64,000 nt of DNA, from contig OZ243917.1 in the NCBI GenBank assembly GCA_965213815.1, positions 1,694,385 to 1,758,384 on the forward strand. The letters are read 5' to 3'. The stretch is from Alphaproteobacteria bacterium (lineage in GTDB: Bacteria > Pseudomonadota > Alphaproteobacteria > SP197). The notes below the pieces were generated by a model. The model saw only the letters and a program-made list of their open reading frames with translations, did not search any database and was not told the origin of the DNA. Shown in pieces: positions 1 to 64,000 of the stretch. The translations under genes and the position numbers were made by a program. Positions within the stretch are counted from its first letter, which is position 1; each line of letters opens with the position of its first letter.

Positions 1-282
1 GGAAACTGGCTGGCATGGGCCCGCAACGCCAATACACAGGCAAGGAGGTTGGCCGATGGCCTCGAGGCCATCGATGGTGTCCATCTCATCCACCCCGTCG
101 ACGTCAACGAGATCTTCCTCGAAATGCCTCTCGCCATTTTCGAGCGTCTCAAGAGGACCGGGTTCGGATTCTATCCTATCCAGCTCACCGCTAGGGGCAC
201 CGGTACGGTGCGTCTCGTCACGTCCTTCAACACCTCCGTTGATGACATCCAACGTCTCCTGAATGCTGCAGGCACAGCGTGA
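1..282 (+). CDS. ltaE: Low-specificity threonine aldolase family protein, 3' end (runs off window start)
   Basis: Frame 1 is open from base 1: GNWLAWARNANTQARRLADGL...VNEIF...VRLVTSFNT, resembling the beta-eliminating lyase/threonine aldolase C-terminus. Confidence 0.6.
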   Translation, partial: GNWLAWARNANTQARRLADGLEAIDGVHLIHPVDVNEIFLEMPLAIFERLKRTGFGFYPIQLTARGTGTVRLVTSFNTSVDDIQRLLNAAGTA

Positions 283-679
283 GTGCACCGACCCGCTGGA
301 GGGAACTCCGATATGCCTGATACATGCCGGGACTGTGATGGCGGTTGACATTTACTTGAGGTGGAGCGGACACACCATCGCTGGTTTCGCTGCAACGCGA
401 GTTCCTTCGCCTGTATCTCGCCTTTGCCGTACGCTGCCGTAGCCGCAACTATCCAGAGGCCTGGCTTGGATTCGGTATGCCGGTTGACAGCCCACTCCTT
501 GTGGCTCCTTCGCTCACATCGATACTCCGAGTGTTGTCACTTCGCCGGTACCATACTTGGATGGTATCAACCCAAACCATGGCCTCTTGCATCAGGTGCT
601 GTCTATCTGGTCAAGCAGTTTCGATACCATACACTCGCCACATGACAGCGACGTCGAGCGTGTGCCGGTTTCTCGAAAC

Positions 680-1447
680 GTGAAAGGGGTTGTCTCACCA
701 TGGTCACCTCCGAGTGGTTTGGAAGAACGGCTGAAGGGATTCCCCATTCCTCCGGCACTCTACATTCGGATGAGGGCAGCAAAGGAGTGGCGGCGCGGGG
801 AGCCTGAACTGCGGCTCTTGCCGCTGCTGGTGGATCCGCGCAGAGACGCAGTGGATGTCGGGGCGAACAAGGGAGTGTGGACTTGGTTCCTCGCCCGCAT
901 GGTTCCGGTTGTGCACGCATTCGAACCTAATCCCAAGGCATTTGCCGTACTTCGGCGGAGAGCTGCAGCGAATGTCGTATGCCGGTCTATAGTTTTGTCA
1001 GATTCAAGCGGAGCCGCTTCTCTGAATGTGCCGGAAGGTACCAAAGGGTACTCGAGCCAGGGGCGACGCTGCGGACACTGCCGGAGGGACGCAGGACGCA
1101 GGCATGCGAGCCTGGTTGTCGAAACAGCAAGACTTGACGGTCTGGAGCTTCAGAACGTGGGATTCATGAAGATCGATGTCGAGGGGCACGAGTTGCGTGT
1201 TCTGGAAGGAGCACGGGAAGTTCTGGCGCGGTGTTGACCGGTGCTCGTCGTGGAGATGGAGGAAAAACACTCAGGCCGTCGTGTCGAGAAACACGTGGAA
1301 GAGGTAGAGGCCCATGGTTACGTCTGCCTCGTTCTGCGCCAGGGTCTCCTGAAACCCTTCCGAGCGCTCAGCGTTGGTGCTGTCCGCGGTCGACAGGAGA
1401 GTCTGGATGCTTATGTCTTCAACTTTGTCTTTCTCCCCGCAGGGTGA
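680..1447 (+). pseudogene. FkbM family methyltransferase interrupted by in-frame TGA at 1235-1237
   Basis: VDVGANKG, HAFEPNP and FMKIDVEGHE motifs; ORFs 557..1237 and 1241..1447 are in the same frame, reading ARC*PVLVVEMEE; start at GTG 680 is an estimate. Confidence 0.8.
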
Positions 1448-1889
1448 GGATTGCCCGAATGTTCATGGCAGTTGTCGGCGTGGAAGTGCGTGAGGCTACG
1501 GTTTGGGTCAAGGGCGGCAGTATTGTCGGGGCCGACGAAAGCTGTGTCGGCAAGCGCCAAGTCGACAGCGTTACCGGCGAGATGTACCCGATGCATCATC
1601 ACGCAGCCCAGGCGTGCCGCGCTCGCATGTGAACAACCGTTCGCGGGCCTACATGGTGTCGGACATCATCGGATGGACAGTCTGCGATGGCATTCCTTGA
1701 CGGATATCCGTGCGCTGATCGCCTACACTTGAGCGAGTCTGTCACATGAGGAAACGAGTGTGTCCGACGCGCACGCTCGGCACTGTTTGGGCGGGGCGCA
1801 GCAATGCCTCCGCCTACCCGGCCCCTTCTCTTATTGTGCGGAAACCAACCAAGAAAAGCCTGCGGCTCTTGGGGGAGAAGATGTGGAAT

Positions 1890-2708
1890 CTACTTCTTTG
1901 CAATCATCCACATATTGTCACCAAGCGGAAAGCGGTCAAGAAATCCAAAGCTGCTCACTGTCAAACCCGATGATATCACCATATCTCTCAGAGTGTCCGG
2001 TGTAAAATAATTCAAATGCCCTGGAAAGCGGAATCCGCACCACCTGGAACCCAATACTCTTCTGTTTATGCAAGAAAAGTTAGGGACCTTTACAATCGCG
2101 ACTCCTTGCGGTTGAAGAACCCTCGCCGATTGAATAAGTAGATCACTCGGATTGTGTTCATGTTCCAGAAACGAGCGCATGAGTATGCCTGTTGCTGAGT
2201 TTGACTCAAATTCCGAAAGGCCATCAAGAGCGGGTGCGTTGATGACGAACCCGCCTCGGCGCGAAAGGCGAGACTCGGCCTCTTGCGCGAGAGCTTGGGA
2301 TATTTCTATGCCAACGGGGCGGTATCCATCAGGAAGAGAGTGTAGCCGGCTGCCATCTCCACAACCAATGTCAATAACAAGGCCGGGTGAGACGTAACGT
2401 TGTATTCTACTTAGTGACTTATCCAGTCTCTTGGGGGACAGTTTTCGAATTGCTTTCCAGGAATGGGATAGTCCGTAGAGAATGGGGTATTCTTGACGCA
2501 TGCGTGCTTTGCGATCTTTGAAGTTCTTTTCCCATGCATAATCGTGCTTAAAGTCAGAATAGCCCGGAGGATTTTCCAAATAGACGAACCGGCAGTCTTT
2601 GCATTGGCGTAACAGCCATCCCTTCCAAGAGTAAGAAAGGGCTCTCTCTCTCGAGTTATCTGCATTGCATGTTGGACAGGTGCGGCGCAAGAGCAGCGGA
2701 GGCGTCAT
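1890..2708 (-). CDS. Class I SAM-dependent methyltransferase with N-terminal CxxC...CxxC zinc-binding motif
   Basis: CPTC..CKDC, VIDIGCGDG SAM motif, LEHEHNP, HLNYFT. Confidence 0.85.
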   Translation of the reverse strand: MTPPLLLRRTCPTCNADNSRERALSYSWKGWLLRQCKDCRFVYLENPPGYSDFKHDYAWEKNFKDRKARMRQEYPILYGLSHSWKAIRKLSPKRLDKSLSRIQRYVSPGLVIDIGCGDGSRLHSLPDGYRPVGIEISQALAQEAESRLSRRGGFVINAPALDGLSEFESNSATGILMRSFLEHEHNPSDLLIQSARVLQPQGVAIVKVPNFSCINRRVLGSRWCGFRFPGHLNYFTPDTLRDMVISSGLTVSSFGFLDRFPLGDNMWMIAKK

Positions 2709-2914
2709 TTGTCTAGATCTCCCGGACCAATTCGTTGGCGTGCGTTGGACTGGTTGCAGAGGAGCCCAGTGGGGTTTCAGGTAGTCCGAGAATCAGCACT
2801 TGGGCCACTTACCAGTTAGCGATCATCTGGACTAGGATTCACTCCAACGGCGCGTTTTGATGCCAAGTGTGTTGTAGGTAGTCATATTGGAAGTGTCAAC
2901 GATCTGCTCCTCAG

Positions 2915-3290
2915 GTGAAGTCGGGCATGCTTCGCCAGTTTCCATTGCCAAGGGAAATTGTAGAATCAACTTTTGCCCGGAGCACAATAGTTGCACTGCC
3001 TCTTATGGAGTTCCCGTGCGCCAGGATGACATGTCGTACCGGATCAAGGGCCAGCAACTCTGGTTGTCCTCCGATCACACGTCAGCCCGTATGTTGCTGG
3101 GCAACCAGTAACGGATGTACTTCTCTGCTGGCGCCATCGTCGACATCGTGCGCACGCTCGGCGTACACGGCACCGAGTGTGCCTGCTTGCGCGTGGACAC
3201 CCCACGCCACCGGTTGCTCGAGGTTGCCGTGTGCCTCTCCTTGGGCTCGGTCTTTCCCTGCAGGATGTGGTTCATGTTCGTTCGGTAGGC
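2915..3290 (+). pseudogene. IS1380-family transposase C-terminal remnant
   Basis: Joining frames gives CAR/DMSYRIKGQQLWLSSDHTSARMLLGNQ*RMYFSA, matching the IS1380 pattern YCARGDMENRIKEQQL.LFADRTS...NQLRL.F; contains frameshifts and a stop. Confidence 0.6.
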
Positions 3291-3544
3291 GATTAGAGTA
3301 CGGCGTTCGGCGTTTGAGTTGATTTGGCTTGGCCTCGCGCGGGAGATTCTCTGGTTCATTGAGAGGGATCGGAGGATTGTTCATGGCGACGGACGTTTTC
3401 GCATCGTCGATAGATGGCTCCGGCCAGAAGTTTCCGGGTGATGCCGGGTGGCGTGCCTCGATGGCGGATTTCGAGCACTGGGCCGGTTCGCTGTGTTGTT
3501 TCTGCGCGGTCCCTGGCGTGTCGCTGAAGACGATTCGGGGGTGG

Positions 3545-4304
3545 TTAGGCCTCACTGCCAGGAGGGCCAAGGGCCACCGTTAAGTGTGGCGGCTTTGTTG
3601 AGGTCGCAGCGGTGTTGGGATGTAGAGCTTTCGTTTGGCGACGGAGGCTCCCGCGCAGCAGATTCGTTGCCGCGGAATGCCGGAAGACGTGCGCCATCAA
3701 CAGTCCCTGCGCCTTGATGCCGAACCGCTTGGTCGCAGCTTTCGCGACCGTCGACACAACACTGCTGGCCAAGGCTGATGGAGCAGCGGCATCATGCGCA
3801 GGAAGATGTTCCCGATATCCACGACAGGCCGAGCATGGAGAAAACAGTCCCTGATCGCGTCGCCGATATCCTGCGGCAGCGGCAAAACAGCGGCTCGCCG
3901 CGAATTGCCGCTGATCCGGATGAGCGCATTGTCCCAGTCGATATCGCTCAACCGACAGCGGGCAACATCGCCGGCACGCAGGGCGAGCAAGGCAAGCAAC
4001 AGCAGCATGGCGTGATCCCGCAGTCCCTCAGGCGTCGCCCGGTCGCCGGATGCGATGATGTGTTCGATATCGTCCCGCGGCATGAGACGGGGCAATGTCG
4101 AGAACCTCTGGCGGGGAACCGTCGGCACAGCAGCGGCAAGCCAGGGCCGGCAAAGGCCCTGGAAGCGCAGATACGACCGAAGGAGGGGCCTGGAGGGGCT
4201 GCTGGAGCGTCGTCGCGGCAAGGCCTCGGAGCGGCGGGTTACGTTCGCGCCATGCTTCACATGAGTTTCGCAGCGTCAGGCGAAAACAGCGTGGAATGCT
4301 CCTG
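3545..4304 (-). pseudogene. Tyrosine recombinase (RIT-like) pseudogene
   Basis: LRSYLRF..LAAAVPTV, GLRDHAMLLLLALLALRAGDV (box I) in 3697..4260 and AHVFRHSAATNLLR (box II) in 3545..3772; frameshifted. Confidence 0.75.
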
Positions 4305-4599
4305 GAGACCTCTGCGTTGTTTCTAACTCGTTGAGAGTATAGATGGAAGTTGGGGGTCGGAATTTGTTTTCCCCCAATCGTCGTCCTGTAACCTTTTGAG
4401 AAGACACGATTGTCTGTTCCGGCCCTGGCTCATCTGGCGGGATTCCACCCCAGGGCCCTGCTCGCGTCGCACCGGCAGCCTCTGCAGGCGGGCTGAACCG
4501 GCATCGGTCCGGCGACAGCCTCCCCTCGCCGCGCCTGCCGTACGTGACCATACGGCGTCCTCCTGAACAGTGCGGATGTGGATTAACTGACGGAATAAA

Positions 4600-4628
4600 T
4601 TGACGAAAGGTGTCGTCATGGGCTATGT
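4600..4628 (+). promoter_or_regulatory. Putative sigma70 promoter of the transposase
   Basis: TTGACG-N17-CTATGT upstream of RBS AAGGAGGT (4653-4660). Confidence 0.35.
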
Positions 4629-4672
4629 CTCGAGTGTCAAGCCCACCTCGGCAAGGAGGTACGACCAGCGCC

Positions 4673-6139
4673 ATGACGACACAGACACCCTTACTCTTCT
4701 CCTGGTCCGACGTCGAGAGCCTTCCCGACATCGAGCGCCTGCGCCGGGTCCTCGATGCCCTGCCCGACGACGCCCTCATCACCGCCCTCGAGAAGCGACG
4801 CGGCAAGGGCCGCAACGACTATCCCCTCGAAGCCATGTGGCGGGCCCTGGTGGCCGGCATCGTCTTCCAGCATCCCTCGATCGAGGCGCTGTTGAGGGAA
4901 CTCAACCGCAATCCGACCTTGCTCGATGCCTGCGGCTTCCATCCGGTGCCCTTGAGGGGCAAGCGCAGGCTTCGACAGGATCCGCAGACCGGAGTGATCC
5001 ACGTCATCGCTGGCAAGGAGCGTTCGTCGATCCCCTCGAGCTACAATGTGTCACGCTTTGTCGTGTCCCTGCTCAAGGTTGAAGAAGAGGAAGGGCTGTT
5101 GTCACAGATGCTCGTCGACCTGCGGCACCGACTGATGGATCTCATACCCGACTTCGGCGTCCACCTTGGCTGCGATGGCAAGGCCATCGCGAGCCAGTCG
5201 ACGGGCGTGGTCAACACGACGACGGGCAAGACGTCGGACCAGGATGCGAACTGGGGCAAGCACGAGACCTCCGGCGTGAATGCCGAGGGCAAGGTCTGGA
5301 CGAAGGTCAAGAGCTGGTTCGGCTATACTCTTCATCTGATCGCCGACACCACGTACGAGATCCCCGTCGCGGCGGCGCTGACGAAGGCCTCGGCCTCGGA
5401 GGTCAAGACCCTTGAAGCGATGCTGGCGACGTTGTTCGAGGAAAGTCCGGACCTGGCGCGACGCTGCAGGGACATGAGTGCCGACCGGGGCTACGACAGC
5501 GGTTCTCTCAAGAAGGCCCTGTGGGAGACCTGGCAGGTCCGCCCGATCATCGATACCCGCCTGATGTGGCGCAACGAGAAGGCGGAGCCCGGTCATGACC
5601 CGAAGAAGCGGATCAGCCGGCCGCTCGATGCCGGGAAGGCCGATACCATGGTCTATACCGAACGTGGCGAGGTCCGCTGCATCTCTTCCGAGACCGGCAG
5701 CGAACGGGATCTGGCCTTCCAGGGCTTCGAGGCGACGAGAGGAACCCTCAAGTACCGCTGTCCGGCGGCAGCTTATGGCTTCAACTGCCAGGGTCGGAAG
5801 GTCTGTGAGGCGGCCGGTGAGTGCCACACACAAGGATACGGCCGCATCGTCCGGGTGCCTCTCGACCTCGACCGCCGGATCTTCACCCCGACACCCCGCA
5901 GTTCACTCACCTGGGCCCGCTGCTACCGGGGACGGTCCGCACTCGAGAGAATCAATGGCCGTCTTGATCAGAGCTTCGGCTTCGAGCACCACACGATCCG
6001 CGGCTTGAGCAAGATGAAGGCCCGGGTCAATCTCGCCCTCGTGGTGATGATGGCGCTGGCTCATGCCAGCGTCGAGGAGCGCCAGCCCCACCTGATGCGG
6101 AGTCTGGTGCGGACCGGCACCCTGCCCGATACCAGCTGA
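4673..6139 (+). CDS. DDE transposase (DUF772-like N-terminus, IS1182/IS5-like)
   Basis: GRNDYP..MWRAL, acidic motifs CDGK / ADRGYD / ALERING; ATG 4673 follows a strong RBS. Confidence 0.88.
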   Translation: MTTQTPLLFSWSDVESLPDIERLRRVLDALPDDALITALEKRRGKGRNDYPLEAMWRALVAGIVFQHPSIEALLRELNRNPTLLDACGFHPVPLRGKRRLRQDPQTGVIHVIAGKERSSIPSSYNVSRFVVSLLKVEEEEGLLSQMLVDLRHRLMDLIPDFGVHLGCDGKAIASQSTGVVNTTTGKTSDQDANWGKHETSGVNAEGKVWTKVKSWFGYTLHLIADTTYEIPVAAALTKASASEVKTLEAMLATLFEESPDLARRCRDMSADRGYDSGSLKKALWETWQVRPIIDTRLMWRNEKAEPGHDPKKRISRPLDAGKADTMVYTERGEVRCISSETGSERDLAFQGFEATRGTLKYRCPAAAYGFNCQGRKVCEAAGECHTQGYGRIVRVPLDLDRRIFTPTPRSSLTWARCYRGRSALERINGRLDQSFGFEHHTIRGLSKMKARVNLALVVMMALAHASVEERQPHLMRSLVRTGTLPDTS

Positions 6140-6617
6140 TCCAGGCTGCCGCTGAAGCCCGGCGTTCCGCGAGACCCGTCTGAGCGGAACGCTTCCGCTC
6201 GTCCGGATGTCACCGCCGGCCCTCAACAGCGCTCGAAATCAGTCGTGAAGCATCGATTCAGCAGCCCGAAGCGGGCTCAGAGCCGCTGCCGGGTGGTGCT
6301 GGCGCCCGATTGGCGGGGGCAGCCCGGCAGGCCGAGGCGCCGAAAATCGCTACAGCGCAAGAGTCTCTCCTGCGCGCTGACTTGATCTTCCCTTTGTCTT
6401 CGGCATACGGTACGCATGTCCATGCAGAACAGACGATGCCCGGCAGGGGCGTGCGTTTCGTGCGCTGGTCGGGCGTCCGGGTGGCAGGCTCGGAGATGAT
6501 GCGATGACCATCTTCAAAAGAAGCACGATCGGCTGATGGACCCGCCTGCCAAGTTCGGTCGCGCCTCTCTCGAAGCGTTGGGCGCGCACCTTACGATCAA
6601 GGCGGAAGAAGGTGTCC

Positions 6618-7364
6618 ATGCGTAGATTTTTGTTAAAACCCAAATTCATCCTTCTGGCCTGCCAGCCCAAAACCGCATCGACCTTCCTCACAACAACGCT
6701 TGGAGGCCTGCCCGGGGGCCGCGTGGTTCGGCTGATGCCGCGCTATGACCGGCGCGAGCAGGAACTCTGCGAAATCCGGCTTCGAAAACACCAATTTCGA
6801 AAGTGCGGGCTTCGAACCACCCGGCACTTGATCTCGGCAGCACATGTGCGGAACAGCGCGTCCACCCAGCGCCTGATCGACATTTTCAATATGAAGACGG
6901 TCGTGTTGACGCGTGACCTCTTCGACTCCGTCGTCAGCATTCGCGATCATATCCGCCGCGAAAGCACTGTTTGGCCCATGGCGTGGTTTGACGAGCGACA
7001 CAGTGTCATGGATGACGAAGCCCTAGCTTGTGCGATTGCCCACCTCATGGTGCCTTGGTATCTGAACTTCTACTACTCTTGGAAAACCGCCCCGAGTGTT
7101 TTGCACGTCGACTACGATGACATCGCACTTGATCCCCTCCAAACGATCGAGCGTATCGCCGCGTATTGCGGTGTTGCCGCGACCAAGGCGGACATCACAG
7201 CGGCCATGGGCTCCGCCCGGACCGCTGGCTCGCGCTATAACAAGGGGAAGACGGGTCGCGGCGACTACTTGCCTAACAGCGCAAGACGAGCCATCCGGAG
7301 AATTGTCGAGACATATCCCGGCAGCCAGGATGACCCATACTTTCGGCGCGTCTACGCCAGCTGA
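6618..7364 (+). CDS. Sulfotransferase domain protein
   Basis: PKTASTF (5'-PSB loop), TRDLFDSVVS (3'-PB), VDYDDI..DP. Confidence 0.75.
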   Translation: MRRFLLKPKFILLACQPKTASTFLTTTLGGLPGGRVVRLMPRYDRREQELCEIRLRKHQFRKCGLRTTRHLISAAHVRNSASTQRLIDIFNMKTVVLTRDLFDSVVSIRDHIRRESTVWPMAWFDERHSVMDDEALACAIAHLMVPWYLNFYYSWKTAPSVLHVDYDDIALDPLQTIERIAAYCGVAATKADITAAMGSARTAGSRYNKGKTGRGDYLPNSARRAIRRIVETYPGSQDDPYFRRVYAS

Positions 7365-7577
7365 CCAAACTCCTACGAGCCCTCTAATTGGCATCCGAAT
7401 GGAAACATGTAAGCGTTTGGTTGCGCGGCGATGCCGGGGAAACGCCTAGCCTGAAGTGTGCCAATGAGAACGGGCAACTTTTAGTTTGCATTGCCATAGG
7501 GGATATGTGGATGGACTTGAACGAAGGGCCACTACGCGGCCAGTGTCCGGCAGAAGGGGCACTAGTCGAGTGAGGGC

Positions 7578-8360
7578 ATGAAGATTACGATCATCAATCT
7601 AGAGCGGTCGAACGACAGGCGGCGTGAGATAGTGTCGAATCTAGAATCCCTAAGTCTTGATTATGGTGTTCACTCTGCGGTTGATGGTATGGACTTTCCG
7701 CAGGAGTATGAGATACTCGTGGACTGGAAGGGATCATGTCGTGACGGGATCGATATCCACATGGGTTCTGTGGCAAACTGGATAAGTCAGAGCCAAGTGT
7801 TGCATGAAATGGTGGAAAACGGCCCGAATGTTATGACTGTACTCGAAGATGATGCTGTGCCAACACGACATTTGCCGGCGGTTCTGGCCGCGCTTGAAAA
7901 TATGACCGACTATTTTGATATTGTCTTTCTTCACTATGGACCAGACCGCCCATTCATAATGGCGCGTGACCTTCCCGCAGGGCATCGAATGGGCTGGCTG
8001 AGATGGTCGCACTATGGAACGCAAGGCTATGTGATTACACGGCGAGCGGCAAGAACCTTTCTTTCGCACTATCCTTTAGCGAGAACCGGTATCGATCGCG
8101 CGCTTGCCAGCTATTGGCGACACGGGCTTCGGACATTCTGTGTGCGACCGGCTGTCATTCATCATGCTGAGCATTTCCAGAGAGAAAGTTCAATGAAGCT
8201 GAATGCGCCGGTTGTTCGATGGCCGGAATCTTCAAGAGCTCTTCGTCGAGGGTGGTTCAGGACAAAGGAGGGCACCCTTAAGAAGATAGCGTTTTCTCGT
8301 CGAATGATTAGGACGTTCGGCTTTGCAGCGGGTCTCCGTCGAATTATGTGGCCAGAGTGA
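7578..8360 (+). CDS. Glycosyltransferase family 25
   Basis: IINLERSNDRR, AVDG, VLEDDA, GTQGYVIT. Confidence 0.9.
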   Translation: MKITIINLERSNDRRREIVSNLESLSLDYGVHSAVDGMDFPQEYEILVDWKGSCRDGIDIHMGSVANWISQSQVLHEMVENGPNVMTVLEDDAVPTRHLPAVLAALENMTDYFDIVFLHYGPDRPFIMARDLPAGHRMGWLRWSHYGTQGYVITRRAARTFLSHYPLARTGIDRALASYWRHGLRTFCVRPAVIHHAEHFQRESSMKLNAPVVRWPESSRALRRGWFRTKEGTLKKIAFSRRMIRTFGFAAGLRRIMWPE

Positions 8361-8396
8361 CGGTTGCGCCTGTTTCGAGGTGGCAATGAGTAGGGA

Positions 8397-9254
8397 ATGC
8401 AGGAGTGTTTGGTGAGGACACCGTTCGACAACGTAGGAGGGACTTCACCTTCATGGATCATGGAGTGCATGTACTGCGCTATGTCCCGGATTTATGGGTG
8501 TGGTTACGTCGGGCGCAGAGTGTTTGGACGTCTTCAATGGTTTGAACGAAAGTTCCTTGCAGGTCAGAGCGATGTGGTGGACGTGGCGAGGTTTGGCCTG
8601 CGGTGGAGGCTAAACAGATTTGGCAATGTGTCTGAGTCGCGGTTGTTGCGCAGGCCTGACTCGTTTGAAGTGGAGGAAATTGAGTTTGTGCTTGAAATGG
8701 CTTTTGATGATTTCGTTTTCATTGATGTGGGAGCGAATTGTGGCTACTGGAGCCTGATGGTGGCGAAACAGTTATCGGGTTCCGGGGCGGTAATAGCGAT
8801 CGAACCGCAGCCGATCATGATGGAGCGCCTTCGGTACAATGCAGAGATCAACGGCATCAAGCTTGCCGGCATTCATGAGTGTGTCGTTGGTGAGGGTGTA
8901 GGCTGGACATGGATGGAGGTGGATGAGCGCAACTTAGGTCGAACGCGTGTTTCGGAAAGAGGGGCGTTGAAGGTAGAGATGAAGTCGTTGCTCGCGATTG
9001 TAGTGGGCCACGAGTTGAGACGGATTGATGCTATCAAGGTCGACGTCGAAGGCCACGAGGATAGGGTTCTTGCACCCTTTCTCCGGGATGCGCCCGAAGC
9101 TCTGTTGCCCAGGGCCATTGTGGCGGAGTGTTCTTGGTCCGATCACTGGTATGAGGACTGGCTCAAGTGTGCCGCCGAGAAGGGCTACCGGGAAGTGAAG
9201 CGCACCCGCAATCACAATGTCATCCTGGTTCGTAATGATGGTCGGGTATGTTGA
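8397..9254 (+). CDS. FkbM family methyltransferase
   Basis: FIDVGANCGYWS, IAIEPQP, IKVDVEGHE; true start may lie a little downstream. Confidence 0.88.
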   Translation: MQECLVRTPFDNVGGTSPSWIMECMYCAMSRIYGCGYVGRRVFGRLQWFERKFLAGQSDVVDVARFGLRWRLNRFGNVSESRLLRRPDSFEVEEIEFVLEMAFDDFVFIDVGANCGYWSLMVAKQLSGSGAVIAIEPQPIMMERLRYNAEINGIKLAGIHECVVGEGVGWTWMEVDERNLGRTRVSERGALKVEMKSLLAIVVGHELRRIDAIKVDVEGHEDRVLAPFLRDAPEALLPRAIVAECSWSDHWYEDWLKCAAEKGYREVKRTRNHNVILVRNDGRVC

Positions 9255-9991
9255 CTGCTGTTGTAGTCGCCCACAATGAGGGGAGACAGCTGGATGCATG
9301 TCTCTCCTCGCTGAAGTTCTGTGATTCCCTGGTTGTTGTGCTGGACCGCTGCACTGATGGTTCCGAGGAAATTGCCGAGCGGCATGCCAACGAGGTTGTC
9401 ACCGGCGCCTGGGAGGGGCCGGAAGGACCGCGCCGCCATGCCGGTCTGGACCTCGTCAGGAAAGGCTGGGTTCTCGAAGTCGATGCTGACGAACGGGTGA
9501 CGCCGGCGCTCGCCGCGGAAATCCGCGAGACCATCGCGTGTGCACCGTCACCGGCGCACTATATTGTATCATACGACAACTATGTGGGTACCCGCTTGAT
9601 CCGCTTCGGCTGGGGAGCCTACTTCGGCGTATCGTCGACAGCCAGACTGTTCAGCGCCGGGGCGAAGACGTGGGGAAGCGAGAGGGTTCATCCGAAAGTA
9701 TGGCTTGAGGGGGAGCGACGGTATCTGAGAGAGCGGATGGTTCATTATGTTGACCGGGATATCTCGGACATGATGGCGCGGCTTGATCGCTATACCCGGG
9801 CGCGGGCCCTTGATCTCAAGGAGAGCGGAGACATCGGGACGTTGCCGCGGAATGTGGTGCGCGTCTTCAGTCGGTTCTACAAGTGCTACGTGCGGCGCGG
9901 TGGCTGGAGGGAGGGCCACTGGGGTTTTCTCATTGCCCTGATGGCCGGTCTCTACCCTCTGCTCTCTCATCTTAGAGCGCGCCTCGAATGA
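9248..9991 (+). CDS. Glycosyltransferase family 2 (WaaE/KdtX-like)
   Basis: AHNEG..L..CL, CTDGS, WVLEVDADERV, VHERV-like region; overlaps the upstream gene by 7 bp. Confidence 0.88.
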   Translation: MLTAVVVAHNEGRQLDACLSSLKFCDSLVVVLDRCTDGSEEIAERHANEVVTGAWEGPEGPRRHAGLDLVRKGWVLEVDADERVTPALAAEIRETIACAPSPAHYIVSYDNYVGTRLIRFGWGAYFGVSSTARLFSAGAKTWGSERVHPKVWLEGERRYLRERMVHYVDRDISDMMARLDRYTRARALDLKESGDIGTLPRNVVRVFSRFYKCYVRRGGWREGHWGFLIALMAGLYPLLSHLRARLE

Positions 9992-10063
9992 CATGTGACG
10001 TGGCCGGTGTTGCGTGGGGGAGGGTGGTGTCTGTAGTCTCCTTGGGATCGTGAAACCTGAAGG

Positions 10064-10864
10064 GTGAGTTGCCAAGTGGACAGTCTGGAGGGGGCCTTTG
10101 CGGAAACGGAGGCGGCGGCTGACGTGGCGGTGAAGGCGGCGTCACGGGTGCTTTCTCAGGCGCGGGCCATGGTCAAGGCGGCGCAGACGGGGAACATCGC
10201 CGCCATCAGGCGCACCGGACAGAACCTGGACGAGGCGGTGGGCAAACTGATCGAGGAGGCCGAGGAGGCCAGCGAGAGCTGGACCTGGGATGAGGAGGAG
10301 GAGCGCACGTACTTCGAGACGCGGTTCGTGGCGGAGTTCAGGGCCGCGGCCGACGAGAAGGGGCTCAAGCTTCATGAACGCGACGGGTTGCTGATGTGCT
10401 ATCCGTCGATCCTGCGGGTGTTGGCGGGCGATCGCGCCGTCCGGGTGGACCGCAAGAAGGTTTCGACGGTGCGTCCCTCATGGCTGGTGGATCTGCTTCT
10501 GAAGGAGCAGCAGAAGACCGCGAACTTCCAGTCGGCGCGCTTCCTGGAATCGCTCTATGCTGTTTATCGCGACGTCACGAGCGAGGGGCAAAAGGATCTG
10601 GTCAGCGGGCGCGTGGTGCCGCTGATGAGACTGTATCGGCTGATGACGGCGCTACCGGGGGCGGCGCGGGAGTATGGACCGGGCGACTTTGCGCGGGATC
10701 TCTACATTCTTGACTCCGAGGGACCGCACCGCACGAAGAACGGTGCCGAGGTCTCCTTTCCGTCGTCGACGGGAACGAAAGGGCGAAAGTCCGAGATCTT
10801 CAACTTCGTCGGACCGGACGGCAACAGCGCCGAATACTACGGCATCCTCTTCTCGAAGAACTGA
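10064..10864 (+). CDS. Hypothetical protein (helical N-terminus), first gene of four-gene ATPase/helicase operon
   Basis: 266-aa ORF, 3 bp upstream of the next gene; no family recognised. Confidence 0.75.
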   Translation: MSCQVDSLEGAFAETEAAADVAVKAASRVLSQARAMVKAAQTGNIAAIRRTGQNLDEAVGKLIEEAEEASESWTWDEEEERTYFETRFVAEFRAAADEKGLKLHERDGLLMCYPSILRVLAGDRAVRVDRKKVSTVRPSWLVDLLLKEQQKTANFQSARFLESLYAVYRDVTSEGQKDLVSGRVVPLMRLYRLMTALPGAAREYGPGDFARDLYILDSEGPHRTKNGAEVSFPSSTGTKGRKSEIFNFVGPDGNSAEYYGILFSKN

Positions 10865-10867
10865 CGG

Positions 10868-11806
10868 ATGACGGGCACGATCACGATCGATCGCTGGCTC
10901 GATGTCGTCGAGTGCGAGTACCTGTTGTCGCTGGTTGCCGACGGCGGTGCGGCCGTCAAGTTCGTCATGGCGGGAGAGAAGGTGGCGACGCTTGGGGCGG
11001 CGCTGGATGAGCGTTGCCGGGAAAGCGGGTATGTGTTCGTCACGGTCGATGCGGCCAGATGCCGTGTCCACATGCCCCAGGACATCTTCTTTGCCCTGGC
11101 GTCTGCTGTGGACTGGCCTGAGCTGGCGCGCCGGGTCACCTTGCGCATCCTGGGCGAAAGGGGCTTTGGCATCGAGGGCATCGATCCGGCTGAAACGGGC
11201 GATGTCGTCGGCCAGGTGGCGACAAGGAGCGCCCTGGCGCCAGCTGAAGTGCTCTCGGAGCTGAGGCCCGTTCTCTACGAGAGGGTGCGGCGGAATGCGG
11301 ACATGGTCCGGGCCTTTCGCTTTGCCATGACCCATCTCTGCCTCATGACGGGGAGGGACTCTCCCGATGCTCTCGTCGACTGGCTGACGGGAGCGAGCAC
11401 GCGCATCGCCAATGTCCGGCACTTCGGGGTCGATACGCCGATCAACCGGACCACCGCGCGCTACTTCATCGAATCGGCCCTCTACTGGATCCGTATTGCC
11501 GGCCATGCCGGCACGGTCATCCTCATCGACAATGCACGGGTCGCCCTGGCGCGCAATCCGCGCGACGGCCTGCGCTACTACACGAGGGCGATGACCGTGG
11601 ATCACTACGAGGTGCTGCGCGAGTTCATCGACAACACGGACCGCTTGCAGGCAACACTGCTGGTGGTGGCGACGGACGAGATGTTCGTGGACGAGAATTC
11701 ACCGAGAGGCTGGGGCATCTACAGTGCTCTCCGCACCAGGGTGATGGACGATGTCCGCGACCGCCATGCCGTCAATCCGGTCGCCGCTCTGGTCAGGCTT
11801 TCCTGA
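10868..11806 (+). CDS. BrxD/DUF2791-like P-loop protein with degenerate Walker motifs
   Basis: GGAAVKFV occupies the position of the BrxD Walker A lead-in but GKT/S is absent; Walker B region reads ILIDN; YEVLREFID and GIYSALRTR resemble DUF2791. Confidence 0.65.
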   Translation: MTGTITIDRWLDVVECEYLLSLVADGGAAVKFVMAGEKVATLGAALDERCRESGYVFVTVDAARCRVHMPQDIFFALASAVDWPELARRVTLRILGERGFGIEGIDPAETGDVVGQVATRSALAPAEVLSELRPVLYERVRRNADMVRAFRFAMTHLCLMTGRDSPDALVDWLTGASTRIANVRHFGVDTPINRTTARYFIESALYWIRIAGHAGTVILIDNARVALARNPRDGLRYYTRAMTVDHYEVLREFIDNTDRLQATLLVVATDEMFVDENSPRGWGIYSALRTRVMDDVRDRHAVNPVAALVRLS

Positions 11807-13053
11807 TGGCGCGCGAAGCAACCGGTGGCCTCGATGCCCGGATGGCGGTGGAGGCCCTGCGCAACGGTGTCCCCAACAGGGCGGCGGTGAGCGAACTGGG
11901 CTGCAACCAGCCGGCCGTGGAGACCCGTTTTCGGGAGACCCTCGATGCGGCGGCGGGCAGCATGCTTGTCTCCGGCGACTTCGGAACGGGCAAGTCCCAC
12001 CTCCTGCAGCACCTCGAACACCTCGCACTCTCGAGTGGGTACGTCTGCTCGAGGGTATCGATCAGCAAGGAAACGCCGTTCCATGATCTGGGAAAGGTGT
12101 TCGCCTCAGCCATGGAAAACGGCCGGACACCCGATGACCGGGGCCGCTTCATCGAAAAGTTGTGCCATAGGATCGACTTTTCTTCCCATGCATATGGCGC
12201 CTTTTCCGCGTGGGCCGATGGCGAGGCCTCCCGTGGCGCCATGAGCCACCTCTTTCCGGCGAGCCTGTGTGTCTACGAAAAGCTCGGTGATGACGCGTTG
12301 CGAGCGGACATCGAGTCCTTCTGGGCCGGCGACAGGATTCTGATCGGCAGGATCAAGGGCGGACTGAGCGAGGTTGGCGAGAAAGGTACCTACAGCTTCA
12401 AGGCGCCGAAGGCGGCCGACCTGCCGCCCCAGCGGTTGCGGTTCATGGTGGAGCTGATCCGCTGCGCCGGCTTTCGCGGATGGGTCGTGCTCCTCGACGA
12501 GCTCGAACTGATCGGATCCTATTCCATCCTGCAGCGCGGCCGGGCCTACGCCGAAATCGCCCGCTGGATGGGCCGTGCCCGCGAAGAGACCTATCCCGGC
12601 CTTGTCGTCTTGGGCGCCGTGACGTCCGACTTCGCCTCCGCCATCATCAGTCCCGATGGTCAGCGCAAGGACAGGGATTATGTTCCCCCCAGGCTGGAAC
12701 AGAGTGTGCGCTATCGCGACATTGCGAGCCGCGCGGTGACCGGCATGCGCCTGCTCGAACGAGAGTGCGTGGCGCTGGCGGTTCCGAGCCACGACGATGT
12801 TGAGACCACAATGGAATCCCTGCGCCGCCTTTATGGCGAGGCCTATGGCTGGGAGCCGCCACCATCGCTGACGAGGTCAGGGGGTGCGGGGTTCATGGGA
12901 CGCATGCGCTACAAGGTTCGGGCCGCCATCAACGAATGGGACCTCATGCGCCTTGGGATCGCGGACCTTCCCGATACGGAGTTCGTGTCGTTCGAGAACG
13001 CTTATGACGAGGACACCCTGGGGTCCGGCGACGCTCCTGCCGATCCGGCATAG
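11806..13053 (+). CDS. BrxD/DUF2791-like ATPase
   Basis: VEALRNGVP N-terminus, Walker A GDFGTGKS, Walker B VVLLDELE; TGATG overlap with the previous gene. Confidence 0.8.
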   Translation: MAREATGGLDARMAVEALRNGVPNRAAVSELGCNQPAVETRFRETLDAAAGSMLVSGDFGTGKSHLLQHLEHLALSSGYVCSRVSISKETPFHDLGKVFASAMENGRTPDDRGRFIEKLCHRIDFSSHAYGAFSAWADGEASRGAMSHLFPASLCVYEKLGDDALRADIESFWAGDRILIGRIKGGLSEVGEKGTYSFKAPKAADLPPQRLRFMVELIRCAGFRGWVVLLDELELIGSYSILQRGRAYAEIARWMGRAREETYPGLVVLGAVTSDFASAIISPDGQRKDRDYVPPRLEQSVRYRDIASRAVTGMRLLERECVALAVPSHDDVETTMESLRRLYGEAYGWEPPPSLTRSGGAGFMGRMRYKVRAAINEWDLMRLGIADLPDTEFVSFENAYDEDTLGSGDAPADPA

Positions 13054-13058
13054 GCGCC

Positions 13059-15101
13059 GTGCCCATTCCCGGCGGAGGCAGGAGTAGCGACACACTGGCA
13101 CCCTCCGTCGCGTGGTTCCGGATCATCGTGGACCCGACCGGTGAAGGGGTGCTGGCAGGACTGTTCGAAGCGACGCCGGAAGGCGAGCCCCTGGGGTTCA
13201 GCTTCGCCCGGGTATCGCGCCACGAGGGCGACTGGAACGACCTCATGGTGTCCCTGTGTCATGCCCTCTTCGGGGCCACCGCCACCATTCCTTCGCTGCT
13301 CATCGTCTCCTCGGAGGACGGACCGCCCATCTTCCTTGATGACCTCGGTCTTGCCATACCCTGTTGCTGGATCGTGCCTCCGGAGTGCCGCGTCAGCCGT
13401 GAAAATGGATGGCTGCAGTGGGTGACGGATCCGCCGGGCATTCCCTCTCTTGCCGACACGCTCCTGGGCGACATCGCGGACGGGGACGAACCGTTCGAGC
13501 CTCTGGAGAGGGTGACGAAGGCTCTCCTGGAAGCCTATGGAGATATCCGGATCGAGGCCACTGGCAGTATCGAGGGCATGGTTGCGATGATGTCCCTGAC
13601 GCCCCGTGCCATCGAGAGCTGGAGAGAGATGTTCCGTCAGCGGGGCGCTGCCACCATGTCGTCGGCTCCGGAGACGCCACAGGCGCATGGCCTGGCCGAG
13701 AGACTGTGGATGGTGCTGTCTCAAAGGGCCGGGTCCGCTTCCGGTCTCCCTGAAGGCGGACTGGCGTGGTCCGGTGATCTGATGCCATTCCAGCGTGCCG
13801 GCGTCGAGGCCCTGATCACGACGGACCGGTTGCTGCTGTCGGATGACATGGGTCTGGGCAAGACCATCCAGGCCATCGCGGCATTGAGAGTCCTCAAGGC
13901 GAAGGGAGATATCAGGTCGTCTCTCGTGGTCGCTCCGGCGGGCGTTCTGGACCAGTGGCGGCGGGAGATCGAACGCTGGGCGCCGGAGTTGAGTGCCATC
14001 ATCGTGCGTGGCTCGGCCGACGACCGGATATGGCAGTGGCGGGCACGCAAGGATGTTCTTCTCGTCAGTTACGATGTGCTACGCATGGATGCAGATGTCC
14101 TTCGTGATCTTGGACCGGTTCGAAGGACCTGGGATGTGGTGATTCTCGACGAAGCCCAGAAGATCAAGAATCGCAACCCGACGAGTGATGCGGCCAAGGA
14201 TCTGCCCAGAGTACGGTCATGGGCGCTGACGGGCACACCCATCGAGAACAACGAGGATGAGCTGGCTTCGATCCTGGAGTTTGTCGATCACGAGGTTCGT
14301 CTTCGTCCGGGCGCGTCGTTGTTGAAGCGCCACAGCGAACTCCAGCTGCGGCGCCGCAAGGCGGATGTGCTCGATGACCTTCCGCCGAAGCTGGAGACCA
14401 GGATCAGGATCCCGCTCGGGCCCCAGCAGAGAAAGAGCTATGATCAGGCCGAAAGCGAAGGTGTCGTCTTCCTGAGATCGCTGGGCCACGAGGTGACGAT
14501 CCGGCACATTCTGGAACTGCTCACGCGCCTCAAGCAGATCTGCAATGCTGATCCCAGGACGGGAGCCTCCAGCAAACTCGACGACATCCATGACAAGATG
14601 CTGAAGCTGACCGCCCAGGGTCACAAGGCGCTGATCTTCTCGCAGTACACAAACGATGTCTCGGGCGTGGCCGCCGCGGCGCAACGCCTGCACGAGTTTC
14701 AGCCACTCTGCCTGACAGGAACCATGCCGATTGACCAACGCACCGAGATCATCGAGACCTTCAGGGCGAGCGAGCGGCACAAGGCGCTCATCATTTCGTT
14801 GCGGGCCGGAGGCCTTGGTCTCAACCTGCAGGAAGCATCCTACGTGTTCCATCTCGACCGCTGGTGGAATCCCGCCGTGGAACGCCAGGCCGAGGACAGG
14901 AGCCATCGCATGGGACAGACGGTCAAGGTCAATGTGATCAAGTACACGTGCGAGGACACGATCGAGGAGCGTATCGACACCATCCTCCAGCAAAAGCAGG
15001 CCCTGTTCGACGATCTGATCGATGACGTATCCCTCGATCTGTCGACACGCCTCAATCGTGCAGAGCTCATGGGCCTCTTCGGTCTCGACGAGGCCGGCTG
15101 A
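13059..15101 (+). CDS. SNF2-family helicase with uncharacterised N-terminal domain
   Basis: DDMGLGKT, DEAQ, LTGTPIEN, LIFSQY, SLRAGGLGLNL, DRWWNPAVERQAEDRSHRMGQ. Confidence 0.92.
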   Translation: MPIPGGGRSSDTLAPSVAWFRIIVDPTGEGVLAGLFEATPEGEPLGFSFARVSRHEGDWNDLMVSLCHALFGATATIPSLLIVSSEDGPPIFLDDLGLAIPCCWIVPPECRVSRENGWLQWVTDPPGIPSLADTLLGDIADGDEPFEPLERVTKALLEAYGDIRIEATGSIEGMVAMMSLTPRAIESWREMFRQRGAATMSSAPETPQAHGLAERLWMVLSQRAGSASGLPEGGLAWSGDLMPFQRAGVEALITTDRLLLSDDMGLGKTIQAIAALRVLKAKGDIRSSLVVAPAGVLDQWRREIERWAPELSAIIVRGSADDRIWQWRARKDVLLVSYDVLRMDADVLRDLGPVRRTWDVVILDEAQKIKNRNPTSDAAKDLPRVRSWALTGTPIENNEDELASILEFVDHEVRLRPGASLLKRHSELQLRRRKADVLDDLPPKLETRIRIPLGPQQRKSYDQAESEGVVFLRSLGHEVTIRHILELLTRLKQICNADPRTGASSKLDDIHDKMLKLTAQGHKALIFSQYTNDVSGVAAAAQRLHEFQPLCLTGTMPIDQRTEIIETFRASERHKALIISLRAGGLGLNLQEASYVFHLDRWWNPAVERQAEDRSHRMGQTVKVNVIKYTCEDTIEERIDTILQQKQALFDDLIDDVSLDLSTRLNRAELMGLFGLDEAG

Positions 15102-15434
15102 GGTCCCCTTGTGCACTGCTCTGCTTCGCCTGTTCCAGGGCGTGGTGGCTTGGTGCGCCCGGGCTACGCAGGGTCCTTGCTGTTGGTGGCGGACATCACG
15201 ATCCCCAGACAGGACTGGAAAACCTCCCGTTTTAGCGCCGACTGTCCCTCTCTGCGTAGACGCCCACCGTTTCCCGGGATGCGGTGATCATCTGGATCCC
15301 CGCCTTCCTTCCCGTCGAAGGCACTGTTGGTGTCGTGGAAGACGGCAAGATTGGCCTCGGCGGCAATGCCTCACTGACACACGCAGCAGGCAGCCCCGGG
15401 AATTCGGCACCGCGCCCGGCATGTTGGCCGCTGC

Positions 15435-15850
15435 ATGACCGACACAACGGTGATTGACGTTGAACCGGGAGAAACGCTCTCCGGAATCACAGATCGCTAT
15501 GACGTCAGCGTGGAGGCATTGCTGCGATGGAACCGTATCAATGATCCTGACGTCTTGCTGGCTGGACAGCAAGTCATCATTCACGGATCTGGAGATGCTG
15601 ACTCTCTTGCATCCGAGTGGGCGGCCCAGGTGGCATCTGGCCCGATCATGTCAGATGCTGTTGCCTTGGGCATGATCTCAATCGTGGTCGTTCTGCTGCT
15701 GGTTGGCCTGGGACGCGCACTTTCAACCCGTACGTCTCGCACCGTATCGCCTTTTCGAAACCGCCCGGGCGTACTCGCCGGGAAGGCGTGGGTCATCGAT
15801 GGAGACAGCATCCGTGTATCAGGACAGGAAGTGAGGTTCGCCGGCCTCGA
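15435..15850 (+). pseudogene. LysM-TM-thermonuclease (SNase) gene truncated by insertion
   Basis: LysM (VEPGETLSGI..RYDVSVEALLRWNRI), hydrophobic TM, then VIDGDSIRV..VRFAGLD, breaking before the expected APE. Confidence 0.65.
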
Positions 15851-16302
15851 TATCGGTGGCGGAATCAAAGCGCGGGATACTGGCGGTTAGCCGCGCTTTT
15901 GGGGGTGTTGAGCGTTCTTTCCCTCTTGTCGGGTCCTATTTCCCTCTTGTCGTCATCCTCTTGTTGCAATCCTATTGTCGAGTCCGCCGCCGGCGCGCGC
16001 GCCGGGCCTTGCGCCGGGCGCTGGCAGCCGTGTTCCCTGACGCCAGCGGAGAGGCTGGCTCGGCGCTCGCGATCATGAGGGCTGCGCCCCGGGCGCGGCG
16101 GCCGGTGGTGGCCGTCTTGCGCCCTGTGGCGCGGGCCTGGCGGGGGTGGCACAGTGTTATGGAAAGAAGAAGCGATGCGGTGCCGGCTCCAATTTGCGAC
16201 GGAAGCCCGGCACCGCACCTGAGCGAACCGGTTGTGTGGCCGGCTTCCCGAGGACTATCGGACAGTTGAGCGTTCAGGTCCACACCGCTTTCGAGAAGCC
16301 GG

Positions 16303-16758
16303 TTGTGTGTCACGGGACGGCTGTTCTCATGCAAGTGGTGCCGCAAACAGGTGGTGATCTGCCGATCGTGCGAGAGGCGCCAGGAGTATTGCGGCAGGTC
16401 CTGCAGCGGGCAGGGCCGGCGGGAGCGCCGGCGGACTGCGAACCGCCAGTATGCGGCAACGCCAAGGGGCCGCGAGAACAACCGTAAGCGGCAGCGTCGC
16501 TGGCGTCTTCGTCGCGTGGACAGGGAGCGTGCGGCGGCCCTTGAGGTGGCGGTTGCACCGACTCCCTGGGACGCCCCCGGGGACGACTTGTCCCCGGTGT
16601 TGGCGCGGGCCCGGGAAAAAACCGTAACGGACCACACTTACGGAACGTCGCGGCGTCCCCTTATGTGGGGGTCGACGGCGTTCGCCGGGCGTGCATCGCG
16701 GCTTCGATGCGCCGGTTGCGGGCGGGTCTGCACCCACCTTGAGGTGCGCGAGGCCTGA
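16303..16758 (+). CDS. Cys/Arg-rich hypothetical protein upstream of istA
   Basis: LFSCKWCRKQVVICRSCERRQEYCGRSCS; 35 bp upstream of istA. Confidence 0.55.
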   Translation: MCVTGRLFSCKWCRKQVVICRSCERRQEYCGRSCSGQGRRERRRTANRQYAATPRGRENNRKRQRRWRLRRVDRERAAALEVAVAPTPWDAPGDDLSPVLARAREKTVTDHTYGTSRRPLMWGSTAFAGRASRLRCAGCGRVCTHLEVREA

Positions 16759-16793
16759 CGGCGCCGGGAACGGGACGGAAAGGGGTCCAGCAG

Positions 16794-17354
16794 ATGGCGA
16801 TCGACGAGGAGACGCGGGCGACGATTGTGCGGCTGTCACGGGCCGAGGGGTGGCCGGTGGGCACCATTGCGCGGTACTGCGGCGTTCATCACAGCACGGT
16901 GACGCGGGCCTTGCGGGGCGCCGGGCAGGAGCCCCGGCACCGTGCGAAGCTCATCGACCCCTTTGTTCCCTACATCGAGAAGCGGCTCGAGAAGGCCCCC
17001 GATCTGGCGGCCAGCACGCTTTACGGGCAGGTCTCCGCACGGGGCTATCGCGGCGGGCCCGACCACTTCCGTCACAGTCTGCGGGATCTCGGCCTGAGGC
17101 CCGTCAAGCGGCCCGAGCCGGCGATGCGGATGCGCTTTCTTGCCGGCGAACAGGCCCAGGTCGACTGGGCCGACTTCGGGCGTGTCCGGATCGGCCGCGC
17201 CAAGCACAAGCTGATGGGGCTTCTCGTGACCCTGGCCTACTCCCGCCAGACCCATCTGAGCCTGTTCTACAACGCCCGGATGAGCAGCTTCCTGCAGGGC
17301 CATGTAGAAGCCTTCGAAGCCTTCGGTGGTGTGCCGCGCATCCTGCTCATCGAT
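16794..17354 (+). pseudogene. istA: IS21 transposase IstA, 5' fragment
   Basis: N-terminal HTH, GEQAQVDWAD, FGGVPRILLID then homology stops. Confidence 0.85.
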
Positions 17355-17376
17355 GATGTTCCCGGGAACATCATCG
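17351..17376. repeat. Perfect 26-bp palindrome at the junction of two istA fragments
   Basis: CGATGATGTTCCCGGGAACATCATCG equals its own reverse complement. Confidence 0.95.
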
Positions 17377-17999
17377 CAAACCACGACGTGTGGAACTGAA
17401 CCCATGTCTTCGAAGCAACGCACGTGCGAGGCACACCAGTCCTCGACCTTCTGGGTCAGTGTTGCCTCGATGTAGAGCCGTCCCGACACCCCCATCGCGG
17501 CCACGAACACCTGTGTGGCGTGCGTCTTGCCGTCGGCAGTGAGCAGCGGCACGGTCATGCCGGCGTAGTCAACAAACAGACGCTCGCCGGGTGAGCGGTT
17601 CTGGCGCATCGTCACATCCTGTCGCGACCGCGCTTCCCGGAACCGTCGGCACCATGTCGGATAGCTCATCGCGTCGGGGTTCGTGTCCCGCCATTCCTCC
17701 CACAACACGAACAGCGTCATGCCGCGACCAGCAAGGTCCTTCTCGACCTGCGCCCAGTCCACGTCACTCCCCGACACATCCTGCTTCGGTGGATAGAGCG
17801 CCGCCTCCAACGCCTCGTCGTCCGGGTCACGGGCCTGCGGCCAGCTCAGGCCCGACGCCGCAAACCGCGTCAGCGTCTGCGCCACCGAGCGCCGCGCCAT
17901 CGCGCAGTGCCGCGCAATGAAACGACCGCTGCGCCCCTCCTCAAAGTGAAACGACAGAACCTTCTTCACCTGCCTCATCGGTAGTCTCTCCTGTGCCAT
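17373..17999 (-). pseudogene. istA: Second IS21 transposase IstA, 5' fragment
   Basis: MRQVKKVL, WEEWR, PGERLFVDYAG, FVAAMGVSG, VPHVVVCD then homology stops. Confidence 0.88.
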
Positions 18000-18078
18000 C
18001 CCGCACCCCCTGGATCCATCGCGACAATCCAGACGGCAAAACGGCTCCTCGGGTCGAACAAAAACGTTCGCTCCAGGG

Positions 18079-18148
18079 GGTGGCTACCATGGTGAGAACA
18101 GGTGGCTACCATCGTGAGAATCGGTGGCTACCATCGTGAGATTACGCA
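18079..18148 (-). repeat. IS21 left end with three 22-bp-period transposase-binding repeats
   Basis: GGTGGCTACCAT(G/C)GTGAGA(A/T) at 18079, 18101 and 18123; terminal TG on the minus strand at 18148. Confidence 0.85.
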
Positions 18149-18152
18149 GTGG

Positions 18153-18719
18153 TTACGCGAGCGCCTGGCGGATGCAGCGCGTCATGGCGGCGTGATCGCC
18201 CGCATTGGAGCGGCGCGAGGCGTCCAGCCAAGCGGCGCGATTGATGCGCGTGAGGTCGATGGCGTGGCCAGCGAGCGCGGCAAGCTGCTTCAAGTACTGG
18301 AGCTGCGTGCGACCGTTGCCCTCGCGGAATGGGTGAACGTGGTTGACGTCGCCCAGGACCGGACCCGCGCCCTCGGCAAACCCGTCCGGCCTCGATCCCC
18401 GGAAATACCCCGCCGCTGCGATACGGCGGTGAATGTCCGCCATGCCGGCCACAATGAACCGTCTCGGCTGGAATCGGCTCCCGCCCTTGGTGATTTCGAC
18501 GGTGCGAATTTCGCCCGCCCACCCATAGACGTCCTGGAACAGATGGCGGTGGATCGTCATCAGGTGGGCAAGATCGAAATCGCCCGCGGGCATGGGCTCG
18601 AGAAGGCGCTGGGCGACGAGCTCGCGCTCTGCCGCCTCCAGCGCCGGGGCGTCCCGGATGTCCAGCCTGTTGCGGAGAACGGTGTAGTCAGGCGGATAGC
18701 AGTAGTCGCGGTCGCTCAT
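18153..18719 (-). CDS. Fic domain protein (VbhT/FicT-like)
   Basis: YCYPP..VLRNRL, HPFREGNGRTQL; ATGA overlap with the upstream small gene. Confidence 0.9.
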   Translation of the reverse strand: MSDRDYCYPPDYTVLRNRLDIRDAPALEAAERELVAQRLLEPMPAGDFDLAHLMTIHRHLFQDVYGWAGEIRTVEITKGGSRFQPRRFIVAGMADIHRRIAAAGYFRGSRPDGFAEGAGPVLGDVNHVHPFREGNGRTQLQYLKQLAALAGHAIDLTRINRAAWLDASRRSNAGDHAAMTRCIRQALA

Positions 18720-18937
18720 TCCGCCGCGGCGACGCGACTGCGGTCCTCGATCCGACAGAGGATATGGGCGCGGCGACGCTCGGGCGACCATCCCTCGCGC
18801 TCGAACATCTCGAACATGGTGATCTCTTCCGCCGTCAGGGGATTGCCCTCGATCGCCTGCAAATGCGCGGCTTCGGCCAACAGCCGATCCGTGGCGACAC
18901 TCTCGACGGTACCGGAATCATGCGGCTTCCCGGACAT
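18716..18937 (-). CDS. VbhA-like antitoxin
   Basis: 73 aa, HLQAIEGNPL motif, translationally coupled to fic. Confidence 0.75.
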   Translation of the reverse strand: MSGKPHDSGTVESVATDRLLAEAAHLQAIEGNPLTAEEITMFEMFEREGWSPERRRAHILCRIEDRSRVAAAE

Positions 18938-19063
18938 GGTGCGACCTTATCACGTTGCGCCGGTGAAGGCGACAGGTACGAGGTCGTGATCAGCACGGCT
19001 GCCGGCAAGAGAATCGTGCTGCGCGAGAAGGGCTCCGGGGTCCGGATTCGGCGGGTTGCGCCG

Positions 19064-19726
19064 TTAGATCCTGGTCAATCGGATTTGACCGGCAGTATTG
19101 AGCCCCTGATGCCAGTTGCGGTCGGTCCAGTAGTTTCCTTCCAGCATCTTCGGACTACGCTCCAGCGGGATGGAGAGGCGTGCGGCGCCGAGATGGCGTT
19201 GACTATCGGTGCTCTTGGGTGCCGACACATGGCTGTCGTAGACGTAGAATAGGACTGGTTTGCGCTCGCCCTGGTGACGCTGCAGGGAACAGGTCAGCGT
19301 CTCGGAACTCAGGTACCTGTCGTCCATGGTCAAGGTCAGGTCGATTCGGGTGAGTCGTGCCGAAATCTTCGCCTTGCCCACGCGGTTGAACAACACTGGG
19401 GAGCCGTCGGAGGACGTATCGGGCTGGCGATCCGCGTTGCGGGCCTTGATGATGGACCAGTTCGAGGAGATTTCGACGGTGTACTCCGCGTCGATGTTCG
19501 GAAACACCCGCCACACACCCGGCAAGCCGCAGAGCCAGGGAAAGACGGACGTCTGGCCGACGAAGAAGACGAGGGCGGAGACCGCGATGACAGAGACGGA
19601 GACCTGGGAAACGACAGGCATGGGCGGCATCAACCCGAAGAGATCGGATGCGAGCGCGATGGCCAGAACTGCATTGACGCAAAGCAGAACTTTCAGGAAG
19701 CTGGTTAAACCCATGGAAGAGAACAT
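19064..19726 (-). CDS. cap15: CBASS effector, Cap15-like (2TM plus beta-strand-rich domain)
   Basis: Two N-terminal hydrophobic helices, FPNIDAEYTVEISSNW, EGNYWTDR beta-rich C-terminus; RBS AAGGAG; adjacent to the CD-NTase. Confidence 0.72.
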   Translation of the reverse strand: MFSSMGLTSFLKVLLCVNAVLAIALASDLFGLMPPMPVVSQVSVSVIAVSALVFFVGQTSVFPWLCGLPGVWRVFPNIDAEYTVEISSNWSIIKARNADRQPDTSSDGSPVLFNRVGKAKISARLTRIDLTLTMDDRYLSSETLTCSLQRHQGERKPVLFYVYDSHVSAPKSTDSQRHLGAARLSIPLERSPKMLEGNYWTDRNWHQGLNTAGQIRLTRI

Positions 19727-19802
19727 ATTGTCAATTCTCCTTGAACGAAGCGCGAACCGCTACCAGATATAGGGCAATGGACCTTGTAAAGGAACCGGCG
19801 GA

Positions 19803-21023
19803 ATGCACGGCACACTAAATGTTCACCGGGTTTTCATGGGCAGCCAGACGCGCCGCGGATACCTGGCTGCCCTGGGCCTGAAGGATGAACGGGCGGAATC
19901 GCTTCGCGAGGCCCGCGACCGAATTCGGAAACGGCTGCGGGAGGAGATGCCCGATTGGAACAGCGATGCGAAAGCGCGAAGCCTGGTTGAGTATCATTAC
20001 GTCGCGCTGGCGTTGCGGATGCCGAAGCTGAGTCCGAAATTCCGCATGCAGGGAAGCAGCGTTTACCACACGCTGAACTTCCCGGCCCACCTGCCGCCGC
20101 AGGAAGTGGACTTTGATGACGGCGTATTCCTGCCGACGTCTTTCGTCAACGGGGGCGGTTCCAACCGTCCGGTGGTGGCCTCCAGGGGCTATTTTGCGAT
20201 GGTCGAGGAGATTCTCGGGCCATTGTGTGCGGAGCGTGGCTGGGAACTCGACACGAGCAAGTCGAGTTGCGTCAGGGTCAGGATCGACGCGGAGGCGCAT
20301 GTCGATCTGGCGCTGTATGCCATCCCCGATGAAGAATTCACGAAATTGGCGGAAGCAAGGGCCTTGGCCATGGTGGCCAGGGGGCAAGGCGCGTCGGAAC
20401 TCGATTACGAACTCGCCGACGAAGTCTATAAGAGCCTGCTCGAAAAGCAGATCATGCTTGCGCACCGCGACAGCGGCTGGATTGAGTCGGACCCTCGCGA
20501 GATCGAAAACTGGTTTCTCGATGCCATCGCGGATCATGGCGAAGTGGTTCGGAGAATTTGCCGGTACCTCAAGGGCTGGCGCGATTTCCAGTGGATGCGG
20601 GGCGGGCCATCCTCGATCACGCTGATGGCGTGCGTGATTTCGGTATACGACGAGTTGAACGGCATGCTGCCGGAGAACCGTGACGATCTGGCTCTTCAGG
20701 CCGTGGCGGACCGGCTGGAAGCCTTGTTCTCGCACGCCATCCTCAATCCGGTGCTGCCGGATCAACAGTTGGACGAGAACTGGTCAGCTGAAGAACGGTT
20801 GGATTTCAAAGCGCGCGCGCGAGGGCTGAAGACGAAGATCAACACGGTGCTGAACCGGACCTTTCACAAGGCGGTCGCGATCGCGGAGCTGCGGGAGGGA
20901 TTCGGGGTGCGGATTCCGAACGACGAACTGCTGATCGACGTCGAGTCGGAGGAGCGCAGGGTGCGGGCGTACGCGCCCGCTGTCGTTACCGCCCCGGCCG
21001 TGCCCCGAACCACGTCGGGATGA
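19803..21023 (+). CDS. CBASS CD-NTase, DncV/CdnA-like
   Basis: QGSSVYHTLNFP..QEVDFDDGVFLP and HVDLALYAIP parallel the DncV motifs QGS..TLN..EMDIDDG and HIDVPMYAIP. Confidence 0.9.
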   Translation: MHGTLNVHRVFMGSQTRRGYLAALGLKDERAESLREARDRIRKRLREEMPDWNSDAKARSLVEYHYVALALRMPKLSPKFRMQGSSVYHTLNFPAHLPPQEVDFDDGVFLPTSFVNGGGSNRPVVASRGYFAMVEEILGPLCAERGWELDTSKSSCVRVRIDAEAHVDLALYAIPDEEFTKLAEARALAMVARGQGASELDYELADEVYKSLLEKQIMLAHRDSGWIESDPREIENWFLDAIADHGEVVRRICRYLKGWRDFQWMRGGPSSITLMACVISVYDELNGMLPENRDDLALQAVADRLEALFSHAILNPVLPDQQLDENWSAEERLDFKARARGLKTKINTVLNRTFHKAVAIAELREGFGVRIPNDELLIDVESEERRVRAYAPAVVTAPAVPRTTSG

Positions 21024-22705
21024 GTGTCGAAGGCGAGCGCACAAGAGACCTGTTCCGAACGCTCGCGCACAAGGGGTTCAGGCGAGACCGCTCGCAGACG
21101 GGAACGCACCGCTTCACAGGCAAGCTGTCGGTGGTCGGGCGAGAGGTCGGGGTCGCGATCGAATTTCGCGATCTCGAATTCACGCGCCTTCCGAAGCTCA
21201 CGCTTCTCAACCCGGACGATGAAGCCCCGGAGGTCGTGGCGCATCTCGAAGCGTCGGGCGTCCTCTGCTTCGCCAGCGACGAAGACCTCGTTCTCGACCG
21301 CTACGATGTCGGCGGGACCGCGCTGATGTGCTTGGGACTGGCTCGTCGCGGCCTGGAACGGGCGCTGACGCACAAGCGTCTGCAGGGGGAAATCGCGCAG
21401 GAATTTCCGCAGCACTGGCTCGGGAAGAGTTTCTACTACGACAGTTCAGGAACGGAGCATGCTCGCGCGAGGCTCTACAGCGTGCCGCGCGACGGCTCGC
21501 CTGCGCTGTTGTTCTTGGCCGATACGGACGAGAAGCTGAAGCGGCTGGTTCCGGGCAAAGCGGACCGGGGCCGGATCGGCGGCTCGTCGCGGCCTGCATT
21601 CGTCTTTCATTCGGGCAATGAACTGACATTCATGCCGGGGTATCGTCAGCCAAGGACGCTTGCGGAGTTTCTCGCATGGCTGGAGACCATGGTGCCGGGC
21701 GGGACGGAAAGGGCGCTTGAAGAGTTGTCTTCCGGATTTCCGGATGCGCCGGTGCCGTTGTTCGTCAGGGCGGAGAACGGTTGTGTCGGCATCTCGGTAG
21801 GCGCCAAGGAGCCCGTGCTCAGGGGAGCGCAGCGGCGGCAAGGATTCAGGCGCATCGCACAGACCAATGCCCACAGGGTGAAGTTAGAACGGCACAGCGG
21901 TACGCGTATCGACCTGCCCTCGATTTTCGGCAGGAACATGCACAAGCAGTCGCCTCTGACCGGTCGGCGTATTGCGCTGATCGGGTGTGGAACCATCGGC
22001 AGTCACCTCGCGAAATTCCTCGTCCAAACCGGCGCCGGGCAAGAAGGAGGCGCGCTCCTGCTTGTCGACAACCAGTTGTTCGAGCCCGGCAATGTGGGAC
22101 GGCACTATCTTGGCACGGCTAGGATCGGCGAGTGGAAGGCGGAGGCTGTGAAACAGGAGTTGCAGCTTCAGTTCGCGGAAGCACATGTCCGGGCGGTTAG
22201 AGCGGATGCCGAAGGGATGATTGTGAGCCTCGCCAGCTACGACCTGGTCGTGGATGCAACCGGCGAAGAAGCTCTGTCCCTGGCGCTCAATCACGGTTTC
22301 ATAGCGCGTCGCAGGGAAGAGGAGCGCGTACCCGACGTCATCCATGTCTGGTTGTTCGGCAATGGGGCTGCCGGCCAGGCCCTGCTCGTGGACGGACCGC
22401 AATTTGCTTGCTTCAAATGCCTGAAGCCGGACCATGAGGGCCAATGGCGCTTCAATCCGCTGAAGTCCGGGACTACGGTCGAGCCGACGGCTGCGGCTTG
22501 CGGTGAAGCGCAGTACATCGCTTACGGAGTGGCGGCGCCGGCGATGGCAGCGGCGCTGGGGCTTCAACTCGTGCTGGACTGGAATGGCGGTAATCCGGGG
22601 CCGAGGCTGAGGACAGTCAGGGTTGAGAAAAAAGCTACAGTCGAAGTCAAGGACAGGAATCCGCAGCCGTCGGATCGTTGTCCGGCCTGCGCTGGCTCGC
22701 GGTAA
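21020..22705 (+). CDS. cap2: CBASS Cap2 (E2-E1/ThiF fusion)
   Basis: N-terminal E2-like HLEASGVLCF, GCGTIGS, CFKC, AACGE, CPAC; 4-bp overlap with the CD-NTase. Confidence 0.88.
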   Translation: MSVEGERTRDLFRTLAHKGFRRDRSQTGTHRFTGKLSVVGREVGVAIEFRDLEFTRLPKLTLLNPDDEAPEVVAHLEASGVLCFASDEDLVLDRYDVGGTALMCLGLARRGLERALTHKRLQGEIAQEFPQHWLGKSFYYDSSGTEHARARLYSVPRDGSPALLFLADTDEKLKRLVPGKADRGRIGGSSRPAFVFHSGNELTFMPGYRQPRTLAEFLAWLETMVPGGTERALEELSSGFPDAPVPLFVRAENGCVGISVGAKEPVLRGAQRRQGFRRIAQTNAHRVKLERHSGTRIDLPSIFGRNMHKQSPLTGRRIALIGCGTIGSHLAKFLVQTGAGQEGGALLLVDNQLFEPGNVGRHYLGTARIGEWKAEAVKQELQLQFAEAHVRAVRADAEGMIVSLASYDLVVDATGEEALSLALNHGFIARRREEERVPDVIHVWLFGNGAAGQALLVDGPQFACFKCLKPDHEGQWRFNPLKSGTTVEPTAAACGEAQYIAYGVAAPAMAAALGLQLVLDWNGGNPGPRLRTVRVEKKATVEVKDRNPQPSDRCPACAGSR

Positions 22706-23186
22706 ACGCGAAGGGGTCGAATACGCTCTATTCCGCCATGAAGTGTGTGGATTCTTCGACAGAGTAAGGCGTGCCTGCGCCGAGGGGGTTGAGCGCGGGG
22801 GAATCCTGATCGGCTCCTACCGGGGGCCGCATATAGAGGTTGTCGATTGGACCGAGCCAGGTACCGCCGACAAGGCGACGCTGTCGTCGTTTACACGGCA
22901 GGACGAGCGGCATCAGGAGGCTGCGACCGAGGCTTGGCACAAGTCGCAACACAGGCAGACTTACGTGGGCGAATGGCACAGCCATCCTTTCGGCGGACCG
23001 GTCCCGTCCGGGATGGATAGAAGGGCGTGGCGGTCCGTGGTGGCGAAACTGAGAGTGCCGTGCCTGTTCGTGGTGGTGTCTCCGGCTGGATGGCAGGCGT
23101 TTCGGGTTCAACGCTTTACGACGGCAGCCGAAATGGTGCGTTTGGTTGAGAGCGAGAATGGGAGCACAGGTGTCGTTTTTCGATAG
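22623..23186 (+). CDS. cap3: CBASS Cap3 JAB/MPN isopeptidase
   Basis: ERGGILIG, YVGEWHSHP...PSGMD JAB motif; start uncertain. Confidence 0.85.
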   Translation: MRKKLQSKSRTGIRSRRIVVRPALARGKREGVEYALFRHEVCGFFDRVRRACAEGVERGGILIGSYRGPHIEVVDWTEPGTADKATLSSFTRQDERHQEAATEAWHKSQHRQTYVGEWHSHPFGGPVPSGMDRRAWRSVVAKLRVPCLFVVVSPAGWQAFRVQRFTTAAEMVRLVESENGSTGVVFR

Positions 23187-23402
23187 GCAGAATGGAAGCA
23201 CGATGGCGGGTTATCGAGAGCAGAATCAGCGAAAGCACTGTCCTCCGGGCGTCGTCACGATACGGGTCCTCGTCCCGGATTCTGACAGTACGGCTGCGCG
23301 GCAACGCGGGCGGCGGGCGGGTACGCTCAGACCGTCTCGGACGTGGCAACGCGCAGCTTGCTGTCGTGCGCCGGCAACCGTGTCCGGCTGCCGGGGTTGG
23401 AT

Positions 23403-24406
23403 TCACGATTGTGAAGCCGGCGGGGAAGCGAGATTCGCCTCGGTCTCCAAGGCTCGAACTCGCTCGATGAGCGTGTCGAACGCCGGTGCGCCGTCGCCGA
23501 CGATGCGGGCGCCGCGCATGGCATCGTAGTCTGATTGCAGGGCGGGGAGCTGGTCGTCGTCGGGAACGAGACGCAGCCGGCCGTCGAGGCAGCGATCGTA
23601 GTTGGCGTTGCCGGCGTGGAAGAACACCGTCTTGTGCCGGACGACGTCCGCCAGAAGCGTCCGGTTGGCGAGGGCGGCGCGGCCGACAGGGTGGGCGGCG
23701 AGGCACGCAAGATCGAACCAGTGCCGGGAGAGCCGGTCGGGCCTGTTCGTGAGCCGGCGGCGGTGGCAGGCGGCGTGGATGAGCGTCGCCTTCTCCCAGA
23801 AGGTGCGCGCCGGCGAAAGGACCGTCACGGTCGCCGCCGGATAATCCAGGCCATCGGTCAGGGCGGCCATGTCGGGCACGATCGCGTGGCGCTCGTTCGG
23901 GTCGATGACGTTGCGGCCGCCGAACTCCAGCAGGACCTCTTTCGCGATATAGCTGTCGGGCGCCTCGACCGCGGACGGATAGGCGAAGCGGACGGTCTCG
24001 CCGTCGTCGCCGACATGGACGGCGTAGCGGCCGTCGGCTGCGAGGCGCCAGGCGGCATCGTCGAGGGCGGGCGCGACGACGTTGCGGACATGGCTTACGA
24101 CCCGGCCCCCGAGGCGTTTGCTGAACCGTCTGATTGCGGTGCGGCTGGCGCCTTCGTCGAAGGGGTCGAAACCGTCGTCGAAGGCGCGGTAGTCGAGGGT
24201 GACGTCCACGTCCTCGGAGAACCGGGCGATGTGCCGCCCTTGAAGGCCATCGGATGGGGGTCGGGCATGGAGAAGAGGGCGTCGAGAACCCAGCACACCC
24301 AGATGTCCTTCTCCAGGACGACGGCGGATCGCCTGGCATTGGCGGCAAAGGTGCGGAGGATGTCGGCGCGCTCGCCCGCGCCGAGGGAAAGAAACGGCTC
24401 AGCCAT
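23403..24406 (-). pseudogene. AbiEii-family nucleotidyltransferase toxin with frameshifting internal deletion
   Basis: LEKDIWV..FKGGTS in one frame, RFSEDVDVT..RTFWEKATL in another; the residues normally between them are missing (junction near 24228). Confidence 0.85.
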
Positions 24407-25001
24407 GGGCCGGCTCCCGGGCGGCGGCGAACGCCTTCTGCATCCAGGCGGGCATGTCGGCGGAGCACAGCTTCTCGAACTCGGCCGGGCTGAGGGCGGC
24501 CTCGATGGTGGCGACGGTTTCCGGTGTCACAGTGTCCTTGCCGAGATGCCAGAGGGCGGAAATGGCGGCGCCGGTCGGCTCGCCCGCGAATTGCAGCCGG
24601 CGGCGGTTCGCAGTGTGGACCATGCGCACGGCAGTGCCGGCGATCCGGATCGTGCGGGTCGAGCCGCTGGTATGGAACACGGGCGCGGTCGGCACCTGGG
24701 TGCTGAGCCGGAAGCGCCTCGCCGCTTCGGCGCCGTGGATCTGGAGCGTCTCACCGTTGCCACGCGCGATCGCCTCGACGACCTCGTGGAAGTCGGGAAT
24801 TACGGCCCCGACGAACCGGCTGATCCTCGGTCGAACGAAGACGCCGTGGGCGAGACGCCGGATCTCGCCGTCCGCGGCGAGGCGGGAAAGAGTCCGGTCG
24901 ACGGCTCCTCGGGTGCCGAGCTTCAGGAAGCGGGTGCCGGTGAAGGGCCTGCCCCGGGGCAGCTTTCGTATGGCGGCTCGAACGGCCTTCGCAGTCGACA
25001 T
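24399..25001 (-). CDS. AbiEi-like type IV antitoxin (DUF6088-like)
   Basis: GTRGAVDRTLSRL wHTH, GAEAARRFRLSTQVP; overlaps the toxin start. Confidence 0.8.
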   Translation of the reverse strand: MSTAKAVRAAIRKLPRGRPFTGTRFLKLGTRGAVDRTLSRLAADGEIRRLAHGVFVRPRISRFVGAVIPDFHEVVEAIARGNGETLQIHGAEAARRFRLSTQVPTAPVFHTSGSTRTIRIAGTAVRMVHTANRRRLQFAGEPTGAAISALWHLGKDTVTPETVATIEAALSPAEFEKLCSADMPAWMQKAFAAAREPAHG

Positions 25002-25017
25002 GGAATGACCCTCTTCT

Positions 25018-25046
25018 TGTCCAGAAACATAGCGATGATTTGGACA
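25018..25046. promoter_or_regulatory. Inverted repeat, putative antitoxin operator
   Basis: TGTCCAGAA-N11-ATTTGGACA directly upstream of the antitoxin ATG. Confidence 0.4.
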
Positions 25047-25088
25047 GTTACAAGGAATGGAGCGGAGCCCTGCGTGGGTCAGTGCGGG

Positions 25089-25358
25089 TCAGTGCTCAGT
25101 GGGGGTGCCCGGTTCGGGGGTCTCGGTGCGCATGGACGCCGCCATCATGGCGGTCCATGCCTCGCGGTCCAATCCGAGACGGCGGTTCAACTTGTCCGCG
25201 ATGACCAGGGCATTGTCCAGATTGAGCGCCATGAGCGCGGTGGGGACATGACCGGCAAGGCCTTCGATGACGATGCCGATCTGTTGCACCTCGATCTCGA
25301 CGTCATGGTCGGGACATAAGCAGAAGTTCGGATTGTCCGGCAGCGTCTGCGCGGTCAT
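25089..25358 (-). CDS. Small hypothetical protein
   Basis: 89-aa ORF with plausible RBS (AAGGA) and protein-like composition. Confidence 0.5.
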   Translation of the reverse strand: MTAQTLPDNPNFCLCPDHDVEIEVQQIGIVIEGLAGHVPTALMALNLDNALVIADKLNRRLGLDREAWTAMMAASMRTETPEPGTPTEH

Positions 25359-25746
25359 GGTGGTATCCTTCGGTTGCGGCGGCTCCGGACCCCTGCGGCG
25401 ACACCATCAGCCAGCTGTTCCCGCCTCACCCTTGGGGGTTGCAGGGAACGGGAACATTTCCCTCTTCCAGCCAGCCCCGCGCCATGACCAGAACCGCACA
25501 CATAGCACCGCCCTCAGGAATTTCATCAAGTCAATGCACTTCCTCACCGTCGCTAACAACTGGTGTCGTGAAGCGTCGATTCAGGCGGCCAACGACGGTT
25601 CAGGGCCGGCGCGGGATGGCGCTGGTGGCTGACTGCTGGCGCCGTCTTCAAACCTGGAAGTGGCGAGGTGATGGCCGAAGGACGGGACATGGCGAAGGCG
25701 GTCTTAGGATCGAGGTCGACAAGAACCGCCCGGGTTTCGCCCTCCT

Positions 25747-26379
25747 TCACGCGCCGCGAATGGGGGAGGCAGGGAACCATCGTCGAAGTGTGTTGCGCAG
25801 TTCCCGGAACGCGGGATCATTGCATGTGTTGAGGCCGACACTTCGAGCAAGATTCATGAATGTTGCTGCCCTCGGACGACCGTTCTGCTCCCTCATTGCT
25901 TGCCTCAAGGCCGATTTCGGATCCGGCGGCTTGGCTTTGTCGACAGGCCATAGTTGGTGTTTGTGCAGCCAGCCCCGGAGTTCTTCGATCCCTTCGTTCC
26001 ACCCGAGGATCGTGCCCACGTGCGGGGACGTGGACCACACCCAGATCTCCAGTTCGGGTTCGATCACGATTGCCTTCGACCTGTTCTCCCACCCGTTGCA
26101 GCGCAGGTCCTCTTCCACTGCCTCCTGGATGTGCTGCCGATCCGCCCCCTCGTCTCCACTCCCAGCCTTGTCGAACACCACCAGGGCGTGGTGGTGGTCA
26201 CTTGCGTAGCTGCGCGCGGCTGATCCCGCCTGGCGGCGGCACCCCGGGTCCCTTTGCTGATGCCTCATGATCGTGAACTTGACGTCCCGTATCCCGAGTG
26301 CCGCTTGTCGTTGGGTCAACAGACCTTGCATTGTCGCCTCGATATCGGCGTCCGCCACGAGTATCCACAGGTCTTTCAC
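25747..26379 (-). CDS. DUF4276/TOPRIM-like partner protein (resembles MAD4)
   Basis: LVADADIE, RDPGC, VVFDKAGSG, IEPELEIWVW; 4-bp overlap with the ATPase. Confidence 0.65.
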   Translation of the reverse strand: MKDLWILVADADIEATMQGLLTQRQAALGIRDVKFTIMRHQQRDPGCRRQAGSAARSYASDHHHALVVFDKAGSGDEGADRQHIQEAVEEDLRCNGWENRSKAIVIEPELEIWVWSTSPHVGTILGWNEGIEELRGWLHKHQLWPVDKAKPPDPKSALRQAMREQNGRPRAATFMNLARSVGLNTCNDPAFRELRNTLRRWFPASPIRGA

Positions 26380-27620
26380 GACAGGATGTCAGCCGCCCAG
26401 AACACGGTGTCGTCCACCGATGTCCGCCAGTCACGCAACCGCGGATGTTCGTTGCCGGGAACGATCACCGTCCCCCTGTTCTGATCGTGGCCGAAACACA
26501 GGACCTGGTCCAGATCGACGCAGCGCAGCAGCGTCGGTGAGTGGGACGCGACGAAGACCTGTGCGCCGCAAACCGACGACAGGGCCTGGCAAGCATACTC
26601 GATGGCCATCGGATGGATCCCATTCTCAGGCTCCTCCAGAAGCCAGGCCACTGGTGACGCCCGAAGGTGGGGTATCACGGTCAGGGCAAGCAGCCGCAGC
26701 GTGCCCTCGGAAACGCTCCAGGACGGCACTTCGACACCGGCGCGTCTGACCATCAGGTAGGCGTGGCGGTCATCCTCGCGGTGGACGATTCTGACATCCT
26801 CAAGGTCCGGCAGCGCGAAGCGCACGTGCTCGAACCACAGCCCCCACTCATGAGGGTCCGATTTCAACCTCTCCAGCACACGGGGCAGATTGCCACCATC
26901 ATCCGCTAGTCGTCCGCCATCGTCGCCGTTCGGACTCGACGCTTGCCTGAGTTTCCGGCTGTCCAACTGGAGGCGCTGCATGCCGTCACGCTTGAGCGCT
27001 TCCGTGACTCGCAGCGAACGAGGGAAGTGCATTTCCCATGTATCACTGAGCGAGAGTCCGTCCAGCGCTGACAGGATGCCGATCGCGCTCTCGTCGGGGT
27101 CGCCAAAGTTGTCGAGCCGGGGCCCATTCATGCTCTCGGAGCGGTACCATGTGCCGTCGCCATGCTCGCTCCGGCCGAAGATCTGTTCAGGCCTGCGGTC
27201 GGATGCACTGACAATCGAATCGGAACGGGCGCTTGCCTGGAACTCCTCGCCCGTGAGGCGCCCAAGGTATCCGTTCTCGTGCGTCACCTTCACGCCCTCG
27301 TCGGATTCCTCGACCCGCAGCTCGTAGCGCAGTGCGTCGTCATCCATCGTGAACTCGGCCGCCAGCTCGAAGCCGGGTGAGGTGGCCGGGCGGCCCCACA
27401 CCAGATCCTGGAAGTTGCGCGTGCGCTTCCCCACCGCCCGCACCAGTCCCTGCTTCACGTAATCCGTCAGAAACGCGATCGCATCCAGCAACGTACTCTT
27501 GCCGCTCCCGTTCGGACCGACGAGAACGTAGAAGTTGCCGTCGAGCCGAAGGTCGACGTGCCGCAGGCTGCGATAGTTGCGGGCCTGGATCGCCCTGAGC
27601 GTTACAGCGGGTTCTTTCAC
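26376..27620 (-). CDS. ABC-type AAA_21 ATPase (resembles MAD3/AriA)
   Basis: NYRSL, GPNGSGKST, SEGT signature, LLEEPENGIHP, ASHSP; start placed at GTG 27620. Confidence 0.88.
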   Translation of the reverse strand: MKEPAVTLRAIQARNYRSLRHVDLRLDGNFYVLVGPNGSGKSTLLDAIAFLTDYVKQGLVRAVGKRTRNFQDLVWGRPATSPGFELAAEFTMDDDALRYELRVEESDEGVKVTHENGYLGRLTGEEFQASARSDSIVSASDRRPEQIFGRSEHGDGTWYRSESMNGPRLDNFGDPDESAIGILSALDGLSLSDTWEMHFPRSLRVTEALKRDGMQRLQLDSRKLRQASSPNGDDGGRLADDGGNLPRVLERLKSDPHEWGLWFEHVRFALPDLEDVRIVHREDDRHAYLMVRRAGVEVPSWSVSEGTLRLLALTVIPHLRASPVAWLLEEPENGIHPMAIEYACQALSSVCGAQVFVASHSPTLLRCVDLDQVLCFGHDQNRGTVIVPGNEHPRLRDWRTSVDDTVFWAADILS

Positions 27621-27988
27621 GTGTGCCTCGTTCGTGACCCGACACCGTCTGCCAGAGAGGCCCCCCGCTTCCAGGGGCCCGTGCGACAGCCCTGTCCGAC
27701 ATCTCTCCGGATCGTCGTGCATCGCGGGCGCCACCGCAACGCAAGAGTGGGCATCTGATGTGTTCCTGTGCCCATGGTGATCGGCACTTGGTCTGCGAAA
27801 GCCACGGAACTCACCGGCTTGGCGGCAAGCCGCCAAGCCACCGTACCAGAGGCAGATCTCATACCATACGCACTGACACAAGGCACAGCCGCAATGCCCC
27901 CTGAACAATGGCTCCCGGACCGTACCGGCGTTGCATCGAACAGCGCCGTGGTGTCTGATGGGCATCCGGCTTCATGTGCGGTCAAGGG

Positions 27989-28656
27989 TGAGTGTGGCTC
28001 AGTCGTCGATGACGATGGTGGCGCGCGGAGTGTATCCGGTTTGGCGACAGGCTTCGAGGAGAGGAGCGGCCTGGTCATTGAGGAAGCCTGACAGGATGAC
28101 CGTGGAGGTGTTGAGGGCGGGGGTCATCGCGATGAGGAGACGGGTGCGAAGGCGCGCAAGGTGTCGGTGCAGACAAGGAGGACGCGCGGTGAGGTTGTTC
28201 CTGGCGATCAGATGACGGGCGAAAGCCAGAGCGCCGGTGTCATTGTCGCCGGCAACGATCGCGCTGTCCCACAGATGGGTCGCGGCGATCGAGAGAATGG
28301 CCGACCCGCAGCACGTGTCGAGGACGGCAGGAGCCTTCAGGCAGTCGGCGGTGCTCAGGTGCTCGCCGATCCCGAAGGCTGTCCCGGCCCCGATGCGGAC
28401 GAGGTGGGTGCCCGGGGCTACCGGGCCCGATAGCAAGGGGCGCGAAGACCTTGGCGTTCTTCGCCACCCAGTCCCTGTGGTTGAGGCAGGGCGTGACGCC
28501 AAGGCCTGTCTCGACGTGCCGGCGCACCTCTTCGGCCTCCTCGCGGCTGGCAAGGACGGCGGTGACACGGGTGCCGAAGAGGGAGAGCGCCAGGGGCTCG
28601 CATTTCTCGAGAGGGGCACGGGCCCCGGCGTGAGCCGCCTCGAGTTGCCAGGTCAT
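27989..28656 (-). pseudogene. prmA: Decayed second copy of prmA
   Basis: MTWQLEA start, FGIGEHLST, DTCCGSAILSIAA; colinear with 32849-33616 but carries deletions and frameshifts. Confidence 0.85.
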
Positions 28657-28705
28657 GCCGCCATCCTGTGCGCGGACTTGCCGGGGCGCTTATCGGACTT
28701 CTGGA

Positions 28706-28810
28706 TCATGCCGGGGTGACGAAGGCCGCCATGATCTTCTTGCGGCCGGCCTTGAGGACGCGTCCATGGCCGAACTTCTCATGCAAGATGCGGACGTCGG
28801 CTCCGGCGGC
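28706..28810 (-). pseudogene. Second copy of the uvrD 3' end
   Basis: DVRILHEKFGHGRVLK/AGRKKIMAAFVTPA*, homologous to 33663-33804 with a 36-nt deletion. Confidence 0.85.
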
Positions 28811-28978
28811 GCAATGGTGTGGCGGGTGGCAGTCGACAATCCTCCAAATCACCCTTGAAAAATCCGCCAAAACACCCCCTCGCAATTCTCCGAATCACCC
28901 GTTGGATGATCCCTTGCGCCTTGAAGGCAAGGAGCCTCGACGTTACGATCACAATGTCTTTGTCTGACATGGCGACGG

Positions 28979-30229
28979 ATGGACTACCTGCCGCGAATCG
29001 TCGATGCCGAACTGGCAGAACTTCTTGAGGCTTCCGGAGCGGTACTCATCGAAGGTCCCAAGGCCTGCGGGAAGACAGCGACCGCCATGCGTGTGGCCGA
29101 GAGCACGGTATTGCTGGACGTCGACAACAATGCCCGGCGCATGATCGACGTCGATCCTGCGGTCGTGCTCGAAGGCGACACGCCGCGTCTGATCGATGAA
29201 TGGCAACTGGAGCCGGAACTCTGGAATCATGTTCGCAGGACAGTCGACCGGCGTTCTGATCCCGGCCAATTCATCCTCACTGGCTCTGCGGTTCCCGCGG
29301 ACGATACGACCCGCCATACCGGTGCCGGACGCTTTACCCGACTTCGCATGCGCCCGCTCTCGCTCCATGAGTCGGGACACTCTTCCGGCGAGATGTCACT
29401 GCGACGCCTTCTCGACGGCGAGAGGCAGCGAGCGCAGCGGTCCGATCTTTCGATCGCTTCCATCGCCGAACTCATCTGCGTCGGCGGCTGGCCCGGAAAC
29501 TTCGGCAGGCCCCTGGGCTCGACCCTTCGCATGAACCGGGGTTACCTGGACGAGATCTGCCGCCTGGACATCTCCAGGTTCAGCGAAAGGAAGAGGGATC
29601 CCGTCAAGGTGGCACGCCTTCTGCGGTCGCTGGCCCGGAACGTCGCAACTCCTGCCGCAATGGCGAATCTGGCGCGAGATGTCGGGCGCGACGGCGAAAA
29701 CCTGAAGGTGGATACGGTTGCGGCGTACCTCGAAGCGCTGGAGCGCCTCATGCTTCTGGAAGACCAGCCTGCATGGTCGCCGCACCTGAGGTCGCGCACG
29801 ACGCTTCGGACAAAGCCTGTGAGGCATTTCGTGGATCCTTCGCTGGCCACGGCCGCCTTGCGGGCCACACCTGCACGTCTGACCGCTGATCCGGAGTTCC
29901 TCGGCCTGCTGTTCGAATCCCTGGTCATCCGAGACCTGCGTATCTATGCGCAAGCGGCGGATGCACAGGTCTTTCACTACCGCGAGAAGGAAGGGCTGGA
30001 GGTCGATGCCATCGTTGAAGCAGCGGACGGACGCTGGGCAGCCTTCGAGGTCAAGCTGGGCGATCGTCGGATTGCGGAAGGTGCGAACAATCTGAAAAGG
30101 CTGGCCAGGCGCATGGAGGAGAGCGACCACGAAAAACCATCGGTGCTCGCGGTCATCGTGCCGCGCGGTTATGGCCACGCGGGTATCGAGGACGTGGGAG
30201 TCATCCCGATTGGCGCACTGGGGCCATGA
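28979..30229 (+). CDS. AAA_14 plus DUF4143 ATP-binding protein
   Basis: GPKACGKT, LIDEWQ, LTGS, GGWP, EVDAIV..EVK C-terminus. Confidence 0.88.
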   Translation: MDYLPRIVDAELAELLEASGAVLIEGPKACGKTATAMRVAESTVLLDVDNNARRMIDVDPAVVLEGDTPRLIDEWQLEPELWNHVRRTVDRRSDPGQFILTGSAVPADDTTRHTGAGRFTRLRMRPLSLHESGHSSGEMSLRRLLDGERQRAQRSDLSIASIAELICVGGWPGNFGRPLGSTLRMNRGYLDEICRLDISRFSERKRDPVKVARLLRSLARNVATPAAMANLARDVGRDGENLKVDTVAAYLEALERLMLLEDQPAWSPHLRSRTTLRTKPVRHFVDPSLATAALRATPARLTADPEFLGLLFESLVIRDLRIYAQAADAQVFHYREKEGLEVDAIVEAADGRWAAFEVKLGDRRIAEGANNLKRLARRMEESDHEKPSVLAVIVPRGYGHAGIEDVGVIPIGALGP

Positions 30230-30869
30230 ACGAACCGGAACACGATGACGTTGTCCGGCCCGCGGCGCATTCATGTCAGCTCTTCGACAAGGTTCCGGTG
30301 CTGGCGCTTGACCATGTCACAGTGATGGAGCTGCCACTCCTTGCGCGCGAAGCCGGTGTTGGCGAACCGGATGGTCCCCCATCGCGCAATTGAAACGCAC
30401 CGGAAGGCCGGGACCAGCTGTTGGTGTCGAGCGAACCGTGTCGGCGGATGGTGAAGAACCGGGAACACCGGTGCGAGTGGTTCCCGAGCGACGAGGAGTT
30501 CAGCGGTCTCTCAGCGGGTGCTTGCCGAGGGGAAGGCGGATTGGTCCGGCATCGAGCCGTAGATGCCCGCCGGGCCGGCTCTGGGGCGGCAGAGGGATGC
30601 CATTGAATGCCTGGACGGCCTTGCTTGCACTCGACGCGACTGCTCCCGCCGAGCTGGCGCTCGACGGCTCGGGCGATCAAGCTGCTGCACGCCTCTGCGT
30701 CGAGGTGCCGGACATCGAGGACGTGGCGCAGCGGCTGGGTCTGGCGAGGTGAGTCGTCATCGGCTGACACAGTCTTGCCTGATCGCTCTTCGCCTGGGCT
30801 CAAGTATTCCGTTTCCCACGCCAGCGCCTGCGTCGTTTCGCAGGAGATGCGCTGCCGGTCTTCCAAGCC

Positions 30870-31585
30870 TTGACATTCTGCGCCTTCCAGCGATGCGCCG
30901 GGCAGGCCTTGATGGCTGTCCGCGCCTCATTTGCAGCGCCCGGCCGGCTCGCATCGATCACGCCCTTGTCGAGGGCGCCATCTGGAAACGCCATCTCGCC
31001 GTCGGTGAACTGGAAGAGCTGCGCGAGGCCCCGGCGGCATTGTGCGGTGACTGTTTCGATCCAGGCCTTCTGTCCACCGACGGCCTCGAAGTACCGGCTT
31101 GGCAGGCAGGCGATCAGCTTGGCCGCGAGGTCGGTCCCGTCGCAGCTGATCATCTCGGGAGACGCTTGGCGCCAGTCGACGTTCCGGGCGGAGGCGCCGA
31201 TCATCAGCGTGCCAAGCTTGATCTTCGCCCAGTCGAGGCCGGGCATGGCGATGAGCGTCGAACAGATCGCGCGCCGTGCGCCGTGTGTTTGCCCGCGACG
31301 ATCTCGTGAAGGTCGAGCACGGGGACAGCGTTCGCCCCATAGTCTCCGAGCCCCGGCCGGTCCTCCTCCATGCGCGCCTTCTCGGCCTCGCCGACATGGT
31401 TGACGTCGATATCGACCGACAGGCGGTCGAGCGCACCGTGAAAGACATTGAGCGCCGTGCCGCCCTTGAGAGCAATGCGTGGGGCAATCAGGCTGTCGAG
31501 TAGGCGGATGACGCGCTCCAGCGTCGCCGGCTGGACGTGCCGTTCGGCGGCAGGCCTGCGCAAGGCTTTGGGCCGAGACGTCCAT
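30870..31585 (-). pseudogene. Second AbiEii-family toxin, multiply disrupted
   Basis: LKGGTALN..RLSVDID, LHEIVAGK, ARDLFDA spread over several frames with internal deletions. Confidence 0.8.
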
Positions 31586-32398
31586 TCACGCTCCCTCGAA
31601 GCTTTCCTCGACCGCCTGCGATGGCAGGAGCACGCGCCAGGGCTTGATGAGCAGCGCATCGCCGGGCTTCGCGCCCAGCGCATAATGCTTCGAGCGCGGA
31701 CGCAGGGCGCGCAAACGATCGAGAGCGCTTTCGGGAACGCCCAGGGCTGATTGCCGCCGTTCCAGCCACCAGCCGGCCAGCGAGGCGAGCGAGCGGATGC
31801 CAAGCAGTTCGACATAATCGGCGACCTTTTCCGGATCGAGGTAGCGCACGAGATCGAGCGACTGCAGCACCTCTTCGGCGCCGCCCGCGATGTCCGGCCG
31901 GTGCAGCACGTCGACCGCGGTGCGCTCGATGGCCGTGACCCTTGTGGACACGCCCAGGCGGTCCATGGCAACGGTCAGATAGTCTGTCCTGCCCGCATCA
32001 AGCAGCGCCTTGGGTGGGTTGACGAACCGACACGGGCCAAAGAGCAAATCGGCAAGCTCGGGACGTCCCCGGCTCACGAGTTGGACCTCGTTGAACTCGG
32101 AGTCGGCCGCGCCGTGCAGCTCCAGGGCCGAGTGATATCCCAGCACGCCGTCGGGGCGCAGCTTGCTCGCGGCCAGGAACCGGTCCACTGTCAGGCGCTC
32201 TGCCGACAGGTGTGCCGGCACCGCGGCGAACACCTCCCGGCTCAGCCGCTTGATGTTGCCAGCCTTCAGGTGATGCTTGAGCAGGCTGGTGACGCCCGCC
32301 GAGTTCGCCGGACGGCCGAAAGCGGCAGCGTACTCGGCCCGGGTGAACACCGGGTGGGCCGAGAGAAAGTGCGACGTCTTGTGCGGTCGTGCCGGCAT
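31586..32398 (-). CDS. AbiEi-family type IV antitoxin
   Basis: HPVFT..E wHTH, GYHSALELHG, VTAIERTAVD; TGAATG coupling to the toxin. Confidence 0.82.
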   Translation of the reverse strand: MPARPHKTSHFLSAHPVFTRAEYAAAFGRPANSAGVTSLLKHHLKAGNIKRLSREVFAAVPAHLSAERLTVDRFLAASKLRPDGVLGYHSALELHGAADSEFNEVQLVSRGRPELADLLFGPCRFVNPPKALLDAGRTDYLTVAMDRLGVSTRVTAIERTAVDVLHRPDIAGGAEEVLQSLDLVRYLDPEKVADYVELLGIRSLASLAGWWLERRQSALGVPESALDRLRALRPRSKHYALGAKPGDALLIKPWRVLLPSQAVEESFEGA

Positions 32399-32413
32399 AG
32401 TTATCTTATATTC

Positions 32414-32450
32414 TGCACGGAAATGGGTATTATATATACCTTTCGATGCA
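32414..32450. promoter_or_regulatory. Imperfect inverted repeat upstream of abiEi
   Basis: TGCACGGAAATGGGTAT-TATAT-ATACCTTTCGATGCA. Confidence 0.45.
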
Positions 32451-32815
32451 TGATTATCAACCACCGGCATTCACGACCTCCCTCACTCCCCCGCCTCCGG
32501 TTCCAAACGAGCTGCGCCCGGTCGCCCTCGTCACAGATAACATCATCGTTCTCGCGTCCGGCGACCAGGCTTGCCCGCCGCGAGGGGTATGAGTTGTTTT
32601 TGAATCCGCTGTGGCAGAGCTTCCCGTCCGGTCTTCCGGGCACATCGACGGCCTGCGGAGCGGAGTTCATGCGCTACGGCACTGGGATGGAGGAGTGAGG
32701 CTGCTCGGATGTCGAGGCCGGAGAAGGCTCTGCGGCCCCAATCAAGCGACGCCTCGGGGTTCGGGGGACTCCGACACCGGAACCCCGACGGATTCGAGCC
32801 GTCCCCGTTATCGGT

Positions 32816-33616
32816 TCAACTGGCCATGGAGGGGGCATTGCAGGTCAGCGTGAGTGTGGCCCAGTCTTCCATGATGATGGTGGCGCGCGGTGCGTACCGG
32901 GCCTGGCGATAGGCGTCGAGGATGGGGCCGGACTGGTGTTCGAGAAAGCCGGAGAGGATGACGGTGGCGGCGTTGACGGCGGGGGCCATGTCGATGAGGG
33001 GGCGGGCCAGGATGTTGGCGATGACGAGGTCGAAGGGCGTAGAGGTCAAGGCACTGAAGGCGTTTGCGCAAACGAGGTGGATGCGGCCGGCGATGTCGTT
33101 TGCCGCGATCTGGCCTGCGGCAAAGGAAAGGGCCAGGGGATCGTTGTCGACGGCGACGATGTCGCAGTCCCACAGGCGGGCGGCGGCAAGCGAGAGAATG
33201 GCCGACCCGCATCCCATGTCGAGGACGGTTCGGGGCGGTGTGTCGAGCGCGGCAAGGGCCCGCAGGCACCCGGCGGTGCTCGGGTGTTCGCCGGTCCCGA
33301 AACCGGCCCCGGCCTTCATGCGGATGAGGATCGTGCGGTCGTCTGCCGGGTGGTCGCCATGGACGATGGTGAAAGGTCCGATGACAAGGGGCGGAAAGGA
33401 GCGGATGTTCTCCGTGACCCAGTCCCTGTCGGTGAGTTCCCGGAGGCAGGGCGTGACGCCAAGATGTGCCGCGACGTGACGACGCGCCCGTTCAGCCTCC
33501 TCGCGGCTGGCGAAGAGGGCCTGTACGTGTGTGCCGAAGAGGGAAAGGGCCAGGGGCGCAAGTTCCTCGAGGAGGTCGTGTGCGCCCCGGTGCTCCGCCT
33601 CGAGCTGCCAGGTCAT
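32816..33616 (-). CDS. prmA: 50S ribosomal protein L11 methyltransferase
   Basis: GFGTGEHPST, LDMGCGSAILS, ANILARPL. Confidence 0.9.
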   Translation of the reverse strand: MTWQLEAEHRGAHDLLEELAPLALSLFGTHVQALFASREEAERARRHVAAHLGVTPCLRELTDRDWVTENIRSFPPLVIGPFTIVHGDHPADDRTILIRMKAGAGFGTGEHPSTAGCLRALAALDTPPRTVLDMGCGSAILSLAAARLWDCDIVAVDNDPLALSFAAGQIAANDIAGRIHLVCANAFSALTSTPFDLVIANILARPLIDMAPAVNAATVILSGFLEHQSGPILDAYRQARYAPRATIIMEDWATLTLTCNAPSMAS

Positions 33617-33662
33617 GCCGCCATGGTCTCCTGTGCGCAGCCTTGCCGGGGGACGCTCAGGG

Positions 33663-35870
33663 TCATGCAGGGGTAACGAAGGCCGCCATGATCTTCTTGC
33701 GGCCGGCCTTGTCGAAGGCGATGTCGAGCTTGTCGCCGTCGGCCTTGAGGACACGGCCATAGCCGAATTTCTCGTGGAAGATGCGGGTGTCGGGCTGCGG
33801 CGCCGTCCCGGGGTTGGGCGTGGCGTGCGGGGCAGGTGAGGGAAACTGCTTCTGGCGGCGGGTGAGGGTGCGCGAGAAATGGCTGTCGGTGACGGCCTGG
33901 CCGAATTCGGACTGATCGCGGTAGCCGATGAGCGGGGACTGGTCCAGGTGGATGTGCTCGGTGGGCAGTTCGCCAAGGAAGCGCGACGGCGGGTTGGACA
34001 TGGTCTGGTTGAAGACCCGCCGGTTGGCCGCATGGAAGATGGCGACGCGCCGGCGGGCCCGGGTGAGGGCGACATAGGCGAGGCGGCGTTCCTCCTCGAG
34101 GGCCTTGCTGCCGTTCTCCTCGAGGGCGCGGCGATGGGGAAAGAGGTCCTCCTCCCAGCCGGGCAGGATGACGGTGTCGAATTCCAGTCCCTTGGCCGCA
34201 TGGAGAGTCATGATGCTGATCATGTCGCCGGCGCTGGCGGCATCGCCCTCCGCGACGAGGCTGACATGATCGAGGAACTCGCCGAGGTCGTCGAATTCGG
34301 CCAGGGCACCGACGAGTTCCCTCAGGTTCTCGAGCCTGGCCGGGGCCTGGATGGACTTGTCCTTCTGCCACATCTCTGTATAGCCCGATTCATCGAGAAG
34401 GACGGCGGCCACCTCCGCCGGGGACGTGCGGCTGGCCTCGGCGCGCCAGCGCTCGATGTTGTCGATGAAGGAGGAGAGGGCCCGCCGGCGCGCCGGCGCC
34501 ACGGTGGTGCTGCTGACGACATGGCGCGCGGCGGCAAGCAGGCTGGTGCGTTCCCGTCGCGCATGGTCGTGGAGAGGGGCCAGAGATTTCTCGCCCAGTC
34601 CTCGCCTTGGAAGATTGATGATCCTCTGGAAGGCAAGATCGTCGTCGTCCTGGCGCACCAGACGCAGATAGGCAACCGCATCGCGGATTTCGCGGCGCTC
34701 GTAGAACCTCAGGCCGCCGATGATGCGGTAGGGCACACCCAGGGTGATGAAGCGTTCCTCGAAATGACGCGTCTGGTGGCCGGCCCGCACCAGCACCGCC
34801 ATCTCGTTCAGCAGATGCTTCCTTCTCTGCAGTTCCTCGACCATGGCGCCCACGGCGCGGGCCTCGTCCTCGCCGCTCCACACACCGGTGATGGCGATGG
34901 GCTCCCCGGCGTCGGTATCGCTGCCGGTCCACAGGGTCTTGCCGAGCCGGTCGCGGTTGTGGGCGATCAGGGCGGAAGCCGCCGCAAGGATGCGGGGCGT
35001 CGAGCGGTAGTTGCGCTCGAGGCGTACGATGGTGGCGCCGGGAAAGTCGGTTTCGAACTTGAGGATGTTGCCGACCTCGGCGCCGCGCCAGCCGTAGATC
35101 GACTGATCGTCGTCGCCCACACAGCAGATGTTGCCCGTTCCTCGGGCGAGCAGGCGCAGCCACAGGTACTGGATCGCGTTGGTGTCCTGATACTCGTCGA
35201 CGAGGATGTAGCGGAACCGCCTGTGCCAGGTGTCGAGAACGTCTGGATGATCGAGCAGCAGGCGGTAGGGCTTGAGGAGCAGGTCCCCGAAATCAGCAGC
35301 ATTGAGGGATTCGAGACGCTCCTGATAGGCGCGGTAGAGCACCTGGCCCTTGCCCCGGGCGTAGGCCTGCGCCGCCTCCCCGGGCACCTGGTCGGGGGTC
35401 CATCCCCGGTCCTTCCATTTCTGGATCAGGAACGAGAGCATACGTGGAGGCCAGCGCTTCTCGTCGATGTTGGCCGCCTCGACGAGTTCGCGGGCCAGGC
35501 GGATCTGATCGTCGGTATCGATGATTGTGAACCCCGGCTTGAGGCCCGCGAGTTCCGCGTGGCGGCGCAGCATGCGCGCACCGATCCCGTGAAAGGTGCC
35601 GATCCACAGGCCGGAGGTGGGCTGTTCGATGAGGGCGCTCACCCGTTCGGCCATCTCGCCGGCGGCCTTGTTGGTGAAGGTCACTGCGAGAATCTGCCCT
35701 GGCCAGGCGCCCCCGGTGGCGATGATGTGGGCAAGACGCACCGTCAGGACGCGGGTCTTTCCGGTGCCGGCGCCGGCGAGCACGAGGACCGGCCCGTCAA
35801 GGGCCTCGACCGCCTCGCGCTGCGCCTCGTTGAGGCCGTCGAACAGCGGGTTTGGAGAAGCGTCCTGCAT
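33663..35870 (-). CDS. uvrD: ATP-dependent DNA helicase UvrD/PcrA
   Basis: AGAGTGKT, VDEYQD, LERNYRS, TLHAAKGLEF, EERRLAYVALTRA. Confidence 0.96.
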   Translation of the reverse strand: MQDASPNPLFDGLNEAQREAVEALDGPVLVLAGAGTGKTRVLTVRLAHIIATGGAWPGQILAVTFTNKAAGEMAERVSALIEQPTSGLWIGTFHGIGARMLRRHAELAGLKPGFTIIDTDDQIRLARELVEAANIDEKRWPPRMLSFLIQKWKDRGWTPDQVPGEAAQAYARGKGQVLYRAYQERLESLNAADFGDLLLKPYRLLLDHPDVLDTWHRRFRYILVDEYQDTNAIQYLWLRLLARGTGNICCVGDDDQSIYGWRGAEVGNILKFETDFPGATIVRLERNYRSTPRILAAASALIAHNRDRLGKTLWTGSDTDAGEPIAITGVWSGEDEARAVGAMVEELQRRKHLLNEMAVLVRAGHQTRHFEERFITLGVPYRIIGGLRFYERREIRDAVAYLRLVRQDDDDLAFQRIINLPRRGLGEKSLAPLHDHARRERTSLLAAARHVVSSTTVAPARRRALSSFIDNIERWRAEASRTSPAEVAAVLLDESGYTEMWQKDKSIQAPARLENLRELVGALAEFDDLGEFLDHVSLVAEGDAASAGDMISIMTLHAAKGLEFDTVILPGWEEDLFPHRRALEENGSKALEEERRLAYVALTRARRRVAIFHAANRRVFNQTMSNPPSRFLGELPTEHIHLDQSPLIGYRDQSEFGQAVTDSHFSRTLTRRQKQFPSPAPHATPNPGTAPQPDTRIFHEKFGYGRVLKADGDKLDIAFDKAGRKKIMAAFVTPA

Positions 35871-36025
35871 GGTGGGCCACTCCTATCACAGGTCCGTGGT
35901 CGGGTTCATGGCGGGCATGTGGACAGGTGGATTCACTGGCAAGTGGATGAGTGCCATGATACCGCCCTTGACGGCGTGCCAGGTTTCTCACCGGAACACT
36001 CCGGGCATGAAGGAGACGGACAAGG

Positions 36026-39000
36026 TTGCGCAAGGTCTTCTGGATAGCGGTGGCCCTCGTGGTGGTGGCCCTGGCCGCCGGGGCCGTCTGGCTCCTGACA
36101 TGGGATCTCGAGCGGTACCGTGACGAGGTCGAGGATCAGCTCGAGGCGCTGACCGGCCGTGACGTCACGGTGTCGGGCGACCTCAGTCTGTCGCTCGTTC
36201 CCGATCTCAAGGTGGCGCTGGGCGATGTGACCATCGGGGCGAGGAATGCTCCCTGGCTCAGCTTGCCGGAGGTTCATGCGGTCGTCTCCCTGACGTCGCT
36301 TCTGGCCCTTGATCCTGCCGTCGAGCGAATCAGGGTGGTCGGACCGGTGCTGACCATCGGCGGGCCCGACATGGCCGGTTCCCTCAGCGGCGGCGGGGCG
36401 AGCCCACACACGGCGGTGAGGATCGATGCCATCGAGATCGTCGACGCCACGGTGACCTGGCACAGTGAACTCCATGGCACCCGGATGTTCGAGGGTCTCG
36501 ATCTTGCCATCGAGTCCAAGGGGGTGGACGGCCCCTTCGAGATCACCGGCAGTCTCTCGGGCGATGTCGGGGAGTGGACTGTGGATGCCGCCCTTGGACG
36601 GCTGTCACGGTCGTCCCTGCCGGTGAGTCTCGCCGTCGCGTCGACCGGGGGCGACTCGCTGCGGGCCTCGGGGAGCCTTCATGATTGGAAGAACGACGCC
36701 CGGTTCAGCGGCGCCGTGAGGCTCGATCTTCCGGATCTCGCAAGCCTCGTCGGACTTGCCGGCGCCGAGGCGCTGCCGGCGTCGTTCGATGCCGTGATGG
36801 TGATCTCTGCCGAGACGGTCGAGATCAGCGACCTTGCCCTGCAGCTTGCCGACTCGGCGGTCTTCGGAGCCATCGAGTCCTCGGCGGACCGGCTGGCAGT
36901 CAGCCTGACCTCCAGCAGGCTTGATCTCGATCGCCTCGTTGCCCTGGGCCGTCAGATGGAAAGCGGGCACCCGGCGTTCGCCTGGCTCGACCGCCGTCAT
37001 GTCGCCGTGGACGTCACGGTCGAACATGCTCTCTACCGGGACCGCGCGGCGCGGAAGGTCGAGGTTGTGGCCACGCTGGCCGATGGTGCTCTCGACATCA
37101 GGCGGGCTGCCGCGGTCCTGCCCGGCAACACGCAGGCCCTGGTGACCGGCGTCGCCACCATCAGGGGTGACGTGCCGATCTTTCGCGGTCCCCTTGAAGC
37201 CACGTCGAGCGATATCAGGAACACGCTCGCATGGCTCGGGGTGGATCTCGACGGCATTCCCCGCGACCGGCTGAGGAAGGCCCGGCTGTCGGCGCACTGT
37301 GAGGCGACACCGGGTTCCGCCGTTCTCTCCGACATGGACCTTGTCCTTGATTCATCGCGTGTCACCGGCACGCTCATCAGTCTTTTCGCCGGAAAGGGAA
37401 ACGTCATTGCCGATCTTGCTGTCGATGAACTGGCGCTCGATGCCTATCTTCCAGAGAGCCTGCCGGACATCCTTGCGGACATCGAATGGACCGGGATCGA
37501 TCTCGATGTCAGGAGCGAGGTCGGAACCCTGGTCATGGGCGATGTCGTCGCTACCGGGGTTCATGTTGATGGCGCGCTGAGCCAGGGCGCCATCGCCTTT
37601 CGCCGTCTCGAGGCACGCGATCTTGCCGGCGTCGCCGTCAGTGCTACGGGGAGGATCGAACCGGCGGAGCAGGCCGTGGCGTTCGACGTCGAGGCCGCAG
37701 CGCCCGACATGGCCGCCATCGCCCGTGCCCTGGCCATCAACTCGCCGGTCGATCTGCAGGATCTGGGGGCCGTGGATCTTTCCCTTGCCGTTGAGGGAAC
37801 CTTCGAGGAGATCGACCTCGAGGGCGCTGCGGCGACCGCCGTCGCCGATCTTTCCATCGCCGGCCACCTGACCCGGCCGCTCGCCGGGGCGTCGTTCCGC
37901 GGCGTCATTGGCGTTACCGGAGAAAGCCTTGCGGCCGCTGCCGGCGTTGCCGGGTTTGAAGTGCCGGGCGCCGACGGCGAAGCCTTCACGCTGTCTGCCG
38001 ACATCGAACTGACGCCTCCCGGGCTCAACCTTGCCGTTGCCGCCCGGACCCTGGGCGCTACGCTCGATGCCGAGGGCCGCCTCATGAACGCGGTCCTGGA
38101 AGAAGGCAGCGCCGTTCTAAAGCACGCCAATCCGGTGCGCCTGATGGAACGCTGGGGTCTTGCCGCGAGCGCGGATCTCGAAGGGCCGCTCGACATCGCT
38201 GTTGCGGCCAGCGGATCGCTCGATGAGGGAAGGGCCGTGATCGAGCGGGCCACCCTGGGGGGCTCCTCCATCGAAGGTTCGGCCGCATGGTCCGATGGCA
38301 CGGCCCGACCGCTCGTCACTCTTCATCTCTCCGCGGACACACTTCACCTCGATCACCTTTCCGGCGGGATTGCCGGCGTCATCGGCGATGTGGACGGACG
38401 CCTCGACCTTGCCGCGGACCGCCTCGTCATCGCCGGCATGGCGCTTGATGAGGCTCTTCTTCGGTCCGCGGCCGAAGGCGGTCTGCTTCATCTCGAGACC
38501 CTGTCTGGCTCCCTCTTTGGCGGGACGGTGCTCGTCTCCGGCACCGTCAGTCACGGGCTGCCCCACGAGGTAACCTACTCCCTTGCCCTCGAGGACGTCG
38601 AACTCGCCGAGTTGCTCGCTGACCTGGCGGAGCGGGACACGCTCTCCGGGCGCCTCCACCTTGCGGCCGACGGCACGGCGCGCGGTCTCACGGGCGAGGA
38701 TCTCCTCAAGAGCCTGGCGGGTGAGGGGCAGGTCTCGTTCCAGCGCGGCGCGGTGGAAGGCTTCGATTTTCAGGCGATGTCGGGTCTGCTGACCGATGAG
38801 CGGGAGAGCGTCGCCATTGCCGAGGAGATCGCCCGCGCCACCGGCAGCGGCACGTCCGGCATCATCACGGCCGGCGCCTCCTTCTCCCTCGAGAAGGGTG
38901 TTGCCCGTTCGCAGGATCTCTCCGTCATCTTCAACGGCGCCGAAGGCGTCTACGAGCTCGAGCTCGATCTGCCACGCCGCTGGATCACTCTCGATGGATC

Positions 39001-39334
39001 GGTGCAGCTGACCGGCGGTGCCGGCCTGCCGGCGATTGCCATGACCGTCGCCGGCCCCCTCGACGAGACGGACCTCGTTGTCGATGCCAGGCTGCTCGAG
39101 ACCCATCTCGTGAGCCATCCCGTGCCCCTGCCGGACGACAAGCCAGCCACGCCATCCACCGAGGTGGAACCTGACGCGGCCGATGCCGCCCGGACGCGGG
39201 GCGATGACGGCTCACTGCTTCTGTGGGTCCTGGATGAGGACGCGCCTGCGCCGCCGCCGGTTGCAGTGGACGAGGAACCGATCGGTACGGCGCAGGAAGA
39301 CGACAGCGGCAGCATTCTTCTTCTGCTCGACTGA
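36026..39334 (+). CDS. AsmA family protein
   Basis: N-terminal anchor, DLERYRDEV..LTGRDV..GDL, repeated beta-groove segments, 1102 aa. Confidence 0.85.
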   Translation: MRKVFWIAVALVVVALAAGAVWLLTWDLERYRDEVEDQLEALTGRDVTVSGDLSLSLVPDLKVALGDVTIGARNAPWLSLPEVHAVVSLTSLLALDPAVERIRVVGPVLTIGGPDMAGSLSGGGASPHTAVRIDAIEIVDATVTWHSELHGTRMFEGLDLAIESKGVDGPFEITGSLSGDVGEWTVDAALGRLSRSSLPVSLAVASTGGDSLRASGSLHDWKNDARFSGAVRLDLPDLASLVGLAGAEALPASFDAVMVISAETVEISDLALQLADSAVFGAIESSADRLAVSLTSSRLDLDRLVALGRQMESGHPAFAWLDRRHVAVDVTVEHALYRDRAARKVEVVATLADGALDIRRAAAVLPGNTQALVTGVATIRGDVPIFRGPLEATSSDIRNTLAWLGVDLDGIPRDRLRKARLSAHCEATPGSAVLSDMDLVLDSSRVTGTLISLFAGKGNVIADLAVDELALDAYLPESLPDILADIEWTGIDLDVRSEVGTLVMGDVVATGVHVDGALSQGAIAFRRLEARDLAGVAVSATGRIEPAEQAVAFDVEAAAPDMAAIARALAINSPVDLQDLGAVDLSLAVEGTFEEIDLEGAAATAVADLSIAGHLTRPLAGASFRGVIGVTGESLAAAAGVAGFEVPGADGEAFTLSADIELTPPGLNLAVAARTLGATLDAEGRLMNAVLEEGSAVLKHANPVRLMERWGLAASADLEGPLDIAVAASGSLDEGRAVIERATLGGSSIEGSAAWSDGTARPLVTLHLSADTLHLDHLSGGIAGVIGDVDGRLDLAADRLVIAGMALDEALLRSAAEGGLLHLETLSGSLFGGTVLVSGTVSHGLPHEVTYSLALEDVELAELLADLAERDTLSGRLHLAADGTARGLTGEDLLKSLAGEGQVSFQRGAVEGFDFQAMSGLLTDERESVAIAEEIARATGSGTSGIITAGASFSLEKGVARSQDLSVIFNGAEGVYELELDLPRRWITLDGSVQLTGGAGLPAIAMTVAGPLDETDLVVDARLLETHLVSHPVPLPDDKPATPSTEVEPDAADAARTRGDDGSLLLWVLDEDAPAPPPVAVDEEPIGTAQEDDSGSILLLLD

Positions 39335-39359
39335 GGGTGCTGCCCCGCCCCGCATTATT

Positions 39360-39436
39360 GATAATGATAGTCATTCGCAAAATGCTTGACAGGTGGCCAA
39401 GGGTGCGCCAAAGAAGCGCAACTGATAACTATTCGC
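39360..39436 (+). promoter_or_regulatory. Fur-like boxes
   Basis: GATAATGATAGTCATTCGC (39360-39378) matches the Fur consensus at 16/19; weaker GCAACTGATAACTATTCGC at 39418-39436. Confidence 0.7.
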
Positions 39437-39449
39437 AATGAGGAGAACC

Positions 39450-40463
39450 ATGATGTTCATGCGAATTGCCGCGCTCGCGCTCGCCCTGGTGTCACTGCCG
39501 GCAGCGGCCGATGGCGAGCTCAATCTCTATACTGCGCGTCACTACGACGCCGACGCCAGGCTCTACGAAGCCTTCCACGATGCCACCGGGGTCACCGTCA
39601 ACGTCATCGAGGACAAGGCCGGGGCCCTGATCGAGAGGATGAGGATCGAAGGCGAGAACAGCCCCGTTGACGTCTTCATGACGGCCGATGCCTCGAACCT
39701 GATGACCGCCGCCCTCGATGGCCTGCTCCAGGGAGTCTCCTCGGCGGACCTGGAGTTCCGCATTCCCGCCTCCCTGCGTCATCCAGATGGCGCATGGTTC
39801 GCCTTCACGAGGCGGGCCCGTGTGATCATGGTGCACAGGGACTTCGATGCCACGGGCCTCGAACGCTACGAGGATCTCGCGGATCCACGGTTTGCCGACA
39901 CCATCTGCATCCGTTCGTCGGGCAACATCTACAACCAGTCCCTGGTGGCCTCGCTCATCGTCGCCAATGGCGACGATGCCACCGCCGCCTGGGTGAGGGG
40001 GCTGGTGGCCAACATGGCGCGTGAACCGGAATCCAACGATACCGGCCAGATCAAGGCGGTGGCTGCCGGCCAGTGCGAGATCGCCGTCGCCAACACCTAC
40101 TACCTGGCACGCCTCGTGAGGTCTGACGATCCGGCCAGTCGCGATATCGCCGATGCCATCCGGGTCATCATGCCCAATCAGGGCGACCGCGGCGTCCACG
40201 TCAATATTTCAGGGGCCGGTGTGGCCGCCCATGCCCCCAACCGCGACAACGCCATCGCCTTCCTGGAGTTTCTGGCCAGCGACATGGCGCAGCAGGTCTT
40301 TGCCGACAGCAACAACGAATGGCCGGTGGTCGACGGAATCGCTCACGCCGGTGTGCTCGACGATCTCTACGGCGACTTCGTGGCCGATGGCATCGACGTG
40401 GCGACGTTCGGCGCCAACCGCGGCCGTGCCCTCGACATCATGGAGGAGAACGGCTGGAAGTAG
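39450..40463 (+). CDS. Fe(3+) ABC transporter substrate-binding protein (FutA/FbpA-like)
   Basis: LYTARHY, RSSGNIYNQSL, NTYY iron ligands, HVNISG. Confidence 0.93.
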   Translation: MMFMRIAALALALVSLPAAADGELNLYTARHYDADARLYEAFHDATGVTVNVIEDKAGALIERMRIEGENSPVDVFMTADASNLMTAALDGLLQGVSSADLEFRIPASLRHPDGAWFAFTRRARVIMVHRDFDATGLERYEDLADPRFADTICIRSSGNIYNQSLVASLIVANGDDATAAWVRGLVANMAREPESNDTGQIKAVAAGQCEIAVANTYYLARLVRSDDPASRDIADAIRVIMPNQGDRGVHVNISGAGVAAHAPNRDNAIAFLEFLASDMAQQVFADSNNEWPVVDGIAHAGVLDDLYGDFVADGIDVATFGANRGRALDIMEENGWK

Positions 40464-40473
40464 ATCCGCGCGG

Positions 40474-42140
40474 TCACGGCTGTGATCCCGGCCGTGACCG
40501 GGCGATCCTTCCGGAGAGTACGATGACGGGGACAATCCCCGCCACCACGATGGCGAGCGCCGCCGTCGAGGCCTCGGCGAGCCGCTCGTCCGCCGCCAGC
40601 CGCCACGTCCTGGTGGCCAGGGTCTCGAAGTTGAAGGGCCGCACCAGCAGGGTGGCCGGCAGTTCCTTGAGCACGTCGACGAAGACCAGCAGGCCGCCGG
40701 TCAGCAGGCTGCCCCTCAACAGCGGGGCGTGGACTTCGGTCAGGGTGGCGAAGGGACTGCGGCCCAGGGATCTCGCGGCGCCGTCCATCGCCGGGGTCAC
40801 CCTGGCGAGTCCCGCATCGGTGCTGTTGTAGGCAACCGCCAGGAAGCGCACCACGTAGGCAAGGAGCAGCGCGGCGATCGAGCCGGTCACCAGCAGGCCC
40901 GTCGACACGCCGAAGGCCGCCTCCATGAAGGCATCGAGACGGTTGTCGAGCCAGGCCAGGGGAACCAGAATCCCGACCGCGATGACCGATCCCGGGATGG
41001 CATAGCCCATGGATGCGATGCGCACGGCGCCATGCGTAACCGGTCCCGCCGCCAGACGTGCCGCGTATCCCAGTGTGAGCGCCGCGGCGACGGCCAGAAT
41101 GGCCGCCAGTCCGGCCACCAGGACCGAGTTTCCGGCATAGGTCGTGAAGGCCGCCAGGGGCATGGAATCGCCGGAGGACACGGTGAGTTCGACAAGCAGG
41201 CAGACCGGAACCACAAATCCCAGCAGGACCGGCAGGGCGGTGGCCAGGAACGCGGCCCAGGCCCGCGATCCGGCGAGGACAAAACGCGGCAGCGGCTGGA
41301 AGCGACCCTGCCCCGTCACGTAGCGGGCCCGGCTCCGCGAGCTCCGTTCCACAAGGATCACGGCGAAAGCGAAGAAGAGCAGGATGCTGGCCAGTTGTGC
41401 CGCGCCTTCCGGGGAGCCCCTGATGAACCATGTCCGGTAGATTGCCGTGGTGAAGGTCTGGACCCCGAAGAACTCGACGGTGCCGAAGTCGGCGAGAGTT
41501 TCCATGAGTGCCAGGGCGAGACCGGCGGCAAGTCCGGGCCGTGCCATGGGTATGGCAACACGGGCGAAGGCGGACCAGGGCCCCAGGCCGAGGGAGCGGG
41601 CGACACCCAGCGCCTGGACCGACTGTGACAGGAACGCGTTGCGCCCCAGAAGATAGACATACGGGTAGAGCGCCAGGGACAGCATGGCGATGGCACCCGG
41701 TGTGGAGCGGATTTCCGGAAACCAGTAGTCATGGCGCCCCCAGCCGGTCAGATCGCGCAGCTCGGTCTGCAGCGGTCCGGCAAACTCCAGGAAATCAGTG
41801 TAGGCGTAGGCGACGACGTAGGCCGGGGCGGCGAAGGGGAGAAGCAGCAGCCACTCCATGTACCGCCGCCCCGGAAACTCGCACATGGTGACAAGCCATG
41901 CCGTTCCGGTGCCGATGGTCCCGGCCACCACCGCCACTCCGGCCAGCAGTACCAGGGTGTTGACGACATAGACCGAAACAATGCGATCAACGAGACCGGT
42001 CCACACGACACCACTGCCGGTGAAGAGGCTCGACACCACGGCAAGGATGGGAAGGGCGACGACGGCGGCAATGACGAGGGCTGCCACACGAATGAGCGGC
42101 CAGCGGCCGGAAGCGGGCCGCATCTCTTTCGCCGGCAGGC

Positions 42141-42144
<4 letters not shown>
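40474..42144 (-). CDS. Fe(3+) ABC transporter permease (FutB/FbpB-like)
   Basis: Two permease repeats, ADFGTV, KELPATL. Confidence 0.93.
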
Positions 42145-43544
<1,400 letters not shown>

Positions 43545-43631
43545 GGACTGCGGTTCCCGCGTCAAGTCAGGCCTTCCTTTACCACACCGCGTCCCGTCCT
43601 TGCGAACGATTCTCAGTCGTGGAATGCAACC

Positions 43632-44069
43632 CTACTTCTTGCGGAAGGAATCGAGGGAGACGATGGTGCCGTCGCCTTCGGGCTGCGTTGGCTCTTCCTC
43701 CTCGACAGGCTCTCCTTCGGGAGCCTTGAAGTTCAGTCCGAACCTGACGCTCGGGTCGGCGAACGACGTGACGGCAGTCCAGGGAACGCCGAGTTCGTGG
43801 GGCATGCGGTCAAATGAAAGACCGATTGAAAAGCCATCTTCGTCGACCTCCAGATTCCAGAACTGATTCTGGATGACGATGGTGATGTCTTCGGGATAGC
43901 GGGCCTTCAGGGCCTTGGCCATCCTGACGCCGGGGTGGTCGGTACGGAAGGTGATGTAGAAGTGGTGGTCTCCGGGCAAGCCGTCACGCGCGGCGATTTC
44001 GAGGGCGCGGGCGACGACGCTGCGCAGGGCGCCGTCAACCAGAAGTCCATAGTGGATTGAATCACTCAT
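43632..44069 (-). CDS. sspB: ClpXP adaptor SspB (alphaproteobacterial type)
   Basis: GLPGDHHFYITF, IQNQFW, VSLDSFRKK C-terminus; directly downstream of ssrA. Confidence 0.93.
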   Translation of the reverse strand: MSDSIHYGLLVDGALRSVVARALEIAARDGLPGDHHFYITFRTDHPGVRMAKALKARYPEDITIVIQNQFWNLEVDEDGFSIGLSFDRMPHELGVPWTAVTSFADPSVRFGLNFKAPEGEPVEEEEPTQPEGDGTIVSLDSFRKK

Positions 44070-44094
44070 CGCTCGACCGGACCTCTATGGACCG

Positions 44095-44358
44095 ACATGA
44101 TGGAGGGCTTCTGTTGCCCGGTGCCCTCCAAACCGCGCTTGTCGCCTATGCGGCAACAGCGAACGCCTCGTTGTCGTTGGCGCTTGTGTGATTGACCCGA
44201 TAACGGCGGTATCATACCGGGCGAAAACCGCACCTTTACCACGCACGTCGATCCTGGTTCGCCCCCATGAGTTTATGGTGGAGGCGGCGGGTACTGCCCC
44301 CGCGTCCGCAACGTCTATTCCGAACGACGTTTATCGCCATAGCCCAGCGCACCGGGCA
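44095..44358 (-). ncRNA. ssrA: Permuted two-piece tmRNA
   Basis: Acceptor piece ends GCCGCCTCCACCA at 44276, 9-nt spacer TAAACTCAT, coding piece starts GGGGGCGAA..GGATCGAC at 44266; tag ANDNEAFAVAA* at 44181-44146; terminal hairpin 44101-44130. Confidence 0.95.
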
Positions 44359-44364
44359 ACCCGA

Positions 44365-44393
44365 CATATAGTCGCGCCGGAGACGCCCCGCAA
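44365..44393 (-). promoter_or_regulatory. sigma70-type promoter of ssrA
   Basis: TTGCGG-N17-TATATG on the minus strand. Confidence 0.6.
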
Positions 44394-44439
44394 CCCCTTT
44401 GTGTCTGCAGCGCCGAGCCGGGCGGCGTGTCGGCCTGTC

Positions 44440-45663
44440 CTACGCCGAATTCCTGATCGCCGTCGCGTAGGCAGCGAGGTCCGATGCGCTCATCTGGAGC
44501 TGTCGCGCTATCTGTTGCCACCCGTCCAGGGCAACCGCAACTTCATCGATGATGGCATCGGCCCGGACCAGGTCCAGCGCGAAATACGGTGCGGCGGCCC
44601 GGGCCAGATCCAGGTCGGCGTCCGGCCCTTCTTCCGATATCCAGGTCGTCAGTTCCCGCGCCTTTTCGGTCAGCGGCACCGGGTTCAGGTCATAGGCTGG
44701 AGAGAGGCGCCACGTGTTGTCGTGATCGTAGAGGAAGCCATGGTTGCGGAGGTGATCGTCGAGATTGCCGACCATCACGTTGAAGACGATCCGCCTCCAC
44801 AGTTCATGCAGGTCTTCGGTCGGCGCGTTTGAATACATCCTGATGACTTCCGCGATATCCGTGTAGGTCGCTTCGTCGCCGTCGCTGAGCCCGAGCAGGG
44901 TCATGGCGGAAATGAACGGGATTCTTCGGTCTTCATCCCGGTCGAAGCGTGTGATCAGGGACACCGGCCGACCGGCGACGTCCAGTAGTGTCGCCTGAGC
45001 GACGCCAATGCCGGCGGCGGCGGCGAGTGTCATCGCCAGCACTTCGCCATGCGGGATGCTGCGATCGTCGTCGTTCTTCGGAAACTTGGCGATCGCCAGG
45101 CGGCCGTCATTGTCGATGACGGCGGACTTGGGGCGGGCGCCACCGAGAGGTGAACCCTCGTTCAGCAGAAGTCTCAAGTCTTCGGCGGATTCGGTGTTGG
45201 ACAGTACCGCATCGGCGGCGTTGAGGAGCGCCGGCAGCCGGATGAGGGGAGGAACGCGGTAGCGGCCGATATTGTGGCCGAAGGTCTCCTCGCCTTCCCG
45301 GCGGTACCGGAGCGCGCCCATTCTCGTGTGATCGTTGATGGCGAGGAGGTAGTCGATCTCGGACAGGGCGCGCTGCTCGCCGGCCTTGCGAAAGGCGCGC
45401 CGTATCAGCTGTTGGCCCCAACGGTCGGGTGCGGTGTCGCGCAACGCGCCAGGCAATGCGGACTTGGCCGACGAGGTGTATATCTGCCGGCGTTCAAGCG
45501 GCAGGTTCGCTGGATCCAGGGCGAAAGCACCGGCGCGGCCGCGCCATGCGTCGGCGTACTCGAAGACCGAGCTTTGGCCGTGTCGCTTGGCGATATAGTG
45601 GAATCGACCGACGAGCCGTGTCTCTGCCTTGTGGTTGACAAAGACCTCGACGGTGTCGGTCAT
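44440..45663 (-). CDS. hipA: HipA-family kinase toxin
   Basis: GSPLGGARPKS, DDHLRNHGFL, LSPAYDLNP. Confidence 0.92.
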   Translation of the reverse strand: MTDTVEVFVNHKAETRLVGRFHYIAKRHGQSSVFEYADAWRGRAGAFALDPANLPLERRQIYTSSAKSALPGALRDTAPDRWGQQLIRRAFRKAGEQRALSEIDYLLAINDHTRMGALRYRREGEETFGHNIGRYRVPPLIRLPALLNAADAVLSNTESAEDLRLLLNEGSPLGGARPKSAVIDNDGRLAIAKFPKNDDDRSIPHGEVLAMTLAAAAGIGVAQATLLDVAGRPVSLITRFDRDEDRRIPFISAMTLLGLSDGDEATYTDIAEVIRMYSNAPTEDLHELWRRIVFNVMVGNLDDHLRNHGFLYDHDNTWRLSPAYDLNPVPLTEKARELTTWISEEGPDADLDLARAAAPYFALDLVRADAIIDEVAVALDGWQQIARQLQMSASDLAAYATAIRNSA

Positions 45664-45995
45664 GACGGTGTCCGGGCGCGTCGGCGCGGTTGCACCTTCC
45701 TGGGCAGTTGATCCTCGTCGATGTCCAGTCCGAGGGAATCGTCTCGCCGGTCGGCCGCCTGGGCGAGGCGGTCGGCGAGGCCCAGGATGGCCAATACGGT
45801 TGCGTAGATGCCGATCGAGACCGACGGGTCGCCGCGTTCGACCTTGTAGAGGGTGCCGCGGCTGATGAATGCGCGCTCGGCCATCGAGACCGTCGAGATA
45901 CGACGCTTCTTGCGGGCGACGGCGATGTCCGCGCCCAGCTTGGCCAGGGCCATTTTGGCTGCTCTGGGAAGGGCTCGCGTTGCCAGTGTTTTCAT
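45660..45995 (-). CDS. HipB-like XRE antitoxin
   Basis: HTH ARKKRRIS...TLYKVERGDPSVS; ATGA overlap with hipA. Confidence 0.85.
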   Translation of the reverse strand: MKTLATRALPRAAKMALAKLGADIAVARKKRRISTVSMAERAFISRGTLYKVERGDPSVSIGIYATVLAILGLADRLAQAADRRDDSLGLDIDEDQLPRKVQPRRRARTPS

Positions 45996-45999
45996 TGTT

Positions 46000-46049
46000 T
46001 GTCTTATCTTATTGTCAATAATGGTTCATATTGTTCAATATATAAGACA
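46000..46049. promoter_or_regulatory. Nested palindromes, putative HipB operators
   Basis: Outer TGTCTTAT/ATAAGACA; inner TTATTGTCAATAA (46009-46021) and ATATTGTTCAATAT (46028-46041). Confidence 0.6.
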
Positions 46050-46186
46050 TATCGGAGATTGGTCAACAGATTTTCGAACTTGACCGAAGCTGCACGAGGA
46101 ATGTCAGCCGGCCGCGCCGGATTTCGCCCATGATCCTGCGATCGGCAACGACGACAAGAAACTCGGTTCCTTGGCGGCATTGACGA

Positions 46187-46441
46187 TCACGTCGGTATCG
46201 ACGGGATCCATGTCGTCACTCGAAGGAGGCCGGCGTCGATCGTCAGCGGAAGGTCCAGGGCGGCAAGGGTACGGAGAACGAGACCGAGCTCGGCACGGGA
46301 CTTGCCGTGCTCAATGGCGACGACCCATTGTCGTTGGACGCCCGCTTGGCGGGCGAGCTTGGTCTGGCTCAGCTGGAGCTTGCGGCGTCTATCGCGGATG
46401 GCCAGACCGAGGCCCGGGGGGGGGGGGGGTCGGATTTGCAT
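46187..46441 (-). pseudogene. Second HipB-like XRE protein with poly-C tract and probable 3' frameshift
   Basis: MQIR..GLAIRDRRRKLQLSQ..QWVVAIEHGKSRAELGLVL; expected tail PVDTDVIVNAAK lies in another frame. Confidence 0.7.
46416..46429. repeat. G14 homopolymer
   Basis: 14 consecutive G, beginning in codon 5 of the XRE gene on the minus strand. Confidence 0.9.
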
Positions 46442-46444
46442 GAT

Positions 46445-46918
46445 GGCCCCGCCGCCGCCGTACGAACGCCTGCGCGCGGCACTGGAGGAGCACGCAAGGC
46501 GCGTCGACTCGCGTTGACCGGATCGGATGCGCTCATTGTCGAGCCGCTTGGCAGACGGCACGGCCGGGAGGCCTTCCCGAGCGGGACCGCTATCTGGCAC
46601 GCCGGATCACCCGGGTATTCCACCGCCGGAGACGCCGATATCGTCCTCGGTTTCCATATGCTGAGCGCTCTGTCGATCGACCTTGCCTCACTGCCCTGCG
46701 CCCTGATCAGCCGGCTGGCGGTCGACCGCCCGGCGCACGGGTGCGGCCTCGGGCGCATGCTTCTCGCCGATGCGGTCAAGCGGTCCCTGGCCGCCGGTGA
46801 AACCGTGGCCATGCACGCCCTGATCGTGGATGCCGCGAATGACGACGCGAAACGCTTCTGCGAGAGGTTCGACTTCCTTCGGCTCAGCCATGCTGCCCTG
46901 CAAGGCCTGAAGGGATAG
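46445..46918 (+). pseudogene. DUF1778-like antitoxin tail plus GNAT toxin remnant (TacAT-like)
   Basis: PPPYERLRAA..* overlaps TTG 46514; LISRLAVD..GLGRMLLADA, LIVDAAND..RF; central part shortened. Confidence 0.7.
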
Positions 46919-47448
46919 GCTCGACGCTTGGCGACGCCGGGGCAGGCGCGTCCTTGGTCATCGACCATGGTGCCAGAGAACGATGACCTTGATGACAGTG
47001 ACCGCCGCTCATGGCTGCGTCAGATGCCTCGGCGGTCTTGAGTGGCGTCCTCGGGTCGGCCGTGTTCTTGTCTCAAGGAGCATGCAGTGTGCCCGCCCTT
47101 CTGCCGTTTCCGGAACGCGGCGTCGGCATGGGTTTTCCGGAGTGTCTCGCTGACACAAAGGTGTCTTCGCAAGCTGCGAAGGGCTCGTCGGTCGGACACG
47201 GAGCCTCGCGCGGATGAACGTGTCGACGATCGTTGGAACATGGCACCGGGCGGACGGCATCGCTCCTCGCTTTCGGAGCGGCACGCAGGCCGGCGGGAGG
47301 GGCATGGGAGGTCTCATGGAATGGCAGGGCAGCGGGTGTCCAACCCGTGGCATGGCGCTTGCCGGAACGGGTTGTGACCTGCAGTCTTTATCTTCTCTGT
47401 GTCATGGTGCCGGTGGAGTTCGCCGGCGTCCTCGTGTATGCCCTTGGC

Positions 47449-48357
47449 ATGGGCATCACGCAGGAACAGGCTCGCGAGATCAGGGAACAGCGTTCCCTTT
47501 GTCAGACGACGCGACGGGTGGTGTCTCCGGGGCTCGAGGCCTTGCTCTACGAGCCGATCGAGGTTCTCGATCACGGATTCGTGCGTGTCATCGACTATCT
47601 GGGAGACGACAGTGCCATCGTCCAGGCGGCACGGGTGTCCTACGGCACGGGTACACGGTCGGTGCGCGGTGATGCGGCGCTCATCGCCTACCTCATGCGC
47701 CACCGCCACACCACACCCTTCGAGATGTGCGAGATCAAGTATCACGTCAAGCTGCCGGTGTTCGTGGCCCGCCAGTGGATTCGCCACCGCATGTCCAGCG
47801 TCAACGAGGTCTCGGCGCGGTACTCGATTCTTGACCGCGAGTTCCACATCCCCGCGCCTGACAACCTGGCGCGCCAGTCGACGCAGAACCGGCAGGGCCG
47901 CAGCGACGTCCTCGAGGGCGACGAGGCGGCCAGGGTGCTGGAGATGCTCAAGGATGACGCCAGCCGCGCCTACGGACACTACGAGGAGATGCTCGACGGC
48001 AACGGCCCCGGCCTTGCCCGCGAACTGGCCCGTATCAACCTGCCGCTCGGAATCTACACCCAGTGGTACTGGAAGACCGACCTTCACAACCTGTTTCACT
48101 TCCTGGCCCTGCGGGCGGATTCCCATGCTCAGTACGAGATCAGGGTCTATGCCGAAGCGATGCTGGAAACGGTGAAGGCCTGGGTCCCGCTGGCTCACGA
48201 GGCCTTTGTCGACTGCCGGCTGGAGGGAGCGGAACTGACGGCTCAACAGCTGGTCGTGGTGCGCCGTATGCTGAGGGGCGAGACGGTGACAAGGGAGACC
48301 AGCGGATTGTCGCGGCGCATGTGGGACGAACTCGAGAGTGTGCTGGAGAAAGACTGA
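47449..48357 (+). CDS. thyX: FAD-dependent thymidylate synthase
   Basis: [34 protein letters not shown]. Confidence 0.96.
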
Positions 48358-48441
48358 ACGCCAGGGGTGCCTGTGCGCGCCCGGCTTCTTCAAGACTGGC
48401 GATGCTGAACGCCAGGGGCGTGAGGCCCCGCGAAGGCGCAC

Positions 48442-49512
48442 TTATTCGATGACGATGCGCGGACCTTCCGGGCGGGAGCCCGGCAGACTCTCCAGGACCG
48501 CCGAGGCCACCGCCTTGTAGGCATTGGCAATGGCGCCTGCGGGCTCGGCGGCGACGATGGGAAGACCGCTGTCCGACGTCTCGCGAATTCTGATGTCGAG
48601 AGGGATTTCACCGAGGAAGGGAACCTTGAGCCTGGCAGCCTCCTTTCTCGCTCCCCCATGGGCGAAGACTTCGGTGCGGTGACCGCAGGCGGGGCAGGAG
48701 AAGTAGCTCATGTTCTCGACAATGCCGAGGATGGGGACATCCACCTTGCGGAACATGTTCAGCCCCTTGCGGGCGTCGATGAGGGACAGGTCCTGCGGCG
48801 TGGACACGATCACGGCGCCGGCGAGCGGCGTTCTCTGGGTGAGCGAGAGCTGGATATCACCGGTCCCTGGCGGCAGATCGACGATCATGATGTCGGCTTC
48901 GCCCCATGCCACCTGGCGCAACATCTGCTCCAGGGCGCTCTGCACCATCGGGCCTCGCCACACCATGGGCTGGTCCTCTCCGATCAACAAACCGATCGAC
49001 ATGGTCGCGATGCCGTGGGCCATCTTGGGATAGAGCAGGGTCCCGTCGGTCTCGGGCTTGCCCGTCAGACCGAAGAGGCGCGGAGCCGAAGGGCCGTAGA
49101 TGTCTGCATCGAGGAACACCACCTTGCGGCCCCCGGCGGCCAGGGCGAGGGCCAGATTGGCGGCGGTTGTCGACTTTCCGACACCACCCTTGCCGCTGGC
49201 GACCGCCACGATGGCCTTGACGCCATCAATGCCTCCCGCCGGCTGCGCCGGGGCGGCCTGATCGCGGTGAGCGGTCATGACGACGCTCGATGAGAGCACG
49301 CCGGGCAGGGCGCGAATGGCGTCTTCGGCGGCCTTGCGCACCGGTTCGAAAGCGTGGCCACGGTCAGCCGGCACTTCCATGACGAAACCGACATTGCCGT
49401 CCTTGACAACGAGATTGGAGACAAGTCCCTCGTCGCTGATCGGACGGCCGCTCCCGGGGTCGGTGATCCCGCGAAGGACCGCTTCAACTGCCTCTTGCGT
49501 GACTCGTGCCAT
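48442..49512 (-). CDS. mrp: Mrp/ApbC Fe-S cluster carrier ATPase
   Basis: GKGGVGKST, DADIYGPS, DLPPGTGD, CPAC. Confidence 0.95.
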   Translation of the reverse strand: MARVTQEAVEAVLRGITDPGSGRPISDEGLVSNLVVKDGNVGFVMEVPADRGHAFEPVRKAAEDAIRALPGVLSSSVVMTAHRDQAAPAQPAGGIDGVKAIVAVASGKGGVGKSTTAANLALALAAGGRKVVFLDADIYGPSAPRLFGLTGKPETDGTLLYPKMAHGIATMSIGLLIGEDQPMVWRGPMVQSALEQMLRQVAWGEADIMIVDLPPGTGDIQLSLTQRTPLAGAVIVSTPQDLSLIDARKGLNMFRKVDVPILGIVENMSYFSCPACGHRTEVFAHGGARKEAARLKVPFLGEIPLDIRIRETSDSGLPIVAAEPAGAIANAYKAVASAVLESLPGSRPEGPRIVIE

Positions 49513-49635
49513 CGCTCGTCATCCTTCCCGCATTGCAGGCAACCCGCAGGTGACATATAACGCAGGCACCCTTGGCAACAACCCATAAAGCGCGGAACCC
49601 GGCTCAACAGGATCCGCCAGGAAGGCAGCGAACCC

Positions 49636-50691
49636 ATGTCCTGGAATGACGGTGGTGGAGGTGGATGGGGCGGTTCCGGCGGCGGCCCCTGGGGGCGAGG
49701 CCCCACAGGTGGCGGTGGCCGCGAGTTCGAGGAACTCGTCCGCAACGTGCAAAAGAAAGGCCGGCGATTCCTGCCAGGCGGCTTCGGCGGGATCAAGGGC
49801 ATCCTTGTCATCCTTGTCGTGCTTGTTGCCGTATGGCTGGCGAGTGGAATCTACCGGGTCGACACCAACGAGCAGGGTGTCGAGGTCGTCTTTGGACGCT
49901 GGGTCAACACGACGACGCCCGGTCTCGACTACAACTGGCCGGCGCCCATCGGGCAGGTCTTCACACCGACGGTGACGGAGATCCAGCAGTTCAACATCGG
50001 CACCACGCCCAACCAGAGCCTGATGCTGACCGGTGACGAGAACATCATTGACGTCAAGTTCGTCGTGAAGTGGAAGATCGACGACGCCGGAAAGTTCCTG
50101 TTCAACATCTCCGACCCTGAAGGCACAACGCGCAACGTGGCCGAAAGCGCCATGCGTCAGGCCGTCGGCCGCACCCCACTGGCAACGGCGCTTGCCGAAG
50201 GCAGGGCGGAAGTCGAGCAGAAGACACTGGAGTTGATGCAGGCGATGCTCGATGAGTACGGTGCCGGAGTCGAGATCCGCCAGGTCGAACTGCAGAGCGT
50301 TGATCCGCCGGCGGCGGTGATCGACGCCTTCCGCGACGTCCAGGCGGCGCGGGCGGACCAGGAACGCTCGATCAACGAGGCCCAGGCTTACCAGAACCAG
50401 ATCGTGCCGGTCGCCCGAGGCGATGCAGAACGCATGCTCCAGGAAGCGGAGGCTTACAAGGAGCAGGTGATCAACACGGCCGATGGCGATGCCGCCCGCT
50501 TCATGTCGGTCTACAACGAGTACATCCTCGCCGAGGACGTGACGGAGCGACGTATCTACCTCGAGACCATGGAAACGGTGCTGCGGGATATGGAGAAGAT
50601 TGTCATCGACACCGGAGCCATGGATGGCCAGGGAGTCGTTCCCTACCTGCCGCTTGACCAGCTGCGGCGAAGCAGCGACCAGGAGGGCTGA
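49636..50691 (+). CDS. hflK: FtsH modulator HflK
   Basis: Gly-rich N-terminus, MLTGDENI, SPFH domain, YLPL tail. Confidence 0.95.
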   Translation: MSWNDGGGGGWGGSGGGPWGRGPTGGGGREFEELVRNVQKKGRRFLPGGFGGIKGILVILVVLVAVWLASGIYRVDTNEQGVEVVFGRWVNTTTPGLDYNWPAPIGQVFTPTVTEIQQFNIGTTPNQSLMLTGDENIIDVKFVVKWKIDDAGKFLFNISDPEGTTRNVAESAMRQAVGRTPLATALAEGRAEVEQKTLELMQAMLDEYGAGVEIRQVELQSVDPPAAVIDAFRDVQAARADQERSINEAQAYQNQIVPVARGDAERMLQEAEAYKEQVINTADGDAARFMSVYNEYILAEDVTERRIYLETMETVLRDMEKIVIDTGAMDGQGVVPYLPLDQLRRSSDQEG

Positions 50692-50694
50692 GCC

Positions 50695-51591
50695 GTGAAT
50701 ATCAAGGTCATTCTCTCCGTCATCGTCCTTGCCGCCCTCATGGTGGTCGGGTCCATGTCGGTGTTCACCGTTGCCGAATACGAACAGGGAATCGTTGTCC
50801 AGTTCGGTGACCCCAAGCGGGTGGTGAGCGATCCCGGTCTCAACTTCAAGCTGCCGTGGCAGGACGTCGTCTACTACGAGAAGCGCGTTATCCAGGTCGA
50901 CGGAGAGCCCGAGCAGGTGACGGCGTCGGATCAGAAGCGCCTGGTTGTCGATGCCTTTGCCCTCTATCGCATCACGGATCCCCTGAAGTTCAAGAATTCG
51001 GCGATCACCATCGACCGTTTCGAGGGATTCATGCTGAGAACGCTGACAGGCACGCTGCGCCAGCACATCGGCCGCGTGCCGCTGGTCGATGTCGTGTCCG
51101 GTGAGCGCGAGGCGCTGATGGGCAACATCCAGACCTCCCTGGTCAAGGCGACCGAGCAGTATGGCATCGAGGTGACGGACGTGCGTATCAAGCGCACCGA
51201 CCTTCCCCAGGAAAACAGTCAGGCCATCTACCGGCGCATGCAGACCGAACGTGAGCGCGAGGCGAGCGAGATCCGCGCCGAGGGTGAGGAGCAGTCGCTG
51301 CGCATCCGCGCCGAGGCTGACCGGACCCGCACCGTGCTGATTTCCGAAGCACAGCGCGACTCCGAAATCCTGCGCGGTGAAGGAGACGGAGAAGTGGTGC
51401 GTATCTTTGCCGAGGCTTTCGGCCGGGATATCGAGTTCTTCACGTTCTATCGCACCATGCAGGCATACCGCGAGGCGCTCAACTCCACGGATACCACCCT
51501 GGTGCTGACGCCGGACGGCGACTTCCTGCGCTTCCTGACGAGCTTCGAGGGTCTCCAGACCGGCCCTCGTTCTGACACAACCGCCGAGTAG
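50695..51591 (+). CDS. hflC: FtsH modulator HflC
   Basis: QFGDP, DVRIKRTDLP, RMQTEREREA, FYRTMQAY. Confidence 0.95.
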   Translation: MNIKVILSVIVLAALMVVGSMSVFTVAEYEQGIVVQFGDPKRVVSDPGLNFKLPWQDVVYYEKRVIQVDGEPEQVTASDQKRLVVDAFALYRITDPLKFKNSAITIDRFEGFMLRTLTGTLRQHIGRVPLVDVVSGEREALMGNIQTSLVKATEQYGIEVTDVRIKRTDLPQENSQAIYRRMQTEREREASEIRAEGEEQSLRIRAEADRTRTVLISEAQRDSEILRGEGDGEVVRIFAEAFGRDIEFFTFYRTMQAYREALNSTDTTLVLTPDGDFLRFLTSFEGLQTGPRSDTTAE

Positions 51592-51619
51592 GGGTGGAGT
51601 ACCGCCTGACCGGGCGCCG

Positions 51620-51805
51620 ATGACAGACCTGGCTGTGGCGTTTGCCATTGCCATGTTTCTCGAAGGTGTCGCCTGGGCCCTGTTCCCGGGCGCCATGAAG
51701 AGGGCCATGGTGCATGTTCTGGCACAGCCCCTGTCCAGTGTGCGCACGGTCGGTCTGCTGGTAGCCCTGGTCGCCGTGGCAGCCGTATGGTTGCTGCGCG
51801 GCTGA
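51620..51805 (+). CDS. DUF2065 family membrane protein
   Basis: LEGVAWALFP..MK; conserved position after hflC. Confidence 0.88.
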   Translation: MTDLAVAFAIAMFLEGVAWALFPGAMKRAMVHVLAQPLSSVRTVGLLVALVAVAAVWLLRG

Positions 51806-51833
51806 CGAGAGATGTCGATACAGAGGTCGTGAC

Positions 51834-53303
51834 ATGACGATGAACCGGACCGGTGTTTTCCCTGCTCTTGTTCTGGCCTTCCTTCTTGCCGGGTTCTCCG
51901 CCGGGAGCCATGCACACGGGACCGGTGATGGTCATGCTGACCTGGCGGAGCGCTTGCTCCCCTCTGTGGTCTCGATCTTCACCGAGACCGAAGTCGCCGG
52001 AGGCAACCGTTCGCCGACCAATCCCTATTCGGGAACCCCGTTCGAAGAGTTCTTCGAGCGATTCTTCAACCGGAAGAATCCCGACAAGGAGGACAGTGCG
52101 CCGCGCTCGGCCCCCTGGGCGCTGGGATCCGGATTCATCATCCACGAGGACGGCGACATCGTCACCAACGCCCATGTCATCGACAAGGCCTCGAAGATCC
52201 TCGTGCGCCTCGATGACGGGACCGAATACGAAGCCGCGTTGGTGGCGACGGACTCCAAGACGGATATCGCTCTCCTGAAGATCGAGGCGGACGACGCGCT
52301 GCCGGCGGTGGCCTTCGGCGATTCGGAAGTCGTGCGCATCGGTGATGTCGCCCTTGCCATCGGCAACCCCTTCGGCTTCGGCAATTCCGTGACAGCCGGC
52401 ATCATTTCGGCGCGCCAGCGGGACATCAACGCCGGTCCCTACGACCAGTTCCTGCAGACGGACGCGCCCATCAACCGTGGCAATTCCGGAGGGCCGCTCT
52501 TCAACATCGACGGCGAGGTCATCGGCGTGAACACGCTGATCTATTCGCCGTCGGGCGGCTCGGTGGGCATCGGATTTGCCGTCCCTTCCAATGTGGTGGC
52601 GCATGTTGTCCACCAGCTCAAGGAGTACGGCCGGACCCGCCGCGGCTGGCTCGGGGTGCGCATCCAGCCCGTGACCCCGGAAATCGCCGAGGGTCTCGGG
52701 CTTCCCGAAGCGAGTGGCGCGCTCGTGGCGAGTGTCACCCCTGACAGCCCCGCTGAGGCCGCCGGGTTCGAGATCGGCGACACCATCGTCCGCTTCAACG
52801 GCATCCCGATCGACGACATGCGCGAGTTGCCACGCGCCGTGGTGCGCACAGAAGTGGGCCTCGAGGTCGAGGTCGTCGTCATCCGCGACGGCGAGGAACG
52901 GGCCATCGACGTGGTGCTCGGAGAACTCGAAGCCTATGAGGCCAGCCTTGCCGGCACCACGGACCCGTCAGGCGACGGCGTCGAAGGCGCCGAAGATGTC
53001 CAGGAGGAGAGTCTTCTCGGCATGGAGATCCGCCCGCTCAATGCCGAGCGTGCCCGCGAGTTCGGACTGGACGAGGATGCCGCAGGTCTCGTCGTCATCA
53101 GGGTCGAACCGGATGGCCCGGCGGACCGGGGTGGTGTCAAGGCCGGGGACATCCTGCTTCATGTCGGGCGCGAGGCGGTGGAGTCCGTCCAGCAGGTGAG
53201 GGATCTCCTCGAGGCGGCGCGGGGCAGGAATGCCCAGTCCGTGGTCGTTCTCATCGAACGCGAGGGTGATCCGAGGTACCTGGCCCTGGAAATCGGTGAT
53301 TGA
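51834..53303 (+). CDS. degP: Do/DegP-family serine protease with two PDZ domains
   Basis: TNAHV, DIALLK, GNSGGPL triad motifs; signal peptide. Confidence 0.92.
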   Translation: MTMNRTGVFPALVLAFLLAGFSAGSHAHGTGDGHADLAERLLPSVVSIFTETEVAGGNRSPTNPYSGTPFEEFFERFFNRKNPDKEDSAPRSAPWALGSGFIIHEDGDIVTNAHVIDKASKILVRLDDGTEYEAALVATDSKTDIALLKIEADDALPAVAFGDSEVVRIGDVALAIGNPFGFGNSVTAGIISARQRDINAGPYDQFLQTDAPINRGNSGGPLFNIDGEVIGVNTLIYSPSGGSVGIGFAVPSNVVAHVVHQLKEYGRTRRGWLGVRIQPVTPEIAEGLGLPEASGALVASVTPDSPAEAAGFEIGDTIVRFNGIPIDDMRELPRAVVRTEVGLEVEVVVIRDGEERAIDVVLGELEAYEASLAGTTDPSGDGVEGAEDVQEESLLGMEIRPLNAERAREFGLDEDAAGLVVIRVEPDGPADRGGVKAGDILLHVGREAVESVQQVRDLLEAARGRNAQSVVVLIEREGDPRYLALEIGD

Positions 53304-53336
53304 TGCCCCCTTGCCACTGACGGCGCGGAAGAAGGA

Positions 53337-54290
53337 GTGGGAGCCGGACCGGTCATCCTCATTGGCGGGCCGACGGCGTCGGGAAAGTCTGCCCTCGCCA
53401 TGCGCCTCGCCGGGGAGGTGCGCGGCGCCGTCATCAATGCCGACAGCATGCAGGTCTATGCCGACCTCGCGATCCTGACCGCCCGGCCGACGGCCTCGGA
53501 CGAGGCGCGCTGCCAACACCACCTTTTCGGTTTTCTCGATGCCGCCATACCCTGTTCGGCCGGGCTGTGGCACCGTCGGGCGCGTTCGGTCTGCCTTGAG
53601 ATGGCCTCGTCCGGCCGGGTGCCGATCGTTGTCGGCGGGACCGGTCTCTATCTCAGGACATTCCGCGAGGGACTGGCGCCAATCCCGGACATTCCCGGGG
53701 ACGTTCGCGAAAGTGTCCGCCAGCGCCTGTCGGTGAAGGGACCAGAGGCACTTCACGGCGACCTTCACCGGATCGATCCGTCCCTGGCGGAGGTGCTCTC
53801 GCCCACGGACAGCCAGCGCATCGCGCGTGCCCACGAGGTCCACGAGGCCACGGGCACAAGGCTTTCGGAGTGGATGACACGATCCCGCGAGGGAGGATGG
53901 AAGGGGCCGTTGTGGCAGGTCAGCCTGCTTCCGGACAGGGGGCTTCTCTTCGAACGCACGGCATCCCGCTTTGACCGGATGATGGCGGCAGGCGCCCTCG
54001 ATGAAGCCACGGCCTTTGCGGCACGCGGACTCGATCCTTCCCTGCCAGCCACGCGCTGCCTCGGCCTTGCCAGTCTCACCGCCCATCTCGCCGGACGCCT
54101 CACCCTCGATGAGGCGTGTGACGAGGCGAAGCGGGCAACGAGGCGCTATGCCCGCAGGCAGTTCACATGGTTCCGCCATCAATCCCCAAACGCATCGCTT
54201 CTGCATGCCTTCGGCGATGACGAAAGCGCCCGCGACATCATCGCCAGGGCGCGGCATTTCCTGTCGGCCACTTGCGACCACCCGCCGTGA
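53337..54290 (+). CDS. miaA: tRNA dimethylallyltransferase
   Basis: GPTASGKS, DSMQVY, VGGTGLY, YARRQFTW. Confidence 0.95.
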   Translation: MGAGPVILIGGPTASGKSALAMRLAGEVRGAVINADSMQVYADLAILTARPTASDEARCQHHLFGFLDAAIPCSAGLWHRRARSVCLEMASSGRVPIVVGGTGLYLRTFREGLAPIPDIPGDVRESVRQRLSVKGPEALHGDLHRIDPSLAEVLSPTDSQRIARAHEVHEATGTRLSEWMTRSREGGWKGPLWQVSLLPDRGLLFERTASRFDRMMAAGALDEATAFAARGLDPSLPATRCLGLASLTAHLAGRLTLDEACDEAKRATRRYARRQFTWFRHQSPNASLLHAFGDDESARDIIARARHFLSATCDHPP

Positions 54291-54827
54291 CCCGAAGCTG
54301 CCGGATGGGAGCACCTCCTCGGGTCAGCACATGCCGGCACTGCCGCTTGCCATACCCATCCGTGAACGACACAGTTCAAGCAAGGGGGCTCGCTTTGCAG
54401 TCCTGAGGCCTTCTGAATACGACATGCAGTTGTCTCTGATACATCTTCTGGTTCCGGGCGCTTCATGCTCCGGTGAGAGTATCTCTTGTGGCGTGCCGGA
54501 GGATCATCGATAACGCCTTGCGCCACAGTGGTGCGCATGGTTCCTGGCGACGCGACAACCGCCGGCGACCGGCAGAGAGAATCCGGGAAAGCGCCTGTGA
54601 AGCAGCGCAACCGACCCACCGGATGGCCTGGCAGGGCAGGCTGATCAGCAGGCGTGACGTGGCGATGGGCCGGTGGCACGGGTTCCGGTCGACCTTGGGG
54701 GGCGGTTTTCCGTTGACCACGGGCGGTCATCCGCATAGGTTCCGGCACTTGCGGCGCGGCGCCAGACGCGCGCGTGAACTTCATGTCAAGAGACTTGGAC
54801 AGCGCCGTGGAGCGGAGAGGGACAGTC

Positions 54828-56600
54828 GTGAGCGACAAGCAGATGACCGGTTCGGAGATTCTCGTCAAGGTTCTCCAGGATCTCGGTGTGGATGTCGTCT
54901 TCGGTTATCCAGGCGGCGCCGTGCTGCCGATCTACGATGCGCTGTGCCAGCAGAACAGCCTCCGGCACATCCTGGTGCGCCAGGAGGGCGCGGCGGTGCA
55001 TGCCGCCGAAGGATATGCCCGCTCGACAGGCAAGGTCGGCGTCGTTCTCGTGACCTCCGGTCCGGGCGCCACGAACTGCGTGACCGGTCTCGCCGATGCC
55101 TGGATGGACTCGGTGCCCGTGGTCTGTCTCACGGGTCAGGTGCCCACCCACCTGATCGGCAACGATGCCTTCCAGGAGGCCGATACCGTCGGCATCACGC
55201 GGCCCTGCACCAAGCACAACTACCTCGTGAAGGACGTCGGCAACCTCGCGCGTGTCATCAGGGAGGCATTCATGGTGGCCTCCAGCGGACGTCCCGGTCC
55301 GGTGGTGGTCGACCTGCCCAAGGACGTGGTGACGGCCTCCACCGCCTATACCCGGCCCGTGGCGACGTTGCAGCATCCGAGCTACCGCCCCCGCCTCAAG
55401 GGTGACCACGAGAGGATTTCCGAAGCCGTCGATCTGCTGGCGGGCGCCAGGCGGCCCCTGATCTATGCCGGAGGCGGCGTCGTGAACTCGGGACCCGCGG
55501 CCTCGCAGCTGCTGACCAATCTCGTCAACATGACGGGCATTCCCACCACGCTCACCCTCATGGGTCTCGGCGCCCTGCCGGCTTCCAACAGGAACTTCAT
55601 CGGCATGGTCGGCATGCACGGCTCCCTGGAGGCCAACATGTGCATGCACGACTGCGATGTCATGATGTGCATCGGCGCCAGGTTCGATGATCGCGTGACC
55701 GGACGGACCGACGCTTTCTCGCCCGAATCACGCAAGATCCACATCGACATTGACGCCTCGTCGATCAACAAGAACATCCATGTCGACGTGCCCATCATCG
55801 GTGACTGCGGCTACGTGCTCGAGCACTTCATCAAGCTCTGGAAGTCGCGCCAGGCGCGTTGCGACGGCGACTCCCTGGAGCGCTGGTGGACCGGGATCGA
55901 CGCCTGGCGCCAACGCAGGTCGTTCAGCTACAAGCCTTCCGAAACCGTGATCAAGCCGCAGCAGGCCCTCGAGGTTCTCAACCGACGCATCGCGGGCAGG
56001 GATGACGTCTACATCACCACGGAGGTCGGCCAGCACCAGATGTGGGCGGCCCAGTTCCTTCACTTCGAGAAACCGAACCACTGGATGACCTCCGGCGGGC
56101 TCGGCACCATGGGCTACGGACTGCCGGCGGCGCTCGGTGTCCAGATCGCTCACCCGGACGCCCTTGTCATCGATGTGGCAGGGGAGGCGTCGATCCTCAT
56201 GAACATGCAGGAGATGTCGACGCTGGCGCAGTACCGCCTGCCGGTCAAGGCGTTCATTCTCAACAACAGGTGGATGGGCATGGTGCGCCAGTGGCAGGAG
56301 TTCTTCTTCGGCGGACGCTACTCCGAGAGCTACATGGACTCACTGCCCGACTTCGTGAAGCTCGCCGAGGCCTACGGCGCTGTCGGGTTGCGGGCCACCA
56401 CGCCCGACGAACTCGAGGATGTCGTCGAAGAGATGATCACCACGCCGCGCACGGTCATTGCCGATATCCTCGTCGACCCGGACGAGAACGTCTATCCGAT
56501 GATCCCGGCCGGCGCCGCTCACAATCAGGTGACCATGAGTCCCGACGAGGAAGTGGTGCTCGACCAGGCCCACAGGGAAAAGGGCATGGTCCTGGTCTAG
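54828..56600 (+). CDS. ilvI: Acetolactate synthase large subunit
   Basis: FGYPGGA, TSGPGATN, GQHQMW, SGGLGTMG. Confidence 0.95.
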   Translation: MSDKQMTGSEILVKVLQDLGVDVVFGYPGGAVLPIYDALCQQNSLRHILVRQEGAAVHAAEGYARSTGKVGVVLVTSGPGATNCVTGLADAWMDSVPVVCLTGQVPTHLIGNDAFQEADTVGITRPCTKHNYLVKDVGNLARVIREAFMVASSGRPGPVVVDLPKDVVTASTAYTRPVATLQHPSYRPRLKGDHERISEAVDLLAGARRPLIYAGGGVVNSGPAASQLLTNLVNMTGIPTTLTLMGLGALPASNRNFIGMVGMHGSLEANMCMHDCDVMMCIGARFDDRVTGRTDAFSPESRKIHIDIDASSINKNIHVDVPIIGDCGYVLEHFIKLWKSRQARCDGDSLERWWTGIDAWRQRRSFSYKPSETVIKPQQALEVLNRRIAGRDDVYITTEVGQHQMWAAQFLHFEKPNHWMTSGGLGTMGYGLPAALGVQIAHPDALVIDVAGEASILMNMQEMSTLAQYRLPVKAFILNNRWMGMVRQWQEFFFGGRYSESYMDSLPDFVKLAEAYGAVGLRATTPDELEDVVEEMITTPRTVIADILVDPDENVYPMIPAGAAHNQVTMSPDEEVVLDQAHREKGMVLV

Positions 56601-56612
56601 GATCAAGACGAC

Positions 56613-57137
56613 ATGCCTGTTCCCGACAACAAGACCGTTTCCGCAAGGAAAGCGACGATTGCCGTCCTGGTCGACAATGAACCGGGCGTGCTGGCGCGCG
56701 TCGTCGGGCTGTTTTCCGGGCGCGGCTACAACATCGACTCGCTGACCGTCAACGAGATCGACGCGTCGGCCGGGCTGTCGCGCATCACCATCGTGACCAG
56801 CGGAACCGAAATGGTGATCGTCCAGATCATGGCGCAGCTGCAGCGGATCGTGCCGGTGCACAGGGTCTCGGACCTCGTGTCTGCGGGCCTGCACGTCGAG
56901 CGTGAACTGGCTCTCGTGAAGGTGGCGAGCAGCGGTGACAAGCGGGTCGAAGCCCTGCGGATCGCCGACATCTTCCGCGCCCGGGTTGTTGACAGCACCA
57001 TCGGTTCCTTCGTGTTCGAGATCACCGGATCGCTCGACAAGATTTCGGCCTTTGTCGATCTCATGCGTCCGCTCGGACTGGTCGACGTCTCGCGCACCGG
57101 TGTGGCCGCCATTTCCCGCGGCCCCGATCCGATCTGA
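56613..57137 (+). CDS. ilvH: Acetolactate synthase small subunit
   Basis: VDNEPGVLARV..RGYNIDSL ACT domain. Confidence 0.95.
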   Translation: MPVPDNKTVSARKATIAVLVDNEPGVLARVVGLFSGRGYNIDSLTVNEIDASAGLSRITIVTSGTEMVIVQIMAQLQRIVPVHRVSDLVSAGLHVERELALVKVASSGDKRVEALRIADIFRARVVDSTIGSFVFEITGSLDKISAFVDLMRPLGLVDVSRTGVAAISRGPDPI

Positions 57138-58184
<1,047 letters not shown>

Positions 58185-58233
58185 CGCGCCTTCACGGGAT
58201 TGCGTTCGATTGTACACCGCAGTCATGGTATGA

Positions 58234-59355
<1,122 letters not shown>

Positions 59356-59390
59356 CGGACGTCCCGCATTGACAGGGTGGTGATTGACGC

Positions 59391-60251
59391 ATGCTGAAGC
59401 TCGTCCTGCTGACCCGCCAGACCACCCAACGCTTCGCACTGCCCTTCTTCGTTGTCGCTGCCCTTGCCTTCATCATCATGAGCCGCACGGACAACCCCTG
59501 GGTGGGCGATGCCCGCACACACACCCTTGATGTGCTGGCCCCTGTCATTGATGTCGCGTCGCGCCCGGTGTCGGCGGTCAACCGCGCGGTGGACATCGTC
59601 AACAACTGGCTTGCCGTTGCCGCCATGAACGAGAAACTGCGCCGCGAGAATGCTCGCCTGATGCACTGGCAGGCGGCGGCACGGCAGTTGCTGGCCGAGA
59701 ACCGCGAGTTCCGCGAACTCCTCTCAAGCGTCGCCGAACCCCGCGCGGCCTTTGTCACGGCCCGCATCATCGGGCATTCCAGCGGCACGTTTGTCAGGAC
59801 GGCGGTCCTCAATGCCGGAGCCCGCGACGGCGTCAGGGTGGGACAGGCGGTGGTCGGAACCCATGGACTCGTAGGCAGGATCACGGAGACGGCGCGGCAC
59901 AGCAGCAGGGTTCTTCTGCTGACCGATCTCAACAGCCGCATCCCCGTTGTCTTCGAATCGAATCGCAAGCCGGCCATCGTCAGCGGGGACAATTCCCGCG
60001 TCCTGTCACTGTTGTTCACGGAGATGGCCGGCACCATCGAAGTCGGTGAACGGATCGTGACCTCGGGCGACGGGGGCATGCTTCCTCCCGGCATTCCGGT
60101 GGGATTGATCACCGGATCACAAGGCGGTCTGCCGCGGGTCACACCCTTCGTTGACCCCGCCCGCATCGAGCACGTGCGCGTCCTCGACTACACGCTGCCC
60201 GGACTCATGCAGACGACTCGCGAGGCCGGTATGCTGGAACCGCTATGGTGA
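59391..60251 (+). CDS. mreC: MreC
   Basis: TM, coiled coil, VTSGDGG; operon context. Confidence 0.92.
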   Translation: MLKLVLLTRQTTQRFALPFFVVAALAFIIMSRTDNPWVGDARTHTLDVLAPVIDVASRPVSAVNRAVDIVNNWLAVAAMNEKLRRENARLMHWQAAARQLLAENREFRELLSSVAEPRAAFVTARIIGHSSGTFVRTAVLNAGARDGVRVGQAVVGTHGLVGRITETARHSSRVLLLTDLNSRIPVVFESNRKPAIVSGDNSRVLSLLFTEMAGTIEVGERIVTSGDGGMLPPGIPVGLITGSQGGLPRVTPFVDPARIEHVRVLDYTLPGLMQTTREAGMLEPLW

Positions 60252-60784
60252 TCGAGGACTGGGGCGCAAGCCTCAAGCGCCGGGCGGTCTCGTTTCTGCC
60301 TCTGGTGTCGGGTATCGCGTTCGTGCTCGTGACCTCGACACCACTCTATTTTGGCCATGTCGGTGATGTTGCGCCACGCCTCGGCGTGACGGCCGTCATC
60401 TTCTGGACAGTCTATCGCCCCGATCTCTTCGGCTACGGCTCCGTCTTCCTTCTCGGCATCGTTGCGGATCTCATGACCGGGCTGCCGCTCGGCATCACGG
60501 CCCTGGTCCTGGTCATGGTCCGCTATGGCGTCGTCACGCGGCGGCGTTACTTCCTGCGCAAGTCCTTCCACATTGTCTGGGCCGAATATGCGCTCGTGGT
60601 CATTGCCGCGGTGGTCATGGACTGGCTGCTGGCGGCCCTCTACCTGTGGTCCTATCCCGGGCTGCTTGTCCACGTCTTCCAGGTCCTGTTGACCGTGGCC
60701 CTGTTCCCAGGAGTCTACTGGCTTCTGGCGCGGTGCCAGGGTCTCGTGTCCCTTGCCGGGCGGGAGGCCGCCGGGTCGCCCTGA
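60245..60784 (+). CDS. mreD: MreD
   Basis: Multi-TM, RPDL..GIVADLMTGLPLG. Confidence 0.88.
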   Translation: MVIEDWGASLKRRAVSFLPLVSGIAFVLVTSTPLYFGHVGDVAPRLGVTAVIFWTVYRPDLFGYGSVFLLGIVADLMTGLPLGITALVLVMVRYGVVTRRRYFLRKSFHIVWAEYALVVIAAVVMDWLLAALYLWSYPGLLVHVFQVLLTVALFPGVYWLLARCQGLVSLAGREAAGSP

Positions 60785-60785
60785 C

Positions 60786-62642
60786 ATGCGCGAGGACTTC
60801 GAGCAGCGGACCCTGGTGAACCGGCGCTCGTTCGTCCTCTTCGGCGTGAAGGGACTGCTGGTGGCAGCGGTGGCGGGGCGCCTCTATGAGTTCCAGGTTG
60901 TCGATGCGGCGCGCTACCAGCGCCTGTCCAACGACAACCGCATCAGCATCCGCCTGCTGCCGCCGCGCCGCGGACTGATTGTCGACCGGTTCGGCAAGGG
61001 CCTGGCGGTCAACCGTCCCACCTACCAGATGATCATGACTCCCGAGCAGACCGGCGATGTCGAGGTCACTCTCGAGCGCATTGCCGCTCTCATCGATCTT
61101 GATGGCGGCACCATGGCCAAGGTGCTGCGCAAGACCGGAGTCCAGGAGGGATTCATCCCGGTCACCGTGCGCCAGAACCTGTCCTGGCAGGAGGTGGCAC
61201 GAATCGAGGTAAACCTGCCGGTGTTGCCTGGAATCGTCATCGAGACAGTTCCGCACCGCCACTATCCCCATGCCGGTCTCGTGGCCCACGTCTCAGGATA
61301 TGTCGGTGAGGTGTCACAAACCGAACTCGAGGGCGACAAGGTGCTGAGATTCCCCGGTTTCCGCACGGGCAAGACCGGCATCGAGAAGGTCTACGAGCAG
61401 CAGTTGCGGGGAACGCCGGGCACGCGGCAGGTCGAGGTCAATGCGGTGGGACGCGTCATTCGCGAGATCGACCGCCGCGAGGGCGATCCGGGTTCGGACA
61501 TACGCCTGACCATCGACATGGCGCTCCAGGAATTCGCCGTGCGCAGGATGGAGAACCAGACGGGTTCCGTGGTCGTTCTCGATGCCCTCAACGGCGATGT
61601 GCTCACCTTGGCGTCGGTACCGAGTTTCGACCCCAATGTGTTCAACTTTGGCCTGACCGGGGACGCCTGGCAGGCCATGCTGAACGATCCCCGCTCGCCC
61701 TTGCTCAACAAGCCGGTCGCCGGCCAGTACCCCCCGGCTTCGACATTCAAGATGATGGTTGCGCTGGCGGCGCTGGAAGCCGGAGCGGTGACCCCGGCGA
61801 CCAGGGTCTACTGTCCCGGAAGCTTCACCCTGGGCGACCGGACTTTCCGCTGCTGGCGGCACTGGGGACATGGTGAGGTGGATCTCGTCCATGCTCTCAA
61901 GGAGTCGTGCGACGTCTACTTCTACCAGGTGGCCCATCTCACCGGGGTCGACCGGATCGCGGCCATGGCCCGGCGGTTCGGCCTCGGCGAAGGGACCGGG
62001 ATCGAACTCACCGGGGAACGGGCAGGCCTGATTCCCACCAAGGCCTGGAAACGGGCGGTCAAGGGCGAGCCGTGGTACGGAGGCGATACGATCAATGTCG
62101 GCATCGGTCAGGGTGATGTGCTTGCCACACCCCTGCAGCTTGCCGTCATGACGGCCCGGATTGCCAACGGACACTTCAGGGTGACACCGCGTCTGGTGCG
62201 CCAGCCCACCGGGGACGAGGTGCCCGGATTTGCCGCCCTCGATGTCGATCCCGACCACATGCGGGCCGTGCGTCAGGGCATGGTTGAGGTGGTCAACAGC
62301 GACGGGGGCACGGCCTACAAGGCACGGATCCAGGACGCGGGCCTGGAAATGGCGGGCAAGACCGGGACCTCGCAGGTGCGTCGTCTCAGGAAGGAAGAGC
62401 GGGAAGGGCGGTTGAGTCAAGAGGACATCCCCTGGGCCGAACGGGACCATGGGCTGTTTGTCGGCTATGCGCCCCTTGGCGCGCCGCGCTACGTTGGCGC
62501 CGCGATCGTCGATCATGGAGGATCCGGGTCCGGCTCTGCGGCGCCGGTGGTGCGTGACGTGTTGCGTGAAGCGCAGAGGCGGCAGTCGGCCCGCTGGAAC
62601 ACCGGTGACGAGCCGCCGGACGAGGGGCAGGGGACTGTGTGA
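60786..62642 (+). CDS. mrdA: Penicillin-binding protein 2
   Basis: PPRRGLI, STFK, SCD, KTG motifs. Confidence 0.95.
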   Translation: MREDFEQRTLVNRRSFVLFGVKGLLVAAVAGRLYEFQVVDAARYQRLSNDNRISIRLLPPRRGLIVDRFGKGLAVNRPTYQMIMTPEQTGDVEVTLERIAALIDLDGGTMAKVLRKTGVQEGFIPVTVRQNLSWQEVARIEVNLPVLPGIVIETVPHRHYPHAGLVAHVSGYVGEVSQTELEGDKVLRFPGFRTGKTGIEKVYEQQLRGTPGTRQVEVNAVGRVIREIDRREGDPGSDIRLTIDMALQEFAVRRMENQTGSVVVLDALNGDVLTLASVPSFDPNVFNFGLTGDAWQAMLNDPRSPLLNKPVAGQYPPASTFKMMVALAALEAGAVTPATRVYCPGSFTLGDRTFRCWRHWGHGEVDLVHALKESCDVYFYQVAHLTGVDRIAAMARRFGLGEGTGIELTGERAGLIPTKAWKRAVKGEPWYGGDTINVGIGQGDVLATPLQLAVMTARIANGHFRVTPRLVRQPTGDEVPGFAALDVDPDHMRAVRQGMVEVVNSDGGTAYKARIQDAGLEMAGKTGTSQVRRLRKEEREGRLSQEDIPWAERDHGLFVGYAPLGAPRYVGAAIVDHGGSGSGSAAPVVRDVLREAQRRQSARWNTGDEPPDEGQGTV

Positions 62643-63808
62643 TGGTCGCGCTGTCGTCGAGCCCTCTTGCCAGCGGCACCCGTGTCATTGGCGACAAGCT
62701 CGTCAACATGGCCTGGGGTCTACTCTTTCTCCTGGCCCTGGTCGCCGGCGTCGGGTTCCTGATGCTCTATTCGGCAGCAGGGGGGGAGTGGAGGCCCTGG
62801 GCACTGCCCCAGATCCTGCGCTTCGGCGCCGGCGTGCTCTTCTTTCTCGCCATCGCCGTGATCAACATCCGCCACGTGCATCGCTGGGCCTACGTGATCT
62901 ACGCCGGGGCGCTGGCCCTGCTCCTCGCCATGGAGATACCGGGTGTCAGCGGCGTCGGCGTGCAACGTTGGATCCAGGTTACGCTGGGTGGCATGAAGTT
63001 CCAGTTCCAGCCATCGGAACTCATGAAGTTTGCCGTGGTCCTGGCTCTGGCCCGCTACTATCACAGTCTGGCGCTCAATGTTGCCCGGCGCTGGACCAGC
63101 CTGCCGGTTCCGATATTCCTCATCCTTCTGCCCTCGGTCCTGGTGGTTCGCCAGCCGGATCTCGGGACCGGTCTCCTGATGGTCGCTGGCGGCATGGCAC
63201 TGATGTTTCTTGCCGGAGTCCGCAAGCGCTGGTTCATCGCCGGATTCCTGGCCGTCGTGGGCATGGCGCCGGTGGTCTGGTACGCGCTCCTTCCCTATCA
63301 GAGGGACCGTGTGCTGACGTTCCTCAACCCGAGTCTCGATCCCCTGGGTGCCGGCTACCATATCCAGCAGTCGAAGATCGCCCTTGGATCGGGGGCTGTG
63401 TGGGGCAAGGGACTGTTCAACGGTACCCAGAGCCAGCTCAACTTCCTTCCCGAGAAGCACACCGACTTCATCTTCACCATGCTCGCGGAGGAGCTGGGGC
63501 TGATCGGTGCGCTGGGTCTCATTCTTCTCTACTGTTTCATCGTGCTCTACGGTGTCGGGGTCGCGTCGCGAAGCAACAGCCAGTTCGGCAGGCTGCTGGC
63601 CCTGGGAATCGTCTCGACCTTCTTCCTCTACGTCTTCTCCAACATCGCCATGGTGACCGGACTGATTCCCGTTGTCGGCCTGCCCCTGCCCCTGGTGTCG
63701 TTCGGCGGTACGGCGATGGTGACCCTGATGATGGCCTTCGGGCTTCTCGCCAACGTCCACGTGCACCGTGACACCGAAGTCCCGCGCCACACCACGGGTC
63801 TCATGTAA
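62639..63808 (+). CDS. rodA: Rod shape-determining protein RodA
   Basis: QPSE, QPDLGT, PEKHTDFIF, SFGGT SEDS motifs. Confidence 0.96.
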   Translation: MMVALSSSPLASGTRVIGDKLVNMAWGLLFLLALVAGVGFLMLYSAAGGEWRPWALPQILRFGAGVLFFLAIAVINIRHVHRWAYVIYAGALALLLAMEIPGVSGVGVQRWIQVTLGGMKFQFQPSELMKFAVVLALARYYHSLALNVARRWTSLPVPIFLILLPSVLVVRQPDLGTGLLMVAGGMALMFLAGVRKRWFIAGFLAVVGMAPVVWYALLPYQRDRVLTFLNPSLDPLGAGYHIQQSKIALGSGAVWGKGLFNGTQSQLNFLPEKHTDFIFTMLAEELGLIGALGLILLYCFIVLYGVGVASRSNSQFGRLLALGIVSTFFLYVFSNIAMVTGLIPVVGLPLPLVSFGGTAMVTLMMAFGLLANVHVHRDTEVPRHTTGLM

Positions 63809-64000
63809 GGCCTGCCCCTGTTGCGGCCCATGTCATGGCCCTGTCGCCCGGAGCATGAGCCGGGATTGGAGATGAGGCCAGGACGGGTGTGCTTTCAGCC
63901 CTCAGTGGCCAAGCGTAGCAACACCGGTACTGCTCATCAGCAGAAGACCCGCTCCAATCAAGTGCCCGGCCTTCTGCCCGTTCACCGTCGCCTCCCCCGC

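Follow-up and report, generated by a model that had tools for sequence, protein, structure and literature searches.

What do four adjoining genes do that recur together in one order and that no catalogue searched here recognises as a system? They lie in a window of 64,000 nt (the whole stretch of DNA analysed here) on contig OZ243917.1 (GCA_965213815.1), to whose positions all coordinates refer, and their ORF coordinates agree with a sequence-only reading that had described four co-oriented genes with intergenic gaps of 3, -1 and 5 bp. The four ORFs occupy 10064-15101 of the + strand and divide as follows:

10004-15105, +, mobile unit, comprising a leader and g1-g4 (blastn against sister species)
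10064-10864, +, g1, 266 aa, of no recognised family (no Pfam, PADLOC or NCBIfam match)
10868-11806, +, g2, 312 aa, BrxD-like ATPase without Walker A (PF10923, BrxD models)
11806-13053, +, g3, 415 aa, BrxD-like AAA+ ATPase with intact motifs (PF10923, BrxD models)
13059-15101, +, g4, 680 aa, SNF2 helicase consisting of a head and a motor (Pfam)
13059-13778, +, N-terminal domain (head) of g4, ~residues 1-240 (AF2 model, Foldseek)
13779-15101, +, SNF2 motor of g4, SNF2-rel_dom and Helicase_C (Pfam)

Translation of g1 more likely begins with the GTG codon at 10076, yielding a product of 262 aa; this start is preferred because of the homologue consensus and a GAAGG upstream.

A conserved cassette with a signature gene

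The order g1-g2-g3-g4, whose conservation elsewhere the earlier reading had proposed to check, is held in 76-80 of 80 related loci (79, 80, 80 and 76 for g1, g2, g3 and g4, respectively), and at 67 of 79 loci the stop codon of g1 overlaps the start codon of g2, with 1 or 4 nt common to both genes. This arrangement is far beyond chance, and the cassette combines a conserved order with translational coupling. No searched library (PADLOC v2, Pfam, NCBIfam) and no paper names it; the libraries also return no matching system model, in keeping with the earlier statement that no nameable system fits, and our literature search found no paper that combines DUF2791 with SNF2 or uses the term 'BrxD-like'.

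The signature gene of the cassette is g1. Its profile recovers 858 clusters at 50% identity, all of about 255-280 aa, and its predicted fold (AF2, pLDDT 90) has a long N-terminal helical hairpin (~residues 8-70) followed by an α/β domain. The protein has no significant match in Pfam, PADLOC or NCBIfam and no sequence match in the PDB, and the model has no fold match in the PDB (best E 0.84) or BFVD. Among 78 of its homologues, DUF7714 is matched weakly by a single member, which is noise, and the other Pfam matches are coiled-coil noise; family and fold searches gave no functional clue.

The ATPase pair and the SNF2 helicase

The two central genes are the only ones in the genome with PF10923 (BrxC_BrxD) matches above the cut-off; both exceed the Pfam gathering score of 22.2, g2 with 41.8 bits (8.6e-11) and g3 with 64.9 bits (8e-18). 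The BrxD model of PADLOC matches g2 at 5e-10 and g3 at 2.7e-15, and that of NCBIfam matches g2 at 1.3e-9, the BrxD matches of g2 spanning residues 20-311; the NCBIfam BrxD equivalog NF033438, with its cut-off of 350 bits, is reached by neither (37.7 bits for g2, 56 for g3). In g2, the Walker A pattern GxxxxGK[ST] is absent and the Walker B position reads D-N rather than D-E (61 orthologues); by its motifs, the protein is predicted to be a catalytically dead BrxD-like AAA+ protein of the ORC/Cdc6 type. In g3, both motifs are intact (Walker A GDFGTGKSH, Walker B VVLLDELE), with G60, G62, K63 and S64 of the former and D231 and E232 of the latter invariant in 18 diverse homologues, and the protein is predicted to be an active BrxD-like AAA+ ATPase; against PDB sequences it obtains only insignificant P-loop matches (TnsC, a DnaI-like protein, BrxC). 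The pairing of a degenerate with an active BrxD-like protein, read earlier from the sequence, is thereby upheld. BLASTP does not match g2 to g3, and hhalign aligns them weakly, over Walker B and the next strand only (E 0.0025, probability 12%), so that their paralogy rests on the BrxD-model matches of both. In many clusters and lineages, g2 and g3 are fused into a single protein of ~740 aa; they therefore probably act as one unit.

The motor of g4 extends from about residue 240 and matches SNF2-rel_dom (PF00176; 3e-47, 161.5 bits) and Helicase_C (9e-21, 74.7 bits); all its SNF2 motifs can be read (GLGKT, DEAQ, TGTP, QAEDRSHRMGQ), motifs I, II and VI being intact, which bears out the assignment to the SNF2 type. 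Its top PADLOC models, ZorD (254 bits) and DpdE (218 bits), cover the motor region only, and BrxHI follows as a secondary match (112 bits). Every NCBIfam equivalog cut-off is missed widely: ZorD scores 141 bits (cut-off 1500), DrmD 80 and 70 (950 and 610) and DpdE 65 (500), while the best two models, a pilus expression-regulating Snf2 family helicase and the SCO1167/SCO6262 family helicase, score 234 and 256 bits (1100 and 1200), again over the motor only.

The head of g4 is modelled (AF2, pLDDT 84) as an RNase H-like fold with a β-β-β-α-β core. Its best Foldseek match in the PDB is E. coli EndoV (4xpu; E 1.8e-4, probability 1.00), followed by PIWI domains of Argonautes and SPARDA, the matches being modest, with a TM of only ~0.3 and an identity of ~10-18%. 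Conserved acidic residues occur at position 25 (83%) after β1, at 86 (83%) and 87 (99%) after β4, and then at 147 (99%) and 162 (84%). The head thus appears, from its model, to be a putative nuclease or nucleic-acid-binding domain; it has the RNase H-like fold in common with EndoV and with the PIWI domains of prokaryotic Argonautes (SPARDA, short pAgo) but is joined to a motor, unlike these, and lacks the MID and PAZ domains of the Argonautes. Its sequence evolves at a much higher rate than that of the motor (median identities to the window protein of 29% and 69%, respectively). It is absent from the helicases of other branches, which measure 456-466 aa, and in some related loci g1-g3 are intact and the helicase is missing; head and motor therefore cannot be the sole output of the cassette. 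At one locus (L105), a gene of 160 aa lies between g3 and the helicase and has no detectable relation to the head. The EndoV/PIWI-like head, like the g2-g3 fusions, was missing from the earlier reading of the cassette.

These parts recall several known systems. In type 2 BREX (Pgl), to which BrxD and BrxHI belong (PMC12839542), a type that the earlier reading did not specify, BrxD is likewise a stand-alone PF10923 ATPase of the ORC/Cdc6 type tightly linked to an SF2 helicase, of which it has been proposed to be the loader or activator (PMC12839542). The cassette differs from it in having two ATPase paralogues, one of them dead, in having g1, and in its helicase, which is SNF2 with an EndoV-like head where BrxHI is Lhr/Ski2-like. 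PglZ (PF08665) has no match in the complete single-contig genome, control genomes having given matches, and neither PglX nor BrxC/PglY nor PglW adjoins the cassette in a Pfam scan of the ORFs in window 1-30 kb; with TerB (Pfam) found in none of the 78 g1 homologues, the earlier claim that PglZ, PglX, a methylase and TerB are lacking stands. The BREX-related 'BR systems' have DUF499 at their core and encode methyltransferases, and are therefore not this cassette (PMC12839542).

A small, modification-free cassette of accessory protein, BrxD-related ATPase and helicase is also found in Shango, which consists of the TerB-domain protein SngA, the ATPase SngB and the helicase SngC; the present cassette adds a dead ATPase, uses an SNF2 helicase, and its g1 is not TerB. 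The PADLOC model of SngA does not match g1, that of SngB matches g3 weakly and over the P-loop only (E 4.1e-5, 20.8 bits, residues 47-93), and SngC is not among the best 25 of 47 PADLOC families for g4, those listed being SNF2-type or other helicase models. ZorD of Zorya, which couples its SNF2 motor to a nuclease domain, resembles g4 in this combination, but the match is to the motor only, the nuclease-like domain of g4 is N-terminal and of the EndoV/PIWI type rather than Mrr-like, and ZorA, ZorB and ZorC (PADLOC) have no match among g1-g3. The SNF2 motors of DISARM (DrmD) and Dpd (DpdE/DpdJ) are akin to that of g4, which misses their equivalog cut-offs, and neither DrmABC/MII nor other Dpd partner genes were found in the flanks of the cassette (Pfam scan, window 1-30 kb).

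Mobility and genomic neighbourhood

In blastn comparisons with three sister species (75-81% identity), the alignments cover window positions 10004-15105 in G013, whose flanks are unrelated to the window, and 10000-15104 in G005, and run from 8470 to 15101 in G010; a further genome, G004, retains the left flank up to 10003 and has no cassette. As the homology shared with the three species breaks off at 10000/10004 and at 15101/15105, the cassette moves as one unit. Within the genus it is found in 8 of 23 species, at identities of 63-84% and at no fewer than three genomic sites (that is, at least 3), and the 80 related loci, all from MAGs and several of these from sponge metagenomes, span at least 8 phyla. 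The tree of g3 mixes phyla; two of its members are near-identical although one is labelled Pseudomonadales and the other Latescibacterota. In Aurantimonas isolates, Tn3-family transposase genes flank the cassette on both sides and a resolvase lies 100 bp upstream of it; in a Stellaceae MAG, a resolvase and a DDE transposase adjoin it; and decayed or partial copies occur. Most of the 80 loci have no adjacent mobile-element gene, and tblastn of g3 against collections of sequenced plasmids and phages gave no match. The distribution is patchy, multi-site and cross-phylum, and the cassette is a self-contained, horizontally spreading unit.

In this genus, the cassette lies where a variable slot separates a glycosyltransferase gene from uvrD; in sister species, this slot holds Fic, HipA, TnpB and NYN-LOTUS. 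The island near it in the window contains a CBASS system (CD-NTase, Cap2, Cap3 (JAB) and a Cap15-like gene) as well as the following:

18300-18578, -, Fic domain
26376-27965, -, ABC/AAA_21 ATPase
31586-32470, -, AbiEi

The island is thus as first described, except that the supposed TOPRIM partner of the ABC ATPase has no Pfam match. The claim of a defence-island setting holds for this genus, with its hotspot beside uvrD. Elsewhere, the cassette is mostly alone among housekeeping genes: of 147 genes directly next to it at 74 related loci, most are of this kind, only about 10-12 have PADLOC matches (a rough estimate from a raw tally), and the Pfam matches listed include PIN (four), HNH (four) and Uma2 (two). 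By this rough tally, enrichment in defence genes around the relatives is only modest. The toxin genes PIN, HigB and HipA are frequent close neighbours, one locus adjoins dnaN, and no conserved target gene was found among the neighbours.

Defence and its alternatives

Our best explanation, held with slightly more confidence than doubt, is that the cassette is an autonomous mobile operon whose most likely function is to defend its host from phages or other invading DNA, with no marking of the host's own DNA. We infer this role from the gene parts, the operon, its mobility and its context. The dead g2 and the live g3 would form a BrxD/ORC-Cdc6-type AAA+ heteromer, which, with g1 as adaptor or sensor, would recognise something in DNA that is foreign or abnormal and, at the expense of ATP, load g4 or activate it; g4, as an SNF2 double-strand DNA translocase, would track along the DNA, and its EndoV/PIWI-like head would nick or cut it. 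The four proteins would thus join in a physical complex. The loader role is suggested by three analogous cases, ORC/Cdc6-MCM, DnaC-DnaB and the BrxD-BrxHI dyad, and nuclease activity of the head by its modelled fold. Defence is favoured because the best library matches of the ATPases and the motor are BrxD, ZorD, DpdE and DrmD; because the operon is conserved, moves as a unit, has a phylum-mixing tree, mobile contexts and decayed copies, and shares its slot in the window with CBASS, Fic, AbiEi and an ABC ATPase; and because of the g2-g3 fusions, the fast-evolving head with its conserved acidic residues, and the proposal that BrxD loads or activates a helicase (PMC12839542). It is weakened by the mostly housekeeping neighbours, the occasional absence of head or helicase, the lack of plasmid and phage copies in the collections searched, the modest fold matches of the head, the conservation of only 83% at two of its acidic positions, and the silence of g1 as to function.

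A module serving itself or its carrier element rather than the host, by excluding competitors or through maintenance or addiction, is the best surviving alternative and an unlikely one. The transposase and resolvase genes in Aurantimonas and the Stellaceae MAG, the toxin genes frequent close by and the precise mobility of the unit would all fit such a role, but the cassette carries no integrase, transposase or toxin-like gene, most loci have no mobile-element gene next to them, and g3 has no match on sequenced plasmids or phages; in practice, this role also overlaps with defence, as competition between elements uses the same machinery.

An accessory module for DNA repair or for replication forks rather than for immunity, in which the motor would remodel stalled forks, the AAA+ pair act as loader and the head incise DNA with damage such as deamination, ranks second among the alternatives and also seems improbable. 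The best fold match of the head is a repair enzyme, the SNF2 family counts remodellers of forks and of repair among its motors, and the neighbours, dnaN at one locus included, are mostly housekeeping genes. Repair genes are, however, usually inherited vertically and stably placed, whereas the cassette is patchy within one genus, has several insertion sites, crosses phyla, is carried on a Tn3-type element, decays, has a fast-evolving head, and shares a hotspot with CBASS and AbiE.

A regulator of transcription or the nucleoid, acting in the manner of RapA or of the pilus-regulating Snf2 proteins with the AAA+ pair as cofactors, is very unlikely: it would account for the two best NCBIfam models of g4, but these matches are far under the cut-offs and restricted to the motor, no conserved target gene lies nearby, and the cassette is distributed as mobile accessory elements are. 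That the cassette is what remains of a known system, or a satellite of one, either a stripped type 2 BREX (its BrxD-BrxHI dyad) or a Shango variant, is suggested by the BrxD matches of g2 and g3, the weak SngB match of g3 and the shared logic of ATPase plus helicase (PMC12839542), but is largely refuted and scarcely credible, as PglZ is absent genome-wide, g3 falls far below the BrxD cut-off, the helicase is SNF2 rather than Lhr/Ski2-like, none of 78 g1 homologues has TerB, the SngB match is confined to the P-loop, and the four genes recur alone in 80 loci.

Returning to defence, we advance tentatively, and with more doubt than confidence, a specific form of it: g1 and the live/dead ORC/Cdc6-like pair, whether fused or separate, may form the core, charged with sensing and loading, of a widespread, undescribed immunity that is independent of modification and deploys a dedicated SNF2 motor, to which the fast-evolving EndoV/PIWI-like nuclease head would have been added in the clade typical of sponge-symbiont MAGs; foreign DNA would be recognised by its structure or replication state, not by missing methylation.

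If the cassette is a defence system, a family missed by current catalogues gains a place, one common in uncultivated bacteria of at least 8 phyla and especially in the kinds binned from sponge metagenomes. The g2-g3 fusions offer a ready-made construct for biochemistry, and the cultured Aurantimonas isolates a host in which the cassette can be studied. A dead/live ORC/Cdc6-like pair that appears to govern an SNF2 motor parallels both the loading of replicative helicases and the unexplained pair of BrxD and BrxHI, so that working out the cassette could also explain the role of BrxD.

Gene content and relation to known systems

The four co-oriented genes described by the sequence-only reading are recovered with the same coordinates, strand and spacing (gaps of 3, -1 and 5 bp for g1/g2, g2/g3 and g3/g4, respectively), as follows.

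10064-10864, forward strand: g1, unclassified ORF
10868-11806, forward strand: g2, degenerate BrxD-like ORF
11806-13053, forward strand: g3, active BrxD-like ATPase ORF
13059-15101, forward strand: g4, SNF2 helicase ORF

The first of these, for which GTG 10076 is the probable start codon, has no family match in Pfam, PADLOC or NCBIfam. Both g2 and g3 match PF10923 (BrxC_BrxD, formerly DUF2791) as well as the BrxD models of PADLOC and NCBIfam, and both miss the BrxD equivalog cut-off of the latter (350 bits) widely, at 37.7 and 56 bits, respectively. The proposed pairing of a degenerate with an active copy is borne out by the motifs: g3 has intact Walker A (GDFGTGKSH) and Walker B (VVLLDELE) sequences, the residues of which are invariant in 18 diverse homologues, and g2 has no P-loop and D-N in the Walker B position, likewise across 61 orthologues. 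In g4, the SNF2 helicase region (the motor) starts at about residue 240, with readable motifs, and is preceded by an N-terminal domain (the head). Two further ORFs at 15022-15890, one of 138 aa that shares 80 nt with g4 at the 3' end of the latter and, after it, one for a LysM-domain protein (15435-15890), lie outside the conserved unit, whose end is at 15105.

The structural model of g1 (pLDDT 90) comprises a long helical hairpin and an α/β domain; as a whole chain, it resembles no fold in the PDB or BFVD. The model of g4 residues 1-245 (pLDDT 84) has a β-β-β-α-β core, for which Foldseek returned E. coli endonuclease V at the top (E 1.8e-4), followed by the PIWI domains of Argonautes and SPARDA, with low TM-scores of about 0.3. 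Acidic residues are conserved in this head at positions 25 (83%, after β1), 86 (83%) and 87 (99%, after β4), 147 (99%) and 162 (84%), in a linear order that recalls RNase H-like nucleases. Median identity to the window copy over 67 loci is 29% for the head and 69% for the motor, and the head is absent from other branches. At locus L105, a split version of the head could not be confirmed, the 160-aa gene between g3 and the helicase having no detectable relationship to it.

BREX is ruled out as an identity for the cassette: PglZ is absent from the complete genome to which the window belongs, neither a methylase nor BrxC occurs in the vicinity, the ATPases fall short of the BrxD cut-off, and g4 is an SNF2-type helicase. 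Shango is ruled out as well, as SngB matches the P-loop only and the expected TerB domain is not present in g1. For Zorya, DISARM and Dpd, also ruled out, the likeness is limited to the g4 motor and falls far under the cut-offs. The earlier statements that PglZ, methylase and TerB are missing, and that the architecture matches no named system, thus stand for the genome, the vicinity and g1, respectively, and for each of these five systems; in the literature we found no description of a cassette joining DUF2791 with SNF2, nor of a 'BrxD-like' one.

Conservation and variants

A profile search with g3 homologues in species-representative genomes yielded 80 loci, all from MAGs, which are labelled Dehalococcoidia, Caldilineaceae, Binatia, Latescibacterota, Acidimicrobiia, Vicinamibacterales, Terriglobia, Longimicrobiales, Thermodesulfobacteriota, and alpha- and gammaproteobacteria; several bear sponge-metagenome bin names. 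By tblastn, g1 accompanies g3 at 79 of the 80 loci, g2 at all 80 and g4 at 76, and the synteny that the sequence-only reading proposed to test in homologues is kept, the order g1-g2-g3-g4 being invariable wherever the partners are found. In 67 of 79 loci, g1 and g2 share 1 or 4 nt. With a g1 profile, 858 clusters at 50% identity were retrieved from 1.84 billion representatives (639 of them at E<=1e-10), all of them about 255-280 aa in length.

The four close loci without g4 (L022, L039, L040 and L071) have no g4 orthologue elsewhere in their genomes; in L039 and L040, one gene is apparently truncated. L108 and L109 are likewise helicase-less g1-g2-g3 triads. The idea of a three-gene core is borne out in part. 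Cultured isolates of Aurantimonas sp. (L101/L102; GCA_036016915.1, GCA_036016855.1), which belong to a distant g1 branch, have a three-gene version, consisting of g1, a 740-aa fusion of g2 and g3, and a 456-aa SNF2 protein without head, flanked by Tn3-family transposase genes and with a resolvase just upstream. The 740-aa protein corresponds to g2 over residues 8-311 (31% identity, E 9e-42) and to g3 over residues 331-704 (39% identity, E 3e-69); a search with it gave, among the matches listed, about 50 clusters of about 740 aa, and a second group of full-length matches, proteins of about 774 aa that come mainly from Nitrospira. The Nitrospira-type locus (L111, L112 and L113, with identical neighbours in three assemblies) encodes a 298-aa unknown and tandem double-length BrxD-like proteins of 760 and 775 aa, without a helicase; it is related to the cassette, but different. 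Other loci of the distant branch combine g1-g2-g3 with a 465-aa SNF2 protein, with either a resolvase and a transposase alongside or metabolic genes around them; one copy in this branch is decayed, and triads lacking a helicase are found here too. The recurrent fusion of g2 and g3 is evidence that the dead and the live ATPase probably function together as one unit.

Mobility and the uvrD hotspot

Within the genus of the window, g3 is present in 8 of 23 species, at 63-84% identity; it occurs in none of 18 genomes from outside the genus. In blastn against three sister genomes, the window aligns over 10004-15105, over 10000-15104 and, from 8470, up to 15101, so that the unit is bounded at 10000/10004 and 15101/15105. 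In the window and in the sister species G005 and G010, the cassette is flanked by a glycosyltransferase gene and uvrD-prmA, and in G013, G002 and G011 it is found at other genomic places; G004 retains the left flank to position 10003, followed by other cargo instead of the cassette. In the g3 tree, clustering by phylum exceeds chance, yet extra transfers are required; Acidobacteria and one Gemmatimonadota sequence are nested in the proteobacterial clade, and a near-identical pair comes from MAGs labelled Pseudomonadales and Latescibacterota. The cassettes of L077 and L080, with these same labels, are nearly identical and have an added 347-aa gene without a Pfam family between g3 and g4 (L077:5289-6332 and L080:8224-9267), which reflects either recent cross-phylum transfer or mis-binning. 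No copy was found in sequenced plasmids and phages. The cassette is a real, conserved, mobile operon.

The slot between the GT2 glycosyltransferase gene (end 10003) and uvrD-prmA, 10004-32843 in the window, is a hotspot whose cargo varies across the genus. Its length is 22.8 kb for the window, 8.1 kb for G004 (Fic and unknowns) and 15 kb for G013 (HipA, TnpB and unknowns), and consists of the cassette plus 2.7 kb in G005 and plus 3.6 kb in G010; cargo in sister species includes Fic, HipA, TnpB, NYN-LOTUS, a YhgA-like transposase and many unknowns. From the cassette to uvrD, the window carries a further 17.7 kb of cargo, including CBASS, Fic, an ABC ATPase, a DUF4143 ATPase and AbiEi. The island contents are those named from sequence, except that the TOPRIM partner of the ABC ATPase gave no Pfam hit.

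Window island: CD-NTase, Cap2, Cap3 and a Cap15-like gene
18300-18578, reverse strand: Fic
Window island: AbiEi; ABC/AAA_21 ATPase

The whole genome has 14 Fic-domain ORFs. In several sister species (G013, G015, G004, G006), direct copies of the uvrD 3' end, 100-160 nt long, precede the full gene by 0.3-1.5 kb, as in the window (27989-28810 versus 32849-33804). It seems that the uvrD 3' end has served repeatedly as a site of integration.

Neighbourhood and proposed function

Gene tables for three loci show the cassette as an islet of four genes amid metabolic ones, adjoined by HigB or PIN genes. Across 74 loci, the 147 genes directly beside the cassette belong to 104 Pfam families, mainly housekeeping, with PIN (4 members), HNH_2 (4) and Uma2 (2) among them; ankyrin-repeat proteins also occur, which fits host-associated bacteria. 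About 10-12 of the 147 neighbours match PADLOC models (a type IIG RM enzyme, HNH/type IV enzymes, a reverse transcriptase and PDC candidates among them), and by these raw counts the enrichment in defence genes is modest at best. Support for a defensive role accordingly comes less from island statistics than from the nature of the parts, their mobility and the genus hotspot.

A loader role has been put forward for BrxD in BrxD-BrxHI (PMC12839542); from this proposal and established helicase-loader biology, the best reading by analogy is that g2-g3 would load or activate g4. In this scheme, g2 and g3 would form an ORC/Cdc6-type heteromer, which together with g1 would sense some feature of foreign DNA and load or activate the SNF2 translocase; the EndoV-like head, where present, might then nick or cut the tracked DNA. 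Since some loci lack the head and others the helicase, these are not the sole possible output. We regard the cassette as a candidate conflict system of the ATPase-plus-helicase kind and lean slightly towards a defensive function, for which Aurantimonas offers a cultured host where it could be tested.

Follow-up and report, generated by a model that had tools for sequence, protein, structure and literature searches.

A palindrome joining two truncated IS21 transposase genes is very probably the scar of a recombinase-in-trio element

The locus described here lies in a 64,000-nt window of an alphaproteobacterial genome (contig OZ243917.1, positions 1,694,385 to 1,758,384 of the forward strand), in which two convergent istA 5′ halves meet at a 26-bp palindrome, CGATGATGTTCCCGGGAACATCATCG (window 17351-17376). 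The palindrome contains no mismatch. When the window was shuffled 100 times with dinucleotide composition preserved, no palindrome match appeared, with up to three mismatches allowed. The plus-strand arm (A) starts with the left end and 5′ untranslated part of an IS21 element (16589..16793). Its outer boundary is approximate: homology to intact A-type IS21 copies of a congener (G010, 81% identical at the nucleotide level) starts near 16579, and the sequence has a TGT-type end at about 16589. Next comes the 5′ part of istA-A (16794..17353, plus strand), encoding a helix-turn-helix (a match to Pfam HTH_23) and the first DDE Asp, and running to the GA of the second Asp codon. Its end overlaps the left 6-bp candidate crossover (coupling) sequence, CATCGA (17348..17353), which carries the allele of the recombinase-in-trio (RIT) element discussed below, whose own arms likewise read CATCGA. 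The 20-bp RIT palindrome TGATGTTCCC/GGGAACATCA (17354..17373) is a back-to-back pair of the 10-mer TKATGTKYCS, a motif defined after the data were seen. It is followed by the right 6-bp candidate crossover sequence, TCGCAA (17374..17379; TTGCGA on the minus strand), which is the native IS21-B allele, and by the 5′ part of istA-B up to its second DDE Asp codon (17374..17999, minus strand). IS21 'B' completes the locus with its left end and 5′ untranslated part (18000..18083, minus strand); homology to B′, a paralogue elsewhere in the genome that is 92-95% identical to istA-B, ends 720 bp from the palindrome centre.

The plus-strand open reading frame from 16794 ends in ...GVPRILLID followed by DVPGNII, and the minus-strand frame from 17999 ends in ...SVPHVVVCD followed by the same DVPGNII. 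Both arms match the NCBIfam model for IS21 family transposases, NF033546 (E values 3e-36 and 1.5e-33), from positions 2 (A) and 4 (B) to a common end point at position 182 of 294. The first DDE Asp is retained in each arm (QVDWADFG and LFVDYAGM), and the cut point is the second DDE Asp, where intact relatives continue with Asn-Leu-Lys (LLYDNLKSAV in those of istA-A). A preliminary description of this DNA had stated that two istA genes, ending LLID and VVCD, were both cut at the same catalytic Asp and linked by a perfect 26-bp palindrome, and the profile and shuffle results bear this out. It had further argued that the flanks do not form a simple fold-back; indeed, the arm proteins are 27% identical over 92 aligned residues, shared tail included, and the flanks are different genes, so the junction is not a fold-back. 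IS21 elements consist of a helix-turn-helix and DDE/rve core followed by istB, while the two arms cover at most positions 2-182 of 294 of the model and istB is absent from the window. Arms A and B are thus IS21 fragments rather than elements. The surroundings (window 13059-15101, 18153-18937 and 19803-22705), read from translations of open reading frames only, resemble a defence island. They include an SNF2-type helicase, a Fic-domain protein with a small partner frame upstream, and an operon of CD-NTase-like and E1/E2-like genes that, at the level of these translations, resembles CBASS.

The genome is complete, in one contig of 3.85 Mb, and contains the 18-bp core GATGTTCCCGGGAACATC five times (J1 to J5), each time at the same istA codon. 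J1 (1,633,288) joins the convergent istA 5′ halves B′ and C′, which differ from each other, and J2 is the window junction, with halves A and B and no RIT. J3 (1,965,191), J4 (2,015,589) and J5 (2,053,044) each place an istA 5′ half (C, D and C, respectively) next to a RIT. The 13 nt CGATGATGTTCCC are common to 10/10 arms, all five palindrome copies are identical, and three of them adjoin a RIT terminal repeat. The search proposed in the preliminary description, for CGATGATGTTCCC next to istA in this genome and related metagenome-assembled genomes (MAGs), recovered the RIT at J3, J4, J5 and elsewhere, and interrupted istA genes were found in the genome, in MAGs and on plasmids. When all IS21 pieces of the genome were inventoried, only two elements, C/E (J3, J5) and D (J4), proved to have kept an istA 3′ half and istB; for arms A, B, B′ and C′, neither was found. 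J1 and J2 are therefore deletion-type products.

The element at J3, J4 and J5 measures 3,483 bp from repeat to repeat, is 100% identical in its three copies and is bounded by perfect terminal inverted repeats (TIRs) of 83 bp. Between these lie three adjacent, co-oriented tyrosine recombinase genes encoding the putative RitA (451 aa), RitB (331 aa) and RitC (334 aa), whose ritA/ritB and ritB/ritC boundaries are 4-bp ATGA overlaps (L018 5016-5019 and 6008-6011). Pfam Phage_integrase spans positions 4-169, 9-169 and 2-169 of 172 in the three proteins, and the catalytic R...HxxR...Y set is complete in the translations (HTLRH...VYTKV, HCLRH...WYLSI and HTFRH...RYAEI). RitA has the long N-terminal extension that is expected of it (PMC8138268). 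In NCBIfam, the Rit proteins gave only Xer-like matches below the cut-off; the libraries have no RIT-specific model, and plasmid trios that match at 65-68% nucleotide identity carry integrase annotation only. The gene trio with short overlaps, the complete catalytic domains, the long TIRs, the length of ~3.5 kb and the palindrome at one end make this an ordinary member of the RIT family. An open reading frame that begins within the ritC-proximal end/TIR (L018 6994-8040) runs in frame into an istA 3′ half (MAEIAVKV...TSRATTHNIDNLKAGV...) and might give rise to a C-terminal IstA fragment.

In integrated form, the order is istA-N, 6-mer, 20-bp palindrome, 6-mer, RIT, 6-mer and CAAY-istA-C. The palindrome, T-GATGTTCCC.GGGAACATC-A, lies between one 6-mer (O) and another (O′), followed by TIR-ritA-ritB-ritC-TIR; the distal side consists of a 6-mer, CAAY (the Asn codon), the rest of istA, and istB. 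J4 reads ...TGG AT|C ATC GA|T GATGTTCCC GGGAACATC A|TCGATG|TTATGTGTCG...ritABC on the N side and CGACACATAA|CATCGA|C AAT CTC AAG (IDNLK) on the far side, continuing to the istA remainder and istB. The IstA reading at J4 is thus ...W-I-I-D, insert, (I-D)-N-L-K-A-G-V. The distal boundary at J3/J5 is CACATAA|TTGCGA|C AAC TTG (CDNLR). From these boundaries, RIT and palindrome sit at the second DDE Asp codon, directly 5′ of CAAY. The palindrome is on the istA-5′ side in every case, with the RIT body in either orientation: it adjoins the ritA end at J4 and the ritC end at J3/J5 and in L081, a metagenome contig with a RIT that is 97-99% identical and has the same layout (N side GTC AT|C ATC GA|T; C side CACATAA|CCATGA|C AAC CTC). 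RIT copies occupy two IS21 types in the genome, and the near-identical copy in L081 occupies a third, which points indirectly to mobility of the RIT as a unit. The preliminary description had imagined an unknown element that targets this istA position; targeting of the same codon is evident in three other IS21 copies, and the element is a known one, a RIT. Two copies of the 7,140-bp composite of IS21-C with palindrome and RIT, 100% identical and inverted relative to each other, lie ~86 kb apart (G000:C1:1959085-1966224, L020, and 2052028-2059167, L021). Their 5-bp direct repeats differ (GAGCG at J3, GCGAA at J5), and since each copy has its own repeat, the RIT-bearing IS21 has transposed as a unit with the RIT hitch-hiking. 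The IstAB needed to move this disrupted IS21 was presumably supplied in trans.

The same arrangement occurs in other genera. On Mesorhizobium loti p_1, the N side reads ...GTC TAC GA|T TACGTGCCCGGGCACGTA A|TCGAGC|TIR and the C side TIR|GCTCGA|C AAC CTT AAG, with a lineage-specific palindrome. On Paraburkholderia aromaticivorans pBN2, these are ...GTG TTC GA|T TTTGTTGCCGGGAACAAA A|TCGAGG|TIR and TIR|GCCCGA|C AAC CCC AAG, then istB, and a Rhizobium leguminosarum plasmid has the same istA/palindrome/RIT layout. The earlier suggestion of a transposon-targeting parasite hence stands, as a 3.5-kb three-recombinase element in IS21 copies of this and other genomes. Junctions in which a palindrome joins two istA 5′ halves were found in other samples as well (L138, L139 and P0024). 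L138 combines a D-like and a B-like arm with the centre CCGCGG. In L139 (ERZ25070917, a 5.8-kb contig), the same palindrome connects a C′-like arm with a D arm matching the genome's D at 100% identity over 400 bp; C′ and D sit at J1 and J4 here, and L139 could be a related strain or population variant. Palindrome read-through tails were present in 7 among the 120 truncated-IstA protein clusters listed. A metagenome scan for GATGATGTT-N6-AACATCATC yielded only two clearly relevant loci (L081 and L082) among 80 of 97 matches listed; the remaining matches listed were rejected as chance or as a conserved human-gut gene. A scan of genome contigs with RitB gave only two real relatives, L036 and L037. 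Neither IstA nor Rit lies near L048 (centre CCGCGG); L023 was discarded as a chance 2-mismatch match, there being no IstA present. Solo sites of the form CGAT-GATGTT-CCnnGG-AACATC-ATCG were seen in congeners (L025 in G013, L028 in G002 and L034 in G012). In L028 (...PRKLMYD|DVP) and L034 (...VPQVVVPD|DVP), one of the arms ends in what resembles decayed IstA. Such sites are probably older scars. More distant RITs, with RitC 31-42% identical, are located elsewhere and retain TIR, 6-mer, 20-bp palindrome and 6-mer at one end (G275: L146, L156, L162, L163; G222: L144, L155, L161; G047: L157). The G275 RIT adjoins an IS66 TnpB-like frame (GHVFVFRSKRGDYVKVLYWDGSGLCLYA), and different RIT lineages therefore target different IS families; these RITs outside IS21 are consistent with the published IS66, Tn6049-like and IS3 contexts.

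What, then, is the palindrome? Both halves (TGATGTTCCC) are variant forms of a 10-mer that occurs three times per 83-bp TIR: as TTATGTGTCG at the tip, as TGATGTGTCC, and inverted as TGATGTGCCC. The resemblance between half and tip co-varies across distant RIT lineages: TGATGTTCCC versus TTATGTTCCC in L082, TTACGTGCCC versus TTTTGTGTCC in L141, TTTTGTTGCC versus TTCTGTGCCC in L142, and ATATGTGACG versus ATATGTGTCG in G275, while in G047 the half, TTATGTAAAG, is identical to an inner TIR motif. Judged by this co-variation, the palindrome is probably a pair of recombinase-binding elements placed back to back. TIR tip, O and palindrome half would then make up one full core site, and the geometry fits: in TTATGTGTCG(reverse complement)-CATCGA-TGATGTTCCC, inverted 10-mers surround 6 bp.

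The 6-mers point to where strands may be exchanged. In the 78 bases nearest the centre, C (J3/J5) and C′ (J1) differ only at positions 14-16, a switch from TTG(CGA) to CAT(CGA), and B (J2) and B′ (J1) show the identical switch; together, the two pairs give two breakpoints, 6 bp apart. CATCGA is the 6-mer on the RIT's own arms, and TTGCGA is taken as native because it recurs at the J3/J5 distal junction. Intact A-type IS21 elements of congeners read CTG CTC TAC GAC AAT, with CTACGA at the 6-mer, so the 6-mer in the A arm of the window (CTC ATC GAT) is that of the element; the B arm retains its native one. Across insertions, either allele is found on the N side and on the C side: in J5 and L081 the N-side 6-mer matches the element and the C-side 6-mer the target, and L141 has the reverse. 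From the 6-bp spacing of the breakpoints with either allele, we infer that a tyrosine recombinase makes a staggered exchange over an overlap of 6 bp that may be heterologous. The preliminary description had likened the 10-6-10 geometry of the palindrome to a tyrosine-recombinase site. The site type agrees with these data, with the crossover placed in the flanking 6-mers rather than in the central CCCGGG; since the centre varies (CCCGGG, CCGCGG, TCGCGG), exchange there may occur too.

Taken together, the palindrome is very probably a portable attachment-site module of the RIT element that was left as a scar at J2. In the mechanism we propose, Rit tyrosine recombinases would exchange strands across the 6-bp O, directly 5′ of CAAY in x-Asp-Asn codons, and would tolerate heterology in O, as for Tn554, SE and Tn916. 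Each O would be flanked by 10-mer binding sites, the TIR tip on one side and a palindrome half on the other. The circular form TIR-O-palindrome-O-TIR, with a predicted junction of ...CACATAA-N6-TGATGTTCCCGGGAACATCA-N6-TTATGTG..., would be symmetric and could integrate via either O, which would explain why the RIT is found in both orientations with the palindrome constantly on the N side. J2 might have formed by recombination of the palindrome/TIR full site of an occupied IS21 with the same target in a second chromosomal IS21, or between two RIT-occupied IS21 copies. Attack on a second istA would join the palindrome to istA-N, with deletion or inversion as the outcome according to the relative orientation of the genes. 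By either route, the istA 5′ halves would be joined via the palindrome, and the loss would comprise the RIT, the 3′ halves of the two istA genes, both copies of istB and the intervening DNA.

The preliminary description had both copies invaded and a deletion following. J2 is a deletion product, and double insertion is only one possible route to it: a single RIT-occupied IS21 attacking an unoccupied istA accounts for J2 equally well, and the 6-mer alleles are compatible with both one-step and two-step routes. A direct precedent for recombination with an unoccupied site is L036, from an Alphaproteobacteria MAG (JAJDVH010000163.1; 2600-2700 and 5080-8600), whose RIT is 92-96% identical. Here, the partner of the palindrome/TIR site was a secondary site within an IS5-type transposase gene, and their recombination produced an inversion of which both reciprocal products are kept: IstA-N-palindrome-(NKPRGVPRVDD...) and (MGRYDLMDFEWRVIEPLLP)-TIR-RIT-TIR-IstA-C. 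In RIT orientation, the secondary site reads CGGCAG|CAAC, with CAAC in common with the istA targets, and the palindrome centre is asymmetric (TCGCGG). Separate entry of a RIT into IS21-A and IS21-B, after which palindromes or elements recombined and the intervening DNA was deleted, is a sub-variant of the scar explanation that we regard as rather unlikely. Several IS21 types in one genome do carry a RIT, a perfect palindrome could synapse in either alignment, the TCGCGG centre of L036 could have arisen as a hybrid between two variants of the centre, and the element's 6-mer is on both arms of L138. This history nevertheless requires two insertions plus a third event; the L036 rearrangement used an unoccupied secondary site and has a reciprocal product without palindrome, and in both J1 and J2 one arm has kept its native 6-mer.

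It is far less probable that the 20-bp palindrome and its 6-mers act as an autonomous micro-element, which Rit mobilises in trans and which entered the istA copies by itself, and that the joins between istA 5′ halves are later and unrelated. The palindrome does resemble two terminal-repeat tips with nothing in between, and the solo palindromes of congeners have no match to Rit or IstA queries within 3-kb loci. Yet the genome's IS21 inventory and the truncated-IstA clusters hold no istA with the palindrome alone and contiguous halves, solo palindromes with readable arms all join non-contiguous DNA, and in at least four separate insertions (J4, J3/J5, L081, L141, L142) the palindrome lies between an istA 5′ half and a RIT. 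An artefact of assembly or library preparation (a chimeric palindrome join, a fold-back read, or a ClaI/SmaI adapter or linker) is hardly credible. Although palindromes provoke template switching and the core includes ATCGAT and CCCGGG, a one-contig genome has two junctions of this type, involving four different arms. Others, with lineage-specific palindromes, are present in independent assemblies from other samples and in finished plasmids of named species. The flanks belong to different genes and are not mutual reverse complements. Two narrower origins were rejected: a hairpin/P-nucleotide or replication fold-back, as the half-palindrome does not belong to native istA and the two flanks come from different genes, and a synthetic linker or adapter with ClaI and SmaI sites, given the co-varying, lineage-specific palindromes beside RITs in finished plasmids of other genera.

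RIT elements have been described since 2009 and were already seen inside transposase genes, namely an IS66 tnpA and a Tn6049-like tnpA (PMC3414803; PMC2864759, on the C. metallidurans CH34 genome). As here, they have three adjacent, overlapping tyrosine recombinase genes, ~3.5 kb, inverted repeats, a palindrome beside one end, and identical copies within a genome (PMC3414803, PMC2864759). Their target specificity and movement are entered as 'NT' in Table 1 of a 2023 review, and RIT transposition has been reproduced in no laboratory (PMC10214605). Whereas the published accounts consulted leave target, crossover and palindrome role open, the target here is the 6 bp that precede CAAY in the Asp-Asn codons of IS21 istA, where exchange would take place, and, unlike those accounts, we describe RIT-less palindrome scars that fuse two IS21 copies. 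We found no paper that pairs RIT with IS21, nor, in the literature searched, the exact istA target, the 6-bp exchange region, the paired-binding-element palindrome or IS21-fusing scars; Ricker et al. 2013, which is reportedly also about RIT elements, may hold them and may have noticed the IS21 pairing.

Other systems share parts of this organization. The mobile integrase cassette (MIC) of Bifidobacterium longum likewise has three contiguous integrases, an inverted repeat (96 bp in MIC) and a 20-bp palindrome, and lies between IS fragments (PMC2430713). In the published sequences, its palindrome half TTAAACCGAC resembles its repeat tip TTAAGCCGGG, and a deletion beside one MIC arose in laboratory passage (PMC2430713). 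It differs in its IS3-type host IS and in its sequences, and no target codon or mechanism was proposed for it (PMC2430713). Tn554, strand-biased circularizing integrative elements (SE) and Tn916 use a 6-bp coupling sequence that is brought from the donor flank and need not match the target; there is no true target duplication, and the junction 6-mer is the element's or the target's (PMC10214605), much as here. These elements differ in their proteins (IntA/Tfp/IntB/Srap or TnpA/B/C) and have neither a palindrome module nor a catalytic-codon target. The core sites of Xer/dif and Cre/loxP resemble the proposed site in having inverted recombinase-binding elements around an overlap of 6-8 bp, and symmetric sites permit both deletion and inversion; unlike them, the present system would have two sites that share back-to-back elements (10-6-10.10-6-10), and it encodes three different recombinases. 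IS4321 and IS5075 (IS1111 group) insert into the terminal repeats of Tn21-family transposons. Like these and homing endonucleases or introns, the RIT would use a target that is conserved in another mobile element or not freely changeable; they employ a DEDD transposase or a homing endonuclease, whereas the RIT hits DNA coding for a catalytic residue and not transposon ends.

RIT elements are widespread, and the loci collected here provide natural sets of attB, attL and attR for several IS21 types. They also suggest which 6 bp may be exchanged and which 10-bp motif may be bound, and they offer a role for the palindrome, which has long been noted. Together with the reciprocal products of L036, these sets suffice for designing a direct recombination assay. 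The loci also document nested parasitism, in which a RIT inactivates a transposon by entering the catalytic codon, is carried along by that transposon and leaves behind small palindromic scars; to annotators, such scars will look like head-to-head truncated transposase genes. We can tentatively extend this picture, to a reading that we hold to be possible rather than probable: the RIT clade may be a dedicated IS21 hyperparasite that homes to DNA encoding the catalytic Asp-Asn, rides on the disabled IS and carries a module that purges IS21, with other RITs acting likewise on IS66, IS3 and IS5. If so, an IS could escape only via synonymous changes or a change from DN to DQ, and the disabled IS would carry the RIT whenever mobilised in trans. 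The palindrome and 6-mer would then form a portable recombination hotspot that fuses or deletes IS21 copies, a natural IS-purging force.

The sole uninterrupted IS21-family element of the genome (G000:C1:367900-370800, L022) is inserted in a C-type istA fragment. Its IstA (...GGVPDELLFDQMRAVV) is encoded at this position by TTC GAC CAG ATG (F-D-Q-M), and since DQ replaces DN, its istA is without CAAY beside the RIT crossover site. As a single case, this intact element is suggestive with regard to RIT targeting.

Follow-up and report, generated by a model that had tools for sequence, protein, structure and literature searches.

A type II CBASS locus with a divergently transcribed Cap15-type effector in an alphaproteobacterial chromosomal defence island

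The described type II CBASS of V. cholerae and E. coli TW11681 have the gene order capV-dncV-cap2-cap3, in which the first gene of the operon encodes the patatin phospholipase CapV. The locus analyzed here occupies positions 19064–23186 of a 64,000-nt stretch of DNA (hereafter, the window). It is similar to these systems in having a clade-A, DncV-like cyclase with a C-terminal glycine, a Cap2 protein that is an E2-E1 fusion and a Cap3 protein of the JAB type, with all catalytic motifs, whereas its effector is of the Cap15 type and is encoded divergently. In the examples of Cap15 that have been studied, the system is of type I, with two genes and a different cyclase (bioRxiv 10.64898/2026.10.06.757031; PMC10686824). 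As in the systems of Yersinia aleksiciae, E. albertii (DancE-Cap15) and S. schleiferi (CdnE03-Cap15), the Cap15 of the window is predicted to combine two N-terminal transmembrane (TM) helices with a small C-terminal beta-barrel receptor, and its gene is linked to a CD-NTase gene, as in known Cap15 (S-2TM-beta) effectors. Unlike in the studied systems, it would serve a clade-A cyclase regulated by Cap2 and Cap3.

The same gene set with a divergent effector is present in type II CBASS of alphaproteobacterial plasmids from RefSeq (Sphingobium baderi NZ_CP128178.1, Sulfitobacter sp. CB2047 NZ_CP072616.1, Rhizobium etli Mim1 NC_021909.1, and Agrobacterium pAt plasmids), where the effector is separated from the cyclase by a spacer of 61–191 bp. 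In contrast to the window, several of these plasmid systems have CapV instead of Cap15, and their cyclases are only 34–41% identical to that of the window. In addition, a divergent gene across a short intergenic region is known in CBASS regulated by CapW or CapH/CapP (bioRxiv 10.1101/2022.01.04.474952; 10.1101/2022.04.27.489752). The window differs from them in that its divergent gene encodes the effector, and inspection of the spacer and neighbouring genes revealed no linked gene for a transcription factor or other regulator.

Four intact ORFs were read from the sequence of the locus, with the boundaries assigned to them in the initial annotation. That annotation had recognized a cap15-like gene on the minus strand and cdnA-like, cap2 and cap3 genes on the plus strand; these identities were confirmed by PADLOC matches and, for the plus-strand genes, also by Pfam, with a further NCBIfam match for the cyclase, and the matches of the four genes to the models are far beyond chance. 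By its gene content, the locus is classified as a type II CBASS consisting of a DncV-like (clade A) cyclase, Cap2, Cap3 and a divergent Cap15-type effector. The plus-strand genes overlap, and the catalytic motifs checked are present in all three enzymes that they encode. The host genome is represented by one contig of 3.85 Mb, and the CBASS locus is chromosomal. It belongs to a defence island of this alphaproteobacterial chromosome, in which it is flanked by a Fic toxin gene, an AbiEii/DUF6088 pair and an ABC-ATPase pair. An Rfam scan of positions 18900–23400 found no matches to RNA families.

The cdn gene (19803–21023, plus strand) encodes a clade-A, DncV-like CD-NTase of 406 aa, a predicted cGAMP synthase. 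Its product contains the Pfam domains PF21654 and PF21713, matches the PADLOC cyclase model (1.4e-129) and passes the NCBIfam model NF041078 "CBASS cGAMP synthase" with 321 bits at a cut-off of 150. The nearest solved structure is V. cholerae DncV (4u03, E 4.7e-40). The active site is intact: residues G84-S85, D103, D105 and D168 align with the GS, DxD and D motifs of DncV. The product of the cyclase is most likely the cyclic dinucleotide 3'3'-cGAMP, judging from these similarities. The protein ends in VPRTTSG, the terminal glycine of which appears suited to conjugation by Cap2. A C-terminal tail of the type TSG or SQSG is kept across relatives of the cyclase; among the Cap2-linked cyclases of the set, the variable tail ends in G in 22 of the 24 rows and in A in the other two.

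The stop codon of cdn overlaps the start codon of cap2 in the sequence ATGA. The cap2 gene (21020–22705, plus strand) encodes a 561-aa E2-E1 fusion predicted to conjugate the C-terminus of the CD-NTase. Prok-E2_B and ThiF domains were identified in it, the PADLOC E1-E2 model matches with 1.1e-132, and the nearest solved structures are those of Cap2 (7tsq/7to3). Comparison with 15 relatives showed that residues H75, C83, G322/G324/G327 (motif GxGxxG at 322–327), R361 and C494 are invariant and that little or no variation occurs in the two CxxC pairs (464/467 and 554/557); C83 and C494 were assigned as the catalytic cysteines by position. The cap3 gene (22623–23186, plus strand) overlaps cap2 by 83 nt and encodes a predicted JAB/JAMM isopeptidase of 187 aa. 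It begins with TTG at 22623, with GAGGA 9 nt upstream; no other in-frame start precedes the conserved core of the protein. According to alignment with PDB 9ild, the Cap3 motif is intact (E57, H119-x-H121-x7-S129-xx-D132). Its product matches Prok-JAB (1.8e-13; 50.8 bits against a cut-off of 25) and the PADLOC JAB model (2.1e-33), and its score with the NCBIfam Cap3 equivalog NF050170 is 84.6 bits (E 8e-24), below the cut-off of 200.

As for the effector, cap15 (19064–19726, minus strand) encodes a CBASS membrane protein of 220 aa. The HMM comparison proposed for it gave a divided result: the PADLOC CBASS "2TM" effector model PDLC00679 matches over the full length (E 8.5e-51), whereas the score with Pfam Cap15_CD_rec (PF18153) is 30.2 bits, just below the cut-off of 31.2. 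A search of the host genome with PF18153 produced no matches, so that even the known cap15 gene was missed. The AlphaFold2 model (pLDDT 79.9) has helices at residues 5–26 and 37–57, and Kyte-Doolittle analysis shows two hydrophobic peaks centred at approximately residues 13–25 and 44–56. In Foldseek, the top three matches of the model are Y. aleksiciae Cap15 structures (7N34/7N35; E 3.9e-5, probability 1.00), with a target-normalised TM-score of 0.78, at a sequence identity to 7N34 of only ~20%. A profile of Cap15 relatives did not recover Cap15 among PDB sequences, whereas the fold comparison did. In the model, the protein is composed of two N-terminal TM helices (~5–26 and 37–57) followed by a beta-barrel receptor domain for cyclic dinucleotides at the C-terminus, in agreement with its earlier assignment to the S-2TM-beta type. 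The concern that operon-based finders may miss this effector proved to be weak, and the Cap15 family is already catalogued, since the full-length protein is recognized by the PADLOC effector model. PADLOC and DefenseFinder rely on gene proximity and are not known to depend on the strand.

The way in which the system would act can be outlined from the literature on its homologues (Cohen 2019; Duncan-Lowey 2021; Ledvina 2023; Jenson 2023). Cap2 would adenylate the C-terminal glycine of the CD-NTase and conjugate it to a target, which would leave the enzyme primed, and Cap3 would undo this conjugation. Upon phage infection, the cyclase would make its cyclic dinucleotide, and binding of the nucleotide by the beta-barrel of Cap15 would cause oligomerisation through the two membrane helices. 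The oligomerised Cap15 would then disrupt the inner membrane, so that the cell would die before phage release (abortive infection). The assignment of cGAMP as the ligand is not assured, because the ligands of the characterised Cap15 proteins are c-di-AMP or dinucleotides that contain uracil (PMC10419184; bioRxiv 10.64898/2026.10.06.757031).

The divergent units are separated by a 76-bp spacer (19727–19802) that contains both ribosome-binding sites (RBSs) and, presumably, both promoters. Direct reading of the sequence upheld the description of this region as having an RBS on each side and no regulator gene between the units, and no ORF was found between cap15 and cdn. The RBS of cap15 is CTCCTT at 19737–19742 (AAGGAG in the sense of the gene), 10 nt before its ATG, and that of cdn is AAGGA at 19789–19793, 9 nt before its ATG. 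The best-conserved block of the intergenic alignment (A2) apart from the RBSs is an AT-rich core, CTATATCTGGTAG, read in the sense of cap15 (19760–19772, minus strand) and beginning 33 nt before the ATG of that gene; TATA-type elements resembling it occur at the same place in more distant loci. A separate promoter for the effector follows trivially from the divergent geometry. Each unit must have its own promoter in or beside the short spacer, and the best candidate is the AT-rich core, which probably marks the promoter region and is a candidate -10 region common to both divergent promoters. A scan for simple sigma-70 promoter and terminator consensus sequences yielded nothing in the spacer, and no inverted repeats were detected within it. 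The sole inverted repeat found is a 10-nt pair at 19838–19872, inside cdn, which is kept in near relatives only.

The initial annotation had regarded the divergent effector as an exception to the usual co-operonic arrangement. This view did not hold: among related loci (numbered with L), the divergent layout was found in 20 of 21 Cap15-cyclase pairs, and among the type II systems sampled in 24 of 27, with cyclase identities to the window from 91% down to 34–36%, and is thus common in the clade. These counts come from a survey of a few dozen loci seeded by homology to the window locus and are not a census. All 12 loci on genome contigs with a Cap15 homologue beside the cyclase are divergent (L002–L005, L008, L010, L011, L013, L015–L018), as are L025 from the class-level genome search and all four metagenome contigs (L034–L037). 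Divergent Cap15 is also found on plasmids of Sulfitobacter, Sphingobium and Paracoccus, and divergent CapV on two Agrobacterium plasmids and on those of Aminobacter, R. etli, Methylobacterium and Bradyrhizobium. Every related locus with Cap15 together with Cap2/Cap3 obtained in the survey is divergent. The only co-directional loci of the survey are those of Paraburkholderia, B. gladioli and Acinetobacter (type II, CapV) and a type I system of Shewanella; the textbook order capV-cdn-cap2-cap3 is seen in three beta- and gammaproteobacterial relatives. In the Paraburkholderia relative, a WYL gene occupies the divergent position, as in layouts of the CapW or CapH/CapP type. The system is sparse: the class-level search with the cyclase gave a match in just 2 of 401 genomes.

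In the CD-NTase tree, the window falls into a clade of 10 members with 97/97 support, all of which have a divergent Cap15, and the neighbouring clades carry either divergent Cap15 or divergent CapV. In this mostly alphaproteobacterial branch of clade-A type II CBASS, the divergent slot is occupied by Cap15 or CapV. Taken as a whole, the locus is very probably a canonical type II CBASS that appears to be functional, and its divergent effector the inherited standard layout of the branch.

The origin of this layout is a separate matter. It may well be a neutral historical accident of the lineage, a reading that we rate slightly short of an even chance. Its main consequence would be evolutionary, in that an effector unit at the edge of the locus can be swapped by recombination with cdn-cap2-cap3 left undisturbed. 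This is consistent with the finding that sister CD-NTase clades differ in whether Cap15 or CapV occupies the divergent position. In addition, orientation changed at least two times, because the co-directional Paraburkholderia relative is sister to a divergent CapV clade; the minimum on the tree is 2–3 changes. Piecemeal decay of these systems points the same way: L013 and L035 have been hit by IS elements, cdn is split in L036, and L001 and L009 have lost cdn-cap2. However, a divergent slot is unnecessary for swapping: effectors are reportedly swapped freely in co-directional CBASS as well. Moreover, spacer length is strictly conserved within the close clade, a hint of some constraint.

The initial annotation had proposed separate control of the effector through a bidirectional promoter. 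Such a selected regulatory device is possible but rather doubtful; in it, overlapping back-to-back promoters in the 76-bp spacer would set the level of the toxic effector apart from the sensor module or, conversely, couple both through RNA polymerase competition or a shared operator. The spacer is short and nearly constant at 74–83 nt in the close clade (76 nt in L002, L003, L004 and L034, 74 nt in L037 and 83 nt in L005), the range in annotated plasmid loci being 61–191 nt. The distance between the AT-rich core and the cap15 ATG is fixed, and the core forms a perfect palindrome in two loci, ACTATATATAGT (L004) and CCCTATATAGGG (L019), and the layout is retained both across the effector swap and across cyclases as little as 34–36% identical to that of the window. 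Nevertheless, conservation of a layout does not show regulation. The core is non-palindromic in the window and its nearest relatives, no regulator gene is linked, and the consensus scan gave no promoter in the spacer. A regulon is also disfavoured, since a genome-wide search for the core showed no enrichment (3 matches, compared with 14 for the reversed control).

A broader version of this idea is improbable, namely, that the whole mostly alphaproteobacterial type II branch would use the short spacer, with an AT-rich core that is palindromic in some loci, as a dedicated control element. If so, divergent promoters that overlap, or an operator bound by a factor whose gene lies elsewhere, would fix the ratio of effector to sensor or induce both units on infection. 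Such a control solution would differ from the CapW and CapH/CapP repressors and would explain why the layout survived exchanges between Cap15 and CapV.

That the minus-strand gene is an independent Cap15-type module (an orphan or Panoptes-type effector) merely adjoining the CBASS is very unlikely and was rejected: Cap15-like genes free of a CD-NTase do exist (L006 and L038, both in a sulfur-assimilation operon; L007, beside a Cas6-like gene; L012), and mCpol-Cap15 pairs can abut CBASS, e.g., in L019, but the Cap15-cyclase pairing is kept, despite deep divergence, as conserved synteny in 20 of 21 loci, the system of the window has no other effector gene, and no gene for mCpol or another small cyclase is adjacent.

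The locus has little weight of its own, since it is one more intact CBASS in a defence island. What may be useful is the recognition of a sizeable, mostly alphaproteobacterial branch of clade-A type II CBASS in which the effector (Cap15 or CapV) is regularly a separate divergent transcription unit. No paper discussing this pattern was found in the literature covered, outside of which the key classification papers lie. For cloning "CBASS operons" from such bacteria, the upstream divergent gene and the entire spacer are needed. The spacer of the IS-disrupted metagenome locus L035 measures 246 nt. In the RefSeq plasmid records, the Cap15-type effectors are called just "hypothetical protein" by PGAP.

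The initial annotation described a minus-strand gene separated by a 76-bp gap from three plus-strand genes, and both the ORF list and the sequence confirmed this map. The cap15 ORF (220 codons) occupies positions 19064-19726 of the minus strand, and the intergenic gap (19727-19802) is followed on the plus strand by the cdn (19803-21023), cap2 (21020-22705) and cap3 (22623-23186) ORFs. Ribosome-binding-like sequences precede both divergent start codons, namely, AAGGAG 10 nt before the cap15 ATG and AAGGA 9 nt before the cdn ATG. The cdn stop and cap2 start codons overlap in ATGA, while cap2 and cap3 overlap by 83 nt. The cap3 start is a TTG with GAGGA 9 nt upstream, the only in-frame start detected upstream of the conserved core of cap3.

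Along its whole length, the minus-strand protein matches the PADLOC CBASS '2TM' effector model (8.5e-51); it falls one bit under the Pfam Cap15_CD_rec cut-off. In its AlphaFold model (24 homologues, pLDDT 79.9), two helices at the N-terminus are accompanied by a beta domain with roughly eight strands. All three top PDB matches of the model are to the receptor domain of Yersinia aleksiciae Cap15 (probability 1.00, target-normalised TM 0.78). Fold and PADLOC model thus both confirm the assignment to Cap15, which is borderline according to Pfam.

In the cdn product, the Pfam domains DncV-like_NTFase and DncV_C were found, together with a match to the PADLOC cyclase model (1.4e-129). The protein scores 321 bits with the NCBIfam equivalog 'CBASS cGAMP synthase' and so passes its cut-off of 150. 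Since V. cholerae DncV is its closest solved structure (E 4.7e-40), it can be placed in clade A; in the alignment, G84-S85, D103, D105 and D168 coincide with DncV's catalytic residues. The cap2 product contains Prok-E2_B and ThiF domains, matches the PADLOC E1-E2 model (1.1e-132) and has Cap2 proteins as its closest structures; C83, C494, the GxGxxG motif and two CxxC pairs are conserved among 15 relatives. The cap3 product is a JAB protein with intact E57 and HxH-x7-S-xx-D. Sequence and domain matches accordingly identify the plus-strand genes as CD-NTase, Cap2 and Cap3 genes.

The orientation of the effector gene was surveyed among related loci. A search of the genome collection seeded with the Cap15 alignment returned 18 loci; a cyclase gene adjoins the Cap15 gene in 12 of these, and all 12 pairs are divergent. 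Ten of them carry Cap2/Cap3 (L002-L005, L008, L010, L011, L013, L015 and L016), and the other two are Allosphingosinicella loci with a different DncV-like/SMODS cyclase. The class-level genome search found one other genome with the cyclase (L025), also divergent, where the partner is a clear PF18153 match. All four metagenome contigs are divergent, with Cap15 homologues 58-92% identical to that of the window. Among plasmids retrieved with Cap15, the Sulfitobacter and Sphingobium loci are divergent and a Shewanella type I pair is co-directional. Plasmids retrieved with the cyclase show a divergent CapV phospholipase gene in Aminobacter, Rhizobium etli, Methylobacterium, Bradyrhizobium and two Agrobacterium plasmids, and a divergent Cap15 gene, truncated by an IS element, in Paracoccus. 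The textbook co-directional order capV-cdn-cap2-cap3 was retrieved with the cyclase from Paraburkholderia, where a divergent WYL regulator gene is also present, Burkholderia gladioli and Acinetobacter pittii. The divergent effector had initially been regarded as a departure from the usual co-operonic layout of CBASS; this is not borne out, as 20 of 21 Cap15-cyclase pairs and 24 of 27 type II systems are divergent.

In the maximum-likelihood tree of 26 cyclases, the window sequence belongs to a clade of ten (97/97 support) in which Cap15 is divergent throughout, and neighbouring clades have either divergent Cap15 or divergent CapV. Survey and tree together thus show the divergent layout to be old, conserved and independent of effector type. 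The type of system, every protein family and the role of the Cap15-type family as a CBASS effector are already known, and the layout is seen in many RefSeq records. Among the papers reached by full-text searches, which did not include the principal ones on classification and on Cap15, none was found to discuss divergent CBASS effectors.

Spacer length is 74-83 nt within the close clade and 61-191 nt in annotated plasmid loci; in L035, a metagenome contig whose system is disrupted by an IS66 element, it reaches 246 nt. According to the intergenic alignment, the best-conserved block of the spacer besides the two ribosome-binding sites is an AT-rich core, CTATATCTGGTAG in cap15 sense (19760-19772). 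Distant loci have similar TATA-type elements at the corresponding position, and two of these elements are perfect 12-bp palindromes; the window core is not palindromic and is not enriched elsewhere in the genome. A simple sigma-70 scan detected nothing in the spacer, and no Rfam family matched in the region. The core is taken as the putative -10 region of one promoter or of both. Because 76 bp is too short for two full back-to-back promoters with leaders, the promoters presumably overlap or reach into the adjoining coding sequences. It is also conceivable, at a low probability, that the conserved spacer acts as a genuine control element of this CBASS branch. In addition, a perfect 10-nt inverted repeat, GGGCAGCCAG ... 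CTGGCTGCCC with a 15-nt gap, lies within cdn codons 12-24 (19838-19872). It is present in the nearest relatives, L003 and L034, weaker in L002 and absent from L004, L005, L035 and L037; since it is weakened or lost beyond L003 and L034, it is probably non-functional.

A working scheme takes genes, motifs, overlaps and layout directly from the locus and the remaining mechanism from characterised homologues. Cap2 would conjugate the C-terminal Gly of the cyclase and thereby prime it, and Cap3 would undo the conjugation. Conjugation of the CD-NTase C-terminus by Cap2 is reportedly established in homologues. The cdn product ends in ...TSG, and Cap2-linked relatives have a terminal G or A, which fits such conjugation. 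Upon infection, the cyclase would produce a cyclic dinucleotide, probably 3'3'-cGAMP, as suggested both by the match to the equivalog and by the annotation of sister-system effectors as 'cGAMP-activated phospholipase'. The Cap15 barrel would then bind the nucleotide, and Cap15 would oligomerise and breach the inner membrane. The Cap15 ligand is the weakest link of this scheme. Ligands of characterised Cap15 proteins are uracil-containing dinucleotides or c-di-AMP (PMC10419184; bioRxiv 10.64898/2026.10.06.757031).

On a single 3.85-Mb contig, the window spans 1.69-1.76 Mb, and the CBASS surroundings are a defence island with a Fic/VbhT-like toxin gene, an AbiEii/DUF6088 pair, an ABC-ATPase pair and IS21 remnants. 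No CapW, CapH or CapP-type regulator gene was found at the locus. At 18153-18937, the Fic/VbhT-like gene (PF02661; NF045983 E 1.6e-38, under cut-off) overlaps an upstream 73-codon ORF. Both are on the cap15 strand, start as a pair 126 nt past the cap15 stop codon and are probably a separate toxin-antitoxin pair. The AbiEii toxin (PF08843) and DUF6088 genes (23403-25001) are convergent with cap3. This pair is also found next to the CBASS of the 92%-identical relative L034, so the pair and CBASS seem to travel together.

Several related loci are decayed. In a complete Pseudomonadales MAG chromosome (L013:2141-8086), insertions of ~2 kb interrupt the cyclase after residue 255 and cap15 at about residue 180; sensor and effector are both knocked out. 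A cap3 remnant directly abuts cap15 in L001:6519-7663 and L009:6716-7222, where cdn and cap2 are absent; all that persists of cap15 in L009 is its last 74 codons. Both loci look like what deletions have left of the same system. Other close relatives also decay piecemeal: in L035:995-4754, an IS66 element (TnpB and DDE transposase) separates cdn from cap2, and in L036:3705-4925, cdn is broken into fragments of 325 and 50 codons.

Cap15-like genes were also found in other settings. In Methyloceanibacter marginalis (L006:5065-7636) and an independent metagenome contig from JGI (L038:3149-5684), a Cap15-like gene sharing about 50% identity with that of the window, with no cyclase nearby, closes a housekeeping-looking operon after genes for peroxiredoxin AhpC and a Cys/Met PLP enzyme; the L038 protein has no Pfam match on record. 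In Roseospira marina (L007:5529-7633), such a gene (43% identical) is divergent from a Cas6-domain gene (PF10040, E 2e-8), and no CD-NTase was detected within 7 kb. On the Sulfitobacter plasmid NZ_CP072616.1 (L019:5764-7561), a Panoptes-type pair of mCpol (PF18182, E 3e-23) and a second Cap15-type protein (PF18153, E 5e-19) is convergent with the CBASS Cap15 gene, 18 bp from its 3' end; two Cap15-type effectors with different signal makers thus stand side by side. On two Agrobacterium plasmids (L022:5290-6498 and L023:5290-6498) and a Rhizobium etli plasmid (L027:1787-2823), a small protein gene (147-160 aa, no Pfam match) followed by a Cap15-type gene directly adjoins the divergent CapV gene of a type II CBASS, and these pairs may be Panoptes- or PanDA-like guard modules.
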